From: Alphaproteobacteria bacterium
GTDB lineage: Bacteria > Pseudomonadota > Alphaproteobacteria > RF32 > CAG-239
Direction: 5' to 3'
Assembly: GCA_045613125.1 (NCBI GenBank)
Contig: JAZLAM010000016.1
Coordinates: 4,699 to 68,698 of the forward strand
DNA length: 64,000 nucleotides
A program made the position numbers and the translations under genes. Positions 1 through 64,000 of the stretch are shown in pieces (within the stretch, counting starts at the first letter, position 1; every line of letters starts with the position of its first letter). Under the pieces are notes generated by a model. The model saw only the letters and a list, made by a program, of their open reading frames with translations, had not been told where the DNA came from and did no database searches.

Positions 1-1855
1 CTTTATATCTTGGAAATAAATCACTTGCTAAAACAACACCATCAGCACGCTGAGGCTTACGCTTTAACTCACGAGCATATGCTTGTAAAATATCTTTTTC
101 GGCATTTTCAATATGTCTTGGTAGCAATGTGTCATAAATAAGTATAAAATCTGCCGTACTTAAATCACCAAGTTTTTTAGAAGGAGATATTGCACGCAAT
201 TTTTCATATTCTTCAGTACTTAAAGTATCTCTTATATCTTCTAAACGTTGTCCGAAGCTTTCTTCATGATGATTAAAGTATATATCAAATACCGAACGTA
301 ATGCTTTCATTGAACCAAACGTAACAGATGCACCCTTCTCACTATCTTTTGAACCGATATCAATCTGATCTAAAACTCTTCCATACAAACCATCTTCATA
401 AGCTTGGCGGAAATTATCAAAATTACGGGCTTTTCTCAGGCCATCTATGAAATCTCGCTCTGACTTACTTAAACCATATGTTTTATCGTTTTTATCTTTA
501 CATTTATTTTGTGCGTTTTCAACCATCTGATCAGCTAAACGATATTTAAATTCTATAAATTCTTCAGTAGTCAGTTTTTTACGAGCAGCTTCGACCATAG
601 CCTTAGCTTTTGCCGTATTAAGACTTATACCGATTGGTATAATTCCTTTTTCGGCGCAAGCCATCAACCAAACACCTTTATTTGCATTTGAAACATTATT
701 AAAACGAAGATGTGTCACACCGGTTTTTTTAACAACACCAAGAAAATCACCAGCCATAGTGTCATCCATTTTTTTACCACCCGGCAACGCATAACCAAAT
801 GTAAAACGTCCGGTATCCGGATTTTGAGCTACATATAAACGATATGCATATGTCGGAACATGATTACCTTTATCGTCTTTAACACCATCCTTCTTTTCAT
901 TATCCTTATTCGGTTTATCGTATATACTGAAAACATAAGTTTTTAAACCATCCATTTTTTGAGATTTTATAAAATAACTCAAACCATATGTTTTCTTTAA
1001 ATCATTTTCTAAGAATGAAACCATTTCATCATAGATGGTATCTATCATAACCGGCTTTTTAGCTTTTTTGGGTCTACCATTCCTTGACACCCCGTCTAAT
1101 TCAATATCTCTGATTTCAGGTTCCAACATAACAAAACCACTATTATTTTCATCGTTTGGTAAAACTCCCGGATTTTGTTCATCTTCTTGCCTACGACTTT
1201 CCAAAACTTTTTGGGTAAGCTCAGCAAGTTTTTCATCTATATCAATAACTCCATCTTTATAAGAAATGCTTAAATCATATACGGATAGACCTTTTTTCTC
1301 ACAAAACTCTATTATAGCTTTTAATCGAGCTTCGTTTAAATCTTCAATAGTTTTATCAGGCAAATTAATATGAGCTTTTAATTGTTCATCATTTTCACCC
1401 GGTTTATCATATGGAGTAACCACTATACCAAATTTACCAGCATCAGGTAAATCACAAACAAGTTCAAGTTGCTTACCTTTAGGCATTACATCCTGCGCTT
1501 CTGTAACGATTTCATCTGTATGTGCCAAAACCTCATTTAACTCAAACTGAACACCTGTATTATCCGCACCTTCACGAGAAATCATAGCGTACAAAACCGG
1601 AAATTCTTTCGGATAATCATTTAATAAGGAAATACTTTCATTTAATTTATGATCTAACTCAAGGCAAAACTTATATTCAGCTTCCATAAATCTCTTTGTT
1701 TCATCATCAGAAACATCTTCAGCCATTTGGCGAAGATGGTTGATTTTTTTGCGATTTTGCTCTATATCAGCATTAATCTCGGCTAAAACTTTATCATAGC
1801 TGTATTCTCTAAAGCTATGATTTACTGTTCCTGTTTCCAAAAAATTCTTAGCCAT
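1..1855 (-). CDS. Hypothetical protein, >618 aa, runs off window start
   Basis: Manual translation of the minus strand from ATG at 1855 (MAKNFLETGTVNHSF...) is open to position 1; GGAG RBS at 1862-1865; missed by the ORF track because there is no stop in the window. Confidence 0.85.
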   Translation of the reverse strand, partial: MAKNFLETGTVNHSFREYSYDKVLAEINADIEQNRKKINHLRQMAEDVSDDETKRFMEAEYKFCLELDHKLNESISLLNDYPKEFPVLYAMISREGADNTGVQFELNEVLAHTDEIVTEAQDVMPKGKQLELVCDLPDAGKFGIVVTPYDKPGENDEQLKAHINLPDKTIEDLNEARLKAIIEFCEKKGLSVYDLSISYKDGVIDIDEKLAELTQKVLESRRQEDEQNPGVLPNDENNSGFVMLEPEIRDIELDGVSRNGRPKKAKKPVMIDTIYDEMVSFLENDLKKTYGLSYFIKSQKMDGLKTYVFSIYDKPNKDNEKKDGVKDDKGNHVPTYAYRLYVAQNPDTGRFTFGYALPGGKKMDDTMAGDFLGVVKKTGVTHLRFNNVSNANKGVWLMACAEKGIIPIGISLNTAKAKAMVEAARKKLTTEEFIEFKYRLADQMVENAQNKCKDKNDKTYGLSKSERDFIDGLRKARNFDNFRQAYEDGLYGRVLDQIDIGSKDSEKGASVTFGSMKALRSVFDIYFNHHEESFGQRLEDIRDTLSTEEYEKLRAISPSKKLGDLSTADFILIYDTLLPRHIENAEKDILQAYARELKRKPQRADGVVLASDLFPRYK

Positions 1856-1939
1856 TGTACACTCCATGCTTGAATTAAAATTTTGTTAAAATGTAGCACA
1901 CTTTATTTAAAATATCAACATCTTATTGCCAAAATGACA

Positions 1940-2482
1940 TTATTTTTTAAAATAAAAGAATCTGATTTTTGCAATTGCATAAATTCTCTCGTCGCAAAAA
2001 ACAAAATTACTAGGAAAATCAATATCTTCATCTTTTGATGTTTCTATTAAACATAATCCGTCATCAGCAATTAAATCATTTTTTATCAAACTATTTATAG
2101 CTTTTTCTGTCAACCCTTTATTATACGGAGCATCCATGAACACCAAATTATACTTATCGGAAAGTATAGGCAAACAAGAAGCATCTGCTTTTACAACATT
2201 TATTTTAGACTTTTCGGCCTCAAACAGTGTAGCATTTTTTAGAACCGGTTTCACGTCTTTATCTACAAATGTTACTTTTAATGCACCTCTTGACAATGCC
2301 TCAAAACCAAAAGCTCCCGTGCCGGCAAAAATATCTAACACTTTGGTTTGAGAAAAATCTATCCCTTTAGAATATAATATACTGAACAAAGCTTCTCTTG
2401 TTCGTTCCAATGTAGGGCGAACATCTATACCTTTGGGAACAAACAGTTGTTTTGCTCTATATTTTCCGGCCACAATTCTCAT
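1940..2482 (-). CDS. rsmD: 16S rRNA m2G966 methyltransferase
   Basis: MRIVAGKY..RPT..R.REALF, VLDIFAGTGAFGFEALSRGA, DAPY motifs. Confidence 0.95.
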   Translation of the reverse strand: MRIVAGKYRAKQLFVPKGIDVRPTLERTREALFSILYSKGIDFSQTKVLDIFAGTGAFGFEALSRGALKVTFVDKDVKPVLKNATLFEAEKSKINVVKADASCLPILSDKYNLVFMDAPYNKGLTEKAINSLIKNDLIADDGLCLIETSKDEDIDFPSNFVFCDERIYAIAKIRFFYFKK

Positions 2483-3201
2483 ATTTTAAATCTTGATCCT
2501 AACTGTTCCTGTAACACTTTTTGTGCCACTTCTTTAACCTCACCTTTTTTAAGAGAACCGAGTTGAAACGGACCGTAAGAAACTCTGATAAGTCTGGCAA
2601 CATCTAAGCCTATGTGTTTCATTAATTTTCTTACTTCTCTGTTTTTTCCTTCATTTAAGGTTACCGTAAGCCAAGCGTTTGTACCATTTTGGTTGTCTAC
2701 TACGGCATTTACTTTACCATATTCTATTCCGTCTATGCAAACACCTTCCTTTAAGGATTCTAACTTTTTCAAATCTATTCTTCCGTGAACTCTAACTCTG
2801 TATCTTCTGCTCCAAGCATTTTTAGGAAGCTCAAGTTCTCTTGACAACTCCCCATTATTAGTTAAAAGCAACAATCCTTCTGAGTTTAAATCTAAACGCC
2901 CCACACTGACAACTCTTGGCATATATGGAGGTAAATTACTAAATACGGTTTCTCTGTTTTGTTCATCTTTGTGTGATGTAATCAGACCGACCGGTTTATA
3001 ATATAACCATAAACGAGTTTTATCAATTTGTGGTAGTTTTTCACCGTCAAACAAAATTTTTTCCGTTCCTTCAACATTAAACGCCGGAGTTGTAACAATT
3101 TCTCCGTTAACTGTAACTCTTTGTTGTTTAATAAATTCTTCTGCTTCTCTTCTGGAACAAACTCCGGAACGCGCCATAAATTTTGCTAGTCTTTCAGCCA
3201 T
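2479..3201 (-). CDS. rluB: rRNA pseudouridine synthase (RsuA/RluB family)
   Basis: S4 domain (ERLAKFMARSGVCSRREAE), VGRLDLNSEGLLLLTN, EGKNREVR. Confidence 0.88.
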   Translation of the reverse strand: MAERLAKFMARSGVCSRREAEEFIKQQRVTVNGEIVTTPAFNVEGTEKILFDGEKLPQIDKTRLWLYYKPVGLITSHKDEQNRETVFSNLPPYMPRVVSVGRLDLNSEGLLLLTNNGELSRELELPKNAWSRRYRVRVHGRIDLKKLESLKEGVCIDGIEYGKVNAVVDNQNGTNAWLTVTLNEGKNREVRKLMKHIGLDVARLIRVSYGPFQLGSLKKGEVKEVAQKVLQEQLGSRFKI

Positions 3202-3270
3202 TTTTTTATTTCCTTTTTTTATAATTTGCTATAATATACCTTAAGTTTTACAAAATTTCAAAGGATATTT

Positions 3271-3723
3271 ATGACAGATACCGATTATATGAAAATTGCT
3301 TTAAGAGAAGCGCAAAAAGCTTTTGAAATTGATGAAGTTCCGATAGGAGCCGTAATTGTCGATCCTACAACTCAAAAAATTATAGCAAAAGCACATAACA
3401 AAACAGAATTCGGACAAGATATAACAGCTCATGCCGAAATTTTGGCTTTACGCAAAGCTTGTCGCAAACTAAAAGCAAAACGCTTGTGGAATTTAGATTT
3501 ATATGTAACTTTAGAACCTTGTACCATGTGTGCGGCAGCCATTTCTTTTGCCCGTATTAAAAGGGTTATTTATAGTGCTTGCGATGAAAAAGGTGGAGCA
3601 ATTGATAATGGTGTTAAATTTTTCCAAAGCAAAACTTGTCATCATAAACCAGAAGTTATATCAGGTATATTAAAAGACGAATCATCTCAATTGTTAAAAG
3701 ACTTTTTTAAAAATAAACGTTAA
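3271..3723 (+). CDS. tadA: tRNA adenosine deaminase
   Basis: EVPIGAV, AHAE, TLEPCTMC Zn-deaminase motifs. Confidence 0.93.
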   Translation: MTDTDYMKIALREAQKAFEIDEVPIGAVIVDPTTQKIIAKAHNKTEFGQDITAHAEILALRKACRKLKAKRLWNLDLYVTLEPCTMCAAAISFARIKRVIYSACDEKGGAIDNGVKFFQSKTCHHKPEVISGILKDESSQLLKDFFKNKR

Positions 3724-3755
3724 AAAAACCGCTCTTTTTTAGAGCGGTTTTTTTT
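3722..3755. terminator. Bidirectional intrinsic terminator between tadA and valS
   Basis: AAAAAACCGCTCT-TTTTT-AGAGCGGTTTTTT. Confidence 0.85.
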
Positions 3756-3772
3756 CTGCAAAATCTCTAAAA

Positions 3773-6367
3773 TTATGCAACACTTTCCAAATCCAGAACA
3801 ATTTCTCCGACGGAAAGTTCTTTTGCGTCTTTGAATTCTATAGCATTATTGTTCAAATTTCCGACATTTACAACATCTTCCAAACCTTGTTTCAAGATTT
3901 CTTGCTCCGAAGCAGATGCAAAAATTTCAACTTTTGAAACGGCTGTTCTTTGTGAAGTGTTAGATGTAGTTTTGGCTTTTCTTATTTCTGATGTAATAAC
4001 AGAAACCAAATCATACAACATACCATTGTTAGCATCATCAAGAGTTAAATCTTTTACTGTCGGCCAGTTTGTTCCGTGTAAAGATTTTGAGCTATCGCCC
4101 CACGGTCTGCACTGATAAACTTCTTCTGTAATAAACGGACAGAAAGGAGCAAACATTTTTAAGAAAATATCAATTGTTTTCATTAAAGATGCAACAGCTG
4201 AAGTATCTGTTTCGGAATATGCTCTTTTCTTTACTATCTCCAGATAATAATCGCAAAAATCCCAAAATCTTTTTTCTATCACTTCCAATGCTGCAGCATA
4301 ATCATACGTATTCAAGCTATTTGTTGCTTGTTTTACCATATTCATAATTTTATTAAGCCATGCTAAATCCATCGGATTCGTAATATGACTTTCATAATCT
4401 ACCATACCTTTAAGTTTGCTGTTTTCAACCATTGTAAACACAAACTTACTAGCATTGAAAATTTTGTTTACAAGCTTTTTACCTTGCGCCATTATTTGTT
4501 CTTCAAACGCCGTATCAACGCCTAAACGAGCACGAGCAGCCCAATATCGAACGGAATCTGCACCATAATTATCAATCAAGTGTTGAGGAGTAACAACATT
4601 TCCCTTAGATTTTGACATTTTTTTACGATCCGGATCCAAAATAAATCCGCTAATTAAAATTTCTTTCCACGGAATAGTGTTACTATGCATCAAAGCTTTA
4701 GCAATTGTATAAAAGGCCCAAGTTCTGATGATATCATGAGCTTGCGGACGAATATCAAAAGGTATATCTAAAGCTTTGTTTTTAACAACATCAAGTGCAA
4801 TCTGCGGTGTTAAGGCAGAAGTTGCCCAAGTGTCCATAACATCTTTATCTCCTATAAAGCCGTTTGGTTTTCCTCTCATATCTTCGGTATAACCTTGTGG
4901 AATGTCCGTCATCGGATCAACTGGCAATTGTGAACGATTGGCCACAATCGGAGAATTAAAATCTATATTACCGTTAGCATCTATCTTATACCAAATCGGA
5001 AAAGGAACTCCGAAGAAACGTTGACGAGAAATACACCAATCTTGATTTAATCCTTTAACCCATTCTTCATAACGATACTGCATATGTTGAGGTTTCCATT
5101 TTATCTTTCTTCCAGCCTCAATCATTTGATCTTTTTTATCAAGAAGTTTCACAAACCATTGTCTTGATGTAACAAACTCAATCGGCTGATTACCTTTTTC
5201 ATAAAACTTAACCATATGTGTCAAAGGACGAGGTTCACAATTAAGGCAACCGTTTTCTCTTAAAAATTCAACAATTTTTTCACGAGCTTGTTTTGTATGC
5301 AAACCTTTTATTTGAGCATAAAATTCGTTTGCCTTTTCCGGATTATTGGAAACAAATGCACCTTTACCAAATTCGACATCAAGCAAACATCCGTTCTGAC
5401 CGATAATTTGTTTTACCGGCAAGCCTGATTGTTTCCACCAAGCAACGTCTGCTGCATCACCAAAGGTACAAACCATCATAATTCCGGTTCCTTTATCTTT
5501 TTCGGCATGTTCCGAAGGCACAATTTCAACCGGTGTTTCAAACAACGGCACAATGGCTTTTTTACCGAAATATTTTTGATAACGTTCATCATCAGGATGT
5601 GCCACAATTGCAATACATGCAGGTAAAAATTCCGGTCTTGTGGTAGCAATTATGATAGGTTCTTCTTCGCCTTCAACCCTAAATTTAATGTCATGGAAAA
5701 ATCCGGCAACTTCTTTATCTTCAATTTCAGCCTGTGCAACGGCAGATTGGAATGTCACATCCCACATCGTAGGAGATTCTACCGAAACAACATAACCCTT
5801 TTCATACAAATCAATAAACGATTCTTGCGCAACACGAATAGATTTTGGACTAATTGTAGAATATTTCACATTCCAATCATAAGAGTGACCGATATTTTTA
5901 AACACATTTTCAAAAACCAATTCATCGGCTGCCGTTAAAGTTTCGCAAGCTTCAATAAAGTTTTTTCTGGATACTTCTTTACGTGGTGATTTATCATTTT
6001 CAACATGCTCCGGCTTAAAGTTTTCATCATATGCAACTTCCGGACTGCATGACAAATTATAATAGTTTTGGACACGACGTTCCGTAGGTAAACCGTTATC
6101 ATCCCAACCGATAGGATATAAAACCGTTTTACCGTTCATACGTTGATATCTTGCAACAACATCTGTTTGCGTATAACTGAAAATATGACCTATATGCAAC
6201 GAGCCTGAAACTGTCGGAGGCGGTGTATCGACAACAAAAGTTTCCTCTCTTGATTTGGTGTTATCATAGCGATAAACACCGCTTTCTTCCCAATATTTTT
6301 TACAATTATTTTCAATTTCGGACATATTCATCCGATTGTCTAAGGTTTTATTTTCTTTATACGACAT
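3773..6367 (-). CDS. valS: Valyl-tRNA synthetase (short type-2 form)
   Basis: DTPPPTVSGSLHIGH, GWDDNGLPTER, DWCISRQR, DTWATS, KMSKS. Confidence 0.96.
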   Translation of the reverse strand: MSYKENKTLDNRMNMSEIENNCKKYWEESGVYRYDNTKSREETFVVDTPPPTVSGSLHIGHIFSYTQTDVVARYQRMNGKTVLYPIGWDDNGLPTERRVQNYYNLSCSPEVAYDENFKPEHVENDKSPRKEVSRKNFIEACETLTAADELVFENVFKNIGHSYDWNVKYSTISPKSIRVAQESFIDLYEKGYVVSVESPTMWDVTFQSAVAQAEIEDKEVAGFFHDIKFRVEGEEEPIIIATTRPEFLPACIAIVAHPDDERYQKYFGKKAIVPLFETPVEIVPSEHAEKDKGTGIMMVCTFGDAADVAWWKQSGLPVKQIIGQNGCLLDVEFGKGAFVSNNPEKANEFYAQIKGLHTKQAREKIVEFLRENGCLNCEPRPLTHMVKFYEKGNQPIEFVTSRQWFVKLLDKKDQMIEAGRKIKWKPQHMQYRYEEWVKGLNQDWCISRQRFFGVPFPIWYKIDANGNIDFNSPIVANRSQLPVDPMTDIPQGYTEDMRGKPNGFIGDKDVMDTWATSALTPQIALDVVKNKALDIPFDIRPQAHDIIRTWAFYTIAKALMHSNTIPWKEILISGFILDPDRKKMSKSKGNVVTPQHLIDNYGADSVRYWAARARLGVDTAFEEQIMAQGKKLVNKIFNASKFVFTMVENSKLKGMVDYESHITNPMDLAWLNKIMNMVKQATNSLNTYDYAAALEVIEKRFWDFCDYYLEIVKKRAYSETDTSAVASLMKTIDIFLKMFAPFCPFITEEVYQCRPWGDSSKSLHGTNWPTVKDLTLDDANNGMLYDLVSVITSEIRKAKTTSNTSQRTAVSKVEIFASASEQEILKQGLEDVVNVGNLNNNAIEFKDAKELSVGEIVLDLESVA

Positions 6368-6521
6368 TTATACTCTCCAAATTTATTCTTGCACCAAATT
6401 ATTGCTAAATGCTCTTGCTGTCAAGTTTTTATTTTCTATAAATAATCTGCTAAAAAATGTTGTAATAAATGTATTTACCTAATATACTTTCATCGTATCC
6501 AAATTATAAGGAAAGAATAAT

Positions 6522-6821
6522 ATGAACAAAGATCAAGAAAACCAATTATACCAAGATGCCATTGATTTCTTTGGTGATCTTTCACAAAAAGTCATGGTCA
6601 TTGAAGAAATGTCAGAATTAACCAAAGAATTATGCAAAGAACTAAGAAATAGAGGTAATGTTGACCATATTGCCGAAGAGTTGGCCGATGTTGAAATCAC
6701 TTTAGCTCAAATAAAATTAATCTACGGCATAGATGAACTGGTACAACAGCATAAAGAATTTAAACTAAATCGTTTTGCAAACATAATGAAAGACTTAAAA
6801 GAAAAACAACAAGAAAGTTAG
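6522..6821 (+). CDS. MazG-like NTP pyrophosphohydrolase domain protein
   Basis: EEMSEL...EELADV motifs; AGGA RBS. Confidence 0.7.
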   Translation: MNKDQENQLYQDAIDFFGDLSQKVMVIEEMSELTKELCKELRNRGNVDHIAEELADVEITLAQIKLIYGIDELVQQHKEFKLNRFANIMKDLKEKQQES

Positions 6822-6977
6822 AAATAAATTACACTCTCAAAACCCTCATTATTTAATAAAATGATAAGCATTTTATTTTACCTATATAATATCTAATATC
6901 ATTATTTTTCCTTGTATAAACAAATATATAAAAGAGTATATATTTCTTATAAAAAGAACAAAACAAGAACTTTTTAC

Positions 6978-7006
6978 TTGACAAGCAAATATATTGTAAC
7001 AATAAT
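6978..7006 (+). promoter_or_regulatory. sigma70-like promoter of the PLD gene
   Basis: TTGACA(6978-83)-N17-AATAAT(7001-06). Confidence 0.55.
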
Positions 7007-7013
7007 AAATTCT

Positions 7014-7556
7014 ATGAAAAAAAATTTATTTGTTGTCATATTTATAACGCTTGTGTGTCTTCCTTGTTTAGCAAAGGTGGATATCAAATTTACACCTTCA
7101 AACGACTGTGAAGATTCTATCATTCATTATATTAACGATTCTAAAAATACCATTGATATAGCTGTTTATTCAATAAACAATGATAGAATTGTCACAGCTC
7201 TGAAACAAGCACACAACAGAGGTGTGAAGCTAAGGATCTTAACAGATAAATTGCAAGCATCAGCCAAATCATCAAAAGCAATTGACTTATATAAATATGG
7301 AATCAACATAAAAGTTAACAGTAAACATAAAATAGAACATAACAAATTTGCAATTTATGACACAAAAGTTGCATCTACCGGTTCTTTTAATTGGACGAAT
7401 TCAGCTACAAATAAAAATAGTGAAAATTGCTTATTTTTAATTCAGGATGAAATCTCCGTTGGTAAATATCGTGAACGTTTTGAAAAATTATGGGCCCTTA
7501 ATTCACAGCAAAAATCAGATAATTGGTTTAGCTTAAGAAATAAACAATCAAAATAA
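7014..7556 (+). CDS. Secreted phospholipase D-family (Nuc-like) nuclease, single HKD
   Basis: HNKFAIYD...TGSFNWT; signal peptide MKKNLFVVIFITLVCLPCLA from ATG 7014 (preferred over TTG 6912). Confidence 0.85.
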   Translation: MKKNLFVVIFITLVCLPCLAKVDIKFTPSNDCEDSIIHYINDSKNTIDIAVYSINNDRIVTALKQAHNRGVKLRILTDKLQASAKSSKAIDLYKYGINIKVNSKHKIEHNKFAIYDTKVASTGSFNWTNSATNKNSENCLFLIQDEISVGKYRERFEKLWALNSQQKSDNWFSLRNKQSK

Positions 7557-7859
7557 TCACCCCCTTTTTTGCTTGCAATCCCTATAACCTGTCATCCCTA
7601 TTTTTGCTTGCAAAAAATTCAAGGGATCTTCAAATTAGTTTAAAAACATCTATCATCGCGTATGTTGTTGGTTAGTGTAATTTAATCGGAAGATACCTTG
7701 ACCTCACTCAATCGGAGGTATGACGGTATTATATTTTTTGTTTCAGAGGCATGACAGTCTACAAAGTCATCGCTCGATTGCGATAAGCAATCGTTCAGCG
7801 ATCTTCAAATTAGTTAATCGGAAGGTCCCTTGACGTTTCTTGGTAGAAACGAGGAATAC
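7557..7859. repeat. Cluster 1 of GTCA...TGAC palindromic (REP/RPE/dRS3-like) elements
   Basis: GTCATCCCT..AGGGATCT (7591-7629), AGATACCTTGAC..AGGTATGAC (7691-7724), GTCATCGCT..AGCGATCT (7766-7804); homologous to 39856-40080 and 44117-44374. Confidence 0.85.
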
Positions 7860-7927
7860 TTTTATTATATTTTTTAATAAACAAGAATCGCTACAATCTC
7901 TTTATTTACAACGCTTTCAGCGATTTT

Positions 7928-7967
7928 AAACTGCTCGATTTAAACGTACGTTTAAATCAAGCAGTTT
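7928..7967. repeat. 40-bp near-perfect palindrome
   Basis: AAACTGCTCGATTTAAACGT|ACGTTTAAATCAAGCAGTTT, one mismatched pair. Confidence 0.9.
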
Positions 7968-8191
7968 TTTTGATGTTTTTTATGTTTTTTGATTTCGCCT
8001 AACTCCTTGAAAAACAATAAAATGCAAATTTTAAATTTCGCAAATTTCTCCTTTTTGCACTGCGTTAAAAAAACGTACGTTTAAATTACACTACTAATGT
8101 GCTTTAAAAAGCTTGAAACTCAAGCCAAAGCGTTTGGTGAAAAAGCTCACTTTTTTAGCACATGTAACGTTACATATTAGGAGACTAAATT

Positions 8192-8797
8192 ATGAAAAAA
8201 TATATTTTATTAACTACAACGGCTATGCTTTTATCTGCTGTTGCTATGAAGACAAATGCCGAACCATCAAACAGCACCACACTTAATATAACAGCATCAT
8301 TTTTTAAACCGATGGAACTAATCAGAGAACAAAATCTCGGTTTTGGTATAATTTTAGCTGATGAAGGTGGTAAAACCGTAATAGTTAAAACTAATGGCGC
8401 TTTAGACTCACAATCTACTGCCACAATGATGTCCACAGCATCATATACACAGTATAGTAATGGTGGTCCAAATTTTGGTTATTTTAGCGAAGGATTAATC
8501 AGGGCTAAAGGACTTATCAACAATAATAATGAAGAGGGTATTGAAAATCTATTTACAATAAATTTAAGTACGCCCTCTATAAAATTAGTAGGTGGCGATA
8601 ACGGCACAACAGAATGTGGAACTGTAGATGAATTTACTACTCGTATCACCAAAGAAGGGGATGATGTTTTATTTCATGTAGGAGGAACTCTAACCACTGC
8701 AAAATTAACAGAATTTACAGATATCATGATACATTGTCAAGGTAGTGTAACAGCTACAATTATTATAAATGAAGAATTACTAAAAAGTATAGACTAG
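8192..8797 (+). CDS. Secreted DUF4402 / spore-coat-U/fimbrial-like protein
   Basis: Signal peptide; L.FG.I motif (QNLGFGIIL), C-terminal VGGTL..G....TI strand; AGGAG RBS. Confidence 0.6.
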   Translation: MKKYILLTTTAMLLSAVAMKTNAEPSNSTTLNITASFFKPMELIREQNLGFGIILADEGGKTVIVKTNGALDSQSTATMMSTASYTQYSNGGPNFGYFSEGLIRAKGLINNNNEEGIENLFTINLSTPSIKLVGGDNGTTECGTVDEFTTRITKEGDDVLFHVGGTLTTAKLTEFTDIMIHCQGSVTATIIINEELLKSID

Positions 8798-9048
8798 TTC
8801 TTAAAATATAATCCCCCCGGCAATAGAAATGTTGTTGGGGGGGTGATTTGTTTCCGATGATTAAATAAGCTTCAGACAATGCATTATGAACAATTATATC
8901 AAAAATTGTACTTATTTTTATTACAGAGTAATTAAATTATTCTGATTATCCCAGAAAAACTGACAGTTATTACAAAATTTAGGAATTGTGAAAAATAAAA
9001 AACATAATATCTTTATATTGTAATTAATTAATAACTTTGGAGGCTTAA

Positions 9049-9252
9049 ATGTTACGTGGAACTGTTAAATGGTTTAATAAAACAAAAGGATATGGGTTTA
9101 TTGCACAAGCAAATGGTGAAAAAGATGTGTTTGTTCATATAACACAAGTTCAAAAAATTGGATTAAAAACCTTAATGAACGGGCAAGATATAGGTTTTGA
9201 AAAATATGATGATCGAGGTAGAGTTGCTGCAGGAAATTTGCTGATTTTATAA
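9049..9252 (+). CDS. csp: Cold-shock protein
   Basis: GTVKWFN..KGYGFI, DVFVH. Confidence 0.95.
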   Translation: MLRGTVKWFNKTKGYGFIAQANGEKDVFVHITQVQKIGLKTLMNGQDIGFEKYDDRGRVAAGNLLIL

Positions 9253-9309
9253 ATCATAATATATTTAACCTGGGTAAATAATTATTTATTTGCCCATTTT
9301 TTGTACAGT

Positions 9310-9342
9310 AAAAAGCCCTCAAAATATAATTGAGAGCTTTTT
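9310..9342. terminator. Bidirectional terminator between csp and LysR gene
   Basis: AAAAAGCCCTCAA..TTGAGAGCTTTTT. Confidence 0.65.
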
Positions 9343-9355
9343 CTTGAAAATGATA

Positions 9356-10294
9356 TTATTTTGCTCTTAATAAATCAACAATCTGTAAATTATCATGTTC
9401 TAATGCAGAAACCGGATTTTGCATTTTATCCATAATGTTCTTATAAAAATTAACAAGGGTTCTCACTCTTGGAATATCTTTTGTGCTTCTATTTGCATAT
9501 AAATGGTAAAGAATAGGATAATCACACGGTATATTATCTAAACAAACAACACCTTGTGTTGCAAAACCTAATGGTAAAATTCCTATACCTGTACTATTTT
9601 CTAATGCATTTATCAAAGCTAATATATTATTTGTCTCAAAGCAAATTCGAGCATGCTTAAAGTTTGCTTCCCCTATTATTTGTTTCAGTGCGTCGTTGTT
9701 TTTCATTATCAGCCTATGGTTTGCTACTAAATCATCAAGATCAACCGGATATCCATGTTCAGATAAATATTTAGGAGATGCAAAAAAACCACAATGTATC
9801 GTTTTATTTGTTATTTCAGTAATATCAAAATTATTAATTTCTTCATAAGATAAAATTATATCAAAATCTCTAATATTAATTTTTGATATATCAGTTGCTG
9901 AAATTGAACTAATTTTCAGCTCCGGAAATATATTAAATAAATCTGATAAATCTTGTGGAACCATATATGAAGCATATCCTAAGGATATACATACTCGAAC
10001 CTCGCCTTTTATTTCTTTATTTTCTAATTTAATACTTTTAATTTCATCTAAAATTTCATTAATGCTATCAACTTTGCTTACAATACGTTGAGCAACATTT
10101 GTTAAACTTGAACCTCTGCCATTTGTTGAAATAAGTGTAACACCTAATTCATCTTCCAAATATTCAATATATTTATTAATTGTATCAATAGAAGTAGCTA
10201 ATGTTTCTGAAGCCTTTCTTTTTCCGGAACATTGATTAATAGCTTGTAAAAACAAAAGACTTTCAATCATAGATATATCTTTTTTGTTTACCAT
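9356..10294 (-). CDS. LysR-family transcriptional regulator (divergent)
   Basis: N-terminal HTH (RKASETL...INKYIEYLEDELGVTL), FFASPKYL..HGYP..LDDL..HRLI; start moved to ATG 10294 with AGAGGAAG RBS. Confidence 0.85.
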   Translation of the reverse strand: MVNKKDISMIESLLFLQAINQCSGKRKASETLATSIDTINKYIEYLEDELGVTLISTNGRGSSLTNVAQRIVSKVDSINEILDEIKSIKLENKEIKGEVRVCISLGYASYMVPQDLSDLFNIFPELKISSISATDISKINIRDFDIILSYEEINNFDITEITNKTIHCGFFASPKYLSEHGYPVDLDDLVANHRLIMKNNDALKQIIGEANFKHARICFETNNILALINALENSTGIGILPLGFATQGVVCLDNIPCDYPILYHLYANRSTKDIPRVRTLVNFYKNIMDKMQNPVSALEHDNLQIVDLLRAK

Positions 10295-10834
10295 CTTATA
10301 TTCTTCCTCTAGTATGAATATTTCAAGGTGGTCGGAGAGTTCAGAAATCAAATGCATAAAATGATCCTTTAACCTTTAAAGTCTTAAAGACTTCTGTACA
10401 TTCGTTAAAGATCCCCGACCAAAGATGGTACACCTTTTTTTCAAGGATTCGGATTCTAAAATCATATTCAACAATGCATTGAGCTTCTGACGGCTCGAAC
10501 AACTTAAAACAATCTGTATAACGTTGTTTATTAACACATATATTTAGAATGAATTAATTATCAATTCTTATTTTTTGATATGAGATATCGAAAAATTAGT
10601 ACACATAAAATTTATAGTTATATACAATAACCTCTCTTTATTTTTAAAGCAAAAAAAATGCTGTACTAAAATTGAGTACATTATGTTATAAAAATTATTA
10701 TTTTTCGAAAAAATCGTACAGAAAATACAATTTTTGATTATTGATTTTATATTTTTCTCACATAACAATTTGCTCGTGATTTTAATAAAAAATACCTAAG
10801 TCTAATTTTTGTTAGGTTTGTTGTTTTAGCATAA

Positions 10835-11725
10835 ATGGAGAAAAACATGAACTCAAATATTGAATTAAATAATGCGCAATTTTCAGAACAATCTGGCACA
10901 ACAAAATATCTGCAAAGTATGAAAAAATTTCCAATACTTTCTGCTGAAGATGAATATAAATTAGCCAAAGAATATTTTATAAACAAAGATGAAAAATTAG
11001 CGCAACAACTTATAACATCTCATTTAAGATTAGTTGCAAAAGTTGTAAAAAAATATAAAGGATATGGATTACCAACAGATGAAATGATTTCTGAAGGTAG
11101 TATCGGACTTTTGGTTGCTCTTAAAAAATTTGATCCGGATAAAGGATTCAGATTTTCAACATATGCTTTATGGTGGATTAAAGCATATGTGCAAAAATAT
11201 ATACTCAATTCTTGGTCTTTGGTAAAATTAGGAACAACAAGTGCTCAAAAAAAACTTTTTTTTAATTTACGCAAAATTAAAAACCAAATTAATTTAATTG
11301 ATGATATAAATATGGATGATAATACCATCAATCAAATCGCAACATCTTTATCTGTTAAGCAATCAGAAATAAAGGAAATGAATAATCGTATGGCTAGTCA
11401 CGATACCTCCTTAAATGTTATACTCAATAATAATTCAAGTGATGATGGAACAGAATTTATAGATCTTCTCGCTGATAAAACACCTAACCAAGAAGAAACC
11501 TTTATAAATAAACAAACATATGCCTATCGCAAAAAACTTTTTCATAATGCCCTTGATGTGCTAAATGTTAGAGAGAAAGATATTTTATTTAAACGAAGAT
11601 TATATGAAACACCTCAAACACTTGAAGATTTAAGTAATGTTTATCATATATCCAAAGAACGTGTGCGACAAATTGAACTAAATGCGATCAAAAAAATAAG
11701 AAATAACATTCCTACCATACATTAA
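10835..11725 (+). CDS. rpoH: RNA polymerase sigma-32 factor
   Basis: RpoH box LVKLGTTSAQKKLFFNLRK; KFDPDKGFRFSTYA; ISKERVRQIE. Confidence 0.95.
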   Translation: MEKNMNSNIELNNAQFSEQSGTTKYLQSMKKFPILSAEDEYKLAKEYFINKDEKLAQQLITSHLRLVAKVVKKYKGYGLPTDEMISEGSIGLLVALKKFDPDKGFRFSTYALWWIKAYVQKYILNSWSLVKLGTTSAQKKLFFNLRKIKNQINLIDDINMDDNTINQIATSLSVKQSEIKEMNNRMASHDTSLNVILNNNSSDDGTEFIDLLADKTPNQEETFINKQTYAYRKKLFHNALDVLNVREKDILFKRRLYETPQTLEDLSNVYHISKERVRQIELNAIKKIRNNIPTIH

Positions 11726-11789
11726 CCCTTTCAAAACTTATATAAAAAAGCTCCATTTATAAATTAATGGAGCTTAGATAATATAGTAT

Positions 11790-11814
11790 AAACCTCCCGT
11801 TTGGGAGGTTTTTT
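11790..11814. terminator. Hairpin/terminator downstream of rpoH
   Basis: AAACCTCCC-GTTT-GGGAGGTTTTTT; another hairpin at 11748-11775. Confidence 0.7.
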
Positions 11815-11922
11815 GTGGCTGGAGTGAGCTTGCGCTTTGCGAAGTGTAATTTTGCTTGAATATAATTTTGCTTGATGATAGAATACATCTTAGATACTTA
11901 TGGGTGAAAGGATAGATAATAT

Positions 11923-12459
11923 ATGTCTAAAAAAATTACTTTGAAAAATGGTCAACAAGCAATGTTAAGACGCATCCGTGCGAAAGATTATGAAGAAGTG
12001 ATGACTTTTTTAGATAAGTTTTCGCGCGGTAAAGGGGCTATTTGGACACATCAGTATCCTAATCAACCTAAAAAAGATAAACAAAAATCTATTCAGCATT
12101 ATGAGTCTGATGATGAACTGTTTTTAGGTATTTGGAATGGCAAAGAACTGATTGCCGAAGCTTCTATTCATATTAAAAATATCCGTGATCCATGGAGTGC
12201 CAAACAGGCTAGCTTTGGCGTATGTATGTTAGAAGAATATACGAGTTTAGGTCTGGGAACAATTCTTTTAAAAGAACTTGAAAAATGGGCTATTAAGAAA
12301 AAAATTCATCGTATTTTTGCAACAGTACGCCACAATAATAAAAGGGCTATAGGATTATATTTGAAGTTGGGTTATCAAATTGAAGGAATGGCCAAAGAAA
12401 CAGCTTTTTTTGACAATCAGTGGCAGCATGAATATTACTTAGGCAAAATCATAGAATAA
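11923..12459 (+). CDS. GNAT-family N-acetyltransferase
   Basis: FGVCMLEEYTSLGLGT (motif A), N.RAIGLY.KLGY.IEG (motif B). Confidence 0.9.
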   Translation: MSKKITLKNGQQAMLRRIRAKDYEEVMTFLDKFSRGKGAIWTHQYPNQPKKDKQKSIQHYESDDELFLGIWNGKELIAEASIHIKNIRDPWSAKQASFGVCMLEEYTSLGLGTILLKELEKWAIKKKIHRIFATVRHNNKRAIGLYLKLGYQIEGMAKETAFFDNQWQHEYYLGKIIE

Positions 12460-12498
12460 ACTTCCTACCTCATTGAATGTGTTAGATTCTTGTCAAAA

Positions 12499-12553
12499 TT
12501 AGTTCGAAGATTATTCGGGGTATGGTATATTTGAAGAATAATCTTCGAACTAA
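12499..12553. repeat. 18-bp perfect inverted repeat, 19-bp spacer, 3' of tRNA-Gln
   Basis: TTAGTTCGAAGATTATTC (12499-516) / GAATAATCTTCGAACTAA (12536-553). Confidence 0.9.
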
Positions 12554-12575
12554 CCTAAGTGCTTGTAAATAAAAG

Positions 12576-12600
12576 AAAAAAGGACGATTTCTCGTCCTTT
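12576..12600 (-). terminator. Terminator of tRNA-Gln
   Basis: AAAGGACGA-TTTC-TCGTCCTTT with T-tract on the minus strand. Confidence 0.7.
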
Positions 12601-12608
12601 GTTAAATG

Positions 12609-12682
12609 TGGCTGCTTGACCTGGATTCGAACCAAGATTAACGGAGTCAGAGTCCGCTGTCCTACCATTAGACGATCAAGCA
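12609..12682 (-). tRNA. tRNA-Gln(CTG)
   Basis: Acceptor TGCTTGA/TCAAGCA-GCCA, anticodon loop CT-CTG-AC, GGTTCGAATCC T-arm, 74 nt. Confidence 0.97.
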
Positions 12683-12797
12683 ATAAAACTTAACTTGTTT
12701 CCGGTTTTACGCTTTTTTATTTAATAAGTCAAATATTTTTTAATATCTTTTTTACAAAAAATCTAGTATTATATATTTCGTTTTTGAGGAGACCGAA

Positions 12798-13160
12798 ATG
12801 TTTAAAAATGCAAATCTTTTTATTGCTGATTTTTTCAAATCATTAATAAATAAACAATCAGGTGAAGATATAACACCAAAAATTGCCGAATCTATTCAGA
12901 AAAAAGAATATTTCAGCTCTCTTAAAAATTATGATAAAACTTTTACTCCGCCATACATATTAATCAGCTATCAACTTCTTAGCGAGAAAAACGAAATTTT
13001 TGAAGCTTCGGTATATTATCTATGCACAATCGCAAAAAATATGCCAAAATATAAATCTGAGATACATCGCATACTAATGTCTTATTGCGAAGAAAATAAA
13101 AATCTTAAAAATAGAATAGCCTATATACACTCACAAATGGAAAATTATAGTCTTTTATAA
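12798..13160 (+). CDS. Hypothetical protein
   Basis: 120-aa ORF with GAGGAG RBS. Confidence 0.7.
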   Translation: MFKNANLFIADFFKSLINKQSGEDITPKIAESIQKKEYFSSLKNYDKTFTPPYILISYQLLSEKNEIFEASVYYLCTIAKNMPKYKSEIHRILMSYCEENKNLKNRIAYIHSQMENYSLL

Positions 13161-13313
13161 CAATTTATGGTTGTATAAAATAAATAAAACATATTTTTTA
13201 GCTTGACAATCTTACTTTTAACTATAATATAAGTATCGTGACTTTAAGTAGACAGCCTATCAGTCTACAAATTTTTCAGAACAACTAATTTAAAAAATAA
13301 GAAAGGATTGATA

Positions 13314-13517
13314 ATGTCTACTGGAACTGTAAAGTGGTTTAATAGCAAAAAAGGTTATGGTTTTATTCAACCTGAAACTGGCGGAAAAGATATTTTTGTT
13401 CATGTTACAAAATTGGAAGAAAAAGGTATAAAAAAGCTTTTTGATGGCCAAAAAGTAAGCTACGAAACATATGATGACCGAGGAAGAATTGCTGCCGGAA
13501 ACATTGAAGTGTTGTAA
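13314..13517 (+). CDS. csp: Cold-shock protein
   Basis: [23 protein letters not shown]; ATG 13314 after AAGGA RBS; TTGACA at 13203. Confidence 0.95.
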
Positions 13518-13522
13518 AAATA

Positions 13523-13550
13523 TAAAGCCTTGTTGTCAAACAAGGCTTTA
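13523..13550. terminator. Hairpin terminator between csp and zapA
   Basis: TAAAGCCTTGTT-GTCA-AACAAGGCTTTA. Confidence 0.75.
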
Positions 13551-13563
13551 ACTAAATAAAAAA

Positions 13564-14019
13564 TTACAAATGTTCCAGTTCACTTATCAATTGTTTTAAG
13601 TTTTCAGTTGCTTGACTGATTGCAATTGCAAGCTTTTCATCAACCCCTCTTAAATCTATATCTTTTGCAACTTCAACAATTTTTTCAATTTCAACAATCT
13701 TTTCTACCGGCTTTTCAACTTCCACAATTTTTTCTATTATTTTCTCTACAGGTTTCTCTATTTCTACTATTTTCTCAACAATTTGCGGTTCTGTTTTAAC
13801 GGAAGAAGCAACACCTTTTCTTACTTCTTCCAACTCATCTGCAATTAAAAGGCCAATCATCGCAAGAAGCATATTCTCATTTATATGGCCATTTCCTGCG
13901 GTTAATTGTTTTGCTTTTTCATCAAGCATACGAGAAAGTTTTATAATATGAGCTTCTTGTCCGTCACCACAAACAATGCCATATTCACGAGAATTAATTG
14001 TTACTGTTACCTGAGTCAT
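13564..14019 (-). CDS. zapA: Cell division protein ZapA with VEK-repeat insertion
   Basis: MTQVTVTINSREY.IVC.DGQE.H...L...LD, LLAMIGLLIADEL. Confidence 0.9.
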   Translation of the reverse strand: MTQVTVTINSREYGIVCGDGQEAHIIKLSRMLDEKAKQLTAGNGHINENMLLAMIGLLIADELEEVRKGVASSVKTEPQIVEKIVEIEKPVEKIIEKIVEVEKPVEKIVEIEKIVEVAKDIDLRGVDEKLAIAISQATENLKQLISELEHL

Positions 14020-14257
14020 CTTCTTTTAACACCATATCAATTGTTTGAACCACTTTTGTTGTTTTATCCAAAACCTTTGCAACAACCGCTTTCATATCAT
14101 CTATTTGTTTATTTTTTTCCAACATATTATTTTTATACGACTGACGTTGTTGTAAAAGAGCGTTTTTTTTGTTTTGTAAAACACCCTGAAAATCTTTCAA
14201 AACTGTTTCCAATGCTTCAAAAGCTTTCTCTGTTTGCGGCAAATCTTTCATATCCAT
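13994..14257 (-). CDS. Small coiled-coil protein upstream of zapA (ZauP/DUF4164-like position)
   Basis: Heptad pattern; overlaps the zapA start; ATG 14257 with AAGGAAG RBS. Confidence 0.6.
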   Translation of the reverse strand: MDMKDLPQTEKAFEALETVLKDFQGVLQNKKNALLQQRQSYKNNMLEKNKQIDDMKAVVAKVLDKTTKVVQTIDMVLKEDDSGNSNN

Positions 14258-14348
14258 ATTATTTTTACTTCCTTTTTTTGAGGATTGGGTATATATTGTC
14301 ATTAATGATACATTTTTTTAATTTTATTACAAGAAGCAAAAGAAGATT

Positions 14349-14852
14349 ATGCAAAAGTTTATTATAAATATATCACAACAAAATTTTGATCTTTTGGAAG
14401 ACAAAAATTTAGAATGCTTTATTTTATCATCAAATTTAGCTGATTCGTTTAAAGCCGAATTTGCAAAAAAAGCCAAAGAAAAACAAAAGTTAGTTTTATC
14501 ATTTGATGTTCAAAGCGTCACCAATTTTGATCTTGATGGTATTATAATAGATTTATCAAAATCTGAAAATATAGCATCAGATTATAAAACTATAACTCAG
14601 GGTTTAAAGAAAAAATTTATAGGCACAATTTGTCGTAATCGGCGTCATGAAGCTATGCTGGTCGGCGAGTGTGAACCTGATTTTGTAATTTTCAGAGCCT
14701 GGAATGACGGAAAAGAAAAAGTGCAAGAATTAACATCTTGGTTTAATGAGATGTTTTTGCTCCAATCTGCATTATTGCCGGTTGAAGATGTCGAATTTAA
14801 AGACTTTGATACAGACTTTATCATTTTAGATGACATTAAATATAAAAAATAA
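14349..14852 (+). CDS. Degenerate thiamine-phosphate-synthase-like TIM-barrel protein
   Basis: RHEAMLVGECEPDFVIF resembles the alphaproteobacterial ThiE-like RH.AM..GE.G.DY..F; lies directly upstream of efp. Confidence 0.55.
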   Translation: MQKFIINISQQNFDLLEDKNLECFILSSNLADSFKAEFAKKAKEKQKLVLSFDVQSVTNFDLDGIIIDLSKSENIASDYKTITQGLKKKFIGTICRNRRHEAMLVGECEPDFVIFRAWNDGKEKVQELTSWFNEMFLLQSALLPVEDVEFKDFDTDFIILDDIKYKK

Positions 14853-14954
14853 ATTCATATAATTTTTTTGTTGCGAAATAATAAATATTGGAGTATGTTG
14901 CTCTCACTTTTAACAAATAATCAAATTTAAAATTGTAAATATGGAGATAAAAAC

Positions 14955-15518
14955 ATGAAACAACTCGCAGGATCAATCAGAATCGGTTGGGTAATTGAAT
15001 ATAAAGGTAAACCTTGGACAATAACCAAAGCTTCTCACATTAAACCGGGTAAGGGCGGTGCTTTTATGCAGGTAGAAATGAAATCTGTTGAAGAAGGAAC
15101 AAAAACCAACGAACGCTTCCGTACAGAAGATACTGTTGAAAAAATGATGGTTGAAGATAAAGATTGTCAATTTTTGTTTGAAGATTCTAACGGCCTTACT
15201 TTTATGGAAAGCGAAACATTTGAACAATTTACTATGCCTTCTGACATTTTAGGCGATTCTCGTCCGTTTTTGACAGATGGTATGACTGTTCGCATTTCTC
15301 ACATTAATTCACGTCCGATTTCTGTTGAATTACCTTTGCAAGTTGTTTGCACAATTGTTGAAACAGAACCTGTTGTTAAAGGACAAACAGCTGCTTCTTC
15401 TTACAAACCGGCAATTTTAGACAATGGCGTAAGAGTTATGGTTCCTCCGTTTATTAATACCGGTGATAAAATTGTTGTCGGCACTAACGAAGCTACATAT
15501 GTTGAAAGAGCTAAATAA
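14955..15518 (+). CDS. efp: Elongation factor P
   Basis: HIKPGKGGAF, KPAILDNG..VMVPPFI..GD.I, YVERA. Confidence 0.97.
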   Translation: MKQLAGSIRIGWVIEYKGKPWTITKASHIKPGKGGAFMQVEMKSVEEGTKTNERFRTEDTVEKMMVEDKDCQFLFEDSNGLTFMESETFEQFTMPSDILGDSRPFLTDGMTVRISHINSRPISVELPLQVVCTIVETEPVVKGQTAASSYKPAILDNGVRVMVPPFINTGDKIVVGTNEATYVERAK

Positions 15519-16315
15519 TGTCATACATATCACCTCTTTTAACATCTTTTGTTAATGCTGTTAAAAAATCGGCCTCTTCTTTAGATAGAGATTTTAATGA
15601 ATTGGAAAAACTCCAAAACTCTATTAAAGGCAACAAAAATTTTGTTTTTAATTCATATTCTCGTATTGAGAAAAACTTAAAAACAGAACTTGCTAAAATT
15701 CGTCCTGATATGCCGATTTTTACACCGTCAGACAAAGTTACCGGCAACTCTTATTTTGCCATTTCACCAATTGACGGTTTGATAAACTTTGCTCATGGGA
15801 ACCCTAATTTTGCTGTTTGTGCGGCATTGGTTGAAAATAACACCATTATATGTTCTGTTGTGTATAATCCTTCTCGTGATGAAACTTTTTTTGCCGAAAA
15901 AGGTAAAGGAGCATATAAAGAAGGTTATCGTAGTCATGAACGTTTACGTGTTTCAGCAGTTAAAGATTTAGACCAAGCTTTAATCAGCATGTCGGCAAGT
16001 TCTGATAACTCAGCAGAAAGCTCAAAAATTATATCTTCTGTTGTAGCTAAAACAGGCGATATCAGAATAAGCGGTTCATATGCTCAAGATTTGGCATATT
16101 TAGCCGGCGGTAAGCTTGATGCTTTTGTATGTTTGAATGCACATGTATCATCTATTGCTTCAGGATTGTTATTGGTTAAAGAAGCTGGTGGTTCTGTTCG
16201 TGGCATAAAACAAAAAGATACTCGTATTGAAGATTTGTCCCAAATTTTCAGTACAGGCGATTTGGTGGCTTCCAACTTTAACTTGAACCAAAAAGTTTTT
16301 GAAATTTTTAAATAA
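15518..16315 (+). CDS. suhB: Inositol monophosphatase-family protein SuhB (active site degenerate)
   Basis: LDRDFNELEKLQ, PIDG..NFAHG, FFAEKGKGAY, LLVKEAGG; coupled to efp. Confidence 0.85.
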   Translation: MSYISPLLTSFVNAVKKSASSLDRDFNELEKLQNSIKGNKNFVFNSYSRIEKNLKTELAKIRPDMPIFTPSDKVTGNSYFAISPIDGLINFAHGNPNFAVCAALVENNTIICSVVYNPSRDETFFAEKGKGAYKEGYRSHERLRVSAVKDLDQALISMSASSDNSAESSKIISSVVAKTGDIRISGSYAQDLAYLAGGKLDAFVCLNAHVSSIASGLLLVKEAGGSVRGIKQKDTRIEDLSQIFSTGDLVASNFNLNQKVFEIFK

Positions 16316-16401
16316 ACGGTAAAAAAACTCTTGATAAATTTATTTGATTAGGTTATAAGAGCATAAATTTGTTTGTAGAGTTTTAAATTTGGAGAAAAAA
16401 A

Positions 16402-16635
16402 ATGAAAAAAGGTATTCATCCTGACTATCACGAAATCACATATGTGATGACTGACGGAACAGAATGCAAAGTTAACAGCACATGGGGTAAAGCCGGTGCT
16501 AAGATGAATTTGGAAATTGATCCTAAATCTCATCCGGCATGGACAGGTGTTCATCGTATGGTTGACACAGGCGGTCAAGTTTCTAAATTTAACAGCAAGT
16601 TTGGCGCATTCGGCATCAAGAGTGGTACAAACTAG
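16402..16635 (+). CDS. rpmE: 50S ribosomal protein L31
   Basis: [30 protein letters not shown]. Confidence 0.97.
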
Positions 16636-16654
16636 TTGTAAACTGCAAGTCTTT

Positions 16655-16683
16655 AAAAGCACCTTTTGAAAGGTGCTTTTTTT
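16655..16683. terminator. Bidirectional terminator rpmE/rnd
   Basis: AAAAGCACCTTT-TG-AAAGGTGCTTTT. Confidence 0.85.
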
Positions 16684-17857
16684 ATTGCTTTTCCTGTTTT
16701 TCAAAAACAATTTTTTTATTAACGGTATCATACATTATACTTGACTTTCCTTTTCTGAAAGCAAGTGCATGTTTTCCGAAAACATCATAACGCCACCCTA
16801 AAAGGGCCGGATTTGTTTTATCATTGTTACCGCAAGCTATATCTCGCAAATTTTTTTCATCAGCAATTAAAAAATCTACCACATTGTTTTGTTCACTGAC
16901 AATTTTTAGTATCAGTTTCAAAACTTCGAGCAAAGCTGCAGCACTTCCCGGTATATTAACATGTCTTTCTTTTTCAATTTTTTTCAGATTTTTATCTACG
17001 GGTTTAGATAAGGCCTCATTTACCACTTCTAAAATTTCTTTTCCCAATTTTCCGTTTACGATATCAGAACGGATATATCTTACATTTGCCAAATCTTCAA
17101 TTGTTTGCGGTGCTAAAGAGGCAATATTCACCAAAATTTCGTCTTTAATCAGAGTTTTTCTTGGAATATTACATCTGATTGCTCGTTCTTCTCTCCAAGC
17201 TGCTAAATCTTTTAACACCATTAAAAACTGTGGGCTATGCGCTGAATGTCTAATTCTAAGCCACATGTTTTCAGGTTGAGGTTTATAAATTTCTTCATTT
17301 AACAGATATTCCGTTTCTTCTTTTATCCAATCTAAGCGATTATTTTCTTGCAAATATTTATCCAAAAACTCATAACACGGAATTAAAAAAGTGACATCTC
17401 TAAGCGCATATTCAAGTTGTTTTTTCTGTAACGGACGCTTAGTCCAATCGGTTAAGCGACTGGATTTATCAAGTTCGATACCGGTAATAATATGCACCAG
17501 TGTATCATAAGCTACACTAACACCAAAACCGCACGCCATTGCGGCAATTTGCGTATCAAAAATAGGTGACGGAAGCTTGCCTGACAGATTATAAAAAATT
17601 TCGATATCTTGTCTGCCCGAATGAAAAACCTTCAAAACATTTTGATTGGTCAAAACTTCAAAAAAAGCTGATAAATCGAGTTCTTTAGCCAAAGGGTCTA
17701 TAATTGCGGCATCATCAGTCCAGCCGACCTGTATCAAACAAAGATACGGAAAATATGTTTTTTCACGAACAAACTCCGTATCGACAGTAATAAATTTTTG
17801 CTTATTTAAGTCTTGGCATAAAACATTTAATTCTTCAGTTGTTTCAACGATTCTCAT
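16682..17857 (-). CDS. rnd: Ribonuclease D
   Basis: VDTEF.RE.TY..LCLIQ, KVFH..RQD, FDTQIAA, TDW..RPL...QL.YA..DV, HRDC, L.GWR. Confidence 0.95.
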   Translation of the reverse strand: MRIVETTEELNVLCQDLNKQKFITVDTEFVREKTYFPYLCLIQVGWTDDAAIIDPLAKELDLSAFFEVLTNQNVLKVFHSGRQDIEIFYNLSGKLPSPIFDTQIAAMACGFGVSVAYDTLVHIITGIELDKSSRLTDWTKRPLQKKQLEYALRDVTFLIPCYEFLDKYLQENNRLDWIKEETEYLLNEEIYKPQPENMWLRIRHSAHSPQFLMVLKDLAAWREERAIRCNIPRKTLIKDEILVNIASLAPQTIEDLANVRYIRSDIVNGKLGKEILEVVNEALSKPVDKNLKKIEKERHVNIPGSAAALLEVLKLILKIVSEQNNVVDFLIADEKNLRDIACGNNDKTNPALLGWRYDVFGKHALAFRKGKSSIMYDTVNKKIVFEKQEKQ

Positions 17858-17994
17858 AACAAATTCCGCTTTAAATTATCCGTTTTTTCACTCTATCTGA
17901 CATTACTTAATATTTTTTTAATTTTACTGTTGCTTTTAGCGAAAGAATGCTCTATCAATTTATATGGTTAAATTTTAATATTTTAGAGGTAAAA

Positions 17995-19761
17995 ATGAAC
18001 GAATATCGGACACATACCTGCGGCGAACTCCGCAGTTCAGACATCGGTAAAGTTGTAAAACTTGCCGGTTGGATTCATCGTAAACGTAATTTGGGAAATT
18101 TATGCTTTGTTGATTTGCGAGATCATTATGGCATCACACAATGCGTTGTCGATTCTTCGTCCGATTTATTTGATAAAATTGAAAATACTCGTGTTGAAAG
18201 CGTGGTTGAATTTGATGGCGAAGTGATTGCTCGTGAAAGTGTCAATAAGAATATGCCGACCGGCGACATTGAAATAAAAGTTACATCAATGAAAATTCAT
18301 TCGGAGGCTGATGTTTTACCGATTCAGGTTTCAGGACATGGTGACGAACCTGAAGAATTGCGCTTAAAATATCGTTTCTTAGACTTAAGACGTGAGCGTA
18401 TCCACAGCAACATTATGCTTCGCTCAAAAGTAATTTCTCGCATGCGTGAATTGATGACGGAACAAGGTTTTACAGAATATCAAACACCAATTTTAACAGC
18501 TTCTTCTCCTGAAGGTGCTCGTGACTTTTTGGTTCCGTCACGCATTAATCCGGGTAGGTTTTATGCCCTTCCTCAAGCCCCTCAACAATTTAAACAGCTT
18601 TTGATGGTATCAGGCTTTGACAGATATTTTCAAATTGCCCCATGTTTTAGAGATGAAGATCCTCGAGCAGATCGTAGCCCGGGCGAATTTTATCAACTCG
18701 ATATGGAAATGAGTTTTGTTACTCAAGAAGATGTATTTAAAGTTCTTGAACACACAATGGGATCAATTTTTAATGAATTTGCAAACGGAAAAACCGTTGA
18801 CCAAGCTCCTTTTACGCGCATTCCGTTCAGAGAAGCTATGTTAAAATACGGTTCTGATAAACCTGACTTGAGAAACCCTTTAATCATTCAAGATGCTACA
18901 TCATTTTTTAACAATTCAGGCTTCGGATTATATGATTCAAAAGTTCAAAACGGTGAACAAATAAGAGCAATTGTAGCACCAAACGCAGGTGATAAAGCTC
19001 GTTCATTTTTTGATAAATTTGATGCTCATGCTAAAGCAGAAAATATGGGTGGAATTGCTTATGTTGCGTTTTCTTCAACAGGTGCAAAAGGTATTGCAAA
19101 ATATTTCAGCGAAGAAAAACTTGCAGAACTTAAAGCTGTTTTCGGAGCCAACGAAGGTGACGCTGTTTTGTTTATGGGCGGTAACAAGAAACTGATTAAC
19201 AAATTTGCCGGTAAAGTTCGCAATATGATAGGTGAAGAATTAGGCTTGTTTGATTATAATTCGTTCAAACTCTGCTGGATTGTAGATTTTCCGATGTATG
19301 AAGAAAACGAAGAAACCGGCGCAGTTGAATTTTCTCACAACCCGTTTTCAATGCCACAGGGCGGAATGGATGCTTTGTTAAACAAAAATCCTTTAGATAT
19401 ATTGGCTTATCAATATGATATGGTTTGTAACGGTGTCGAGCTTGCATCAGGCGCTGTCAGAAACCATAAACCGGAAATTATGTACAAAGCATTTGAAATT
19501 GCCGGATATGACAACTCAGTGGTTGATAATAAGTTCGGTGGTATGATAAACGCATTTAAATATGGCGCTCCACCGCACGCAGGCGCAGCTCCGGGAATTG
19601 ATAGAACAATTATGCTTTTGCTTGATGAACCTATCATCAGAGATGTTATCATCTTCCCATTAAACGGTAAAGCGCAAGATTTGATGATGCAAGCTCCAAA
19701 TACGGTAACGGAAAAACAACTTGAAGAATTGCATATCAAACTTGATATAAAAGAAAAATAA
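17995..19761 (+). CDS. aspS: Aspartyl-tRNA synthetase
   Basis: [37 protein letters not shown]; start at ATG 17995 after GAGG. Confidence 0.97.
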
Positions 19762-19765
19762 TCTT

Positions 19766-19792
19766 AAAGCCTCGATAATCGAGGCTTTTTTT
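19766..19792. terminator. Terminator aspS/nrdG
   Basis: AAAGCCTCGAT-A-ATCGAGGCTTTTT. Confidence 0.8.
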
Positions 19793-20507
19793 ATTTTCTT
19801 ATATCAAAAATTTCAAATGTATTATGTAAAAACTCTATCAAAGATTTATCACTTATCAACGATTCGCACATCTCATCGGTTGTGTTTTTATCGCTTTCAA
19901 TCGGACGATATTTTTGCAAATAATATTCTTTTACGCCAAATTCTTTTAACGATTTTGCAATATCATATATATCTTCAACATTTAAAATTCTCGGATCACA
20001 AGTTGTACGGCATTCAAAATGTATACCGCTATCAATAAGGATTTTTAAGCTCTCGATTATGTTTTCAATTTTATCAAAACAACCTGTTGCTTTTTTATAT
20101 TTTTGAGCATCAAACGGAGCTTTTATATCTAAACCTACCCAATCTAGCTTGTTTACAACTTTTTTAAGCATAATCGGATTAAAACCACCCGTATGAAGAC
20201 CAACTTCATAACCTAAACTTTTAACTTCATCAATTGCTTTATCCAAGCCTTCTTGAACCAGAGGCTCACCTCCGGAAAAAACAACGGCATCTAAAACTTT
20301 TTTTCTTCTTTGCAAAAAACATTTTAAGGTTTCAAAAGTCCAACCGCTTTCAGATGCGCCACCAATTTTTTGTAAACTTAAGTTGTAGCAAAACGGACAT
20401 CTCCACGGACATCCTTGCATAAAAACAACCGCAGCCATCTTATTTGGAAAATCGACGATGCTGAATTGCTCAACATCGCCGATTGTAATAGGATTTAAAC
20501 TATCCAT
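19791..20507 (-). CDS. nrdG: Anaerobic RNR activating enzyme (radical SAM)
   Basis: GCPWRCPFCYN (CxxxCxxC), FSGGEP, GLDIKAP. Confidence 0.92.
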   Translation of the reverse strand: MDSLNPITIGDVEQFSIVDFPNKMAAVVFMQGCPWRCPFCYNLSLQKIGGASESGWTFETLKCFLQRRKKVLDAVVFSGGEPLVQEGLDKAIDEVKSLGYEVGLHTGGFNPIMLKKVVNKLDWVGLDIKAPFDAQKYKKATGCFDKIENIIESLKILIDSGIHFECRTTCDPRILNVEDIYDIAKSLKEFGVKEYYLQKYRPIESDKNTTDEMCESLISDKSLIEFLHNTFEIFDIRK

Positions 20508-20513
20508 AAAAAA

Positions 20514-20720
20514 CTACTCTGCAGCCATTGCCAAGTTTTGATTCATGCCACAAACAGCTTTTTCTTCTTTGAAGCAAACTCTGGTATAATATTCAGATTT
20601 CTTACCTTTGTTAAATTCAGAAACCGGACGATGATAACCCATAACACGGGTCCAAATTTCACAAGGTTGTCTTTCAGAATCTGCTAATTTGATATCATTT
20701 ATATCTATTACATTGGTCAT
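20514..20720 (-). CDS. nrdD: Stand-alone glycyl-radical C-terminal domain of class III RNR
   Basis: CEIWTRVMGYHRPVSEFNKGKKSE; own AGGAG RBS (20729-33). Confidence 0.9.
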   Translation of the reverse strand: MTNVIDINDIKLADSERQPCEIWTRVMGYHRPVSEFNKGKKSEYYTRVCFKEEKAVCGMNQNLAMAAE

Positions 20721-20755
20721 TATATATTCTCCTAAATAAATTTTGTTATGGGTTA

Positions 20756-22819
20756 TTAAGCTACATTTTCTTGTTTGGCTTTTAAGGCCTTAATTTTCTC
20801 TGCTTTTTTCTCTTCGTCACAAAGTGGGCAGAATTTATGTTCACCTGATAAGTAGCCGTGTTTCGGACATACTGAAAAGGTAGGAGTAATAGTAATATAT
20901 GGTAAGCGATAATTTGTTAAAACGCGTTTAACTAAATCACGACAAACCTTAGCCGATGATATACGTTGGCCCATATAAAGGTGTAAAACCGTTCCACCTG
21001 TATATTTTGTTTGCAATTCAGATTGCAACTCAAGAGCCTCAAACGGATCATCAGTAAAGCCAACCGGAAGTTGAGAAGAGTTTGTATAGTATGGATCTTC
21101 TTTAGTACCGGCTTGAATAATATCTTTATATCTTTTCTTATCTTCACGAGCAAAACGATATGTAGCACTTTCAGCAGGTGTTGCTTCCAAGTTATACATA
21201 TGTCCTGTTTCTTCTTGGATTTTAACCATCTTCTCTCTGATATAATCTAAGAACTTAACAGCAAATGCTTGTCCCCATTCGTCAGAAATGTTGTGTTCAT
21301 CATTTGTGTAGTTTCTTATCATTTCATTGATACCATTAACACCAATGGTAGAAAAGTGATTACGAAGTGTTCCTAAATAACGTTTTGTAAATGGGAACAA
21401 ACCGTTCTGAATGAGTCTTTCGATAACTTTACGTTTAATTTCAAGTGATGTTCTTGCAATGTTCATCAATTCATCAACACGGCCGAAAAGACCAGCTTCA
21501 TCGCCTTTATATACATATCCCAAACGAGCACAGTTAAATGTTACAACACCAACTGAACCTGTTTGTTCTGCAGAACCGAATAAACCGTTACCTTTTGCAA
21601 GCAATTCACGCAAATCAAGTTGCAAACGACAACACATTGAGCGAATTTGTCCCGGTTTTAAAACCGAATTTAAGAAGTTTTGGAAATAAGGCAAGCCATA
21701 TTTTGCTGTCATTTCAAATAACAACAATGTGTTTTCATCTTCCCAAGGAAAATCCCATGTCATGTTATATGTCGGAATCGGGAATGTAAACGGACGACCC
21801 TTAATATCACCTTTCATCATAACCGTGATATAGGCCTTATTGATCATTGCCATTTCTTCTTTTAAGTCACCATATGTAAATGGTTGTTCAACACCTGCAA
21901 TAATCGGATGTTTATCTCTCAAATCTTCAGGACATACCCAGTCAAAAGTAAAGTTTGTAAATGGTGTTTGAGAACCCCAACGAGAAGGAACATTCAAATT
22001 ATAAATGAGTTCTTGCATAGATTGTTCAACTTGCTCATAAGTTAAACCATCTTTACGAATATAAGGAGCCAAATATGTATCAACCGATGAAAAAGCTTGT
22101 GCACCGGCCCACTCATTTTGTAATGTGCCCATAAAGTTTACCATTTGACCGATAGCTGCTGATAAATGCTTAGCCGGACCGGCTTCTGTTTTACCCGGAA
22201 CACCGTTAAAACCTTCATGCAACAAGTTCTTTAATGACCATCCCGCACAATATGCAGCAAGCATATCCAAATCATGAATATGAATATCACCGTTTCTGTG
22301 AGCTTCACCAACTTCTGCAGGATACACATGACTTAACCAATAGTTAGCGGTAACTTTACCTGAAACGTTCAGGATTAAACCACCATTAGAATATCCTTGG
22401 TTAGCATTTGCATTAACACGCCAGTCTAATTTTTCCAAATATTCATTAATAGAGCTTTCAACATCTACCATGATCTTTCTGTCAGAACGCATACGATTAC
22501 GCTGATCGCGGTATAAAATATAAGCTTTTGCCGTATTAAAATAGTTGTCAGAAATTAAAACTTGTTCCACAATATCTTGAATTTGTTCAATGGTAGGAAG
22601 CGATTCGCTAAACTTGTGCTCCATAACCTTTAAAACTTTCGCAGTTAACAACCACGATTCTTGGTCACCAAACTCACCGGTTGATGTTCCAGCTTTCAAA
22701 ATAGCATTATAAATTTTGCTAGAATCAAAAGGAGCGAGTGTACCATCTCTTTTTGTAACCTGATCAATGCTTACATTATCATTTTTAACATTAGGCATTT
22801 CGTATTTATGTTCTGACAT
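20756..22819 (-). CDS. nrdD: Class III (anaerobic) ribonucleoside-triphosphate reductase, ATP cone and catalytic barrel
   Basis: KRDG ATP-cone, HIHDL, YCAGWSL, RSMCCRL, EATPAE, CPKHGY..C..C; lacks the RVxGY tail. Confidence 0.95.
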   Translation of the reverse strand: MSEHKYEMPNVKNDNVSIDQVTKRDGTLAPFDSSKIYNAILKAGTSTGEFGDQESWLLTAKVLKVMEHKFSESLPTIEQIQDIVEQVLISDNYFNTAKAYILYRDQRNRMRSDRKIMVDVESSINEYLEKLDWRVNANANQGYSNGGLILNVSGKVTANYWLSHVYPAEVGEAHRNGDIHIHDLDMLAAYCAGWSLKNLLHEGFNGVPGKTEAGPAKHLSAAIGQMVNFMGTLQNEWAGAQAFSSVDTYLAPYIRKDGLTYEQVEQSMQELIYNLNVPSRWGSQTPFTNFTFDWVCPEDLRDKHPIIAGVEQPFTYGDLKEEMAMINKAYITVMMKGDIKGRPFTFPIPTYNMTWDFPWEDENTLLLFEMTAKYGLPYFQNFLNSVLKPGQIRSMCCRLQLDLRELLAKGNGLFGSAEQTGSVGVVTFNCARLGYVYKGDEAGLFGRVDELMNIARTSLEIKRKVIERLIQNGLFPFTKRYLGTLRNHFSTIGVNGINEMIRNYTNDEHNISDEWGQAFAVKFLDYIREKMVKIQEETGHMYNLEATPAESATYRFAREDKKRYKDIIQAGTKEDPYYTNSSQLPVGFTDDPFEALELQSELQTKYTGGTVLHLYMGQRISSAKVCRDLVKRVLTNYRLPYITITPTFSVCPKHGYLSGEHKFCPLCDEEKKAEKIKALKAKQENVA

Positions 22820-22892
22820 TTATGCTTTTTCCTTATATTCTCTTTGTTTATCTTATATTGTTCTTGTAATTTAGCATCAGTTGCTAGTTGAT

Positions 22893-22939
22893 ATACAATA
22901 TATAGTATTAAATAAAAGTAAATAAACTATATATTGTAT
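22893..22939. promoter_or_regulatory. Tandem NrdR boxes upstream of nrdD
   Basis: ATACAATATATAGTAT (22893-908) and AAACTATATATTGTAT (22924-939) match acaCwAtATaTwGtg; starts are 31 bp apart. Confidence 0.88.
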
Positions 22940-23087
22940 GCACAAAAAATTTTTTTACTAATGATATTGTGATTTTACTTTCGAATTTCATAATGCAAAA
23001 ATCTGCATAGCTGTTCAAGATAAAAATGTTAATAAAAACAAAAAAACTTCTATCTCATTATAAATAGGCATATTTTTTTTTACACAA

Positions 23088-23180
23088 CGTGGATAAATTC
23101 TTTAACGAGACAAAAATAACGTAAAATCAATAAGATAATTCTAATTGATTGATATTGTATGACAAAAAAAATTATCCACA
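23088..23180. promoter_or_regulatory. DnaA boxes
   Basis: Perfect TTATCCACA at 23172-80; 1-mismatch box (CGTGGATAA) in opposite orientation at 23088-96. Confidence 0.55.
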
Positions 23181-23269
23181 CAACTTTAGATGAGTCTTAG
23201 GCTGAAAAATGAACTTTTTAAGTGTGTTTTTAATAAAAATCGAGTCGTAAATAATAAAAATATCTGCTA

Positions 23270-23890
23270 TTACAATTTAAAATACCAAAATAAAGCCATT
23301 TGGTCAGTAGCACCTCGTTTATCTGCTATAGTACACACCTTTGTAGCTCTTGCTACCGAGAAAGGTGCAGGATAGTTTTTATCACCTGTTATTGCAAAAT
23401 TTTCGGTTGCAGTTTTCCAATCGTATCCACCTGTCGATGGTGCTCCTCCCCAAAAATCACCACCCATGCCGTATAAATCTGTTCCCCAATCTGCTGTTAA
23501 CATGGTTACACAAACATCTTTTGGTATGTTGTTCATTGATATCATAAAAATATTATCTGATTTTACAATTTCACTCCCCAAATAAGTTTTTGAAAAAGAA
23601 ATCTGACCACCCCAAAAATGCTCAGGATAGTCAGAATCTTTAGTTTTATACATTTCTGAAGGAACCAGACCCATCTTTTTTATATTTTCATTATTTAATC
23701 CGTCTGTTGTTCCTTGCACACCAAAAGACGCTTGAATATTTGCTATAATATGTGTCATTTGATCGGAAAATTTATTTACCTTATATTTATGCATGGCTTT
23801 AGAATAACCGGCTATACCTCCAACGGATAAGACACCGATGATGGCCAAAACACCAAGCATTTCTACCATAGAACGACCACTTTGGTTCAT
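23270..23890 (-). CDS. Prepilin-like protein A (class III signal peptide-like)
   Basis: MNQSG|RSMVEMLGVLAIIGVLSVGGIAGY with E5 and hydrophobic helix; start ATG 23890 after AAGGA. Confidence 0.85.
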   Translation of the reverse strand: MNQSGRSMVEMLGVLAIIGVLSVGGIAGYSKAMHKYKVNKFSDQMTHIIANIQASFGVQGTTDGLNNENIKKMGLVPSEMYKTKDSDYPEHFWGGQISFSKTYLGSEIVKSDNIFMISMNNIPKDVCVTMLTADWGTDLYGMGGDFWGGAPSTGGYDWKTATENFAITGDKNYPAPFSVARATKVCTIADKRGATDQMALFWYFKL

Positions 23891-23917
23891 ATTTTCCTTT
23901 ATCCTTATATTCAAAAT

Positions 23918-24120
23918 AAAAACCCACTTTATAAAAAGCGGGCGGATGTTCGAAAACCGTATAATCGCAAACGGCTTGGCTTATTCAAGCCTTACGCTCT
24001 TATTTAGCCGACATCCGTCCACATAAAGACTAATGTCGGCATAATTATTTTTAGTCGTTTATGCTTGACGACTGCGATTATGAAGGGTTTCGACGCCCTA
24101 GGTACAAAAACCTTGCACCC
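23918..24120 (-). ncRNA. Structured leader A: C4/CI-like antisense RNA module plus terminator
   Basis: Homologous to 32792-32990 with compensatory changes; core closed by GGACGGATGT/ACATCCGCCC (23940-24020); terminator CCCGCTTT..AAAGTGGG-TTTTT. Confidence 0.8.
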
Positions 24121-24127
24121 GAACAAA

Positions 24128-24156
24128 AGACTAAAAGAAAAAAATATTAAAGTAAA
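24128..24156 (-). promoter_or_regulatory. sigma70-like promoter for leader A
   Basis: TTTACT-N17-TAGTCT places the TSS at about 24120, the first hairpin. Confidence 0.55.
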
Positions 24157-24229
24157 GAATATTTTTGTTTTTGCTTAAATTTTTACTTGCAATAATGTAA
24201 ATAAACGTGTATAAACTGTCTGTTCAACT

Positions 24230-24263
24230 GGTGGTTTGGGCTAAAAAGGCATGCCTAACCGCT
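24230..24263 (+). promoter_or_regulatory. Candidate rpmI-rplT leader structure (possible L20 autoregulation)
   Basis: GGTGGTT..GGCATGCC..AACCGCT stem downstream of TTGCAA-N17-TATAAA promoter (24187-24215). Confidence 0.4.
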
Positions 24264-24300
24264 TTAATTATAATCCAATTTATAAAAGGAAGGATTTAAA

Positions 24301-24498
24301 ATGCCAAAACTAAAAACAAAAAGTGCCGCAAAGAAACGCTTTAGCGTTACCGGAACCGGCAAATTAAAAAGAAACTATGCATTTAAGAGACACTGCCTCT
24401 TCTGCAAATCTCCGAAAATGAAAAGACAAGCTCGTGGCTCTCTGTTGTTAAGCGAGTCAGATGTTCAAATTGTTAAAAAGTTTTTACCGTATTTGTAA
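24301..24498 (+). CDS. rpmI: 50S ribosomal protein L35
   Basis: [19 protein letters not shown]. Confidence 0.97.
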
Positions 24499-24510
24499 GG
24501 AGGATAAGAT

Positions 24511-24870
24511 ATGTCACGTGTTAAAAGAGGTATGACCGCTCACGCTCGCCATAAAAAAATTCTTGATATGGCTAAAGGTTATAGAGGTCGTAATAAAAAT
24601 GTATTCAGAGTTGCTGTTGAAAAAGTTGAAAAAGGTTTGCAATATGCATACCGCGATCGTAGAGCAAAGAAAAGAAGTTTCAGAGCTTTATGGATTCAAC
24701 GTATCAATGCTGCTACTCGTCTTCATGATATGACTTATTCACGATTTATCAGCGGGCTCAATAAGGCCGGCATTGAACTTGATCGTAAAGTTCTCGCTGA
24801 TATCGCTTTAAAAGAGCCCCAAGCTTTTGCTAAACTGGTAGATTCTGCCAAAGCGGCTCTTAACAAATAA
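24511..24870 (+). CDS. rplT: 50S ribosomal protein L20
   Basis: [28 protein letters not shown]. Confidence 0.98.
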
Positions 24871-24946
24871 GTAAGACAAAAATTTTAGTAAGAAGAGTCC
24901 TCTTGGCAAACCAAGATGACTCTTTTTACATATAAAGGTTAGAAAA

Positions 24947-26056
24947 ATGGAAGATTTAGAAAGTTTAAAAACACAAATATTAAGCAAAATCACGGTTGCT
25001 GACAATGTTAAAACTCTTGAAGATATCAGAATTTCTTCAATGGGTAAAAAAGGTATTATTACCGAACAAATGAAAAATTTGGGAACACTTCCTTTAGAAC
25101 AAAAAATCGAAATGGGTAAAAAACTCAATGTCGTAAAATCTGAAATTGAGCAAGCTCTTGTTACACAAAAAGAAATTTTGGAAGCAAAAGAATTAAACGA
25201 AAAACTTAAAAAAGAAACTCTTGATATAACGTTACCTGTAAGACCTGAAAATCAGGGACGTATTCATCCCGTTTCAAAAATTTATGAAGAAGTAGTGGCA
25301 ATTTTCGGACAGATGGGTTTTGAGGTTGCTGAAGGTCCTGATATTGAAGATCAGTTTCACAACTTTAACGCTTTAAATATGCCACACAACCACCCTGCAC
25401 GTCAAATGCAAGACACTTTCTATCTTCCAAATACAAAAGATGACAAGTTTGATATGGACAGTTCTTATGTTTTGCGTACTCACACTTCCGGTATACAAAT
25501 AAGAACCATGGAAAGCAAAAAGCCTCCGATTCGCATCATTGCACCGGGCAGAACTTATCGCTCAGATTATGACGCCACTCATACTCCGATGTTCCATCAG
25601 GTAGAAGGTTTGGTTATTGATAAACACACAACAATGGCTCATTTAAAAGGTTGCTTGTATGACTTTGTGAAAACCTTTTTCGAACTTGATGAAATTCCGG
25701 TTCGTTATCGTCCGTCACACTTTCCATTTACAGAACCATCTGCAGAAATGGATATCGGTTGTTTGAAAACAAAAACAGAACTTAAAGTCGGAGCCGGAAA
25801 CGATTGGCTAGAAATTTTAGGCTGCGGCATGGTTCATCCTAACGTATTAAGAGCCGGAGGTATTGATCCTGATGAATATCAAGGATTCGCTTTTGGTGTC
25901 GGTATAGACAGACTTGCTATGTTAAAATATGGTATACCTGATTTAAGAACTTTTTTTGAATCTGATATTCGTTGGATAAAAAATTACGGATTCGCACCGC
26001 TTGATTTTTCTTCATTAACAGGAGGATTAAGCAACAATGGAGGACAAACTCGATGA
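24947..26056 (+). CDS. pheS: Phenylalanyl-tRNA synthetase alpha subunit
   Basis: HPARQMQDTF, LRTHTS, FHQVEGL, FPFTEPS, GFAFG.GIDR. Confidence 0.98.
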   Translation: MEDLESLKTQILSKITVADNVKTLEDIRISSMGKKGIITEQMKNLGTLPLEQKIEMGKKLNVVKSEIEQALVTQKEILEAKELNEKLKKETLDITLPVRPENQGRIHPVSKIYEEVVAIFGQMGFEVAEGPDIEDQFHNFNALNMPHNHPARQMQDTFYLPNTKDDKFDMDSSYVLRTHTSGIQIRTMESKKPPIRIIAPGRTYRSDYDATHTPMFHQVEGLVIDKHTTMAHLKGCLYDFVKTFFELDEIPVRYRPSHFPFTEPSAEMDIGCLKTKTELKVGAGNDWLEILGCGMVHPNVLRAGGIDPDEYQGFAFGVGIDRLAMLKYGIPDLRTFFESDIRWIKNYGFAPLDFSSLTGGLSNNGGQTR

Positions 26057-28446
26057 AATTCACATTATCATGGTTAAAAGAGCATTTAGATACAAATGCT
26101 GATTTAAATACAATTGTAGAAACATTAACAAAGATCGGCTTAGAGGTTGAAGAAGTTATTAATCCGGCGGAAAATCTTAAAGGATTTATAACAGCCAGAG
26201 CTGAAAATGTTACCATGCATCCCGATTCGGATCATTTACATTTGCTAAGCGTCAACACGGGTACAGAACATTTACAAGTTGTATGCGGAGCTCCAAACGT
26301 AAAAGAAGGTATGATAGGAATTTTTGCTCCGGTGGGCACATTGATACCTTGTTATAACGAAACTTTAAAAGTAGGAAAAATAAGAGGTATTGAAAGTTTT
26401 GGAATGATGTGTTCCGAAAAAGAACTTGGTATTGGCCAAGATCATAGCGGTATTATCGAACTTGATAAAAACACCGCAATCGGTGTTGATGCTGCATCGG
26501 TTTTAAACTTTGATCCTGTCGTAGAAGTTGCAATCACACCAAACAGAGCAGAATGTTTGGGCGTTAGGGGAATTGCAAGAGATCTGGCTGCAGCAGGTAT
26601 AGGCACTTTAAAACCTTTAAACATTAAACAAACCTCTGCTACAATAAAAAGTCCGATTACAATTAATGTAGAATGTTCAGACGCTTGCCCTGTATATGTC
26701 GGACGATATATAAAAGGCGTAAATAATAAGGCTCAAACACCAAAATGGATGAAAGATCGCTTAACAGCTATCGGTCTTCGCTCCATTTCTCCGCTTGTTG
26801 ATATAACAAACTATATCAATTACGATTTAGCCCGTCCCCTACACGTTTTTGATGCAGATAAACTTTGTGGTAATATCAACGTGCGTATGGCAAACGAAAA
26901 TGAAAAATTTGTATCCTTAGAAGAAAAAGAATATACCTTAGACACTCTTTCTTTAGGTATTTGTGATGATGAAGGCATACAATGTTTAGGTGGTATTATG
27001 GGTGGCTTAAACAAAGGTTGCTCGGAAGATACGGTAAATGTGTTTTTAGAAAGCGCCTTATTTAAGCCTTCGGTAATTGCCAGAACCGGACGTAAATTTG
27101 CCATTGAATCAGATTCAAGATATCGTTATGAACGTTGGGTGGATCCTAAATCAAACATTTTAGGTTCAGATTATGCAACATCACTTATTTTAGAAATATG
27201 TGGTGGTCAAGCATCAGAGCAAATTGTATGTGGTTCGGAAGATATTAAAACAAATGTTGCACACATTCGCCCATCTCGATTAAAAGATTTTATCGGTATT
27301 GAAGTAAGTCAAGATAAGATATTGGAAATCTTAAATAACTTAGGTTTTGAAACATCTGTGGAAGAAGATAAAATTAAGGCAACATCTCCATCATGGAGAG
27401 GTGATATTGAAGGAGAACATGATCTGGTTGAAGAAGTTGTTCGTATGATAGGTTTAGATAAAATTCCGGCCATCAGCTTGCCGACCGAAAACTTACCGAA
27501 ACAAATTTTAAATCAGACACAAACAAATGTTGTTACCATAAAACATGAACTTGCATCAAGAGGTATGCTTGAAACTGTTACATGGAGCTTTACTTCTTCT
27601 AAAACTGCTAAAGATTTTATGAAAACAAATCAGCAAGATGTTGTTTTATTGCAAAACCCGATAGCTTCAGATTTAGATCAAATGCGCCCAAGTATTTTAC
27701 CTAATTTGTTAATTGGGGTAAAAAATAATATCACCAAAGGATATTCTGATGTTTCTATTTTTGAAGTCGGTCCGGAGTTTTACGGAAGAAATCCGAAAGA
27801 ACAACTAACTGTTGCAAGCGGTATAAGAGTGGGACAAACATCTAAAAAAGATTGGACAGGCACATCTCGCAACTTTGATATTTATGATGTAAAAGCAGAT
27901 GCAATTGCCGTTATTGCTGCCGCAAAAGGTCCGTTTGAAAACCTGCAAATATGTCGCGATGCGCCATCATATTATCATCCGGGAAGAAGCGGTTCTATGA
28001 GATTAGGTAAAAATGTGTTAGCATATTTTGGCGAACTTCATCCTGCCATTTCCAAAAAATTTGGTATCAAAGGCAGAGTTGTTGCTTTTGAAGTTTACCT
28101 TGATAACATTCCGTTGCCCAGAAACAATTCGGATAAATCTAAAAAGAAATTGGAACTTTTCAGCTTCCAACCTCTTGATAAAGATTTGGCTTTTGTAGTT
28201 GATAAAAATATTGATGCCAGCAATATTTTAGCTGCCGCTAAAAATGCTGACAGGAATTTAATTACCGATGTTCGTATTTTTGATATTTATGAAGGTGAAA
28301 ATTTGCCTGAAAATAAAAAATCGGTAGCATTAAGTGTTACCTTCCAACCGAAAGAGCAAACCTTTACAGATAAAGATATTGAAAATTTGATGAATAAAGT
28401 AATTGTTGAAGTCGGCAAAAAAACCGGCGGAGAATTAAGAAATTAA
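26053..28446 (+). CDS. pheT: Phenylalanyl-tRNA synthetase beta subunit
   Basis: MKFTLSWLKEHL, VVCGAPN, ITPNR, FGELHP, FDIYEG. Confidence 0.98.
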   Translation: MKFTLSWLKEHLDTNADLNTIVETLTKIGLEVEEVINPAENLKGFITARAENVTMHPDSDHLHLLSVNTGTEHLQVVCGAPNVKEGMIGIFAPVGTLIPCYNETLKVGKIRGIESFGMMCSEKELGIGQDHSGIIELDKNTAIGVDAASVLNFDPVVEVAITPNRAECLGVRGIARDLAAAGIGTLKPLNIKQTSATIKSPITINVECSDACPVYVGRYIKGVNNKAQTPKWMKDRLTAIGLRSISPLVDITNYINYDLARPLHVFDADKLCGNINVRMANENEKFVSLEEKEYTLDTLSLGICDDEGIQCLGGIMGGLNKGCSEDTVNVFLESALFKPSVIARTGRKFAIESDSRYRYERWVDPKSNILGSDYATSLILEICGGQASEQIVCGSEDIKTNVAHIRPSRLKDFIGIEVSQDKILEILNNLGFETSVEEDKIKATSPSWRGDIEGEHDLVEEVVRMIGLDKIPAISLPTENLPKQILNQTQTNVVTIKHELASRGMLETVTWSFTSSKTAKDFMKTNQQDVVLLQNPIASDLDQMRPSILPNLLIGVKNNITKGYSDVSIFEVGPEFYGRNPKEQLTVASGIRVGQTSKKDWTGTSRNFDIYDVKADAIAVIAAAKGPFENLQICRDAPSYYHPGRSGSMRLGKNVLAYFGELHPAISKKFGIKGRVVAFEVYLDNIPLPRNNSDKSKKKLELFSFQPLDKDLAFVVDKNIDASNILAAAKNADRNLITDVRIFDIYEGENLPENKKSVALSVTFQPKEQTFTDKDIENLMNKVIVEVGKKTGGELRN

Positions 28447-28457
28447 GGAAGAAAAAA

Positions 28458-29975
28458 ATGGCTTTAAAAACTAACAGAAAAACCGATTATCCTAAATGGT
28501 ATCAATGTGTTGTATCCGAAGCTGATATGGCAGAAAACTCTGTTTCTCCGGGGTGTATGGTTATCAAACCTTGGGGATACGGTATATGGGAAAGAATACG
28601 TGATATTATGGATGTTAAATTTAAAGAAACAGATCATGAAAATGCATATTTTCCGATGTTTATTCCTATTTCTTTTTTCAGAAAAGAGGCTGAACACGTT
28701 GAAGGTTTTGCTAAAGAAATGGCTGTTGTTACACATTCTCGTTTAAGTATGCAAGATGGTCAGCTTATGCCGGATTCCGAGCTTGATGAACCTTTAATTG
28801 TGCGTCCGACCAGTGAAACCATTATTGCCGATTCTTTTTCCAAATGGGTAAAATCTTATCGCGATTTACCTGTTATGATAAATCAATGGGCAAATGTTGT
28901 ACGTTGGGAAATGCGCCCTCGCCTGTTTTTAAGAACAAGAGAGTTTTTGTGGCAAGAAGGTCATACTGCACACTCTAATGAAAAAGAAGCCGTTGCAGAA
29001 ACAATCCAAATGCTTGAAGTTTATCGTCAAACCGCTGAAGATTGCTTGGCTATGCCAGTAATTGTCGGTAAAAAACCGGAATATGATAAGTTTCCGGGAG
29101 CTGTTGACACATATTGCATTGAAGCAATGATGCAAGATGGTAAAGCTTTACAAGCAGGAACATCTCACTACTTAGGGCAAAATTTTGCAAAATCTGCAAA
29201 CATATCTTTTATAAACAAAGAAAACAAACCGGAATTTGCCTATACAACATCTTGGGGGGTATCAACTCGTTTAATCGGTGGTGTTATAATGACGCACGCA
29301 GATGACGAAGGCTTGGTTGTTCCTCCGATGATTGCGCCATATCAAATTGTTTTTGTTCCGGTTATAAAAAAGCAAGAAGACGAACAAGAAGTTATGTCTT
29401 ATATAAATATGGTAGCAAATGAGATAAAATCTAAAACAGCCTTTGGCGAAAAAATCAGAATAAAAATTGATAAACGCAATAAACAAAGCGTTGATAAATT
29501 CTGGGAATGGAGCAGAAAAGGTGCTCCGGTTGTTGTAGAAGTTGGTTTAAGAGATGTTCAAAATCAGGGCTTAATGGTTAAAGAACGTATTAAATTAGGC
29601 ACTCCCGAAGGAAAAGAAATTATCTCTTATACTGATTTTGTTGCAGGCGTTTCAAATCGCTTAGAAAACATTCAAAAGAAAATGTTTGAAAAAGCAAAAA
29701 CTCGTATGGAAGAAAATGTCAGAACAGATATAAAAACTCCTGAAGAATTTAAGGCATATTTTTCAAACGCAAACGAGTGGATTGAAGATGGTACAGCCGG
29801 AAAAGTTGCCTTTGTAAAAGGAAAATGGTGTGGAGATGCTTCAACCGAAGAGCTTTTAAAAGAACTCAAAATTACTATCCGTTGTTTACCTTTAGAACAA
29901 AGCGGCACAACCGGAAAATGTTTGCTTACCGGCAAAGATGCAACTTTAGATGTTATTTATGCCAGAACATATTAA
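28458..29975 (+). CDS. proS: Prolyl-tRNA synthetase, archaeal/eukaryote-like type
   Basis: KEAEHVEGFAKE, RPTSET, QWANVVRWE, TTSWGVSTR, C-terminal ARTY. Confidence 0.95.
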   Translation: MALKTNRKTDYPKWYQCVVSEADMAENSVSPGCMVIKPWGYGIWERIRDIMDVKFKETDHENAYFPMFIPISFFRKEAEHVEGFAKEMAVVTHSRLSMQDGQLMPDSELDEPLIVRPTSETIIADSFSKWVKSYRDLPVMINQWANVVRWEMRPRLFLRTREFLWQEGHTAHSNEKEAVAETIQMLEVYRQTAEDCLAMPVIVGKKPEYDKFPGAVDTYCIEAMMQDGKALQAGTSHYLGQNFAKSANISFINKENKPEFAYTTSWGVSTRLIGGVIMTHADDEGLVVPPMIAPYQIVFVPVIKKQEDEQEVMSYINMVANEIKSKTAFGEKIRIKIDKRNKQSVDKFWEWSRKGAPVVVEVGLRDVQNQGLMVKERIKLGTPEGKEIISYTDFVAGVSNRLENIQKKMFEKAKTRMEENVRTDIKTPEEFKAYFSNANEWIEDGTAGKVAFVKGKWCGDASTEELLKELKITIRCLPLEQSGTTGKCLLTGKDATLDVIYARTY

Positions 29976-29979
29976 AGAT

Positions 29980-30038
29980 AAACCGCCGAAACAATCGGCG
30001 GTTTTTCAAAAGAGGGAAGAAAATCTTCCCTCTTTTTT
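29980..30038. terminator. Two tandem terminator hairpins between convergent proS and alaS
   Basis: AAACCGCCGA..TCGGCGGTTT and AAAAGAGGGAAGA..TCTTCCCTCTTTT. Confidence 0.85.
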
Positions 30039-32670
30039 ATATCATATTCTTAACAGCTTCTAATGCTTGTTCAAGTTTTGTAGCATCAGGACCGCCGGCT
30101 TGAGCCATGTCAGGTCTTCCGCCACCACCCTTGCCTCCGACAACAGCAGATGCAACTCTAACTAATTCAACGGCTGAATATTTATCTGTTAAATCAGGCG
30201 TAACACCAACCACAATTGATGCTTTATCATCTTTATCAGATGCCAAAACCACAACACCGGAACCGATTGTTTGATTAATTTCATCGATAAAAGCTTTTAA
30301 TTCTTTCGGATGAACACCGCTTACAATTTTGCTTACAAATTTCACGCCATTTACGGTGCCTATCTTATCTTGATTATCGGCACTTTTATTGCTAACAAAC
30401 GATTTTTTTAAGTTAAAGATATCAGCTTCGAGCTTTTTCTTTTCTTCCAATAAATTGTTTATTCTTGCTTCTAAATCATTAACATTTGTTTTAAGCAAAT
30501 TGCATACATCATGAAGTTTATTTTCAATCCCTTGAACAAACTTTTCTGCACCTCTTCCTGTTACACATTCAATACGTCTTACGCCGGCACCGACAGCAGA
30601 TTCTGAAACAATGTTAAAGTATCCTATATCTCCGGTATTATTAACATGTGTTCCACCGCAAAGTTCTGAAGAATATACAACACCGTCTTTTTGCATTTTA
30701 ACAACACGAACATCATCAGCATATTTTTCGCCAAACAAAGCCATAGCACCGGAAGTTACAGCTTCTTCTTTGTTCATAATTACGGTATTGACTTCATAAT
30801 TTTTTCTGATAGCAGCATTTACCATATCTTCAACTTGCAAAATTTCTTCTGCCGTAATTTGTTTATGATGAGAAACGTCAAAACGCATTCTGTCCGGTCC
30901 GACCAAAGAACCTTTTTGCGCAATATGATCACCCAAAACCGTACGCAAAGCCTTATGAACCAAATGCGTAACCGAATGGTTTGCTCTGGTTTGATTTCGT
31001 GTTTTTTCATCAACTTCAAATTCGGCAATTTGTTGTTTTTTAACAACACCTTTTACAAGTTTACAAACATGAACAATAAGACCGTCAAGTTTTTTCTTGG
31101 TGTCAAGAACTTCGACTTCAAAATCTTTATTTGAGATTTTTCCGATATCGCCAACCTGACCACCGCATTCGCCATAAAAAGTTGATTGGTTAGAAACCAA
31201 ATAAAATTCACCGTCTTTAACTTCTTCAACTTCTTTTCCGTCTTGAACCAAAGCCAAAATCAAAGCATCGGTTTTTAAGCTGTTATAACCTAAAAACTCT
31301 GTTACGCCCAATTTTTCTTGCAGTTCAAACCAAATTTTTTCAACACCGGCATCACCAGATCCGGCCCAGTTTTTACGTGCTTCGGCTTTTTGTCTTTCCA
31401 TAGCTTCATTAAAACCTTTGGTATCAACTTTAATGTTTTTAAGTTTTAATGCATCTTCGGTCAAATCAAGCGGAAAACCATATGTATCATAAAGTTTGAA
31501 AGCTGTTTGTCCGTTAAGCTCATCACCTTCTTTTAAGCCTGTTGTTTCTTCTTCAAGAAGTTTCAATCCGTTTGATAACGTACGACCAAAACGAGTTTCT
31601 TCAGCTTTTATAGTTTCTCTGATTAAAGCTTCATGACGATAAAGTTCAGGATAAGTTTCGCCCATTTCACGTTGCAAAGACGGCAATAACTTATACATCA
31701 TCGGTTCATGAACGCCTAACATATAAATATGACGCATTGCTCTGCGCATAATACGACGCAAGACATATCCTCTGCCTTCATTAGACGGCAACACACCATC
31801 TGCAATCAAAAACGAAGCTGAGCGCAAATGATCGGCAATTACATTGTACGATGAAGCAAAATTAGGATTTTCGACATCTGTCCCTGTAAATTTGCAAACA
31901 TCTGCTATTAAATTTTTAAACAAATCAATTTCATAATTTGAATGAACACCTTGCAAAATTGCAGATATACGTTCCAAACCCATACCTGTATCTATACACT
32001 TTTGTTTCAATTCAACACGTGTTCCGTCAGGTAAATCTTCAAATTCATCAAACACTAAGTTCCAAATTTCAATCCAACGATCACCATCTTCTTCAGGTGT
32101 TCCCGGAAGTCCGCCCCAAACATCAGGCCCATGGTCATAAAAAATTTCGGAACAATATCCGCAAGGACCGGTATCTCCCATCTGCCAAAAATTATCTTTT
32201 GTAGCAATACCAATAATTCTGTCATCCGGAAGGCCTGAAATTTTCTTCCATAAATTGCGTGCCACATCATCAGTATGGAACACTGTTACAGCCAATTTTT
32301 CTTTCGGTAAACAAAACTCTTTAGTTACCAGTTCCCAAGCATATTTAATGGCTTCTTCCTTAAAATAGTCACCAAAAGAGAAGTTTCCGAGCATTTCAAA
32401 AAACGTGTGGTGACGAACGTCATATCCAACGCTGTCAAGGTCATTATGTTTTCCACCGGCACGAACAGATTTTTGGGAAGAAACCGCTCGTTTATAATCA
32501 CGAGTTTCATTGCCGGTAAAAATGTTCTTAAATTGAACCATTCCGGAATTGGTAAACATCAAAGTCGGATCATTATCCGGCACCAATGAAGATGACGGTA
32601 TAATTTTATGATCATTTTTAGCAAAATAATCCAAAAAAGTTTTTCTTATTTGTTTTACACTAGTAGTCAT
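30037..32670 (-). CDS. alaS: Alanyl-tRNA synthetase
   Basis: [51 protein letters not shown]; start ATG 32670. Confidence 0.98.
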
Positions 32671-32756
32671 TTTTTCTTCCCAAAAAATTGTTATCTTTTT
32701 AGCCGTTTTAAGATAAAGCAATCTTCCGGTAAAGTCTAGCAAAATTTTAAAATATC

Positions 32757-32785
32757 TTTACATCATTCGAGTTTTATTTTATATT
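32757..32785 (+). promoter_or_regulatory. sigma70-like promoter for leader B
   Basis: TTTACA-N17-TATATT places the TSS at about 32792, the first hairpin. Confidence 0.6.
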
Positions 32786-32791
32786 CATCTC

Positions 32792-32990
32792 AAATACGAA
32801 AATTTCGTATTTAGGGCGTCTAAACCCTTTCATAGGTAGTCTGATAGCATAATGACTATAAATAATATGCCGACTTCTGTCATATAGGCGGATGTCGGTT
32901 GAATAAGGCTCAAAGTCAAATAGACCGAGCTGTTTTACCTATGAACGGTTTTAGAACATCCGCCCGCTTTTTTACAAAAGTCGGGTTTTT
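32792..32990 (+). ncRNA. Structured leader B: C4/CI-like antisense RNA module plus terminator
   Basis: 78-nt core closed by GGCGGATGT(32887-95)/ACATCCGCC(32956-64); loop TACCTATGAA is complementary to upstream TTCATAGGTA; terminator 32963-32990. Confidence 0.8.
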
Positions 32991-33017
32991 GTTTTTAAGA
33001 CAAAGATGGAGAAAAAT

Positions 33018-33614
33018 ATGAATCAAAGTGGCCGTTCGATGGTAGAAATGCTTGGAGTACTTGCGATAATTGGAGTTTTAAGTGTCGGTGGCATTGCCGG
33101 ATATTCAAGCGCAATGTATAAATTTAAGATTAATAAAACTATTGAATACATATATCATGTTGCACAAAACTTAAAAAATCTCTGCGCAAATGATGCTTGT
33201 GAAACATCATTAATGTGTAGCCAAGATAACTATGCTCCTTATCAAAGAGAAGGATGTTCTGCTTTAAAAAAATTAAATTTAGTCCCCGATGATATGTGGA
33301 ATCAAACCGCCGAATATCTTGTTACACCTTTCAACACCCCTGTTAATATAAGTTTTAGCTCTGAAACAATAAGTTTTTTATATCGTAATGTTCCTAAAGA
33401 TCTTTGTATTGCCTTAAGTTCCTTTAACCATGAATTCTTTATATCTGGCACAAAATATTTTTCTATAGTTCCAAGCCTCTACTCTTGCAGTGCTTATTCA
33501 AAAGAATATGGTGCTGAAAGTGAAGCTCCTGAAGAATATTGGCAACCTTTATCTTTTGAAAAAATATCAGAATGTTGTGAATATGAATATAAAGAACTAC
33601 TTTTAGTATTTTAA
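33018..33614 (+). CDS. Prepilin-like protein B
   Basis: MNQSG|RSMVEMLGVLAIIGVLSVGGIAGYS identical to paralog A; Cys-containing variable C-terminus; GGAG RBS 33008-11. Confidence 0.85.
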   Translation: MNQSGRSMVEMLGVLAIIGVLSVGGIAGYSSAMYKFKINKTIEYIYHVAQNLKNLCANDACETSLMCSQDNYAPYQREGCSALKKLNLVPDDMWNQTAEYLVTPFNTPVNISFSSETISFLYRNVPKDLCIALSSFNHEFFISGTKYFSIVPSLYSCSAYSKEYGAESEAPEEYWQPLSFEKISECCEYEYKELLLVF

Positions 33615-33616
33615 TC

Positions 33617-34084
33617 TTAATTCAAATATGCAATTCCTATATTCAGATATGTAGCAAACAAAAGCCATAAAAGATACGGATATTGTAAATTTCCGGCAGT
33701 TTTATTGATGATTTTAAACTGTTCTATCATCTTATAAACAGTCCATATCATTAACACCATAACCACAAATGCCGGAGCGTAAAAACCCATACCGAAAAAC
33801 AAATATGACCAAAGCATCTGCAAAAACAATTGGCCTAAGAACAATAAATTTGCGCTTTGAACTTTCATTGTATCAGCTGAATTTAACACAATATAATAAG
33901 ATATAATCATCAAAGTGTATAAAACCGACCAAACCGGCGCAAAAACATAATCAGGAGGTGAAAACAGTGGCATAATCAAACTCGGATAAAATGTCATCAT
34001 TGCCTGAGCCGAAAAAAACGCAGCAACAACAGCTGTTACACCAACTGTTGCAAAACTATATAAAAAACGCAAAAATTTATTCAT
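33617..34084 (-). CDS. tspO: TspO/MBR tryptophan-rich sensory protein
   Basis: PP.YVFAPVWSVLY.LM, WS.LFFG, PYLLWL.FA.YLN; start ATG 34084. Confidence 0.9.
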   Translation of the reverse strand: MNKFLRFLYSFATVGVTAVVAAFFSAQAMMTFYPSLIMPLFSPPDYVFAPVWSVLYTLMIISYYIVLNSADTMKVQSANLLFLGQLFLQMLWSYLFFGMGFYAPAFVVMVLMIWTVYKMIEQFKIINKTAGNLQYPYLLWLLFATYLNIGIAYLN

Positions 34085-34209
34085 GTTCTTTCTCCTTTGT
34101 ATAGCAAATATGACTTGATTAAAAAAAATCAAGTATATTAATATAAACTATTGCTTTTTGTCAAAAAACGTGTATTATTGACAATAAATAAAAATAAGCG
34201 AGGGTACAA

Positions 34210-36000
34210 ATGGCTAAAAACACGAAAGCTCAAACAACATTAAAATTTATCGGTGGTGTTAATAAAGATCGTATCGGCGGAAATTGCTCCGTTATTGAAC
34301 ATACTGATTCAAAAGGTAAAACTGATATTGTTATGGTTGATTTAGGCTCAATGTTCACACCATATGAAACAGGTTTTGTTGCTGCCTTTCCTAATGTTGA
34401 TGAATATTTTGACAGAACAGATCCTGTTACAAAAGAAGAATTTAAAGCTTCAAAACCCGTAAAAGCTATGCTTATCACTCATGCCCATGAAGATCATATC
34501 GGCGCTTTGGTAAACTATGTCAGAATGGGTTATAAACTCCCTCCTATCAAAACCAGCGGGTTTACTCGTAACTTCATAAGGCTTGCTTTCAAACAACAAG
34601 GTATTATGTCGCCTGAAATAGAAAAAATTAATGCAAATGAAACTATAAAAATCAGCGATAATATGGAAATAAGAGCCGTAGATGTCAGTCACAGCATTGT
34701 TGATTCTTTAGGATTTTGTATTGCTACTTATGACAACGGCAAACCTTGTGCGGCTATTGTAAATAACGGCGATTTTTTAACTGAAGAAGAAATGCCGGTC
34801 GGTAAATCTTTTAATAAAGGAAATTATATAGAAACGCTAAAATCTGCTAAATGCCCGATTATAATGTGCTTAGATTCTACATCTACTTCTCCTAACAGCA
34901 AAGAGCGTATCGGTTTTGAACAAGCTGTAGAAAATACATATAATACTGTTATGAAGCACTCAAATAAATCAATAATTATTTCTCCGGTAATTTCAAGAAG
35001 TGTTCAAAACATTGCTATAGATGTTGAAGTTGCCAGAAAACTCGGAACAAAAATCTGTTTAGACGGCAAGTGGTTATCTTTGGTTAAAGACACTCTTACT
35101 TTAAGCGGTTATAAAGATTTTGATGATGTTATCTATAAAGGAACATTAAAAGGATACTTAAGCGATAAAACCATCAATAAGAAATACGTAGTTTGCACCG
35201 GTGCTTTTGCGCAAGGTATGGAAAATTATGAATATAACTTAGGTTTTGATGATATATCGCCGATTCCTCTAGCTGCAGCAACAAAAATGGCTCTTGATAT
35301 TCACCCATATTTAAAAATAAACCAAGATGTTTTAGTTTTATCACGTCAACGCATTATTGATGAAATAAATGGTAAAACCGGACCAAAAATGTTACAAATG
35401 ATGGCAGCACAAGGGGCAACAGTTGTGATGAGCCCATCAGGAAAACCTGTTGGAAATTTTGAAGAAGTTCGCATGCAAGATTCAGGTCATGCCAATGCGA
35501 CCGCAATCAAAAACCTTATGAAAGATGTTAAAGAAGCTGTTACAAATGTGGTTGTCATCCCAATACACGGAAATCCGGCTCAATGTGCAGACACCAAAAA
35601 AATCATGGATGAAATAAGTGTTGAAACACATATTGTCGGAAACAAAGAAGGTATACATATTTCTGACGGAAAAATTTCGGATATTGAACCAAAATGCACT
35701 CCTCTTACATGGTTTGCAGCTCGTCAAATCAGCCCTAATCCTTTTTCTGAAAGAGATGTCCCTCTTGACGGTATAACAGAATATTGGGAAGTTACCGAAC
35801 AATATGAACCTGTTTGCAAAATTTGTGAAATTGATAATACACAAAAACAAGCTCCTTTACCAAGAGAACATTCTGCAAATGTAAGAGATTTAGAAAAAGC
35901 AGAAAGAATGCCAACTCGCGAAAAAATAAAGAAAAGAAAAAACAGAAAAGATATGAGTGTGGTTGAAATGACCGAAAGAAAAAAAGGACGAAGAAGATAA
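34210..36000 (+). CDS. rnj: Ribonuclease J-like metallo-beta-lactamase (divergent)
   Basis: IGGN, THAHEDHIG, HSIVDS, GDF, DST, SGHA, IPIHG. Confidence 0.8.
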   Translation: MAKNTKAQTTLKFIGGVNKDRIGGNCSVIEHTDSKGKTDIVMVDLGSMFTPYETGFVAAFPNVDEYFDRTDPVTKEEFKASKPVKAMLITHAHEDHIGALVNYVRMGYKLPPIKTSGFTRNFIRLAFKQQGIMSPEIEKINANETIKISDNMEIRAVDVSHSIVDSLGFCIATYDNGKPCAAIVNNGDFLTEEEMPVGKSFNKGNYIETLKSAKCPIIMCLDSTSTSPNSKERIGFEQAVENTYNTVMKHSNKSIIISPVISRSVQNIAIDVEVARKLGTKICLDGKWLSLVKDTLTLSGYKDFDDVIYKGTLKGYLSDKTINKKYVVCTGAFAQGMENYEYNLGFDDISPIPLAAATKMALDIHPYLKINQDVLVLSRQRIIDEINGKTGPKMLQMMAAQGATVVMSPSGKPVGNFEEVRMQDSGHANATAIKNLMKDVKEAVTNVVVIPIHGNPAQCADTKKIMDEISVETHIVGNKEGIHISDGKISDIEPKCTPLTWFAARQISPNPFSERDVPLDGITEYWEVTEQYEPVCKICEIDNTQKQAPLPREHSANVRDLEKAERMPTREKIKKRKNRKDMSVVEMTERKKGRRR

Positions 36001-36014
36001 TTTCCATTTAATAT

Positions 36015-36053
36015 AAAAAACTGCTTAACTTTTGAAAGTTAAGCAGTTTTTTT
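36015..36053. terminator. Bidirectional terminator rnj/recA
   Basis: AAAAAACTGCTTAACTTT-TG-AAAGTTAAGCAGTTTTTT. Confidence 0.9.
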
Positions 36054-36068
36054 GTAACAAACGATAAA

Positions 36069-37094
36069 CTAATCATCCATAATAGGATCATCATTTCCGA
36101 TCATTTCAGTTGTAAGGTGTCCGGCATCTGCTCTGATTTTATTTTCAATTTCTTCTGCAACGCTCGGATTGTCTCTTAAAAAGAGTTTAGCATTTTCACG
36201 ACCTTGCCCAAGTTTATCTCCTTTATAAGAGAACCATGCACCGGCTTTTTCAACAATTCCGGCTTTAACACCTAAGTCAATAAGCTCACCTGTTTTAGAA
36301 ATTCCCTCACCGTACATAATGTCAAAATCAACAGTTTTAAACGGAGGAGCAACTTTGTTTTTAACAATTTTAACTCTGGTTTGAGAGCCGATAACATCTT
36401 CTTTATCTTTAATTGCGCCGATTCGTCTGATATCCATACGCACAGAAGCGTAAAACTTCAAAGCATTACCACCTGTAGTTGTTTCCGGATTTCCAAACAT
36501 CACACCGATTTTCATACGAATTTGGTTAATAAAGATAATCAAAGTGTTAGAGCGAGAAACGGTTGAAGTAAGCTTTCTTAAAGCTTGGCTCATCAAACGA
36601 GCTTGTAAACCCATGTGAGAATCTCCCATTTCACCTTCAAGCTCAGCCTTAGGAACAAGGGCTGCAACAGAGTCTACAACCAAGACATCAATTGCGCCTG
36701 AGCGAACCAATGTGTCAGCAATTTCTAAAGCTTGTTCACCGGCATCAGGTTGTGATATAAGTAAATTATCAATATCAACACCAATCTTTTTAGCATATGA
36801 TGGATCCAAAGCATGCTCAGCGTCAATAAAAGCACATGTTCCGCCTGTTTTTTGTGCTTGCGCAATCACACTTAAAGCCAGTGTTGTTTTACCTGAACTT
36901 TCAGGTCCGTAAATTTCAATAATACGACCTTTAGGAAGTCCACCGATACCAAGAGCAATGTCGATACCCAAAGAACCTGTGGAAATGGCTTCAATATCAA
37001 TATTGGTATTTTGACCAAGACGCATAATTGAACCTTTTCCGAAAGCTCTTTCAATTTGGCTCAATGCCGCATCTAACGCTTTATCTTTTTCCAT
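36069..37094 (-). CDS. recA: Recombinase A
   Basis: [38 protein letters not shown]. Confidence 0.99.
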
Positions 37095-37141
37095 ATTATA
37101 CTCACTTTCACAAAATTGTTATTATATCTATATAATGTTAT

Positions 37142-37156
37142 GTTCTATTTTTGTTC
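37142..37156. promoter_or_regulatory. Alphaproteobacterial LexA (SOS) box in the recA promoter
   Basis: GTTC-TATTTTT-GTTC matches GTTC-N7-GTTC, next to the -35 TTGCAA (37160-65). Confidence 0.85.
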
Positions 37157-37182
37157 TAATTGCAAGAACTTTTTTTATTTTA

Positions 37183-38061
37183 TTATTTATTTGGTTTTCC
37201 ACCGGCAATAATCTTGTTCAAATTTCTTCTGTCAAGCTCTCTATACTCTTGAATAGCTGCTGTTACAACGGCACCGAATATAACAGCGGCCCAATATAGA
37301 TACATCCAAATAAGCATCAGCGGAACAACAGCAACAGCACCATATAAAGTTTTATATACATTGTTTTTAAGCATAAATAAAGAAAATCCGTTTCTTAATA
37401 TCCAGAACAAAAACATTGCAACCAACGCACCTAACAAAGCATTAAATAAACCAACCTTTTTATTAGGAACAAAAATATAAACACCTGTTAAAACAACCCA
37501 CGTCAAAACAAACGGTAAAATACTGCCTAAAATGACACTTAACTTAGGAACAGATTGCAAAACATCATTAAATGCCACATAACTTTTTAAGGAAAAAGCT
37601 GTTCCCAAGAGCAAAGGACCCAATGTTATAACCGTCCAATATAGGGTAATTTTTGTCGTAATTCGGCGAGGTCTGCTCACTTTAAAAATAAAATTAAAAC
37701 TATTTTCGATGGTAGATAAAAGCAAAATGGCAGTTAGAGCAATACCTATAACACCAATTGTTGTAAGCTTTGCGGTTGCATTGATAAACTCATTAAAATA
37801 TACGCTTATATCAGCGCCGGCATCAGGCACAGCATAACTTACAATAAAATCTTGCACTTGCTGTCTTATTTCGGAAAAAACCGGAAACGCCGAAAAAATT
37901 GCCAAAGCAATTGCTAAAACCGGAACAAGAGCAATCAAAGATGTATAACTCAAAGAAGAAGCCACCCGTAAAACAGCATCATGTTGAGCTCTTTTGATTA
38001 AAAAATATAAAAACTTTTTCAAAATTTCTATGGTTTCAAGTATCTTAGTTTTCCCAAACAT
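37183..38061 (-). CDS. yihY: YihY/virulence factor BrkB family inner membrane protein
   Basis: ASSLSYTSLIALVP, IENSFNFIF, TLGPLLLG, YVFVPN-like, Y..LYGA.A.VP. Confidence 0.9.
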   Translation of the reverse strand: MFGKTKILETIEILKKFLYFLIKRAQHDAVLRVASSLSYTSLIALVPVLAIALAIFSAFPVFSEIRQQVQDFIVSYAVPDAGADISVYFNEFINATAKLTTIGVIGIALTAILLLSTIENSFNFIFKVSRPRRITTKITLYWTVITLGPLLLGTAFSLKSYVAFNDVLQSVPKLSVILGSILPFVLTWVVLTGVYIFVPNKKVGLFNALLGALVAMFLFWILRNGFSLFMLKNNVYKTLYGAVAVVPLMLIWMYLYWAAVIFGAVVTAAIQEYRELDRRNLNKIIAGGKPNK

Positions 38062-38167
38062 TCTATAAACTCACAAAAAATCATTTACAAACCTGAACAA
38101 ATTAGGTAAAAACCTATTTAAGAGATAACTTATATCAATTTTTTATTAAACGCAAAGGAAATATGAC

Positions 38168-38998
38168 ATGAATACAATTACTCCTTTAATGAACGGTAAA
38201 AAGGGTTTGATTATGGGCTTGGCAAACGATAAATCCATCGCTTGGGGAATTGCTAAAGCACTAAACGTACACGGTGCGCAAATTGCCATCTCATATCAAA
38301 ATGAAACCTTAGAAAAAAGGGTTATTCCTCTTGCTGAGCAACTCGACAATGAGCCTATGCTTATTAAATGTGATGTTACCGATTCGGCATCTGTTGAAGC
38401 TTGCTTTAAAGAATTAGGAGAAAAATGGGGAAAGATAGATTTTGTTGTTCACGCTATTGCTTTTTCTGATAAAGACCAATTAAAAGGAAGAACCATTGAT
38501 ACAACATTAGATAACTTTTTAAACACAATGCATATTTCTTGTTATTCATTCATTGAAACTTGCAGATGCGCTTCAAATATCATGAATGAAGGCGGTTCAA
38601 TTGTTACCTTGTCTTATTTAGGTGCCGAAAGAGTTTTACCAAACTATAACATTATGGGTGTTGCAAAAGCAGCGTTGGAAGCTTCTGTTCGTTACGCCGC
38701 TGTTGATTTGGGTAAACAAGGTGTCAGAGTAAATGCAATTTCTGCCGGCCCGATTAAAACATTGGCTGCTTCCGGAATTGGAGATTTCAGAAAAATTTTA
38801 CGTTGGAACGAATTAAACGCTCCGTTGTTGCGCAACGTTACTCAAGAGGAAGTCGGTGCTGCAGCTCTTGCCTTACTTTCTCCTTTGGGAATTGCCATTA
38901 CCGGTGAAGTTTTACACGTCGATAACGGATATAACAAAATTGCCATGTTAAACATGGATAACGCTAGAGAAACTGCTCAAGTTTTAGCTGATTTCTAA
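38168..38998 (+). CDS. fabI: Enoyl-ACP reductase
   Basis: GLANDKSIAWGIA, YNIMGVAKAALE, ISAGPIKTLAASGI. Confidence 0.97.
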   Translation: MNTITPLMNGKKGLIMGLANDKSIAWGIAKALNVHGAQIAISYQNETLEKRVIPLAEQLDNEPMLIKCDVTDSASVEACFKELGEKWGKIDFVVHAIAFSDKDQLKGRTIDTTLDNFLNTMHISCYSFIETCRCASNIMNEGGSIVTLSYLGAERVLPNYNIMGVAKAALEASVRYAAVDLGKQGVRVNAISAGPIKTLAASGIGDFRKILRWNELNAPLLRNVTQEEVGAAALALLSPLGIAITGEVLHVDNGYNKIAMLNMDNARETAQVLADF

Positions 38999-39010
38999 AA
39001 ACATAATCAC

Positions 39011-39041
39011 AAAAAAGCCCGATAATGCAATATCGGGCTTT
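39011..39041. terminator. Hairpin after fabI
   Basis: AAAGCCCGATA..TATCGGGCTTT. Confidence 0.7.
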
Positions 39042-39059
39042 CAATTTGAAAGAAAAAAA

Positions 39060-39824
39060 ATGATAAAAATTTCAGCATATATTGTTACTTTAAATGAAGA
39101 ATTGCGTTTAGATAGAACTTTAAAGGCTGTCTCAAAAGTTGCCGATGAAATCATTATTATTGATAGTGGAAGCACAGATAAAACTGAAAAAATTGCAAAG
39201 AAACATAAAGCAAAATTTATGTTTCATAAATGGAAAAATATTTCATCTCAGAAAAATTTTGCGCAAAACAAATGCTCAAATGATTGGGTTTTATCTCTTG
39301 ATTCTGATGAAGTTTTATCCGATGATTTGATACAAGAAATAAAACAAATCAAAAAAAATCCGACTGCAGATGCATATAAAGTAAAAATTTGCGATATGTT
39401 ACCCGGTGATAAAAAACCTCGTTTGCTTGCAAAAACATACAATCAAGTCCGTTTATATAACAGAAAAAAAGCCAACATGCCTGATGATTTAACTCATGAC
39501 AGGGTTGTTTTGGGAGATGATTGTCAAGTAGAACAATTAAAAGCAAAAGTTCATCACTATTCTTATGTAACATTAACTCAACTTTGGTTTAAGCTGAATA
39601 TGTATACCGACGAACTGGTTAAAACCGCTTTAGAAAAAAACAAAAAATATTCCAAACTTCGTTTATATACAGAATTTCCTCGCCAATTTTTGGTATACTA
39701 CTTTAAGCGTCGCTATTGTATGTATGGAACTTGCGGTTTTTGGATGGCAACATCATATGCATATTTTAGGTTTTTAAAAATTGCAAAATATTTTGAATAT
39801 AAAGCATTAAATAAAAAGAACTAA
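39060..39824 (+). CDS. GT2 glycosyltransferase (WaaE/KdtX-like LPS glucosyltransferase)
   Basis: IIDSGSTDKT, QKNFA, WVLSLDSDE, H.V..HHYSY. Confidence 0.88.
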   Translation: MIKISAYIVTLNEELRLDRTLKAVSKVADEIIIIDSGSTDKTEKIAKKHKAKFMFHKWKNISSQKNFAQNKCSNDWVLSLDSDEVLSDDLIQEIKQIKKNPTADAYKVKICDMLPGDKKPRLLAKTYNQVRLYNRKKANMPDDLTHDRVVLGDDCQVEQLKAKVHHYSYVTLTQLWFKLNMYTDELVKTALEKNKKYSKLRLYTEFPRQFLVYYFKRRYCMYGTCGFWMATSYAYFRFLKIAKYFEYKALNKKN

Positions 39825-39855
39825 AAATATCATCAGGGCATAATAAACAATAAAA

Positions 39856-40080
39856 GTCACCCCTCCGAGTGGAAAAAATAACACTGTCCCCCCCTATTTT
39901 GCCTAAAATCTCTATAAACTGTCACCCCTATTTTTTGCTTGCAATCGCTATACCGTCACCCCTCCGAACGAAGTGAGGTCAAGGGGTCTTCAAATTAATT
40001 AATCGGTAGATGCCTTGACCAAACCTTGCGGTTTGGAGGCATGACTATATTATATTTCCTTAACGGTTTAGAGGTATGAC
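39856..40080. repeat. Cluster 2 of GTCA...TGAC palindromic elements
   Basis: Stacked GTCACCCCT half-units, then GTCACCCCT..AAGGGGTCT / AGATGCCTTGAC..AGGCATGAC and AGGTATGAC. Confidence 0.85.
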
Positions 40081-40115
40081 AGGGGGTGTTTTGCCAGTAT
40101 AACACTTTAAATATT

Positions 40116-40146
40116 AAAAACCCCCTTGATAAACACACAAGGGGGT
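40116..40146 (-). terminator. Terminator of the Cys-rich gene
   Basis: ACCCCCTTG..CAAGGGGGT followed by TTTT on the minus strand. Confidence 0.75.
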
Positions 40147-40162
40147 GTTGTATAATTAAATG

Positions 40163-43100
40163 TTATTGTGTTTGCAAATGACATTCCGTATATAAAGGAC
40201 CGCCACATGTACCATCACTTGTTGATTTAATCATCTCTTCAGGCTTCACTTGGCCACCTAGTTCTTCACATGTGTCTTGCGATATTGGAGCTGTCGGAAG
40301 GTTTCCATCTTCATCCACTAACGGAGAAGAACCACCCGCACAGTTCTTTGTTTTCGTATCACATCTTGCAACATACTTACAATCTGAACTAACGTCTGGT
40401 ATTGTGCCCGTTACCGGATATGTTACTCCTGATGTACCTTCAAGATAACATCCTTTATCGCTCAGATCCGGACAGACACAACTTCCCTGATAATATGTTG
40501 TATTACATCGTGAAATTGTATTACCACCTGTAGGGACATCTTTTCCTTTGTTTTTACACTCTGCTTCTGTTACATAACCATCCGGTGTTGTACATTTAGC
40601 ATAATATTCACAGCCTTCAATACCCATACTTCCTGCATAGTAATACTCGCTACCCGCGGTCTTATTCTGATAATATCCTTGATCCTCTTTATCCGGACAG
40701 ACACATTGTGTACCTTCTTTGTAATATTTACCTCCACATTCTGATATCAAACCATTCTGATCAGGCTCCTGTCCTGTCGGACAGTTAAGCTCTTCTGCCG
40801 TTTTTGCTCCTGTGATTGGAGATGTGTAATGAAAACATTTCTCTATACTGCATGGAGCATATGCATAACATGATGTTTCAGTCTTTGGTGATGAACCATA
40901 ATGAGCGTATTCCATATAGAAGTACTCAGATAAACCAACATCACTTAAAGTTTTTACACCTCCCTCTGTTGGGTCTTCAGTAAAGTACTTACCACCACAT
41001 TCTGTATATTCTTCACAAGGAACACTTTTTGTTTTATAATAGAAACAACCTTCAGGAACTTCACCATATTCAGATGTAACATTAATTACATTTTCACCAG
41101 GCGTTTGACCTGACAATATATGGCCTTCTTTGACTTTGGGACAACAACGTTCTATCCCATTACTTGATAATTTGCTTCCTTCACATTTTGTATAATAACA
41201 ACCGATTTTTTCATCAAATGTTTCATCATCTTTATAATTTGGATAATGTTCACTTGTACTATCTGTAAAGCCTCTTGTTATGTCGTCTTCAAAACTTGCT
41301 TTATTTGCATATATTGTCTCATCGCTTTTTTTAGCTTGACAGCAATCACCACTGCTGAAATAATAATGACCACCACATTCACTATAACAATTTGCACTTT
41401 TTACACAAGGCGTAAAGTAACCACATACCTTATAACCAGAAGGAGGCAAATCTTGCTCAGTAAAATAGTCTGCGCATGGAGAATTTGGATCTATTGTTTT
41501 TTCACAATTTTGAAATATATAACATCCAACACCTGTATCGAGAGTGATATATCTACTCTCGAAGTTAACCCAAGAACTTCCCGTAGATATCATACACGTC
41601 GCGGATCTTTTATAATATTCAACTTCCTTACCAGCGTTTTGCAAATCTTTAACATATTCTTCACATCCATTTATACAATCGCTTGCGCAATATTCTTTTT
41701 CTGTTATAGGATCTATTGCCTTCTCACAATACTTACCGTCATAAGAGTTACACTTTGTTTTAGGTTCTTCCATACAATTTTCCGGTTTGCAATATTTCCT
41801 TATACCGCCAACATCATCAATTATTGTTGCTTCTTTACAAACTTGCCCTGATGGACATGCTGCTGGCACACACTCTCCGGTACAAGCAGATCTCTCGTTA
41901 TAAAAGGTAGATTCTGTACATATATAACCCTCTTCACACTTATCTTCAGTTCCACACTTGCCATCGCAACGGATTCCTGCTTCACTTTCTGACAGCACCG
42001 TTCCAACGCACACTTCTTCTCCGGTACAAAAATCTGTCATTTCATCTATAGAGGCAGATGATAAACACTTCTCATTGCTATCTGGAGCTCTAAAATATGC
42101 ATACACCAATGTAAAAGCTGGTCCCTCTTGTGCATTAGCACAGCCTGGAACAAGCTCTCCGGTAAACACTTGTAAATCTCCCGTTTCATCTGAACCGCAT
42201 TTACCGGTTTCATTGTTACAATGCACAACATCTCCAGCCTCTATCTTTAGAGTAGGAATTCTTATTCCAGATTTAGATAATGGAGCTTCTAGAATACGTA
42301 TTTCGCATCCTTCTGGTTTTCCTGCATTAAATGTTGTACATTTACAATCTGTGATATACTCTTTACCTCCACATTCTACACGCGTACCATCGAGAGTAGT
42401 ACCAAACATTATTTGTTCTCCATTTTGTGTCAGATTCAAACATCTTTTACCATTTGCCATGCTAGAATCATCAACATCAGCCGTTTTCCAACCTGGAAAA
42501 GCATTCTCTTCGTTATCAGGTGTAGAATCGTAAACAATAGAAAAACTACCACCACAATCATATTCTTCACTCATACACTCATGCAGACGCACCTTTAAAA
42601 TATCGTCACCAGCAATAATATGACACGGTCTTACCCAATAATACCCGTTATTTAACCAATATTCAGCTTCATTTTCACTATAAGTTTTACCTTTCCAATA
42701 TCCTTCATCCTCTGCGTTCACCAGACCTTCTCGTACTGACCATTTATCACTTTCTTTCGGAGGTAAAACTATTTCACATATCCCTGAATCTTCACTATAA
42801 CCTAGCTGATTTTTATTAATATTCATACATAAAGCAGGATTCACTTCACATCCCTCAAAATATCGCTTATTATCGATTGCTTTGCAATAGAAAGAGCCTA
42901 CTGTCGTACCTTGTTCACCAATATCACCACTACAATATTTATAACCTAATGTTGCACAGTCAAACTGTGGCTCACAAGTCCGACTTTGCTCCCCAAGGAC
43001 ATAATTAATCTCACATGTATCACTTATACAGTTACAATCTTCCATGCAATTATCATCATTATCGTTACAACCATCATTGTTAATATCATAACAAGCTTTT

Positions 43101-44008
43101 CTTGAAGCTACCAACGTTTGTCCATATTCTAATGAGGTGGTCTCACAACCCGTAACTTGCCAACAACCGTTAGAATCTAGAGTACACACAGCATAGAGCA
43201 TCGAAGCTTTACATAGGTCGTCTGTTGTATATTCACCATTAGCACTATTACATTCATATGGAGGGTCCTTACATTCTACCTCATCAGATATGCACATACC
43301 TTTCTTGCCGGGGAAAGCAACATTTATAGGCTGTTTCTTTCTAGTACAACCTTTACCATCACACTCCGCAGGACAAGCATTAGGATCCGGATTTTGGGTT
43401 ACAAACGTATAACCGTCAGGACAACTACAATCATTAGTGTATATACCACATTCTTGTCCTGGTTTTAAACCTTGTCTTTTGCATTCTTGCGTTTTAATAT
43501 TATATTCATCTTTACACTCACAAAGCTTAAATAAAATGTTACCATCTTTATCTTCACAAGAATCGTTATTACTGTTGTCTGATGGTTCCATCGGATCTTC
43601 ACACAGTTTATAGTCTCTTGGGCAACTGGTATTTTCTAAAAGACAGCATCTGCCACATTCTACAACACTGCAGTTATATTTATCTCTATTTTTAACACCA
43701 TCTTCAGCATAGTCTTCCAAATCAATATAACCGGCTCTACAGCCTTTTTCTTTATAATAATAACCTGTACTATCTTCACAAACCAAGTTGGTATATTCCA
43801 TAGCAGAACACCGATCTTCTTCCAAAACCAACGTTTCCCCGCTATATCTTTCTGTGCAAGGTTCTTCACCTTCATCAACAACTACAGGCTGACTTTGCCC
43901 TTTTTGACACTCTAAATCTGCCAAAAAACAAACCCTTGCGTTGACGGAACCGGCCAACAAGCAAGCAGAAAAAACGGCTAAAAACAAGGACTTCCAACGT
44001 GTGTTCAT
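40163..44008 (-). CDS. Large secreted cysteine-rich repeat protein (~1281 aa)
   Basis: Signal peptide MNTRWKSLFLAVFSACLLAGSVNA|RVCF; dense Cys; recurring (S/T)ECGGxY(Y/F) and CVCPD motifs; GGAG RBS 44016-19. Confidence 0.88.
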   Translation of the reverse strand: MNTRWKSLFLAVFSACLLAGSVNARVCFLADLECQKGQSQPVVVDEGEEPCTERYSGETLVLEEDRCSAMEYTNLVCEDSTGYYYKEKGCRAGYIDLEDYAEDGVKNRDKYNCSVVECGRCCLLENTSCPRDYKLCEDPMEPSDNSNNDSCEDKDGNILFKLCECKDEYNIKTQECKRQGLKPGQECGIYTNDCSCPDGYTFVTQNPDPNACPAECDGKGCTRKKQPINVAFPGKKGMCISDEVECKDPPYECNSANGEYTTDDLCKASMLYAVCTLDSNGCWQVTGCETTSLEYGQTLVASRKACYDINNDGCNDNDDNCMEDCNCISDTCEINYVLGEQSRTCEPQFDCATLGYKYCSGDIGEQGTTVGSFYCKAIDNKRYFEGCEVNPALCMNINKNQLGYSEDSGICEIVLPPKESDKWSVREGLVNAEDEGYWKGKTYSENEAEYWLNNGYYWVRPCHIIAGDDILKVRLHECMSEEYDCGGSFSIVYDSTPDNEENAFPGWKTADVDDSSMANGKRCLNLTQNGEQIMFGTTLDGTRVECGGKEYITDCKCTTFNAGKPEGCEIRILEAPLSKSGIRIPTLKIEAGDVVHCNNETGKCGSDETGDLQVFTGELVPGCANAQEGPAFTLVYAYFRAPDSNEKCLSSASIDEMTDFCTGEEVCVGTVLSESEAGIRCDGKCGTEDKCEEGYICTESTFYNERSACTGECVPAACPSGQVCKEATIIDDVGGIRKYCKPENCMEEPKTKCNSYDGKYCEKAIDPITEKEYCASDCINGCEEYVKDLQNAGKEVEYYKRSATCMISTGSSWVNFESRYITLDTGVGCYIFQNCEKTIDPNSPCADYFTEQDLPPSGYKVCGYFTPCVKSANCYSECGGHYYFSSGDCCQAKKSDETIYANKASFEDDITRGFTDSTSEHYPNYKDDETFDEKIGCYYTKCEGSKLSSNGIERCCPKVKEGHILSGQTPGENVINVTSEYGEVPEGCFYYKTKSVPCEEYTECGGKYFTEDPTEGGVKTLSDVGLSEYFYMEYAHYGSSPKTETSCYAYAPCSIEKCFHYTSPITGAKTAEELNCPTGQEPDQNGLISECGGKYYKEGTQCVCPDKEDQGYYQNKTAGSEYYYAGSMGIEGCEYYAKCTTPDGYVTEAECKNKGKDVPTGGNTISRCNTTYYQGSCVCPDLSDKGCYLEGTSGVTYPVTGTIPDVSSDCKYVARCDTKTKNCAGGSSPLVDEDGNLPTAPISQDTCEELGGQVKPEEMIKSTSDGTCGGPLYTECHLQTQ

Positions 44009-44116
44009 GGTAAATCTCCATATAATTATATTGCGCAAACATTATATATACGTTTTATTTTATCATCTTTTTTTTATCTTTGCAAATATTTTTTATGTCA
44101 TAAGGTGTTTTTTACA

Positions 44117-44374
44117 CTAATTTGAAGCCCCCTTGAATTTTTTGCAAGCAAAAAATAGGGGTGACGGTATAGCGATTGTAAGCAAAAAAACAGGGGGGAC
44201 GATTTTTATTTAAAATAACCCTTGTCATGCCTCGATTCCGCTAGGAATCGTCAAGGCATCTACAAATTAATTACTAATCTGAAGACCGCTTGACCTCGCT
44301 TTGCTCGGAGCGGTGACAATATTATTTTTCGCTCGGAGCGGTGACAATGTATGGTTATTCGTTCGGAGCGATGA
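44117..44374. repeat. Cluster 3 of GTCA...TGAC palindromic elements
   Basis: 44117-44165 is nearly the reverse complement of 7591-7638; GTCATGCCT..AAGGCATCT / AGACCGCTTGAC..AGCGGTGAC plus two stacked CG(C/T)TCGGAGCG(G/A)TGA copies. Confidence 0.85.
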
Positions 44375-44412
44375 TTTTGTAGAGCATCATCAACCCAGTT
44401 AAAAAGTTTTTA

Positions 44413-44949
44413 TTACCACTTACCCCAATGTACTTTTTCTGCCATATATCTGTCTTCAGGTTGCTTTGCTTCTTCTAGAGGATATCCGATTGGAACAATT
44501 GCAATCGGTTTTATATTTTCCGGTAAATTAAACAATTTTTTTGCACCATCAACAATTGAAGGTATCGGAGTTGCAGCACAATAGCAAGCGCCCAACCCTT
44601 TTGCATGGCAAGCAAGCAATATATTTTGTGTTGCCAAAGCACAATCTACATCTGAAAAACTCCAATAAGGTTCATTTTCTTTGCTATGAAAAGATTTATC
44701 CGTATTGGCACAAACAAGTATAACACACGATGCGTTCTTAGCAAAAGTTGTCCAAGGCTGAAACTCTCTAACCTTATCCATAACAGACAGATCTTCCAGA
44801 ACCAAAAATTCCCATGGTTGTTTGTTATGAGCAGAAGGAGCATAACAAGCCGCTCTTAAAACCTCTTCAATATCTTGTTTCGAAACTTTTTTGTTTGTAT
44901 CAAAAAAACGAACTGAGCGCCTTGTTAAAAGGCCTTGCATTAAATCCAT
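44413..44949 (-). CDS. Nitroreductase family protein
   Basis: RRSVR.F, APSAHNKQPWEF, QNILLA.HAKGLG.C, IGYP. Confidence 0.92.
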   Translation of the reverse strand: MDLMQGLLTRRSVRFFDTNKKVSKQDIEEVLRAACYAPSAHNKQPWEFLVLEDLSVMDKVREFQPWTTFAKNASCVILVCANTDKSFHSKENEPYWSFSDVDCALATQNILLACHAKGLGACYCAATPIPSIVDGAKKLFNLPENIKPIAIVPIGYPLEEAKQPEDRYMAEKVHWGKW

Positions 44950-44970
44950 ATTTCTCTCCCCTTTATTAAA

Positions 44971-46770
44971 TTATAAATTAAGTTTTCTATCAAGTTCTTC
45001 AAGTTTATCAATGTATGAAGATATCAAATTTAAACCTTTCTGCCAAAAATCAGGCTTTTCAGGGTTGAGACCAAAAGGTTTTAATATATCTTCATAATCA
45101 CCTATTGATGTTTTAGAAAGAAGCTCTAAATATTTATCGGCAAAATTTTCAACCGTTCCTTCAGTATTTACCTGATATAACGAATTTACCAAACAATCCG
45201 CAAACGAATATGCATATACATAAAACGGTAAGAAGAAAAAGTGACCTACATTTGACCATATATATTTACAATTTTCATCAACTTTTACATAATCGCCAAG
45301 ACTGGCTTCCATTTCTTCAAGCCAAATTTGACACAATCTGTCTTCAGAAAGCTCACCGAATTTACGCTCATCGTGAACTCTTGTTTCAAAACAATGGAAC
45401 GCTATCTGTCTTACAGCCGTGTTTATCATGTCGCCAACTTTTGATGCAATTAAACAAAGTTTTGTTTTGTCATCTTTAGTAGAATTGAGCATATTTTGGA
45501 ACACCAGCATCTCACCAAACACCGAAGCCACCTCTTCTGTTGTCATACGAGAACGTTCATTAAGATCGCCGTTTTTAACCCTAAGCTGATGGTGACAACC
45601 ATGCCCTAACTCGTGAGCTAACGTTAAAACATCATTTTGTTTTCCGGCAAAATTCAAAAACAGATAAGCATGCTCGCTTGCAATCGGTGCACTACAAAAA
45701 GCTCCGCTCCTTTTGCCGTCACGAGGAGGAACATCTATCCACGCATTATCAAAAAATTGTTGCGCAATTTTACCAAGATTTTCAGAAAATCCGTAATAGC
45801 CTTTTAACACCGTATCAACAGCTTCTTGCCAAGAATATGTAACATCTGCCGAAAAAGGAAGAGGAGCATTTCGATCCCAATAGCTAAGTTTATCAACTCC
45901 GAGCCATTTTGCTTTAAGTTTATAAAACCTGTGTGCAATGTTTTTATAATTATCTCTAACTGTTTGCGTCAAAGATTCTACAACTTTATCATCAACATCT
46001 TCATATAAATTTCGAGCTGAAATAGGTTTTTTGAAACCACGTTTTGCATCCTCTATGGCTTTATCTTTAACTATCATATTATAGACCAAAGAAAACAATG
46101 GGGCGTGTTGTTTGGCAACTCTGTTTATTTCTGTACCGGCTTTATGACGAAGCTCCATATCTTTTTCAAGCAAAAGTTTTGAAATTTGGGCATCGTTATA
46201 TTTTTTACCATCAACGTCAAACTCTTGTCGTGAGGAAGTTTCTTCATATAAACGAACCCAAGCCTCTGATGATGTAACCGATTTTTCAAGTAAAATTTCT
46301 TCTACTTGCTCGCTTAATTCATACTTTTTATATTTACGAACATTTTTTATATATGGCTTATAAAAAGCAACATCTTTATCTTTTAACCATTGTCTTATTT
46401 TTTCTTCCGGCAACTGATTTATTTCCAAAGAAAAAAACACCAACGGCTTAGAATATTCGGTAAGTTTTTCACTAATATTCTGATAAAAAGCCATCGCTTC
46501 TTGATTTTTCATTTGAGTAGACATGTTAAGATATGCAAAGCCACTTAAACGAGCTGAAAGTTTACCACGCTTTTCACTGTCTTTGAGAGCCTGCAAAAAT
46601 TCTTTTGATGATAAAGAAGCCAATTTTCCTTTATATTTACGTGCAAAAGATATGGCGCTTTTACGATATTTTTCTAAATCTTTTTCAATTTTATCCGAAT
46701 GCATACTCTCGTATAAATCTGACAAATCCCATGCGGGCAAATCAGTCATCGTTTGGTTGTTTTTGTTCAT
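44971..46770 (-). CDS. pepF: M3-family oligoendopeptidase F
   Basis: LP.WDLSDLY, GKRSGAFC, LAHELGHG.H, E.ASVFGE, FYVYAY.F; start 46770 or 46749. Confidence 0.93.
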   Translation of the reverse strand: MNKNNQTMTDLPAWDLSDLYESMHSDKIEKDLEKYRKSAISFARKYKGKLASLSSKEFLQALKDSEKRGKLSARLSGFAYLNMSTQMKNQEAMAFYQNISEKLTEYSKPLVFFSLEINQLPEEKIRQWLKDKDVAFYKPYIKNVRKYKKYELSEQVEEILLEKSVTSSEAWVRLYEETSSRQEFDVDGKKYNDAQISKLLLEKDMELRHKAGTEINRVAKQHAPLFSLVYNMIVKDKAIEDAKRGFKKPISARNLYEDVDDKVVESLTQTVRDNYKNIAHRFYKLKAKWLGVDKLSYWDRNAPLPFSADVTYSWQEAVDTVLKGYYGFSENLGKIAQQFFDNAWIDVPPRDGKRSGAFCSAPIASEHAYLFLNFAGKQNDVLTLAHELGHGCHHQLRVKNGDLNERSRMTTEEVASVFGEMLVFQNMLNSTKDDKTKLCLIASKVGDMINTAVRQIAFHCFETRVHDERKFGELSEDRLCQIWLEEMEASLGDYVKVDENCKYIWSNVGHFFFLPFYVYAYSFADCLVNSLYQVNTEGTVENFADKYLELLSKTSIGDYEDILKPFGLNPEKPDFWQKGLNLISSYIDKLEELDRKLNL

Positions 46771-47287
46771 TTTCTTCTTCCTCTTCCAATTTTTCTTCAA
46801 CATCTTCTTCATATTCAAAAGGTTTCATAATTTTTTGAGCATCAAGAGTTTCTTGTTGCATAAGCGTTTGTTCAAGAATTTTTCTTTCTTTATCCAAGTT
46901 TTCCATATCTTCGGAAAGATAAGGATTTTCTTGATAAAATTTCATAAGTTCTTCATCTTCTTCAAGCTTATTTTTTTCCAAAACAGGTTCAAAAAAATAA
47001 TTTGCCCAAGGGGTTTTCTGCTCACCTTTAAGCCAATTTACAAAACCTTTTGCAACAACTTTTGTATCACAATATGTATTTTCAACTATTATTTTTACAA
47101 GTTTTAAAGTGCTTTGTTCTTCATTTTTTAATATTTTTTCTGACATTTGTTTAGTACACGGAATAAAACCACGTTCTAAATCATCTTCTTTCGGAGAAAA
47201 TAAAACAAACAAAAACACCATCAAATATGTTGATACAAAAAGTGTAATCAGCAAAGTAAACCAATATTTTTTAAAAAAATTACGCAT
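46742..47287 (-). CDS. Hypothetical membrane-anchored protein
   Basis: N-terminal TM helix; overlaps glmU stop and pepF start. Confidence 0.75.
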   Translation of the reverse strand: MRNFFKKYWFTLLITLFVSTYLMVFLFVLFSPKEDDLERGFIPCTKQMSEKILKNEEQSTLKLVKIIVENTYCDTKVVAKGFVNWLKGEQKTPWANYFFEPVLEKNKLEEDEELMKFYQENPYLSEDMENLDKERKILEQTLMQQETLDAQKIMKPFEYEEDVEEKLEEEEENEQKQPNDD

Positions 47288-48011
47288 TTTCTCTTTTCTT
47301 TAAATATGTTTCTAACATTGCAAGTTCTTCTCGTGTATTAGCACTTGCCACTTCTTCAGCATCACCTTCAAAAGCCGTACATTTTAAGCCCATTTTTGAA
47401 GCAACTTCAACAGCATCTGTAAGATAATATTCGCCGGCAGCATTTTCATTGCCTATTTTAGCTAATATATCAAATAAAACTTTACCATCAAAAGCCATAA
47501 AACCGGAATTACAAAAATCTATAGCTCTTTCTTCTTCCGTAGCGTCTTTATATTCAACGATTCGCTCTAATGTATTGCCGTTCATTTTTAAACGTCCGTA
47601 ACGAGACGGATCTTTAGGTCTAAAACCTAATACAACCACACTATATCCTTCACGAACCTTATTAACTGAGCGTTCAAAAGTTTCTTTTTTAATAAGAGGA
47701 GTATCTCCGAAAATTACCATAACAGGACCATCAAAGTCTTTTAAAATATCAGATGCACAATTTACCGCATGTCCGGTTCCGAGTTGTTTATCTTGAACAC
47801 ATGTCTTATATGGTGCAACTTCTTTTTTTACAATATCACCATCCGGAGCAATTACCGTAACTATCTCATCAACTTTAAGTTCTTCTAAGGTGTCTATAAT
47901 CCGTTTTACCATTGATTTATTGCATACAGGCATCATAACTTTCGGTAAGTCAGATTTCATGCGAGTACCCTTTCCGGCTCCTAAAATAATTGCGGCAATT
48001 TTATTGTTCAT
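47280..48011 (-). CDS. glmU: GlmU N-terminal uridyltransferase domain only (243 aa)
   Basis: LGAGKGTRMKSDLPK, QLGTGHAV, GDTPLI, YGR, IVEYKDA, GEYYLTD; no hexapeptide acetyltransferase domain. Confidence 0.88.
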   Translation of the reverse strand: MNNKIAAIILGAGKGTRMKSDLPKVMMPVCNKSMVKRIIDTLEELKVDEIVTVIAPDGDIVKKEVAPYKTCVQDKQLGTGHAVNCASDILKDFDGPVMVIFGDTPLIKKETFERSVNKVREGYSVVVLGFRPKDPSRYGRLKMNGNTLERIVEYKDATEEERAIDFCNSGFMAFDGKVLFDILAKIGNENAAGEYYLTDAVEVASKMGLKCTAFEGDAEEVASANTREELAMLETYLKKRENA

Positions 48012-48099
48012 AAATTTTCTCCTTTTGTTTTATCTTTTTTTAATATCTGTATCATATAATACAAAATATGTTTTATTAGTTAATATCGGGAATAACTTT

Positions 48100-50184
48100 A
48101 TGAGAAAACTTTTTTTTGCAATTTGTTTCATTGTTTCGATGATTTTTTCATTTTCAACTTTTTCTGCTGTTTCAACAATAACAGAAGTTGAAGTACAGCA
48201 AGAAAGTTCTAAAAAATTAGATCCTTTTCAACCTGTGGAGGGTATGCCTAATCCTAATAATTTAGAAGAGGTTATCAGTTTTTTCAAAAAACGTTTCCAA
48301 ACAGTAAATGTATCAACTGCTGAAGAAATAGGTGATTTAAATAAAACTAATTCTATGAACATTCAACATTCTAAAGAATATATCGAAAATTTGCAAAAAG
48401 AAAACAGATCAACTTTTGAAAAAATTTATGATGAAGCCATGAAACGTATTTCCGGAGAAGACGATTCTTCCCAAACACAATCTCAAACAGTTTTTTATAC
48501 TCAAAATCAAGATCGACTTATCGAAGAAACAATTCTACAACCTGATATTGATGTTGTGAATGTTATATTGCCAAATGGTAGTAAAATTCTTGCTCCGGCT
48601 AAAGAACATATTCCTTATTTGTTAACATCAATAAACATTTTACCTACCGGTCTTATTCAAATAAATGAAGAAATAACCGTTGTAGCTAACAATCAAAAAC
48701 TTAAAAACGGTGTTATAAAAATATTACCTAAATTCTCCAGATCTCGTGCAGGTGTTAAGAAAAAACTTGATATAGATTTATTAAGCGTTTCTATAAATGG
48801 GGAGGAAATTCCTTATATTTTAGAAGAAATTGGTGATAAAATATATATAAAACCGCAGCAAAAATATACATTAGCCCCTGGTGTTTATAATTATAAATTC
48901 AGTTACTTATTGGATCGTAAACTTTGGTACTATGACGACTTTACAGAATTTTATTGGGATGTGAGCGGAAGCTACTTCAATTTAGTGATAGGATCTGCAA
49001 ATGCTATTGTATCTATAGCAGACGGAAAAAACTTTTTATCGCAAAACGTAATGACTGGTTTCCCATCACAACTTTCTCCTAACAGAACTGTTGTTGCTAA
49101 ATTAGATACAAACGCTTTAGGTTTTGCATCTATTACTCCGCTTTGGCCAGGCGAAGGTATGCATATTTTGGTTTCTCTTGATAAAGATGTGTTTTTATCA
49201 CCTGACATAAATCGTAATTTTATATGGTTTATAACCGATTATGGTGATATTTTCTTTGCTGTTTTAGGACTGCTTGCTATTGTGATTTCATATATGATTT
49301 CATGGAATTATATTAAGAAAAACAAATCAAAACTTTCATCCTCATTCAAAAACACAGCGTCTGCAGCAAGATATTTTGTTTATAGTATTTTTGATAAAAA
49401 ATCTTTTGTTGCACATTTAATGGAATTAAAGAAAAAACAATATATAGATATTCAAAAACAAGATGAAACTGTACTACTTGTAAAAAGAACCGATAATTTA
49501 TCAAAATTATCTAAAAAAGAGAAAAAAGCTTTAAACCATTTATTTGCAGGAAAGGATTCGGTTATAAGTGCAACAAGTCCAAATGCTTTAAAATTCACAA
49601 GAGCTTATAGTGAACTTAAAAAATTACATGATTCATCAATCAAAAATTTGAATTTGAAACTCAATTTGGGTTACTTAATGTTTAGCATAGGGATGCTTGT
49701 TTTAGTTGAAATTGCAATATCTATGCTTGGTATCAATCCATGGCAAACAGCTGCAGTTATATTATCGTCTAGTATAACCATTGCTTTTTATACATATATG
49801 CTTAAAAAACGCTTTAATTCAAAAATATTAAACTATATCGTAAAGTGTTTTGGCTCTATCTTTATTCTTTTTGCAATTTTATTTATGAGTATTTATATTC
49901 ATTTAATAAGCTCTATAATTATAGCCGTAATTATTTATTCTATTTTTGAATATTCTGCAATTTTCAGTAAAAGAGGCGGATTATTAAAAAATAAAATTAA
50001 AGAAATAAATAATCTAAAAACATATTTAGAAAATAATGTATCTATAATATCTATTTCTCAAGATTTTATAAATCAACAAGCTTATATATATGCTTTAGAT
50101 TTGGAAAAATTCTATGCAAAGAATGATTTTAACAAAAAAGTATATATATTGGACGATGTTAAAAAAATTGAAGCTTTGTTATAA
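48100..50184 (+). CDS. DUF2207-like membrane protein
   Basis: Signal peptide at ATG 48100; EEITV, EFYWDVSG, L.PGEG..I; several C-terminal TM helices. Confidence 0.75.
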   Translation: MRKLFFAICFIVSMIFSFSTFSAVSTITEVEVQQESSKKLDPFQPVEGMPNPNNLEEVISFFKKRFQTVNVSTAEEIGDLNKTNSMNIQHSKEYIENLQKENRSTFEKIYDEAMKRISGEDDSSQTQSQTVFYTQNQDRLIEETILQPDIDVVNVILPNGSKILAPAKEHIPYLLTSINILPTGLIQINEEITVVANNQKLKNGVIKILPKFSRSRAGVKKKLDIDLLSVSINGEEIPYILEEIGDKIYIKPQQKYTLAPGVYNYKFSYLLDRKLWYYDDFTEFYWDVSGSYFNLVIGSANAIVSIADGKNFLSQNVMTGFPSQLSPNRTVVAKLDTNALGFASITPLWPGEGMHILVSLDKDVFLSPDINRNFIWFITDYGDIFFAVLGLLAIVISYMISWNYIKKNKSKLSSSFKNTASAARYFVYSIFDKKSFVAHLMELKKKQYIDIQKQDETVLLVKRTDNLSKLSKKEKKALNHLFAGKDSVISATSPNALKFTRAYSELKKLHDSSIKNLNLKLNLGYLMFSIGMLVLVEIAISMLGINPWQTAAVILSSSITIAFYTYMLKKRFNSKILNYIVKCFGSIFILFAILFMSIYIHLISSIIIAVIIYSIFEYSAIFSKRGGLLKNKIKEINNLKTYLENNVSIISISQDFINQQAYIYALDLEKFYAKNDFNKKVYILDDVKKIEALL

Positions 50185-50193
50185 AAAACTAAA

Positions 50194-50267
50194 GCGGGTA
50201 TAATTCAATGGTAGAATGAGAGCTTCCCAAGCTTTTAATGCGGGTTCGATTCCCGTTACCCGCTCCA
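50194..50267 (+). tRNA. tRNA-Gly(CCC)
   Basis: GCGGGTA/TACCCGC-TCCA acceptor, anticodon loop TT-CCC-AA, GGTTCGATTCC. Confidence 0.97.
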
Positions 50268-50288
50268 TTATAACACAAATCTAAATAC

Positions 50289-50443
50289 AGAGGAAAGCTT
50301 AATGAAATATGCCAAGAAGTTGAAATTAAAGCTGAAGTAATAATAAAATTTGTTAATTTGAGTAAAACTATAAACGCCATAAAAAAATTCATCCATATGA
50401 AACACCTGTGATTAATATTATTCCTTTGTTAAATGAAGAATAA
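50289..50443 (+). pseudogene. Degraded fragment resembling the YqfO/NIF3 PII-like small domain
   Basis: RGKLNEICQEVEIKAEV..KTINAIKK then HPYE in a shifted frame (50390-401), then PVINIIPL; no start codon. Confidence 0.45.
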
Positions 50444-50498
50444 AGTGTCTTGCAAAAAAAATAATTATGTCTTATTTAAAATTTCAAAGGAGTTTTAA

Positions 50499-51437
50499 AT
50501 GTCAGAATATTCTTCAAAACTTATTATTATAGGTTCAGGACCTGCCGGATATACGGCTGCAATATATGCAGCTCGGGCCGGACTAAATCCGATATTGGTT
50601 GCCGGAAATCAAATCGGTGGACAACTTACAATGACTTCTGTTATAGAAAATTTTCCCGGTTTTGCTAAACCTATAACCGGAAACGAACTGATGGAAAACA
50701 TGCGCCAACAATCATTAAACACTGGAGTTACCATCATTGAAGATAAAATAACTGAAGTAGATTTTGTTAATAGACCTTTCATTTTAAGTTCTGAAAAAGG
50801 TAACTTTTTTACAGCCCAATCCATCATTATTGCGACAGGCTCATCTGCTAAATGGCTTGAATTAGAATCTGAAAAAAAATATATCGGTTTTGGAGTATCT
50901 GCTTGCGCAACTTGTGATGCTTTTTTCTATAAAAATAAAACTGTGGCCGTTGTTGGTGGTGGAAATTCTGCTGCTGAAGAAGCTCTATATTTAACAAATT
51001 TTGCTTCAAAAGTAATTTTAATTCACCGACGTGATACTTTGCGCGCTGATAGTATTATGCAAAAACGTTTGCAAGAAAATCATAAAATAAACATTTTATG
51101 GAACAGTGTTATAAAAGAAATTAAGGGGGATGAAAATCCTAAATCTGTTAATATGATAACCGTTAAAAATGTAAAAACAGATGAAGAACAACATATCAAT
51201 ATTGATGGTGTTTTTATAGCAATCGGACATAAACCTAACACAGATATATTTAAAGAATATCTTAATCTTGATGAAACCGGATATATAAAAACCAATCCCG
51301 ATAGCACACAAACAAATATTGCTGGAGTTTTTGCTGCCGGAGATGTAAAAGACCATCGTTTCAGACAAGCAATTACAGCAGCAGGAAGCGGTGCAATGGC
51401 TGCTATGGAAGCAACTAAATATCTTTCAGAAATATAA
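50499..51437 (+). CDS. trxB: Thioredoxin reductase
   Basis: GSGPAGYTAAIY, CATCD, VGGGNSA.EEA, AAGDV. Confidence 0.98.
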   Translation: MSEYSSKLIIIGSGPAGYTAAIYAARAGLNPILVAGNQIGGQLTMTSVIENFPGFAKPITGNELMENMRQQSLNTGVTIIEDKITEVDFVNRPFILSSEKGNFFTAQSIIIATGSSAKWLELESEKKYIGFGVSACATCDAFFYKNKTVAVVGGGNSAAEEALYLTNFASKVILIHRRDTLRADSIMQKRLQENHKINILWNSVIKEIKGDENPKSVNMITVKNVKTDEEQHINIDGVFIAIGHKPNTDIFKEYLNLDETGYIKTNPDSTQTNIAGVFAAGDVKDHRFRQAITAAGSGAMAAMEATKYLSEI

Positions 51438-51440
51438 AAC

Positions 51441-51468
51441 TTGACAATTTAAAACTTTGTATTATATT
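51441..51468 (+). promoter_or_regulatory. Promoter of the NAD salvage cluster
   Basis: TTGACA-N16-TATATT. Confidence 0.6.
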
Positions 51469-51475
51469 AAAGATA

Positions 51476-51592
51476 TTCTTGTCGCTTTTAGGGCTTATAA
51501 GCGAAGAACTTATATAAACCGAGCCGAGGTTGATTTTGTTGCAAATGTTTTTATGTTGCAATTGATGTCGGCTCCTATAAAGGAGTTTTTTT
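51476..51592 (+). promoter_or_regulatory. Candidate cis-regulatory RNA, copy 1 (NAD salvage leader)
   Basis: TTCTT-GT-CGCTT-[TTAGGGCTTAT]-AAGCG-AAGAA hairpin; mutually exclusive downstream stems over the SD. Confidence 0.65.
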
Positions 51593-52135
51593 ATGACAGA
51601 ATATAAATATAAACATGGTCTTAGCATTATGCGTGCACAACCTTTCCATATCGGACACGCAAAAATAATTGATAAGATGCTTCAATGTTGTGAAAAAGTT
51701 ACCATTATTCTAGGGTCAATCCAAGAACACGGAACATCAAGAAATCCGTTAAATTATACAACCAGAAAAAAAATGATACAAAATATTTATCGCTCAACTC
51801 CTGATTATGAGCGCTTAAAGATTATTGGTCTTTTTGATATTAATAATCCGGCAGAATGGGGAGATTATGTATTCGATTTTATATCTGAAACTTTGCCTGA
51901 TTTACCGACACCTGACGTATATTTTGCCGGAAGCACTTATGATGCACATTGGTTTAAGGAACGCTTTAAAACAATTGAGCTTGTTGACAGAACAGATCCG
52001 GATTTTCCGTTTGTTACGGGAACTATGGTTAGAGATATGATAAAATTTGGTGACAATCGTTGGAAAAATTTTATACATCCTCAAAACTATCAAATTATTG
52101 AAGATAATTTTAATCGTAAAAAAGCAATTATATAA
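51593..52135 (+). CDS. nadM: NMN/NaMN adenylyltransferase (NadM-like)
   Basis: MRAQPFHIGH, ILGS, RNPL...RK.MI, TGT.VR. Confidence 0.8.
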   Translation: MTEYKYKHGLSIMRAQPFHIGHAKIIDKMLQCCEKVTIILGSIQEHGTSRNPLNYTTRKKMIQNIYRSTPDYERLKIIGLFDINNPAEWGDYVFDFISETLPDLPTPDVYFAGSTYDAHWFKERFKTIELVDRTDPDFPFVTGTMVRDMIKFGDNRWKNFIHPQNYQIIEDNFNRKKAII

Positions 52136-52151
52136 ACCGTTTCGGTTTAAA

Positions 52152-52227
52152 GCATCTGTGTCTTTTGAAGGGCTTATAAAAGACAGATGCAAAAACAACC
52201 CTAAATAAGCCACGAAAGGGAATTAAT
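52152..52227 (+). promoter_or_regulatory. Candidate cis-regulatory RNA, copy 2 (pncA leader)
   Basis: GCATCT-GT-GTCTTTT-[GAAGGGCTTAT]-AAAAGAC-AGATGC; downstream ATAAGCC complementary to the loop. Confidence 0.65.
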
Positions 52228-52842
52228 ATGAATAAACGTATTTTAATGCGGATAGATTTTCAAAACGATTTTGTTCATCCGCAAGGTGATTTAACTATAT
52301 CCGATATTGATCTTATAGAAAGACATCAAAAATTTGCCAATTCTTTACAATCTGATATGATAGATTTAATTATAGATTCTTATGATACACATTTTTCACA
52401 AACATATAAAAATACCATAGAATCTGAAAAATTTCCACCTCATTGTATTTTTGGTTCTTGGGGATGGCAAAGCGCCGCTCCGCTAAAAAACAACATAGAA
52501 ACCATAAATATTTTTAAATCAACAACCAATATTTGGAATGAGAAAAATACATACCAAATTTTAGCTCAAGATTGGAACAATAAAGATGTATATTTATGTG
52601 GTGTTTTAAGTGAAGTTTGTGTTTATCAAGCTATGAAAGGTCTGTTAAAACAAGGTGCAAATGTTATTATTATTGAAGATTTATGTAAAGGTATAAATGC
52701 TCAAACAAGTGATATTTTAGCTCATCCTGATTTTCAAGTTGTAAAAGAAACAGGACAATTAAAAAGTATTACATCATCACAGTTTTTTCGTTCAAATCTT
52801 TTAAATAAAAAAATTGAGCATAATTTAGTTTACAGACAATAA
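52228..52842 (+). CDS. pncA: Nicotinamidase (isochorismatase family)
   Basis: IDFQNDFV..G.L, DTH, FPPHC..G.WG, K, GVLSEVCV; next to pncB. Confidence 0.85.
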   Translation: MNKRILMRIDFQNDFVHPQGDLTISDIDLIERHQKFANSLQSDMIDLIIDSYDTHFSQTYKNTIESEKFPPHCIFGSWGWQSAAPLKNNIETINIFKSTTNIWNEKNTYQILAQDWNNKDVYLCGVLSEVCVYQAMKGLLKQGANVIIIEDLCKGINAQTSDILAHPDFQVVKETGQLKSITSSQFFRSNLLNKKIEHNLVYRQ

Positions 52843-52853
52843 GGGGAACACTC

Positions 52854-54317
52854 ATGATAAATAATATTTTACATACAGGAACACCATTTTATTGTGATTT
52901 ATACCATTTAACAATGGCACAAGCTTGGTTTAAGGATAACAAACACTTAGAAAATAAAACTTCAGAAGCTTTTTTCAGACGCTGTCCTTTTGGTGGAAGC
53001 TATCTTGTATCTGCCGGTTTGCAAGAATTTGTTGAATGGATAGATAATTGGCATATTTCACAAAAAGATATAGATTACCTTAAAACATTAAAAAATGCTG
53101 ACGGAAAATCCTTGTTTGATGAAAATTTTTTGAATTTTCTTAAAGATCAAAAACTAAATCTGACTATAAACGCTGTAGCCGAAGGAGAAATTGTTTTTCC
53201 TAATGAACCTGTTTTAAGTGTTAACGGTCCTTGTTGGCAAGTTGATATGGTTGAAGCAGCTTTTTTAAATATATTTAATGCTCAAAGCCTGATAGCAACA
53301 AAAGCATCTCGTATAGTAAATGCAGCCACAGCTGACGGCAAGAAAAGGCCAGTTATGGAATTTGGTTTAAGAAGAGCTCAAGATATGGCATGTTTTTTAC
53401 CTACAAGAGCATCTTATATCGGAGGATGTGTAGGAACATCAAATGTAGCAGCAGCACAATATTACGGAATTGAGGTTAAAGGAACTATGGCTCACTCTTT
53501 TATAATGAGTTATGAAAATGAACTTGATGCATTTAAGTCTTATCTGATAGCTTCTGAAGGAAATACAACACTGCTTGTTGATACATATGATACAAGAGAA
53601 GGTATTAAAAATGCTATTAAAGCATCTGAAGAAACAGGTATAAAATTACAAGGAATAAGAATAGATTCCGGCGATTTGGCATATTGGAGTAAAGAAGCAA
53701 GAAAACTTCTTGATGCATCAAATATGGAACATACAAAAATTGTAGCATCAAATGATTTAGATGAATATTTAATTGAAAATCTTATCATGGTTCAAAAAGC
53801 ACCTATTGATATTTTTGCTGTCGGCACAAAACTTGTTACAGCTTATGATAATCCGGCTTTAGGAGGTGTATTTAAAACCAAAGAATATAATCATCAACCT
53901 AAAATAAAAATAGCTGAAGGAAAAACAACAATACCGGGATCTACAAATGTGATCCGTATTGTTAAAAACGGTAAATATGAAGGAGATATAATAACAAAGT
54001 CTGCTGACAACTTAATAAGCAACGGAAAACTGAACAGAAATGTACAATCTTTCAAATTAAAATCTTTAACCGGAGAAAACACTGTTTTTAAACAAGGACA
54101 AACTGCTTACTCGTTGCTAAAACCTATCATGCAAAATGGTCATATAATAAAGCATTATTTAAGCTTAAAACAAATACAAGAAAAAACTCTTCGTCATTTG
54201 AATAATTTGGATAATTCTTACAAACGTCTTGCCAATCCACACGTATACGGCGTAGGCTTAGAACAAAATTTGTTTAGTTTACAACAGCAACTTATAAAAC
54301 AACATCAAGAGAGGTAG
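52854..54317 (+). CDS. pncB: Nicotinate phosphoribosyltransferase
   Basis: DLY.LTM, EFGLRRAQ, GTMAHSF, LVDTYD, RIDSGDL, ASNDLDE. Confidence 0.95.
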   Translation: MINNILHTGTPFYCDLYHLTMAQAWFKDNKHLENKTSEAFFRRCPFGGSYLVSAGLQEFVEWIDNWHISQKDIDYLKTLKNADGKSLFDENFLNFLKDQKLNLTINAVAEGEIVFPNEPVLSVNGPCWQVDMVEAAFLNIFNAQSLIATKASRIVNAATADGKKRPVMEFGLRRAQDMACFLPTRASYIGGCVGTSNVAAAQYYGIEVKGTMAHSFIMSYENELDAFKSYLIASEGNTTLLVDTYDTREGIKNAIKASEETGIKLQGIRIDSGDLAYWSKEARKLLDASNMEHTKIVASNDLDEYLIENLIMVQKAPIDIFAVGTKLVTAYDNPALGGVFKTKEYNHQPKIKIAEGKTTIPGSTNVIRIVKNGKYEGDIITKSADNLISNGKLNRNVQSFKLKSLTGENTVFKQGQTAYSLLKPIMQNGHIIKHYLSLKQIQEKTLRHLNNLDNSYKRLANPHVYGVGLEQNLFSLQQQLIKQHQER

Positions 54318-54319
54318 TT

Positions 54320-55093
54320 ATGGAAAAACTTTGGAATGATTTAAAGCAAAAATTTAAGTCTTACTGTGAAAAAAACAACTTTAACAAAGTTATTTTAGGT
54401 TTGTCGGGAGGACTTGATTCTGCTATAGTTGCCGTTCTGGCATCAGATGTTTTAGGTGGTCAAAATGTAACTGCAATTATGATGAGAACAAAATACACAT
54501 CTTCTTTAAGTATAAGCATTGCAAGAGAAATTTCTAAACTAAATAATCTTAATTATCATGAATTTGATATTCAAAATTTGATAGATTTTGAAACAGTGTA
54601 TTTAAAAGATTTCTTCAAAGAAGAGCCTAAAAATATTGTTCTTGAAAATTTACAAGCAAGAGCAAGAGCAAAAATTTTAATGGCTTGGTCAAATCAGTTT
54701 GGAGGAGTAGTTTTAGCTTGTTCAAATAAATCTGAAATTTTAACGGGATATTGTACACTTTACGGAGATACTTGTGGCGCTTTTATACCTTTAGGTAATA
54801 TTTATAAATCGGATATTTTTGAATTGGCAAAATATAGAAATTCTTTAAGTAGAGTATTACCGTCTGAGGTGATTGTAAGAGCTCCGAGTGCTGAACTTGC
54901 GCTAAATCAAAAAGATGAAAACTCATTACCTCCATATAAAGAATTGGATTTAATATTAAAACAATATGTTGATAATAACTTATCTTTTGAAGAAATTATT
55001 GCTCAAGGTCAAAATATTAAAACTTGTCAAAAAGTGATAACATTATATGAAAAAAGTACATTCAAAAGAAAACAATTACCTCCGATATTATAG
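54320..55093 (+). CDS. nadE: NH3-dependent NAD+ synthetase
   Basis: GLSGGLDS, ENLQAR, NKSE..GY.TLYGD, PSAEL..Q.DE..LPPY. Confidence 0.95.
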   Translation: MEKLWNDLKQKFKSYCEKNNFNKVILGLSGGLDSAIVAVLASDVLGGQNVTAIMMRTKYTSSLSISIAREISKLNNLNYHEFDIQNLIDFETVYLKDFFKEEPKNIVLENLQARARAKILMAWSNQFGGVVLACSNKSEILTGYCTLYGDTCGAFIPLGNIYKSDIFELAKYRNSLSRVLPSEVIVRAPSAELALNQKDENSLPPYKELDLILKQYVDNNLSFEEIIAQGQNIKTCQKVITLYEKSTFKRKQLPPIL

Positions 55094-55096
55094 TAT

Positions 55097-55125
55097 AAAA
55101 AAGAGCAGATAATCTGCTCTTTTTT
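55097..55125. terminator. Bidirectional terminator nadE/LOG gene
   Basis: AAAAAAGAGCAGAT-A-ATCTGCTCTTTTTT. Confidence 0.88.
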
Positions 55126-55126
55126 A

Positions 55127-56064
55127 TTACCTTACAACTTTTTGTTTTCTTGCTTTTAATCTGGTAAGTTTATCACTTATGGTGGCTGTATCTTTTCCGG
55201 CTTTAGCAAGTCTGTCATACATACGCTCTATTTCTTTTTCCAAATATGCTGTTTCAATTTCTTCATCAAGAGCTTTATTTTCTTCTTCACCACCATTTTT
55301 TCGTATATTTTCTATTTCTTCCAAAATATCTTCAATAAAAATATTACTTATTTGCTTTCTTTTGTAGAAATAAGGAAGTTCATAAACCAGTTGACGAGCA
55401 TTAGCATAAGCTTGTTTAGAATTTTCGCATTTATTATATCGTATTTTTAACAATCTGAAAGCTATTTCCAACTCTTGATTATTATCTACAACAATAAAAG
55501 GAACAGGCTCGGCAAAACCTTTTGCACTAATTGATTTTAAAAATTCTAAAAGATGATGAAAAAAACCATTTACATTATAAATAATAAAAGGTTTTATAGC
55601 AAGTAAACCATCTTGCATAGCAACACAATCATAAGCAAGCTCATCAAGAGTACCTACACCTCCAGGCGCAAAAACAACAAAATCTGCAGCAAGAAGTTTT
55701 TGTTTTCTTTCTTCTAGTGTTTTTGCAACAATAACATCTGTTTGTTTTATTAATTCATCATCTGACGGATATAAACGATAGTATTCTTCTGTTGTCACAC
55801 CTTGTATCGGAAAATTTGTATCTGAGCAGTTTTTTTCTTTCCATTTATCTAAAACACCTCGTGCTACTGCACCCATAATTCCTTTGTTAGAAAGACCAAA
55901 ATCAAGCTTAAAATCCATCTTTATAATTTGACAACCTAAATTATAAGCTTCTTGTTCATAAATTTCATCATTTCCGGGTCTTGACCCTCCGGCTACAAAA
56001 ACTCTTATTCCTTCTTTTTGATTCTGTTCAATAAAAGTTTTAATGTTCGTGCATGTATCAACCA

Positions 56065-56065
<1 letters not shown>
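55127..56065 (-). CDS. LOG-family (nucleotide phosphoribohydrolase) protein with C-terminal helical extension
   Basis: GIMGAVARG, ERK, PGGVGTLDE, N.NGFF..L. Confidence 0.85.
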
Positions 56066-58337
<2,272 letters not shown>

Positions 58338-58338
58338 G

Positions 58339-59085
58339 TTAAAGATCCTCCAAAATTCTCTGCGAAATTTTAATTATATCTTCAGCACCCTCTGAAGAAA
58401 GATATCTGTTTAATAATAAAGATTTATTTAATACACAATCTCTTATTCTGGTATCTTGTCTTATGATACCAAATAAATCTAAGTTTATTTTTATATAAGT
58501 TTGAGCAGCTTTAAGTAAATTTTTATATATCTGATTTCCTTCATTATATGACATAGCTCGATTAATTATAATTTTAATATCAGCTTTAGAGTTTATATTT
58601 TTTATTTTTTCTATCTTTTTGTAAGCACCTTCTAAAGACAAAGGATCAGCATTTACAATAATAAACACTGTATTACAAATATTAATAAAATTATTTATAT
58701 TTTTAACATCATCATCTGAACAATCTAAAATAACATAATCATAATACTTTGAAAAACAAAACAAATCTTTTGCTAATACTTGTACTCTACCAACCGGAGC
58801 TGATGCTAATATATTTTCTCCGGATTTAGAACATATTAAATCAAAAAAACCTTTATCATATTTTAAAACACTATTGTTTATAGTAACAAATCCATTTAAT
58901 AAGCTATTATAAGAATTATTCAAATCTAAATTAAGTTGATAAGATATATTTTCTATTCCACAATCAGCATCGAAAAATAAAACTTTTTTTCTGAGCAAAG
59001 CTAAAGAATGGCTTAAGTTTACAGCTAGCCACGTTTTACCTATACCTTTAGTTCCTGAACATATAGCTATTAAATGATTTTTCAT
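58339..59085 (-). CDS. MinD/FlhG-like ATPase (divergent)
   Basis: SGTKGIGKT P-loop, FFDAD, YDYVILD, IIINR, GIIRQD. Confidence 0.75.
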   Translation of the reverse strand: MKNHLIAICSGTKGIGKTWLAVNLSHSLALLRKKVLFFDADCGIENISYQLNLDLNNSYNSLLNGFVTINNSVLKYDKGFFDLICSKSGENILASAPVGRVQVLAKDLFCFSKYYDYVILDCSDDDVKNINNFINICNTVFIIVNADPLSLEGAYKKIEKIKNINSKADIKIIINRAMSYNEGNQIYKNLLKAAQTYIKINLDLFGIIRQDTRIRDCVLNKSLLLNRYLSSEGAEDIIKISQRILEDL

Positions 59086-59145
59086 ATTTACACACTTTAG
59101 AAAATTTTATCAAATTGTGTCAAATAAAAAAGAAAATTTCAATTA

Positions 59146-59162
59146 GTTAAAACCTTTTTAAC
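59146..59162. promoter_or_regulatory. Candidate CtrA box
   Basis: GTTAA-AACCTTT-TTAAC (TTAA-N7-TTAAC on both strands) between the divergent minD-like and fzlA operons; AT-rich genome, so chance is possible. Confidence 0.45.
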
Positions 59163-59210
59163 ACAATTTATTTATAATTACCACTACATATAAGTATATA
59201 AGAGGTATAA

Positions 59211-60109
59211 ATGAGAAATTTTGCAAACATAATTATATTTCTTTTAGCATTTTTTTCGTTAGAAAAAAATGTTTATTCACAAATAAGTGAACAAAAAAGT
59301 AATGAAAAAGCAATTATATGTGCAACATCATATCCTGATTATATACCTTTATCATATTACGATGATAAAAATGGTTTTTATAATATTTTTGAAAAAGCTC
59401 TTAAAGATATTTTACATACAAATAACTTGTCTATACAAATTTATACACAACCAACTTATGTTGAAAATATACAAAAAATAAAAACAGGTAATTGTGATTT
59501 ATTACTTGGTATATACAATGAAACTCAAAATAAAATCAAAGAATTTGAACAAATAGAATATTTATATCCTGCAATTATACAGAATCCTATAAATTTAGTT
59601 ATGCTTCCTAGTAATATATCAAAAATTAAAAGTATGAATGATTTAAAAAAATTGAAAGGTATCTATATTAGTAAAGAATATTTTAGCGATTATATTTTAG
59701 AAGTTTTTTCTAATTATGATATAAAACCTGAGGAAAATGCTAATAAAGCTTATGAAAAGTTATTTTTAGGAGAAATCGATTTTATAGTTGGAGGTTATTA
59801 TTACAACTATATTCAAACTATAAAATTAGGAATAAAAGATTTTGTTTCTTTTTCTAAAAAATCTTTATGGACAATGCCTATGTTTATAGGATTATCTAAA
59901 AAATCTCATCATTATAAACGTCTTAAAATTTTATTATCAAAAAAATTATTGATAAATCTGTTTCTGAACAAGTTGAAGAAGAAATAAAAAGAAAAACATC
60001 TATAATAGAAACAGATTATATAGGGATTGTTCCTCCATCATTTATTTTAAAACAAGATAAAAATATATTAACACCTGCAGATGAAACAAATAAGGATAAA
60101 AAATGGTAG
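59211..60109 (+). CDS. Family-3 substrate-binding protein, frameshifted at an A7 tract (59939-45)
   Basis: Signal peptide, YPDYIPLSY, G.CDLLLG, GEIDFIVG; annotated frame stops at 59987, -1 frame continues to TAG 60107-09 overlapping the fzlA ATG. Confidence 0.75.
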
Positions 60110-60768
60110 TTTTAGTTCATCATAATATTTCTCCACATTCAAGAAAAATTCGCATACTTATGGCGGAAAAGAAAATGTTTTTTGTATTAAAAGAAAAAGA
60201 ACCTTGGAATTTATCACAAGATATAATAAAAATAAATCCATCAGGTGAACTACCTATTTTTATATTTGATGGTAATATTATATCTGGAAATTATCCTATA
60301 ACAGAATTTTTGGAAGAAAGTTATCCTGAATATAGTCTGTTAATAGGGGATAATAAACAAAGAGCAGAAATAAGAAGAATTTGTGATTGGTTTGATACAA
60401 AATTTTATAAAGAAGTTTATCAATATATAGTGGTGGAAAAAATACATAAACGTTTTAAGGATGGTTTACCACCTGATTCTAAAATATTAAAAGCAGGTTT
60501 AAATAATCTGAAATTTCATTTAGAATATATAGAATGGATGACAGAACGTAATAATAATTTAACAGGAAATAATTTTACGTTAGCTGATATAGCAGCAGCA
60601 GCTCATCTGTCGGTAATTGATTATTTAGGTGATATAGATTGGTATAATTATAAAAACACAAAAACATGGTATGCAAAAATAAAATCAAGACCAAGTTTTA
60701 AAGATATTTTAAAAGACACAATAAAAGGTGTCGCTCCATCAAAACATTATAGTAATTTGGATTTTTAA
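60103..60768 (+). CDS. fzlA: GST-family FtsZ-binding protein FzlA-like
   Basis: SPHSRKIR...EK, EPW, NPSGELP, WFD.KF..EV, ADIAAAAHLSVIDYLGDIDW, KSRPSF. Confidence 0.85.
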   Translation: MVVLVHHNISPHSRKIRILMAEKKMFFVLKEKEPWNLSQDIIKINPSGELPIFIFDGNIISGNYPITEFLEESYPEYSLLIGDNKQRAEIRRICDWFDTKFYKEVYQYIVVEKIHKRFKDGLPPDSKILKAGLNNLKFHLEYIEWMTERNNNLTGNNFTLADIAAAAHLSVIDYLGDIDWYNYKNTKTWYAKIKSRPSFKDILKDTIKGVAPSKHYSNLDF

Positions 60769-60769
60769 T

Positions 60770-61234
60770 ATGAAAAAAATATATTTAATAATAGCTTTTT
60801 TATTAACTGTTTCTTCCTGCACTTTCCTTTCAAAAGGTAAAGGTCAAGTAATTTTTCATTGGGAAAAACAAAAAACAGGTATACAAAAATTTTCTAGAGA
60901 TCACTCAGAATGTATGCGTGAAGCTGAAGATTTTAAATTTTTACCTAGTATCAAAAACTGGTTTATTTCTGAAGAAGCCCGATATGATATAAGAGCTGAT
61001 TGGCATTCTGAAAAAGGAATTTGGGCAAGTTATATTCCTTATGAAGGTGCTCAACCTTTAGTTATTAATTCTATCAGAGAAGATAAAGACTCTAGTCCAA
61101 AAAAATATCGCATATGTATGGAAAAAAGAGGATATATACACAGAACACATAATATTCCTAGTGTAACAAATATATTTATATATAAACCTCAAGATATCAA
61201 TCAAGATACTTTATTTGAACAATATTATAGATAA
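60770..61234 (+). CDS. Putative lipoprotein
   Basis: MKKIYLIIAFLLTVSSC lipobox; F.RD..EC...CMEKRGY motif. Confidence 0.75.
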   Translation: MKKIYLIIAFLLTVSSCTFLSKGKGQVIFHWEKQKTGIQKFSRDHSECMREAEDFKFLPSIKNWFISEEARYDIRADWHSEKGIWASYIPYEGAQPLVINSIREDKDSSPKKYRICMEKRGYIHRTHNIPSVTNIFIYKPQDINQDTLFEQYYR

Positions 61235-61260
61235 AAAAACCGCCTTTCGGCGGTTTTTTT
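61233..61260. terminator. Bidirectional terminator
   Basis: AAAAAAACCGCC-TTTC-GGCGGTTTTTTT. Confidence 0.9.
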
Positions 61261-62512
61261 AACTATTCATATTATTGAAAAAATCTTGATTATCTTTTGA
61301 TAATCTTAATTTTTCAAGCAAAAATTCCATACCATCTGTCATACCCATCTGCATCAATACGCGACGTAAAACCCACATTTTTGATAATATATTTTTATCA
61401 ACTAAAAGTTCTTCTTTTCTGGTTCCTGAACGAGTAATATCTATTGTTGGGAATAAACGTTTATCGGTAAGTTTTCTATCTAAAATTATTTCAGAATTAC
61501 CTGTTCCTTTAAATTCTTCAAAAATAACTTCATCCATTCGAGAACCTGTATCAATAAGCGCTGTAGCTATTATAGTTAAAGAACCACCTTCTTCAACATT
61601 CCTTGCCGCACCTAAAAGACGTTTAGGACGTTGTAAAGCATTAGCATCTACACCACCTGTTAAAACCTTACCTGATGACGGAACAACGGTATTATAAGCT
61701 CTTCCGAGACGTGTTATAGAATCAAGTAAAATAACAACATCTTTTTTATTTTCAACTAAACGTTTAGCTTTTTCTATAACAAGTTCTGCAACTTGAACAT
61801 GTCTGCTTGCTGGTTCATCAAAAGTTGATGAAATAACCTCACCTTTAACAGAACGTGTCATATCTGTAACTTCTTCAGGACGTTCATCAATAAGTAATAC
61901 CATTAAATATACTTCAGGATGATTTTCAGCAATTGCATGAGCAATATTTTGCAACATAACAGTTTTACCTGTTCTTGGCGGTGCAACAATAAGACCTCTT
62001 TGTCCTTTACCTTGAGGAGATATTAAATCTATAACTCTTGTTGTATAATCTTTTTCTCCACAAATTATATCAAAATTAAGTTTTTCATTAGGGTATAAAG
62101 GTGTTAAATTATCAAAATTAACTCTTAATTTTGATTTTTCCGGATCATCATAATTTATAGTGTTTATTTTAGTTAAAGCAAAATAACGCTCATTATCTTT
62201 AGGAGCTCTAATCTCACCTTCAACAGTATCGCCTGTTCTCAAACCATATTTTTTAACTTGAGCAGGAGACACATAAATATCATCAGGACTTGCAAGATAA
62301 TTAGATTTTGATGATCTTAAAAAACCAAAACCATCTTGCAAAACTTCAATAACACCATCACCATATATTATATTATCTTCAGATGCTATTTTTTTCATAA
62401 TAGCAAAAACCAAATCCTGTACTCTTAAAGATGATGCGTCTTCAATACCTAAATCTTCTGCCCAATTTAACAGATCTTTAGGAGATTTATCCTTTAATTC
62501 TTTTAAATGCAT
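61259..62512 (-). CDS. rho: Transcription termination factor Rho
   Basis: [45 protein letters not shown]. Confidence 0.99.
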
Positions 62513-62635
62513 ATTAACCTATTATTTTATTGATTGACTAAAAAATGAAAGTTACGAACGTAACTGCTTTCTATATATTAAAAGCTTTTTAATTTGTCAA
62601 ATATTTTTTTATAAAAATCATAATTTTATAAAAAA

Positions 62636-64000
62636 TCAATAAAAAATTATACTATCTTCATTTGCTGAAATATTAACATATGTATTATCTTTAATTTCCG
62701 AGTTTAATATTTTAAGAGCCAAAATATTTTCAATTTCTTGCTGAATAAGACGTTTTAAAGGCCTTGCTCCAAACTCATTATCATATCCGTTTTCGGCCAA
62801 ATATACTAATGCTTTATCATCAATATTTAAATGCACATTATGTGTTGAAATAAGTCTTTTTTGCAAATGTTCCAACTGTATTTTTGCAATATTTCCGATG
62901 TGCTCTTTTTTTAATGCTTCAAATATAATTATTTCATCTAAACGATTAATAAATTCCGGTTTAAAGAAATTTTTCAATCTTTCTCTTATTTCTTTTTTAT
63001 TACCGTCAGAAACTAAATTAGATGTCATAATTAAAAATGTGTTCTTAAAATCTACTGTGCGACCTTTACCGTCTGTTAAATGTCCATCATCTAACACTTG
63101 CAACAACACATTAAAAACATCAGGATGTGCTTTTTCAACCTCATCAAATAAAATTACTTGATATGGTCGACGTCTTACTGCTTCGGTTAAAACACCTCCT
63201 TCATCATAACCAACATATCCAGGAGGTGCTCCTATCAAACGTGAAACAGCATGTTTTTCCATATATTCAGACATATCAATTCTTAAAATTGCCTTATCAT
63301 CATTAAATAAAAATTCTGCTAATGTTTTTGCAAGTTCGGTTTTACCAACCCCTGTCGGACCTAAAAATAAAAAAGATCCTATTGGTTTATTGGGGTCATT
63401 TAACCCCGAACGTGAGCGTCTTACAGAGTTAGAAACAGCAATAATAGCATCTTCTTGCCCTATAACTCTTCTTGCAATAATTTTTTCCATATCTATAAGT
63501 TTTTGACGTTCATTACTTATAAGTTTATCAGTGGGTATTCCTGTCCATTTTGAAACAATTAAAGCAATTATATCAGAAGTAACTGTTTCTGTTGTTTTTG
63601 AATTTTGCTCGTTTTGGCTTAACTCTTCCAGTCTTTTTTCAAGTTCAGGGATATCTTTATATTGAATTTTACCGGTTAAATCATAATTTCCAGTTCGCAA
63701 GGCTTTTTCCATTTCTATTTTGAGTATATCAATAGCTTCTCTTAATTTTGAAGATTCATATACAGAGTTTTTATGAATATTCCATTTTTCATTTTCTTCC
63801 ACCGAAATTTTTTCTTTTTCCGAAATTTGCTCATTAATTTTTTCTAATCTATCAATTGATGCTATATCAGTTTCTTTTTTGAGTGCTTCTCTTTCAATTT
63901 TTAATTGAACAATACTTCGGTCAAGTTCATCTAAATATTCCGGTTTAGAATCAATACTCATACGTAAATAACTTGCTGCTTCATCAACCAAATCTATAGC
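62636..64000 (-). CDS. clpB: Chaperone ClpB (3' part; start beyond window)
   Basis: AIDLVDEAAS, M-domain coiled coil, GPTGVGKTE, RIDMSEYME, GARPLKR. Confidence 0.95.
   Translation of the reverse strand, partial: AIDLVDEAASYLRMSIDSKPEYLDELDRSIVQLKIEREALKKETDIASIDRLEKINEQISEKEKISVEENEKWNIHKNSVYESSKLREAIDILKIEMEKALRTGNYDLTGKIQYKDIPELEKRLEELSQNEQNSKTTETVTSDIIALIVSKWTGIPTDKLISNERQKLIDMEKIIARRVIGQEDAIIAVSNSVRRSRSGLNDPNKPIGSFLFLGPTGVGKTELAKTLAEFLFNDDKAILRIDMSEYMEKHAVSRLIGAPPGYVGYDEGGVLTEAVRRRPYQVILFDEVEKAHPDVFNVLLQVLDDGHLTDGKGRTVDFKNTFLIMTSNLVSDGNKKEIRERLKNFFKPEFINRLDEIIIFEALKKEHIGNIAKIQLEHLQKRLISTHNVHLNIDDKALVYLAENGYDNEFGARPLKRLIQQEIENILALKILNSEIKDNTYVNISANEDSIIFY

Follow-up and report, generated by a model that had tools for sequence, protein, structure and literature searches.

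A multi-copy leader RNA with two alternative folds and copy-specific pairing codes upstream of surface-protein genes in gut Alphaproteobacteria

A leader RNA of about 210 bases, present in up to about 29 copies per genome, forms a family in uncultured gut Alphaproteobacteria that keeps a fixed position and orientation ahead of protein genes, has two mutually exclusive folds, and carries in every copy a short code (b, matched by b') that is unique to that copy within its genome and specific for its own partner. Two of these leaders, copies A and B, lie in the window, the whole stretch of 64,000 nucleotides that was analysed, each upstream of a prepilin-like gene. Our main reading, to which we assign a probability of about 0.5, is that each leader is a self-addressed switch resembling the C4 and CI RNAs of phages, in which the RNA core would act in trans on new transcripts of its own locus; the trans step is inferred. 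The family is a large structured RNA that is absent from Rfam and for which literature searches found no description. What is rare about it is that, on an RNA scaffold that is conserved, every copy in a cell bears an address of its own, which is short, matched within the same leader and quick to turn over.

Architecture and distribution of the leader family

The first-pass annotation had described two homologous leaders with a shared order of elements, and every element is in place (Table 1). The leaders can be aligned along their entire length, the order in copy B being repeated in copy A from 24120 down to 23913 on the minus strand, and a third copy elsewhere in the same genome stands upstream of an outer-membrane β-barrel gene. 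Whole-leader folds of copies A and B contain the cis a-a' and b-b' pairing, with z-scores of -6.3 and -5.8 and none of 200 shuffled sequences as stable. A CTTTAC-like -35 element recurs at equal distance in most of 70 copies, as judged by eye. The copy B terminator was missed by the terminator scan because its stem is bulged. The copy B protein scores 21.7 bits against the Pfam PilS N-terminal domain (cut-off 22).

Table 1. Elements of the two leaders in the window and the genes that follow them
Feature	Position	Strand	Remarks
Copy B promoter-like site	32757-32785	+	TTTACA-17-TATATT; 10/12 matches
Copy B 5' hairpin H1	32792-32812	+	pairing kept, sequence varies among copies
Copy B a-hairpin	32813-32828	+	AGGGCGTCTAAACCCT; site a TCTAAA at 32819-32824
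Copy B site b	32829-32838	+	copy-specific code TTCATAGGTA
Copy B hairpin Px	32838-32857	+	
Copy B anti-P1 strand	32869-32881	+	GCCGACTTCTGTC; alternative partner for P1/P2 5' strands
Copy B core	32887-32964	+	78 nt; closed by GGCGGATGT / ACATCCGCC
Copy B core P1	32887-32895 with 32956-32964	+	
Copy B core P2	32896-32927	+	
Copy B core P3	32928-32950	+	
Copy B b'	32936-32945	+	TACCTATGAA
Copy B a'	32950-32955	+	TTTAGA; a' region of core 32947-32955
Copy B terminator-like hairpin and T-run	32963-32996	+	overlaps last two P1 bases
Copy B prepilin-like gene	33018-33614	+	MNQSG/RSMVEML...; ATG 33018, GGAG 33008-33011; longer ORF from 33006
Copy A 5' hairpin H1	24100-24120	-	
Copy A a-hairpin	24084-24099	-	
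Copy A site b	24073-24081	-	
Copy A hairpin Px	24053-24073	-	
Copy A anti-P1 strand	24028-24040	-	
Copy A core	23941-24020	-	P1 = 24011-24020 with 23941-23949
Copy A b'	23961-23969	-	
Copy A a'	23950-23958	-	
Copy A intrinsic-terminator-like hairpin and T-run	23913-23942	-	scan call: 9 pairs, 4 G-C, then TTTTATTTTG
Copy A type IVb-like prepilin gene	23270-23890	-	Bundlin 39.4 bits, PilS N-terminal 29.5 bits, both above cut-off

The family-wide comparisons use 70 full copies drawn from 71 loci and the window's own genome (72 nhmmer hits less two short ones, L029 and the second hit on L070; L028 gave no nhmmer match). A covariance model built on the leader matches 11 of the 151 sampled genomes of the class, the window's own included, and none of the 150 other genomes in a sample of the phylum. 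The related genomes G008 and G018 each yield 29 matches; two of those in G008 were dropped because neither is a full copy in its own right, one being a weak reverse-strand shadow on L212 and the other the partial L226. Among the covariance-model matches listed, all but two cover the whole model. The carrier genomes measure 1.5-1.9 Mb and, by their record titles, come from the gut of people and animals. L092 and L076 carry true copies, though their records are labelled Lachnospiraceae and Bacteroidaceae. Five high-GC matches among those listed by the pattern scan (L075, L085, L088, L101 and L099) fall inside coding sequence and were rejected as chance.

A conserved scaffold in many copies is also what would be seen if the element worked at the DNA level, as a repeat such as a mobile promoter cassette or a recombination site, with a/a' and b/b' serving as inverted repeats of the DNA itself, and the available part of one report places relatives of sRNA-Xcc1 in integron cassettes (bioRxiv 10.1101/2025.06.18.660453). 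We consider this very improbable. The model places the RNA on the leader strand (145.3 bits versus 17.1 bits for the reverse), and G-U pairs, one of them conserved in 67 of 69 rows, are kept or tolerated although each would be an A-C mismatch on the other strand. The direction is moreover fixed relative to the promoter-like site, the terminator and the next ORF, and the flanks are housekeeping in character. By Pfam the neighbours in the window encode AlaRS, TspO, RecA, NrdD, L35, L20 and PheS, which agrees with the earlier observation that no phage genes are adjacent.

Two alternative folds of one leader

The closed fold is built from an a:a' helix that continues over the P1 3' strand, a b:b' helix, and a duplex in which the P1 5' strand is held by anti-P1. 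In copy B the whole of the a-hairpin region is engaged in this way, pairing with a' plus ACAUCC. The open fold has the core folded up on its own as P1/P2/P3, which exposes a' and b' and leaves a and b free. Both folds are backed by covariation. Across the 70 copies a:a' is 96.3% paired, with 13, 28 and 29 double changes at three positions, and b:b' has double changes at all seven of its pairs; the entire structure is 93.0% paired as compared with 29-46% when the partners are slid, and none of 500 shuffles matches it. The complementarity of a/a' and b/b', proposed on the basis of two copies, is thereby borne out on the larger leader set. The Px helix (columns 41-47/60-66 of alignment A2) is 92.1% paired with double changes in five of seven pairs, and RNAalifold, unaided, returns the same cis fold with 23 of 38 pairs compensated.

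The helices of the open fold covary as well. Double changes support P1, P2 and an inner P2 helix, P1 covaries by eye in divergent lineages, and between two subfamilies four of its nine pairs show double changes in an alignment whose model was made without P1 (A5). The core taken alone folds as P1/P2/P3. The P1 5' strand is tracked by both of its possible partners: its duplex with the anti-P1 strand has an energy of -17.9 within a subfamily and -7.5 across subfamilies, and that with the P1 3' strand -11.4 and -4.6 (the degenerate cores L214 and L222 were left out of this comparison). As these two covarying partners exclude each other, the RNA has two alternative folds.

The closed fold is the minimum-energy fold of all 70 leaders, and forcing P1 costs a mean of 18.3 kcal/mol. 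This result, together with the RNAalifold prediction and with the competition of two partners for one strand, which usually marks a cis switch, gives weight to a purely cis-acting structured leader in which a:a' and b:b' are long-range helices (of an attenuator, a protein or ligand sensor, or an RNA stabiliser) that alternate with the P1 fold. The same reading is favoured by the finding of no orphan targets, with only two degenerate cores (L214, L222) lacking a and b, and of no general downstream target in the 70 copies. We rate it possible but somewhat doubtful, in part for structural reasons: a compact core that carries its own terminator and presents b' in a hairpin loop, a' in a junction, is constructed like an antisense RNA; no conserved junction resembling a ligand pocket was recognised; and the terminator and the ribosome site are untouched by either fold. 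The behaviour of the code, described below, also argues against it.

The terminator hairpin is formed in the closed fold of all examples inspected and in the forced open fold of three out of four; over the 70 copies, forcing the open fold lowers the number of terminator pairs, to a mean of 5.0. No general competitor of the hairpin was found in this set. Two candidate antiterminators were considered and set aside. In copy B the freed anti-P1 strand pairs with the 3' strand of the terminator, and this pairing is confined to copy B, since the terminator sequences of the other copies differ. Pairing of GGGCG in the a-hairpin with CGCCC at the start of the terminator is, by eye, suggestive in a few divergent copies and absent in others. 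Complementarity of H1, Px or anti-P1 to the terminator or the next 70 nt carries no copy-specific signal (median ranks 29.5-38 of 70). Pairing of the core with the downstream 110 nt is hardly stronger for cognate than for non-cognate combinations (-9.56 versus -8.86 kcal/mol, median rank 27 of 70), so that there is no general downstream site of the a2/b2 type. With no general pairing of these kinds found, a physical connection between fold and gene output is missing.

Copy-specific codes and their possible mode of action

The b code is hypervariable, 7-15 nt long and unique to each copy within a genome, whereas a is drawn from a small set and several copies of one genome have the same a. The proposal of copy-specific codes at both a and b thus stands for b and fails for a, which adds little specificity because it is common to many copies of a genome. 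Pairing of the a/b sites with b'/a' is worth -19.9 ± 3.1 kcal/mol for cognate combinations and -9.5 ± 3.0 kcal/mol for non-cognate ones of the same genome. The best partner is the cognate one for 60 of 60 targets, for 26 of 26 in G018 (leaving out the matches C43, C51 and C1) and for 25 of 28 in G008. Codes are almost never repeated within a genome: only nine of 703 same-genome pairs match in b at six or more of seven positions, and in just one of the nine is a also common. Codes of 7-10 nt have many chance matches in 1.4 Mb.

Comparison of closely related copies shows how the code turns over. Where two copies of one genome are at least 95% identical in scaffold (n=4), they share 36% of b and 82-100% of the unpaired linkers and loops; pairs in the same identity class but from different genomes (n=6) share 88% of b. 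Judged by these alignments, the turnover of b is non-neutral. Neutral compensatory drift, as a leader working only in cis would undergo, predicts the opposite order, with paired b slower than the linkers, and the near absence of repeated codes likewise counts against that reading. If the address is nevertheless read only in cis, the puzzle is that paired bases turn over faster than unpaired ones. The paralog pattern could alternatively have arisen by gene conversion of the scaffold combined with purifying selection on matched b/b', for which trans action is unneeded.

In the self-addressed switch that we prefer, each unit would be a single transcription unit consisting of a sigma70-type promoter, H1, a, b, Px, anti-P1, a 78-nt core and an intrinsic terminator some 15-35 nt ahead of the ribosome site. 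The core, a putative three-helix RNA of the C4, P4 CI or sRNA-Xcc1 type whose P3 loop holds b' and whose junction holds a', would be freed by termination and perhaps also by cleavage at the GGA/GGG start of P1. Through b' and a' the freed core would then bind sites a and b of newly made transcripts, at its own locus only, and by blocking self-closure of such a transcript may set its fate, whether read-through, processing or stability. A point against it is that the closed fold is far more stable; such an RNA would need to act in the brief interval before a' and b' have been transcribed. This mode of action would have precedents in P4 CI RNA acting on seqA and in the short form of IsrK acting on its own long form. 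Cross-talk among the up to about 29 units of a cell would be prevented by the unique b code, with the small set of a codes adding refinement. An address read in trans would represent a ready-made set of dozens of orthogonal riboregulators, of interest to synthetic biology; it would also open a new way for gut bacteria to vary their surface.

The cores might instead be ordinary trans-acting sRNA genes of the C4 type that lie upstream by chance, with targets in other mRNAs or in the downstream coding region and with a/b serving as a decoy until processing. C4 and sRNA-Xcc1 have been described as trans-acting (in the available part of PMC5320573 and in the title of Chen et al. 2011), and b' of copy B with its flank is complementary to 33029-33047, the G-R-S-M-V-E codons of its own gene, at -18.1 kcal/mol (rank 0 of 70), its ortholog L002 giving -14.7. 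Such a downstream site ranks two or better in seven of 70 copies, where about three are expected. The cognate and non-cognate values for the downstream 110 nt given above argue against this explanation, as do the fixed orientation and spacing to the next gene, needless for independent sRNA genes, and we think it distinctly unlikely.

Relation to known RNAs and downstream genes

At gathering score the Rfam 15 hits in the window are two tRNAs and no more, seven loci from the pattern scan contain no relevant hit, and no family reaches its cut-off on the leader RNA in the window, in these seven loci or in 20 relatives. The first-pass annotation had likened the leaders to C4/CI modules. Their architecture bears this out, with a core of about 78 nt, b' in a loop, a' in a junction and the matching sites upstream; the Rfam score does not. 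The C4 model (RF01695) gives 15.4 bits on copy A against a cut-off of 45, with no match at E <= 10 on copy B or in the 20 relatives, and the other C4-type models have none on copies A and B at this threshold. The best Rfam match is sRNA-Xcc1 (RF02221; cut-off 53), at 26.6 bits on copy B (32886-32973), 33.5 bits on copy A and 26.2-37.5 bits in 18 of the 20 relatives, the other two having no match. The alignment spans the full model (1-87) with P1, P2 and P3 in register, at sub-cut-off scores that do not separate homology from convergence. By score, then, the leader core resembles sRNA-Xcc1 and C4 weakly and is a member of neither.

With C4 the leaders share a core of about 77-78 nt closed by P1, two inner hairpins, b' in a loop and a' unpaired in the junction. 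Sites matching a' and b' upstream on the same transcript, and a specificity that comes from few-base changes of code, are common to the leaders, C4 and the c4-a1b1 motif, as named in the part of Weinberg et al. 2010 that was available (PMC2864571). Leader P1 begins GGA/GGG, comparable to the GGW at the RNase P site of C4 and of the Acinetobacter baumannii copies in the accessible text of PMC5320573. Unlike C4, the leaders have no general a2/b2 site over the ribosome site, that of copy B lying inside the coding region instead; they stand outside any phage or prophage immunity context in up to about 29 copies per genome; and their unit includes an anti-P1 strand and a terminator that abuts P1, so that no free CCA-like tail is evident.

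The apparent likeness to sRNA-Xcc1 lies in three corresponding helices and in a C-rich tail followed by a U-run. Known members, as far as the excerpted sources go, also precede protein genes, namely symE in integron cassettes and the gene for an ORF6N protein in APSE phages. They are reported there from Xanthomonas, from Xylella and from APSE phages, where they sit on integrons, islands and phages, whereas the leaders occur in gut Alphaproteobacteria between housekeeping flanks that look chromosomal, and the available portions of their descriptions mention neither upstream a/b sites nor self-addressing.

The P4 CI RNA resembles the leaders in being an RNA core inside a leader and complementary to its own upstream site. 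It differs in that P4 adds a downstream site, seqC, and has one system per phage, while the leaders have upstream sites only and make up dozens of orthogonal units. IsrK is placed in the C4 clan by Rfam. In the accessible part of PMC4825925, P4 CI RNA is described as coming from the leader of the operon that it controls and as pairing upstream of itself, with premature termination as the result; IsrK, from the Gifsy-1 prophage of Salmonella, is described there as having its own terminator partly read through, a long form with two alternative structures, and a short form that acts in trans on this long form. IsrK is distinguished from the leaders by pairing with downstream orf45 sequence and controlling translation, and by being single-copy and prophage-borne. 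The Group 1 C4-like sRNAs of A. baumannii, according to the excerpt of PMC5320573, have many chromosomal copies with a variable recognition region and are apparently processed from longer transcripts. They match the Rfam C4 motif, which the leaders do not, and the descriptions in that excerpt include neither self-complementary upstream sites nor a fixed place before surface-protein genes.

A co-oriented ORF of at least 60 aa follows 68 of the 70 copies, starting mostly 45-70 nt past the P1 3' strand (range 14-80). The 68 products comprise 24 prepilin-like proteins, 36 with N-termini of signal-peptide, lipoprotein or membrane type, and eight others. The classes include pilins, outer-membrane β-barrels, Opacity and OmpA-like proteins, Pmp repeats and lipoproteins, with an EcoRI-like methylase, an Mrr-like nuclease and a GT29 sialyltransferase as single cases. 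The earlier proposal of a switch tied to pilin paralogs is accordingly too narrow: what the leaders accompany is the broader set of genes for surface and secreted proteins, of which pilins are one part.

On/off variation is often seen for such gene classes in host-associated bacteria. An extension of the self-addressed switch that we regard as speculative and rather unlikely is that every unit works as an ON/OFF switch inherited through RNA alone; RNA immunity of the phage type would then have become a means of phase variation. In the first of two states, free core would capture a and b of each new transcript from its locus, force the open fold and so yield more free core; in the other, transcripts would lock themselves and release no core. 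If this were true, a clonal population could show many combinations of pilins, porins, adhesins and lipoproteins, conceivably even of restriction-modification or glycosyltransferase genes, with no change of DNA, because up to about 29 units with orthogonal codes would be present in each cell.

Two metatranscriptome runs each contain 0.05 of the words sampled from the stretch; their contigs cover only 32887-32911 and 33517 onward, not the leader, and show no small RNA, transcript end or read-through, which speaks neither for nor against the switch. One RNA contig and one DNA contig join 32911 to 33517, skipping 605 positions, with a short side of 25 letters, which we attribute to an assembly or repeat effect.

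Leaders and the genes behind them

Both leaders in the window can be aligned all the way from promoter region to start codon. A 5' hairpin, which differs in sequence between copies A and B while its pairing is kept, precedes a AGGGCGTC(G/T)AAACCCT hairpin carrying site a; site b, hairpin Px and a conserved GCCGAC strand come next, followed by a core of 78-80 nt closed by GG(A/C)... GGATGT / ACATCCGCC, with a terminator-like hairpin and T-run directly before the ribosome site. A promoter scan of copy B gives TTTACA-17-TATATT as the promoter-like element, and by eye a CTTTAC-like -35 stands at a fixed distance in most copies. A position check of copies A and B located every element named in the first-pass annotation at the position given there, and its observation as a whole is confirmed. 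Both prepilin-like products begin MNQSG|RSMVEML and group with type IVb pilins, their mature parts being only ~35% identical. Housekeeping genes flank both A and B, in agreement with the earlier statement that no phage genes are adjacent. None of the RNA-seq contigs spans the leader. Window positions 32911 and 33517 are joined, with 605 bases omitted, in one contig each of an RNA library (X20) and of DNA (X1); the short side of this joint has just 25 letters, so an assembly or repeat effect is its probable cause.

Leaders and prepilin-like genes in the window
Feature	Position	Strand	Remarks
Copy A leader	~24150-23891	-	precedes prepilin-like gene
Copy A pilin-like protein gene	23270-23890	-	Bundlin 39.4 bits, PilS N-terminal 29.5 bits
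Copy B leader	32757-33017	+	precedes prepilin-like gene
Copy B pilin-like protein gene	33018-33614	+	PilS 21.7 bits, slightly below cut-off 22

A covariance model search finds exactly three leader copies in the window's own genome. The third (locus L071, contig C24:46402-46191, - strand) lies on a separate contig of this 1.44-Mb genome and carries a/a' CTAGAAA/TTTCTAG and b/b' ATCCAAT/ATTGGAT; its ortholog L025 in genome G005 has a different, compensated b. It precedes not a pilin gene but an OMP beta-barrel-like gene (MKKTLLLAGIATFFAFSVNAQ...). Among 70 full copies taken from the fetched loci, 68 have behind them a co-oriented ORF of 60 aa or more, starting mostly 45-70 nt past the P1 3' strand (range 14-80), and simple N-terminal rules class the products as 24 prepilin-like, 36 whose N-terminus is of the signal-peptide, lipobox or membrane type, and 8 other, so that the proposed tie to pilin paralogs alone has to be given up. 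Pfam assigns these 68 products to OMP_b-brl (9), PilS (5), Chlam_PMP (4), OmpA_membrane (4), Opacity (3), Bundlin (3), and EcoRI methylase, Mrr, GT29 sialyltransferase and HTH_3 (1 each).

Covariation and two exclusive folds

In whole-leader folding of each of the two copies, a:a' and b:b' pair in cis (z-scores of -6.3 and -5.8), and RNAalifold without input structure arrives at this cis fold too, with compensation at 23 of its 38 pairs. Covariation of a/a' and b/b', first noticed between these two copies, is present across the larger family in the 70-copy alignment: a:a' is 96.3% paired with 13, 28 and 29 double changes at its three variable positions, all 7 b:b' pairs show double changes comprising all four Watson-Crick types, and Px and the inner P2 helix covary as well. 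The whole structure is 93.0% paired versus 29-46% with partners slid, a value equalled by none of 500 shuffles. G-U pairs are conserved and the reverse strand scores 17.1 versus 145.3 bits, so the conserved entity is an RNA of this strand.

P1 is nearly invariant in the main family, covaries by eye in divergent lineages, and has double changes at 4 of 9 pairs between two subfamilies coexisting in one genome (alignment model without P1). Across subfamilies the strand before the core, anti-P1, follows the P1 5' strand (-17.9 kcal/mol within versus -7.5 across), as does the P1 3' strand (-11.4 versus -4.6). Two conserved partners thus exist for the P1 5' strand, which gives the leader two exclusive folds, a closed one, in which a:a', b:b' and anti-P1:P1 5' strand are paired, and an open one. 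In the cis fold the a' pairing continues across ACAUCC of the P1 3' strand, so that both P1 strands are held in the closed fold. This is the minimum-energy fold in 70/70 leaders, forced P1 costing 18.3 kcal/mol on average. The core folded alone forms P1/P2/P3 and places b' in the loop of P3. The second subfamily (L215-L225 of genome G008) has GGCTGGAAGG/CTTCCAGCC as P1 and TACCTTC as the anti-P1 that matches it, and at least one of its copies also precedes a prepilin-like gene.

The terminator hairpin is present in the closed fold and also in 3 of 4 printed forced-open folds; copy B loses it in the forced open fold through pairing specific to that copy. No copy-specific complementarity of upstream segments to the terminator or the next 70 nt was found, nor, in 70 copies, a general second target downstream of the core. 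Copy B departs from this rule: the b' region (32933-32952) is complementary to 33029-33047, where the copy's own gene encodes G-R-S-M-V-E, in a duplex of 15 pairs with one internal loop (-18.1 kcal/mol, ranking first among 70 effectors); the ortholog L002 retains this complementarity at -14.7 kcal/mol and also ranks first.

Address codes and related systems

The suggestion that each copy has its own codes stands for b (7-15 nt), which has its own version in each copy within a genome, but not for a, with ~ten variants common to several copies. Duplex energy averages -19.9 kcal/mol for cognate versus -9.5 for non-cognate same-genome partners, and the cognate partner ranks best for 60/60 targets, for 26/26 in genome G018 and for 25/28 in G008, where the misses are two degenerate copies, which have lost both sites, and a marginal case. 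Sites b are alike at 6 or more of 7 positions in 9 of 703 same-genome pairs, a also being alike in 1 of those; two G018 pairs (L231/L237 and L236/L238) have identical b and different a, as if a were a second digit of the address. Where same-genome scaffolds are at least 95% identical (n=4), 36% of b is common versus 82-100% of unpaired linkers and loops, while different-genome pairs of equal similarity (n=6) have 88% of b in common. Turnover in which paired bases outpace unpaired ones is not neutral drift, and the paralog pattern points to selection for distinct codes or to gene conversion that homogenises the scaffold while the matched b/b' pairs are protected.

The leaders reach no Rfam family at cut-off in a scan of the window. 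Their best match is sRNA-Xcc1, aligned over its full length at 26.6 and 33.5 bits in the window copies and at 26.2-37.5 bits in 18 of 20 relatives, below the cut-off of 53. The C4/CI-like interpretation of the first-pass annotation is supported in part: the C4-like build and compensated codes favour it, but the C4 model gives only 15.4 bits, in copy A alone, and a general downstream target is lacking. The nearest systems in function and build are C4, whose a1/b1 sites likewise lie upstream, P4 CI RNA with seqA, IsrK, where transcription reads through the terminator and the short RNA acts on the long form of the same sRNA (PMC4825925), and the A. baumannii multi-copy C4-like sRNAs (PMC5320573). 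By analogy the leader unit would work like these four, being by score no member; it has neither the downstream target nor the phage context, and it adds an anti-P1 strand, a self-matched b that is hypervariable, and a very high number of copies. Literature searches found no description of the leader family. Our best reading, at a probability of about one half, is a putative self-addressed C4/CI-like leader switch for surface-protein genes. Its main rival, a switch operating only in cis, is less likely but keeps an appreciable probability. The sole Rfam matches in the window at gathering score are tRNA genes at 12612-12682 (-) and 50194-50264 (+).

Family size and distribution

BLAST matches to leader B occur in 29 of 61 related genomes (26 of 36 within the same family), and scanning one genome per species for an exact pattern yields at least 120 stretches. 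Five high-GC pattern matches were rejected as chance matches in coding sequence. Among the matches listed, the record title is uncultured Alphaproteobacteria or 'Azospirillum sp.' in nearly every case, with guts of people, ruminants and other animals as the source. Of 151 sampled genomes in the class, own genome counted, 11 have matches to the covariance model R1, as against 0 of 150 other genomes in the phylum sample. Five related genomes have 29, 29, 8, 6 and 4 R1 matches, and all those listed except two cover the whole model; two G008 matches (one a weak shadow, on the reverse strand, of another copy, the other a partial copy) and one in G003 (again a reverse-strand shadow) do not count as full copies in their own right.

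Pattern matches also occur in records titled Eubacteriales (L072, L084, L093, L100, L115, L118, L128, L138, L141; nine stretches in a single bin), Bacteroidaceae (L076, L087) and Lachnospiraceae (L092). L076 and L092, the two inspected of these twelve loci, are AT-rich true copies, and these bins seem to carry wrong taxonomic labels. L214:79-252 and L222:601-742 of G008 are degenerate copies that keep the core while the upstream a/b part is swapped for unrelated sequence, and P1 of L222 has also decayed.

What the first reader, a model, noticed from the sequence alone, without database searches (positions are those of the whole stretch)
51476..52227. Candidate new riboswitch or cis-regulatory RNA present twice in the NAD salvage cluster
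Seen: the leaders of nadM (51476-508) and pncA (52152-190) contain the same hairpin architecture with different stem sequences. It consists of a lower stem (TTCTT/AAGAA vs GCATCT/AGATGC), a conserved 5' GT bulge, an upper stem (CGCTT/AAGCG vs GTCTTTT/AAAAGAC) and an 11-nt loop NN-AGGGCTTAT. In both, a segment 12-14 nt downstream can pair with the loop (GAGCC 51521-25; ATAAGCC 52205-11), forming an H-type pseudoknot. Copy 1 has an apparent expression platform: GAGCCGA can instead pair with TCGGCTC (51568-74), which blocks the hairpin GGCTCCT-ATAA-AGGAGTT-T-run that hides the SD and resembles a terminator. In copy 2, CCCT (52199-202) can pair with either the loop AGGG or the SD AGGG (52217-20). 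Established: known NAD+ riboswitch classes are NAD+-I (nadA motif) and NAD+-II (pnuC motif, pseudoknotted); I do not recognise this loop as either. Inference: an OFF switch sensing an NAD-pathway metabolite, or a protein-binding RNA element.
Basis: partly seen in the sequence, partly recalled or inferred. Interest (0 to 1): 0.85.

Follow-up and report, generated by a model that had tools for sequence, protein, structure and literature searches.

The report
New NAD-salvage riboswitch candidate, pseudoknotted
Two leaders in this NAD salvage gene cluster carry the same small pseudoknotted RNA, conserved with compensatory base changes in many related gut bacteria and matching no catalogued RNA family, so it is probably a new riboswitch that shuts the genes off when an NAD-related metabolite is plentiful.

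Summary
Hairpins at 51476-51508 (nadM leader) and 52152-52190 (pncA leader) share an 11-nt loop NNAGGGCUUAU. They are the only two such sites in the 1.44-Mb genome. No Rfam 15 family matches.

The host is an uncultured gut or rumen alphaproteobacterium with no NadA or NadC.

- **Conservation:** all 100 nadM loci tested carry the nadM-type element. 75 of 151 sampled genomes of the family have it, never more than two hits per genome.
- **Stem:** it covaries strongly; 11 of 13 pairs show double changes.
- **Pseudoknot:** the loop-to-downstream pairing shows compensatory U-A to C-G changes and no one-sided change.
- **nadM type:** the partner GAGCC can instead pair with GGCUC of an SD-containing terminator. 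That terminator formed in 73 of 73 leaders once the partner was blocked.
- **pncA type:** the partner lies in a small hairpin whose 3' arm is the SD.
- **Third variant:** a diverged form precedes a second nadM-pnuC operon.

Most likely this is a new OFF riboswitch class for NAD+ or a close precursor. No ligand has been tested.

The parts
51441..51468 (+). Sigma-70-like promoter of the nadM operon: TTGACA, 16 nt, TATATT. The inferred transcript start lies a few nt before P1.
   Evidence: 11 of 12 consensus matches. TTGAC lies in the same place in 61 of 73 related leaders. The start site itself is inferred.
51476..51508 (+). Type 1 (nadM-leader) P1 hairpin. Lower stem 51476-79/51505-08, 5' bulge T51480 G51481, upper stem 51482-87/51499-504, loop L1 51488-51498 (UUAGGGCUUAU).
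   Evidence: 9 to 10 of 11 to 12 pairs show double compensatory changes among 29 sequences. R2 scores this site at 69 bits.
51517..51531 (+). Type 1 P2 mini-hairpin AACC/GGUU, with the loop partner GAGCC (51521-51525) that pairs with L1 GGCUU to form a pseudoknot or kissing contact.
   Evidence: P2 of at least 4 bp is found in 72 of 72 distinct relatives, against 14% with shuffled flanks. G176 has CGGC/GCCG in its place. G137 has loop GGCUA with partner UAGCC.
51568..51574 (+). 3' strand of the antiterminator/anti-sequestor, UCGGCUC, which pairs with GAGCCGA 51521-51527.
   Evidence: Predicted in both the MFE and centroid folds of the window leader and in 54 of 73 relatives. The flanking pair covaries: G-C 50, A-U 8.
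51570..51592 (+). Intrinsic-terminator-like hairpin that also hides the SD: GGCUCCU-AUAA-AGGAGUU plus U7, immediately before the nadM AUG at 51593.
   Evidence: terminator scan. Conserved in 73 of 75 relatives, and forms in 73 of 73 when the partner is blocked.
51593..52135 (+). nadM-like nicotinamide/nicotinate-nucleotide adenylyltransferase (180 aa).
   Evidence: The NCBIfam hits are below their curated cut-offs; Pfam CTP_transf_like is above its cut-off.
52152..52190 (+). Type 2 (pncA-leader) P1 hairpin. Lower stem 52152-58/52184-90, bulge U52159 G52160, upper stem 52161-66/52178-83, loop L1 52167-52177 (GAAGGGCUUAU).
   Evidence: 11 of 13 pairs show double changes and 96.9% of cells are paired among 70 distinct sequences. 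R1 scores this site at 74.4 bits.
52199..52220 (+). Type 2 P2 and partner. 5' arm CCCU 52199-202, loop partner AUAAGCC 52205-11 (7 bp with L1 GGCUUAU), 3' arm AGGG 52217-20, which is the Shine-Dalgarno sequence of pncA.
   Evidence: The pseudoknot helix is 97.3% paired, and pair 26-66 changes U-A to C-G in 4 distinct sequences with no one-sided change. CCC co-occurs with GGG-type SDs.
52228..55093 (+). The regulated genes: pncA-like nicotinamidase (52228-52842), pncB (52854-54317), nadE (54320-55093).

Best explanation
This is a previously uncatalogued class of cis-acting regulatory RNA, most likely a metabolite-binding OFF riboswitch that controls NAD salvage.

**Aptamer (about 55-60 nt).** It is a bulged hairpin P1 with an invariant 11-nt loop NNAGGGCUUAU. 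The GGCUU(AU) part of that loop pairs with a complementary stretch in the loop of a small downstream hairpin, P2. The stretch is GAGCC in the nadM type and AUAAGCC in the pncA type. The result is an intramolecular kissing-loop pseudoknot.

**nadM leader (type 1).** When the aptamer is folded (inferred: ligand bound), GAGCC is held by the loop. The downstream GGCUCCU...AGGAG hairpin plus U-run then forms, which terminates transcription and hides the SD. When the aptamer is not folded, GAGCCG pairs with CGGCUC, blocks that hairpin, and the operon is expressed.

**nadM-pncA spacer (type 2).** The 3' arm of P2 is the pncA Shine-Dalgarno sequence. Folding of the kissing complex therefore blocks translation initiation.

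**Ligand.** It is inferred to be the pathway's end product NAD+ or a close relative (NaAD, NMN, NaMN).

**Shown here:** the RNA structures and their conservation, the mutually exclusive pairings, and the exclusive association with NAD salvage genes.

**Inferred:** that a small molecule rather than a protein stabilises the fold, and which molecule it is.
For: - **Structure.** P1 covaries in both types. Type 1 has 10 of 12 pairs with double changes. Type 2 has 11 of 13, with 96.9% of cells paired among 70 distinct sequences. RNAalifold recovers P1 from plain MAFFT alignments.
- **Pseudoknot, type 2.** The helix is 97.3% paired. Every loop with GGCCUAU has the partner AUAGGCC or UAGGCC (L088, L118, L123, L137), with no one-sided change.
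- **Pseudoknot, other lineages.** G137, in another order, has loop GGCCU with partner AGGCC, and loop GGCUA with partner UAGCC. G183 type 3 has loop GGAC with partner GGUU.
- **P2.** It is at least 4 bp in 72 of 72 type 1 sequences, against 14% for shuffled flanks. In G176 it is CGGC/GCCG. In type 2, CCC occurs only with GGG-type SDs (37 of 37), and none of the 17 AGG-only SDs has CCC.
- **Switch.** 73 of 75 type 1 leaders have the SD-containing terminator. The unconstrained MFE fold shows the antiterminator in 54 of 73. The terminator forms in 73 of 73 when loop and partner are blocked, at a cost of 0-6.4 kcal/mol. The pair flanking the antiterminator is G-C 50, A-U 8, G-U 2, against 13 mismatches.
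- **Specificity.** There are two sites in the own genome. 100 of 100 nadM1 loci have type 1. 75 of 151 family genomes have it, with 1-2 hits each, the second about 680 nt away.
- **Gene association.** In three other alphaproteobacterial families the element again precedes nadM-pncB-pncA(-nadE). A diverged type 3 precedes a nadM2...pnuC operon in 13 of 151 genomes.
- **Physiology.** The genome lacks NadA, NadC and a NiaR 3H domain, so salvage is its only visible NAD route.
- **No known family.** Nothing in Rfam 15 matches.
Against: - No ligand binding, transcript mapping or reporter data exist. The only RNA runs found were relatives' contigs with an 0.07-0.08 share of words, which are uninformative.
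- The loop is nearly invariant, so type 1 pseudoknot support rests on single outgroup variants. L127 (loop GGGCUAAU) and L054 leave the fifth pair unpaired.
- L137, L012, L086 and L063/64/75 each carry one uncompensated pseudoknot mismatch.
- In 20 of 73 type 1 leaders the MFE fold already shows the terminator.
- The 7-8-bp type 2 pseudoknot might form without any ligand.
- One copy in G176 precedes an RlmN/Cfr-like radical SAM gene with no known NAD link.
- The sequences are related, so the covariation counts overstate the number of independent events.
- Distribution is narrow: 3 of 150 other families in the class sample and 0 of 150 other genomes in the phylum sample.
Confidence: 0.65

Rival explanations
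1. The same conserved pseudoknotted leader RNA is real, but a protein stabilises or reads it: a dedicated RNA-binding regulator, or one of the pathway enzymes acting autogenously. That protein, not the RNA, senses NAD status, as in PyrR- or TRAP-style attenuation.
For: The conserved single-stranded features are short (the loop AG, the bulged G, the AAC before the partner) and could be a protein recognition site. Types 1 and 3 both precede nadM paralogs, which is compatible with autoregulation by NadM. No ligand data exist.
Against: Most of the conserved loop is engaged in RNA-RNA pairing that covaries. No regulator gene was noticed in the annotated clusters of four families, though no systematic search was made. 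The element also precedes pncA and, once, an unrelated radical SAM gene. The compact aptamer-plus-platform design is typical of small pseudoknot riboswitches; this last point rests on established knowledge, not on a test here.
Confidence: 0.2
2. A ligand-independent structural element. It could be a constitutive attenuator or mRNA stability and processing signal, or a switch driven by temperature, Mg2+ or transcription speed, that merely sets the basal expression of the salvage operon.
For: The type 2 pseudoknot (7-8 bp) could be stable on its own. In 20 of 73 type 1 leaders the terminator is already in the MFE fold.
Against: Two nearly isoenergetic, mutually exclusive folds are conserved. The loop is invariant over many genera while the stems drift. 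Three diverged versions are all tied to NAD salvage genes in four families. That pattern is hard to explain without a pathway-specific signal.
Confidence: 0.08
3. The inverted repeats are DNA operators for a transcription factor of NAD metabolism (NiaR, NrtR or NadR type).
For: Palindromes near a promoter, in front of NAD genes, are what such regulons show. This is general knowledge and was not tested here.
Against: The stem sequences differ between sites and species while pairing is kept, and the conserved part is the asymmetric loop. A downstream non-palindromic partner covaries with the loop. Type 2 lies in a 92-nt intercistronic spacer in which the scan found no + strand promoter. No NiaR 3H domain is found in the genome. 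NrtR and NadR were not searched for.
Confidence: 0.02

Closest known systems
NAD+-II riboswitch (pnuC motif; Panchapakesan et al. 2021, PMC7749635; structures PMC10085692, PMC9841397)
   Same: Both are small pseudoknotted leader RNAs of an NAD salvage or uptake gene. In both, an A-rich linker follows P1 and the pseudoknot or adjacent helix occludes the ribosome-binding site, giving OFF logic. The type 3 variant here controls an operon that contains pnuC.
   Different: In NAD+-II the pseudoknot's 5' strand lies in the internal loop between P1 and P1a and pairs directly with the RBS (passages read in PMC10085692 and PMC7749635). Here the terminal loop of P1 pairs with the loop of a second hairpin. 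The conserved nucleotides also differ. No Rfam model matched even at E up to 10. The hosts differ: NAD+-II is reported from Streptococcus (PMC7749635), and this motif is in gut Alphaproteobacteria. Type 1 also has a transcription terminator platform.
NAD+-I riboswitch (nadA motif; Malkowski et al. 2019, as cited in PMC7749635)
   Same: Both are candidate sensors of NAD+ placed upstream of NAD biosynthesis genes, and both are rare with a narrow phylogenetic range.
   Different: NAD+-I has two tandem bulged stem-loop domains (abstract of PMC10702441). It is limited to Acidobacteria, with 101 representatives (PMC7749635). The motif here is a single domain with a loop-loop pseudoknot, and no Rfam match was found.
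Small pseudoknot riboswitches with the SD inside the aptamer (preQ1-I/II/III, SAM-II/V, guanidine-III); guanidine-II kissing hairpins
   Same: The aptamer is under 60 nt, ligand-stabilised pseudoknot or loop-loop pairing is the switch, and the SD is sequestered in or next to the pseudoknot. These points are recalled general knowledge; the abstract of PMC11625349 was seen in a search listing.
   Different: The loop and partner sequences and the gene association are different. None of these Rfam families matched. The fold could not be compared, because no RNA 3D tool was available.

Membership tests
NAD+-II riboswitch (pnuC motif) | Match to the family's covariance model | tested here: not met
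   cmscan against all 4227 Rfam 15 models gave no hit to any NAD riboswitch family at gathering score or at E up to 10 over 51300-52400. That the pnuC model is in Rfam 15 is recalled, not verified.
NAD+-II riboswitch (pnuC motif) | P1, internal loop and P1a, with the pseudoknot formed between the internal-loop strand and the RBS | tested here: not met
   Here the pseudoknot comes from the terminal loop of P1. The internal feature is only a 2-nt bulge. The NAD+-II topology was taken from passages of PMC10085692 and PMC7749635.
NAD+-II riboswitch (pnuC motif) | Binds the nicotinamide moiety of NAD+/NMN/NR | not testable with these tools
   This needs in-line probing or ITC.
NAD+-I riboswitch (nadA motif) | Tandem bulged-stem domains upstream of nadA in Acidobacteria; match to the family model | tested here: not met
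   A single hairpin plus pseudoknot, no Rfam hit, an alphaproteobacterial host, and a genome with no nadA.
Riboswitch (generic operational criteria) | Conserved structured domain with covariation in the 5' leader of functionally related genes | tested here: met
   for structure. for the exclusive association with nadM, pncA, pncB, nadE and pnuC operons.
Riboswitch (generic operational criteria) | Expression platform with mutually exclusive structures coupled to the aptamer | tested here: met
   Prediction only: the choice between terminator and antiterminator depends on whether the partner is free. In type 2 the SD lies in P2.
Riboswitch (generic operational criteria) | Direct, selective binding of a small molecule without protein | not testable with these tools
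   No biochemical tool was available. This is the missing defining feature.
Intrinsic (Rho-independent) terminator | G+C-containing stem-loop followed by a U-run | tested here: met
   One search reports a 7-pair stem at 51570-51587 followed by a T-run. The T-run is 6-9 nt in 73 relatives. Actual termination was not tested.
NiaR (YrxA) operator | A NiaR regulator (3H domain) in the genome and a sequence-conserved palindromic operator | tested here: not met
   PF02829 was not found in the genome, which is 100% complete by marker genes; the controls matched in B. subtilis and T. maritima. The stems covary rather than conserve sequence.

The most novel reading that the evidence does not exclude
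This is a third, structurally distinct class of NAD+-sensing riboswitch (an 'NAD+-III'). It is built on an intramolecular kissing-loop pseudoknot of about 55 nt. One bacterium uses it in three diverged copies with two kinds of platform: transcription termination for nadM1 and for nadM2-pnuC, and SD sequestration for pncA inside the same operon. Together these place its whole NAD salvage regulon under direct RNA control. The shortened type 3 loop (GAGGGCWAU) may have a shifted ligand preference, such as NMN or NR rather than NAD+ or NaAD.
Probability: 0.55. Interest if true: 0.85.

Novelty: new variant of a known kind. Interest (0 to 1): 0.8.

Why it matters
NAD+ is among the most ancient and abundant cofactors, yet only two rare riboswitch classes for it are described. 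NAD+-I has 101 representatives in Acidobacteria, and NAD+-II about 130 in Streptococcus (PMC7749635). Those authors explicitly expected further classes.

A third, unrelated aptamer would add a new small fold for recognising a nicotinamide or adenine dinucleotide. It would also show RNA-based control of the Preiss-Handler salvage route (pncA, pncB, nadE, nadM), which is otherwise known to be under protein regulators. And it would explain how genome-reduced, NAD-auxotrophic gut Alphaproteobacteria tune niacin salvage.

The motif is short and well defined, and it comes with natural compensatory variants. It can be tested directly by in-line probing.

Tried and rejected
- **Rfam.** Only noise hits appeared (STnc220, RsaF, CRISPR-DR10 and a snoRNA, all 17 bits or less).
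- **9-mer pattern search in 21 relatives.** Too unspecific: every genome has chance copies, and the reversed control pattern is about as frequent. It only hinted at paired sites about 680 nt apart.
- **My first P2 column assignment on the MAFFT alignment A2.** It gave 37.9% of cells paired. That was an alignment-register artefact. Per-sequence analysis replaced it.
Paired in 54 of 70 sequences; replaced by 10-36, paired in 70 of 70.
- **Searches centred on G176's family and G137's order.** Each returned only that one genome and gave no new information.
- **Weak covariance-model hits rejected as noise.** L057 (28.3 bits) lies inside a SufB-like ORF as judged from its translation, not confirmed by a family search, and lacks one loop G. 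L143 (23.9 bits) lacks the upper stem and loop. L181 (22.9 bits) has mismatched stems.
- **RNA evidence.** One search found two bovine-gut metatranscriptome runs from a single study, holding 0.07-0.08 of the sampled words. When laid, they gave five short contig pieces at 90-99% identity from relatives, with no start, end or strand information. This is not evidence either way.
- **Leader-peptide attenuation.** The only small ORF in the window leader falls in the variable central region and is not conserved (inspection).
- **Literature searches.** They combined riboswitch with pncA, nadM and pncB, and also used 'NAD+-III' and 'riboswitch candidate' with nicotinamide. No paper describing this motif was found. 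'NAD+-III' and 'NAD-III' occur in 0 papers. Passages of PMC11109978 mention only nqrA-II and pntA candidates. Subscription-only papers are not covered.
- **Not done.** NrtR and NadR regulators were not searched for. The metagenome collection was not scanned, because no pattern with acceptable specificity could be written for the diverged forms.
Full report
**1. What is in the window.**

The region 50499-55093 encodes, on the + strand:
- thioredoxin reductase;
- a 180-aa NadM-type adenylyltransferase (51593-52135);
- an isochorismatase-family protein that weakly matches the PncA model (52228-52842);
- nicotinate phosphoribosyltransferase PncB (52854-54317);
- NAD synthetase NadE (54320-55093).

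Together these form the complete Preiss-Handler salvage route from nicotinamide to NAD+; this pathway assignment rests on established knowledge.

A consensus scan adds a near-perfect promoter, TTGACA-16-TATATT at 51441-51468. It also reports one terminator-like hairpin at 51570-51587 followed by a T-run that ends at the nadM ATG.

**2. The motif is not a chance feature and not a known family.**

The 9-mer AGGGCTTAT occurs 11 times on both strands of the 1.44-Mb, 33% G+C genome. Only the two copies in this cluster sit in hairpin loops.

Rfam 15 (4227 models) gives only two tRNAs in the whole window at gathering score. Over 51300-52400 it gives nothing but noise of 17 bits or less, even at E up to 10.

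I built covariance models from relatives: R2 for the nadM-leader type and R1 for the pncA-leader type.
- R2 scores the two sites in the own genome at 69 and 31.9 bits; the next hit is 15.6 bits.
- R1 scores them at 74.4 and 26 bits; the next hit is 16.5 bits.

**3. Conservation and covariation.**

A NadM protein search of 101 genomes of the order found matches in 58.
- All 30 best loci carry the nadM-leader element ('type 1').
- 27 of the 30 also carry the element in the nadM-pncA spacer ('type 2').

In MAFFT alignments the P1 stems differ widely while pairing is kept.
- Type 1 (29 sequences): 10 of 12 pairs have changes on both sides, and 94.8% of cells are paired in P1.
- Type 2 (26 sequences): 10 of 13 pairs, 95% paired.
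- The slid-partner controls pair in only 40-55% of cells.

RNAalifold, run on the same unfitted alignments, recovers P1 on its own. It also corrects the register: a 2-nt 5' bulge N-G with an invariant G, then a 6-bp upper stem, then the 11-nt loop. In the larger model-fitted type 2 alignment (92 hits, 70 distinct), the corrected pair 10-36 forms in 70 of 70 sequences (G-C 53, U-G 11, C-G 5, A-U 1).

A scan of GTDB species genomes with a NadM alignment returned 80 loci. All are titled as uncultured gut or rumen Alphaproteobacteria MAGs or equivalents. R2 found a type 1 element in 100 of 100 loci tested: these 80 plus 20 of the earlier ones, of which 72 are distinct sequences.

**4. The pseudoknot is real.**

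In type 2 the loop G(G)GCUUAU faces AUAAGCC(U) 25-30 nt downstream.
- Over 70 distinct sequences the 8 proposed pairs are 97.3% paired.
- The one loop position that varies does so in step with its partner. The four distinct sequences with loop GGGCCUAU or GGACCUAU (L088, L118, L123, L137) have AUAGGCC or UAGGCC. No sequence has a change on one side only at this pair.
- Outside the family, G137 (a different order) has a spacer element with loop GGGCCUAU and partner AGGCC. Its nadM-leader element has loop GGGCUAAAU with partner UAGCC, so the U-G wobble of the family becomes A-U.

Exceptions exist. L137, L012, L086 and L063/64/75 each carry one uncompensated mismatch. In type 1, only GGCU/AGCC is constant across families.

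**5. The partner sits in the loop of a second small hairpin, P2.**

- In type 1 a helix of at least 4 bp (AACC/GGUU, AAACU/AGUUU, GAAC/GUUC and others) flanks GAGCC in 72 of 72 distinct sequences. With shuffled 3' flanks the figure is 14%.
- In G176 the P2 arms are CGGC/GCCG.
- In type 2 the arms are CCY and the SD's RGG. CCC occurs only with GGG-containing SDs (37 of 37). The 17 sequences whose SD has only AGG have CCU (15) or another arm (2), never CCC. Four of the 70 sequences were skipped by the script.

The aptamer is therefore two adjacent hairpins joined by a loop-loop (kissing) pseudoknot, with an A-rich linker between them.

**6. Expression platforms.**

*Type 1.*
- 73 of 75 distinct leaders contain NNGGCUYC...RGGAG plus 6-9 U, ending 0-2 nt before the AUG. 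The other two have GAGCUCC or AAGCUCC variants.
- GGCUC of this hairpin is complementary to the partner GAGCC.
- In unconstrained MFE folds, 54 of 73 leaders pair partner with GGCUC (the antiterminator) and 20 of 73 show the terminator.
- When loop and partner are made unavailable, to mimic the folded aptamer, 73 of 73 form the terminator/SD-sequestering hairpin. The cost is 0-6.4 kcal/mol.
- The pair flanking the antiterminator core is G-C 50, A-U 8, G-U 2, A-C 8, G-A 5. U at the 3' position is seen with 8 of 16 A but only 2 of 57 G.
- For the window copy, both the MFE and centroid folds contain GAGCCGA:UCGGCUC.

*Type 2.* There is no terminator, and the scan found no + strand promoter in the 92-nt spacer. 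Its P2 3' arm is the SD. The inferred effect is translational repression of pncA inside the polycistronic mRNA.

In both types the folded aptamer corresponds to OFF.

**7. Distribution and gene association.**

| Sample | Model | Result |
|---|---|---|
| Family, 151 genomes | R2 | 75 have a hit; always one type 1, with or without one weaker hit about 680 nt downstream on the same strand; never more than two |
| Class, one genome per family, 150 others | R2 | G183, G137, G176, plus one false positive inside a SufB-like ORF |
| Class, same sample | R1 | nothing new |
| Phylum, 150 others | R2 | no credible hit |

- In G183 the element precedes nadM-pncB-pncA-nadE.
- In G176 it precedes nadM-pncB-pncA.
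- In G137 it precedes nadM, and a second element precedes pncA.
- A second, nearly identical copy in G176 precedes an RlmN/Cfr-like radical SAM gene. This is unexplained.

**8. A third variant, found outside the window.**

The own genome lacks NadA and NadC. It has a PnuC gene in an operon headed by a second nadM paralog.

The leader of that operon (G000:C22:78338-78394 and onward) has the same layout as type 1: promoter, GUUCG-GG-UGCUU hairpin, partner, antiterminator, and an SD-containing terminator plus U7 and AUG. It differs in having a 9-nt loop GAGGGCWAU and the partner UGGCC.
- A model of six such leaders (R3) finds one copy in 13 of 151 family genomes, each before the nadM2 paralog.
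- It also finds one in G183, where loop GAGGACUAU meets GGUUAG, a G-C to A-U change.
- With filters off, the type 1 model aligns all six type 3 leaders (8.7-23.1 bits), loop to loop and partner to partner.
- Fifteen upstream regions of diverged or additional nadM copies (L150-L164), most from genera without the motif, give nothing above 8.5 bits.

Types 1-3 are therefore diverged members of one class. Together they cover every visible NAD salvage operon of this organism.

**9. Interpretation.**

*Shown:* a conserved, covarying, pseudoknotted leader RNA with conserved alternative pairings, restricted to NAD salvage genes.

*Inferred:* that it binds a small molecule, and that the molecule is NAD+ or a near precursor. 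The argument is that OFF logic on salvage genes fits an end product.

A protein partner cannot be excluded. A DNA operator is very unlikely, because pairing rather than sequence is conserved, and because no NiaR 3H domain is found.

**10. Comparison with known classes.**

NAD+-II (pnuC motif) also uses a pseudoknot that hides the RBS. However, its pseudoknot strand lies in the internal loop between P1 and P1a, and it was reported from Streptococcus (passages of PMC7749635 and PMC10085692). NAD+-I is a tandem bulged-stem RNA of Acidobacteria (PMC7749635; abstract of PMC10702441). Neither the models nor the architectures match. This RNA works like these switches but belongs to neither family.

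Full-text searches found no description of this motif. Supplements and subscription journals were not visible.

**11. Verdict.**

Noticed in passing
Own genome outside the window: G000:C22:78290-78430 (locus L165/L169), upstream of C22:78430-78987: A third, diverged version of the same RNA (9-nt loop GAGGGCAAU, partner UUGGCC, its own antiterminator and SD-containing terminator). It heads an operon made of nadM2, a PF01996 (F420-0 gamma-glutamyl ligase-like) gene, a 172-aa unknown, PnuC, and a nucleoside 2-deoxyribosyltransferase-like gene. It is found in 13 of 151 family genomes.
   Followed up: yes
L058 / L140 (G176:C2:655081-655111, minus strand): A second, near-identical copy of the type 1 aptamer in another alphaproteobacterial family precedes a 311-aa RlmN/Cfr-like radical SAM protein (below curated cut-offs) and two ORFs without family hits. 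It has no evident link to NAD.
   Followed up: partly
L153-L164 (upstream of diverged nadM orthologs, 52-59% identity, in genera lacking the RNA motif): These leaders instead share a conserved block, AGTCAATATA..TTGTATTTGCAA..TTGCAA, about 60-90 nt before the start codon. It may be a promoter plus protein operator, which would suggest a different (protein-based?) control of the same gene.
   Followed up: no
L023-L030, L097 and others (type 1 leaders of some genera): The spacer between aptamer and terminator is expanded. The stretch from P1 to the terminator's U-run reaches 261 nt, against about 120 nt typically. The insert is conserved and contains ...TCTAGCTGGCAACTAAAGCAATTTTACGCGG.... Its nature is unknown.
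   Followed up: no
Whole genome G000: No NadA (PF02445), no QRPTase_C/NadC (PF01729) and no NiaR 3H domain (PF02829) were found in a genome that is 100% complete by marker genes. The organism appears to be an NAD auxotroph dependent on niacin/NR salvage.
   Followed up: yes
window 52136-52150: A small hairpin, AAACCGTTTCGGTTT, sits directly after the nadM stop codon and just before the type 2 P1. Comparable sequences are not conserved in relatives.
   Followed up: no
window 47890-50184, 50194-50264 and 55127-56065: Three neighbours of the cluster: a 764-aa DUF2207 membrane protein, a tRNA gene, and on the minus strand a LOG/TIGR00730-family (lysine-decarboxylase-like) protein. None shows a visible link to the motif.
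   Followed up: no
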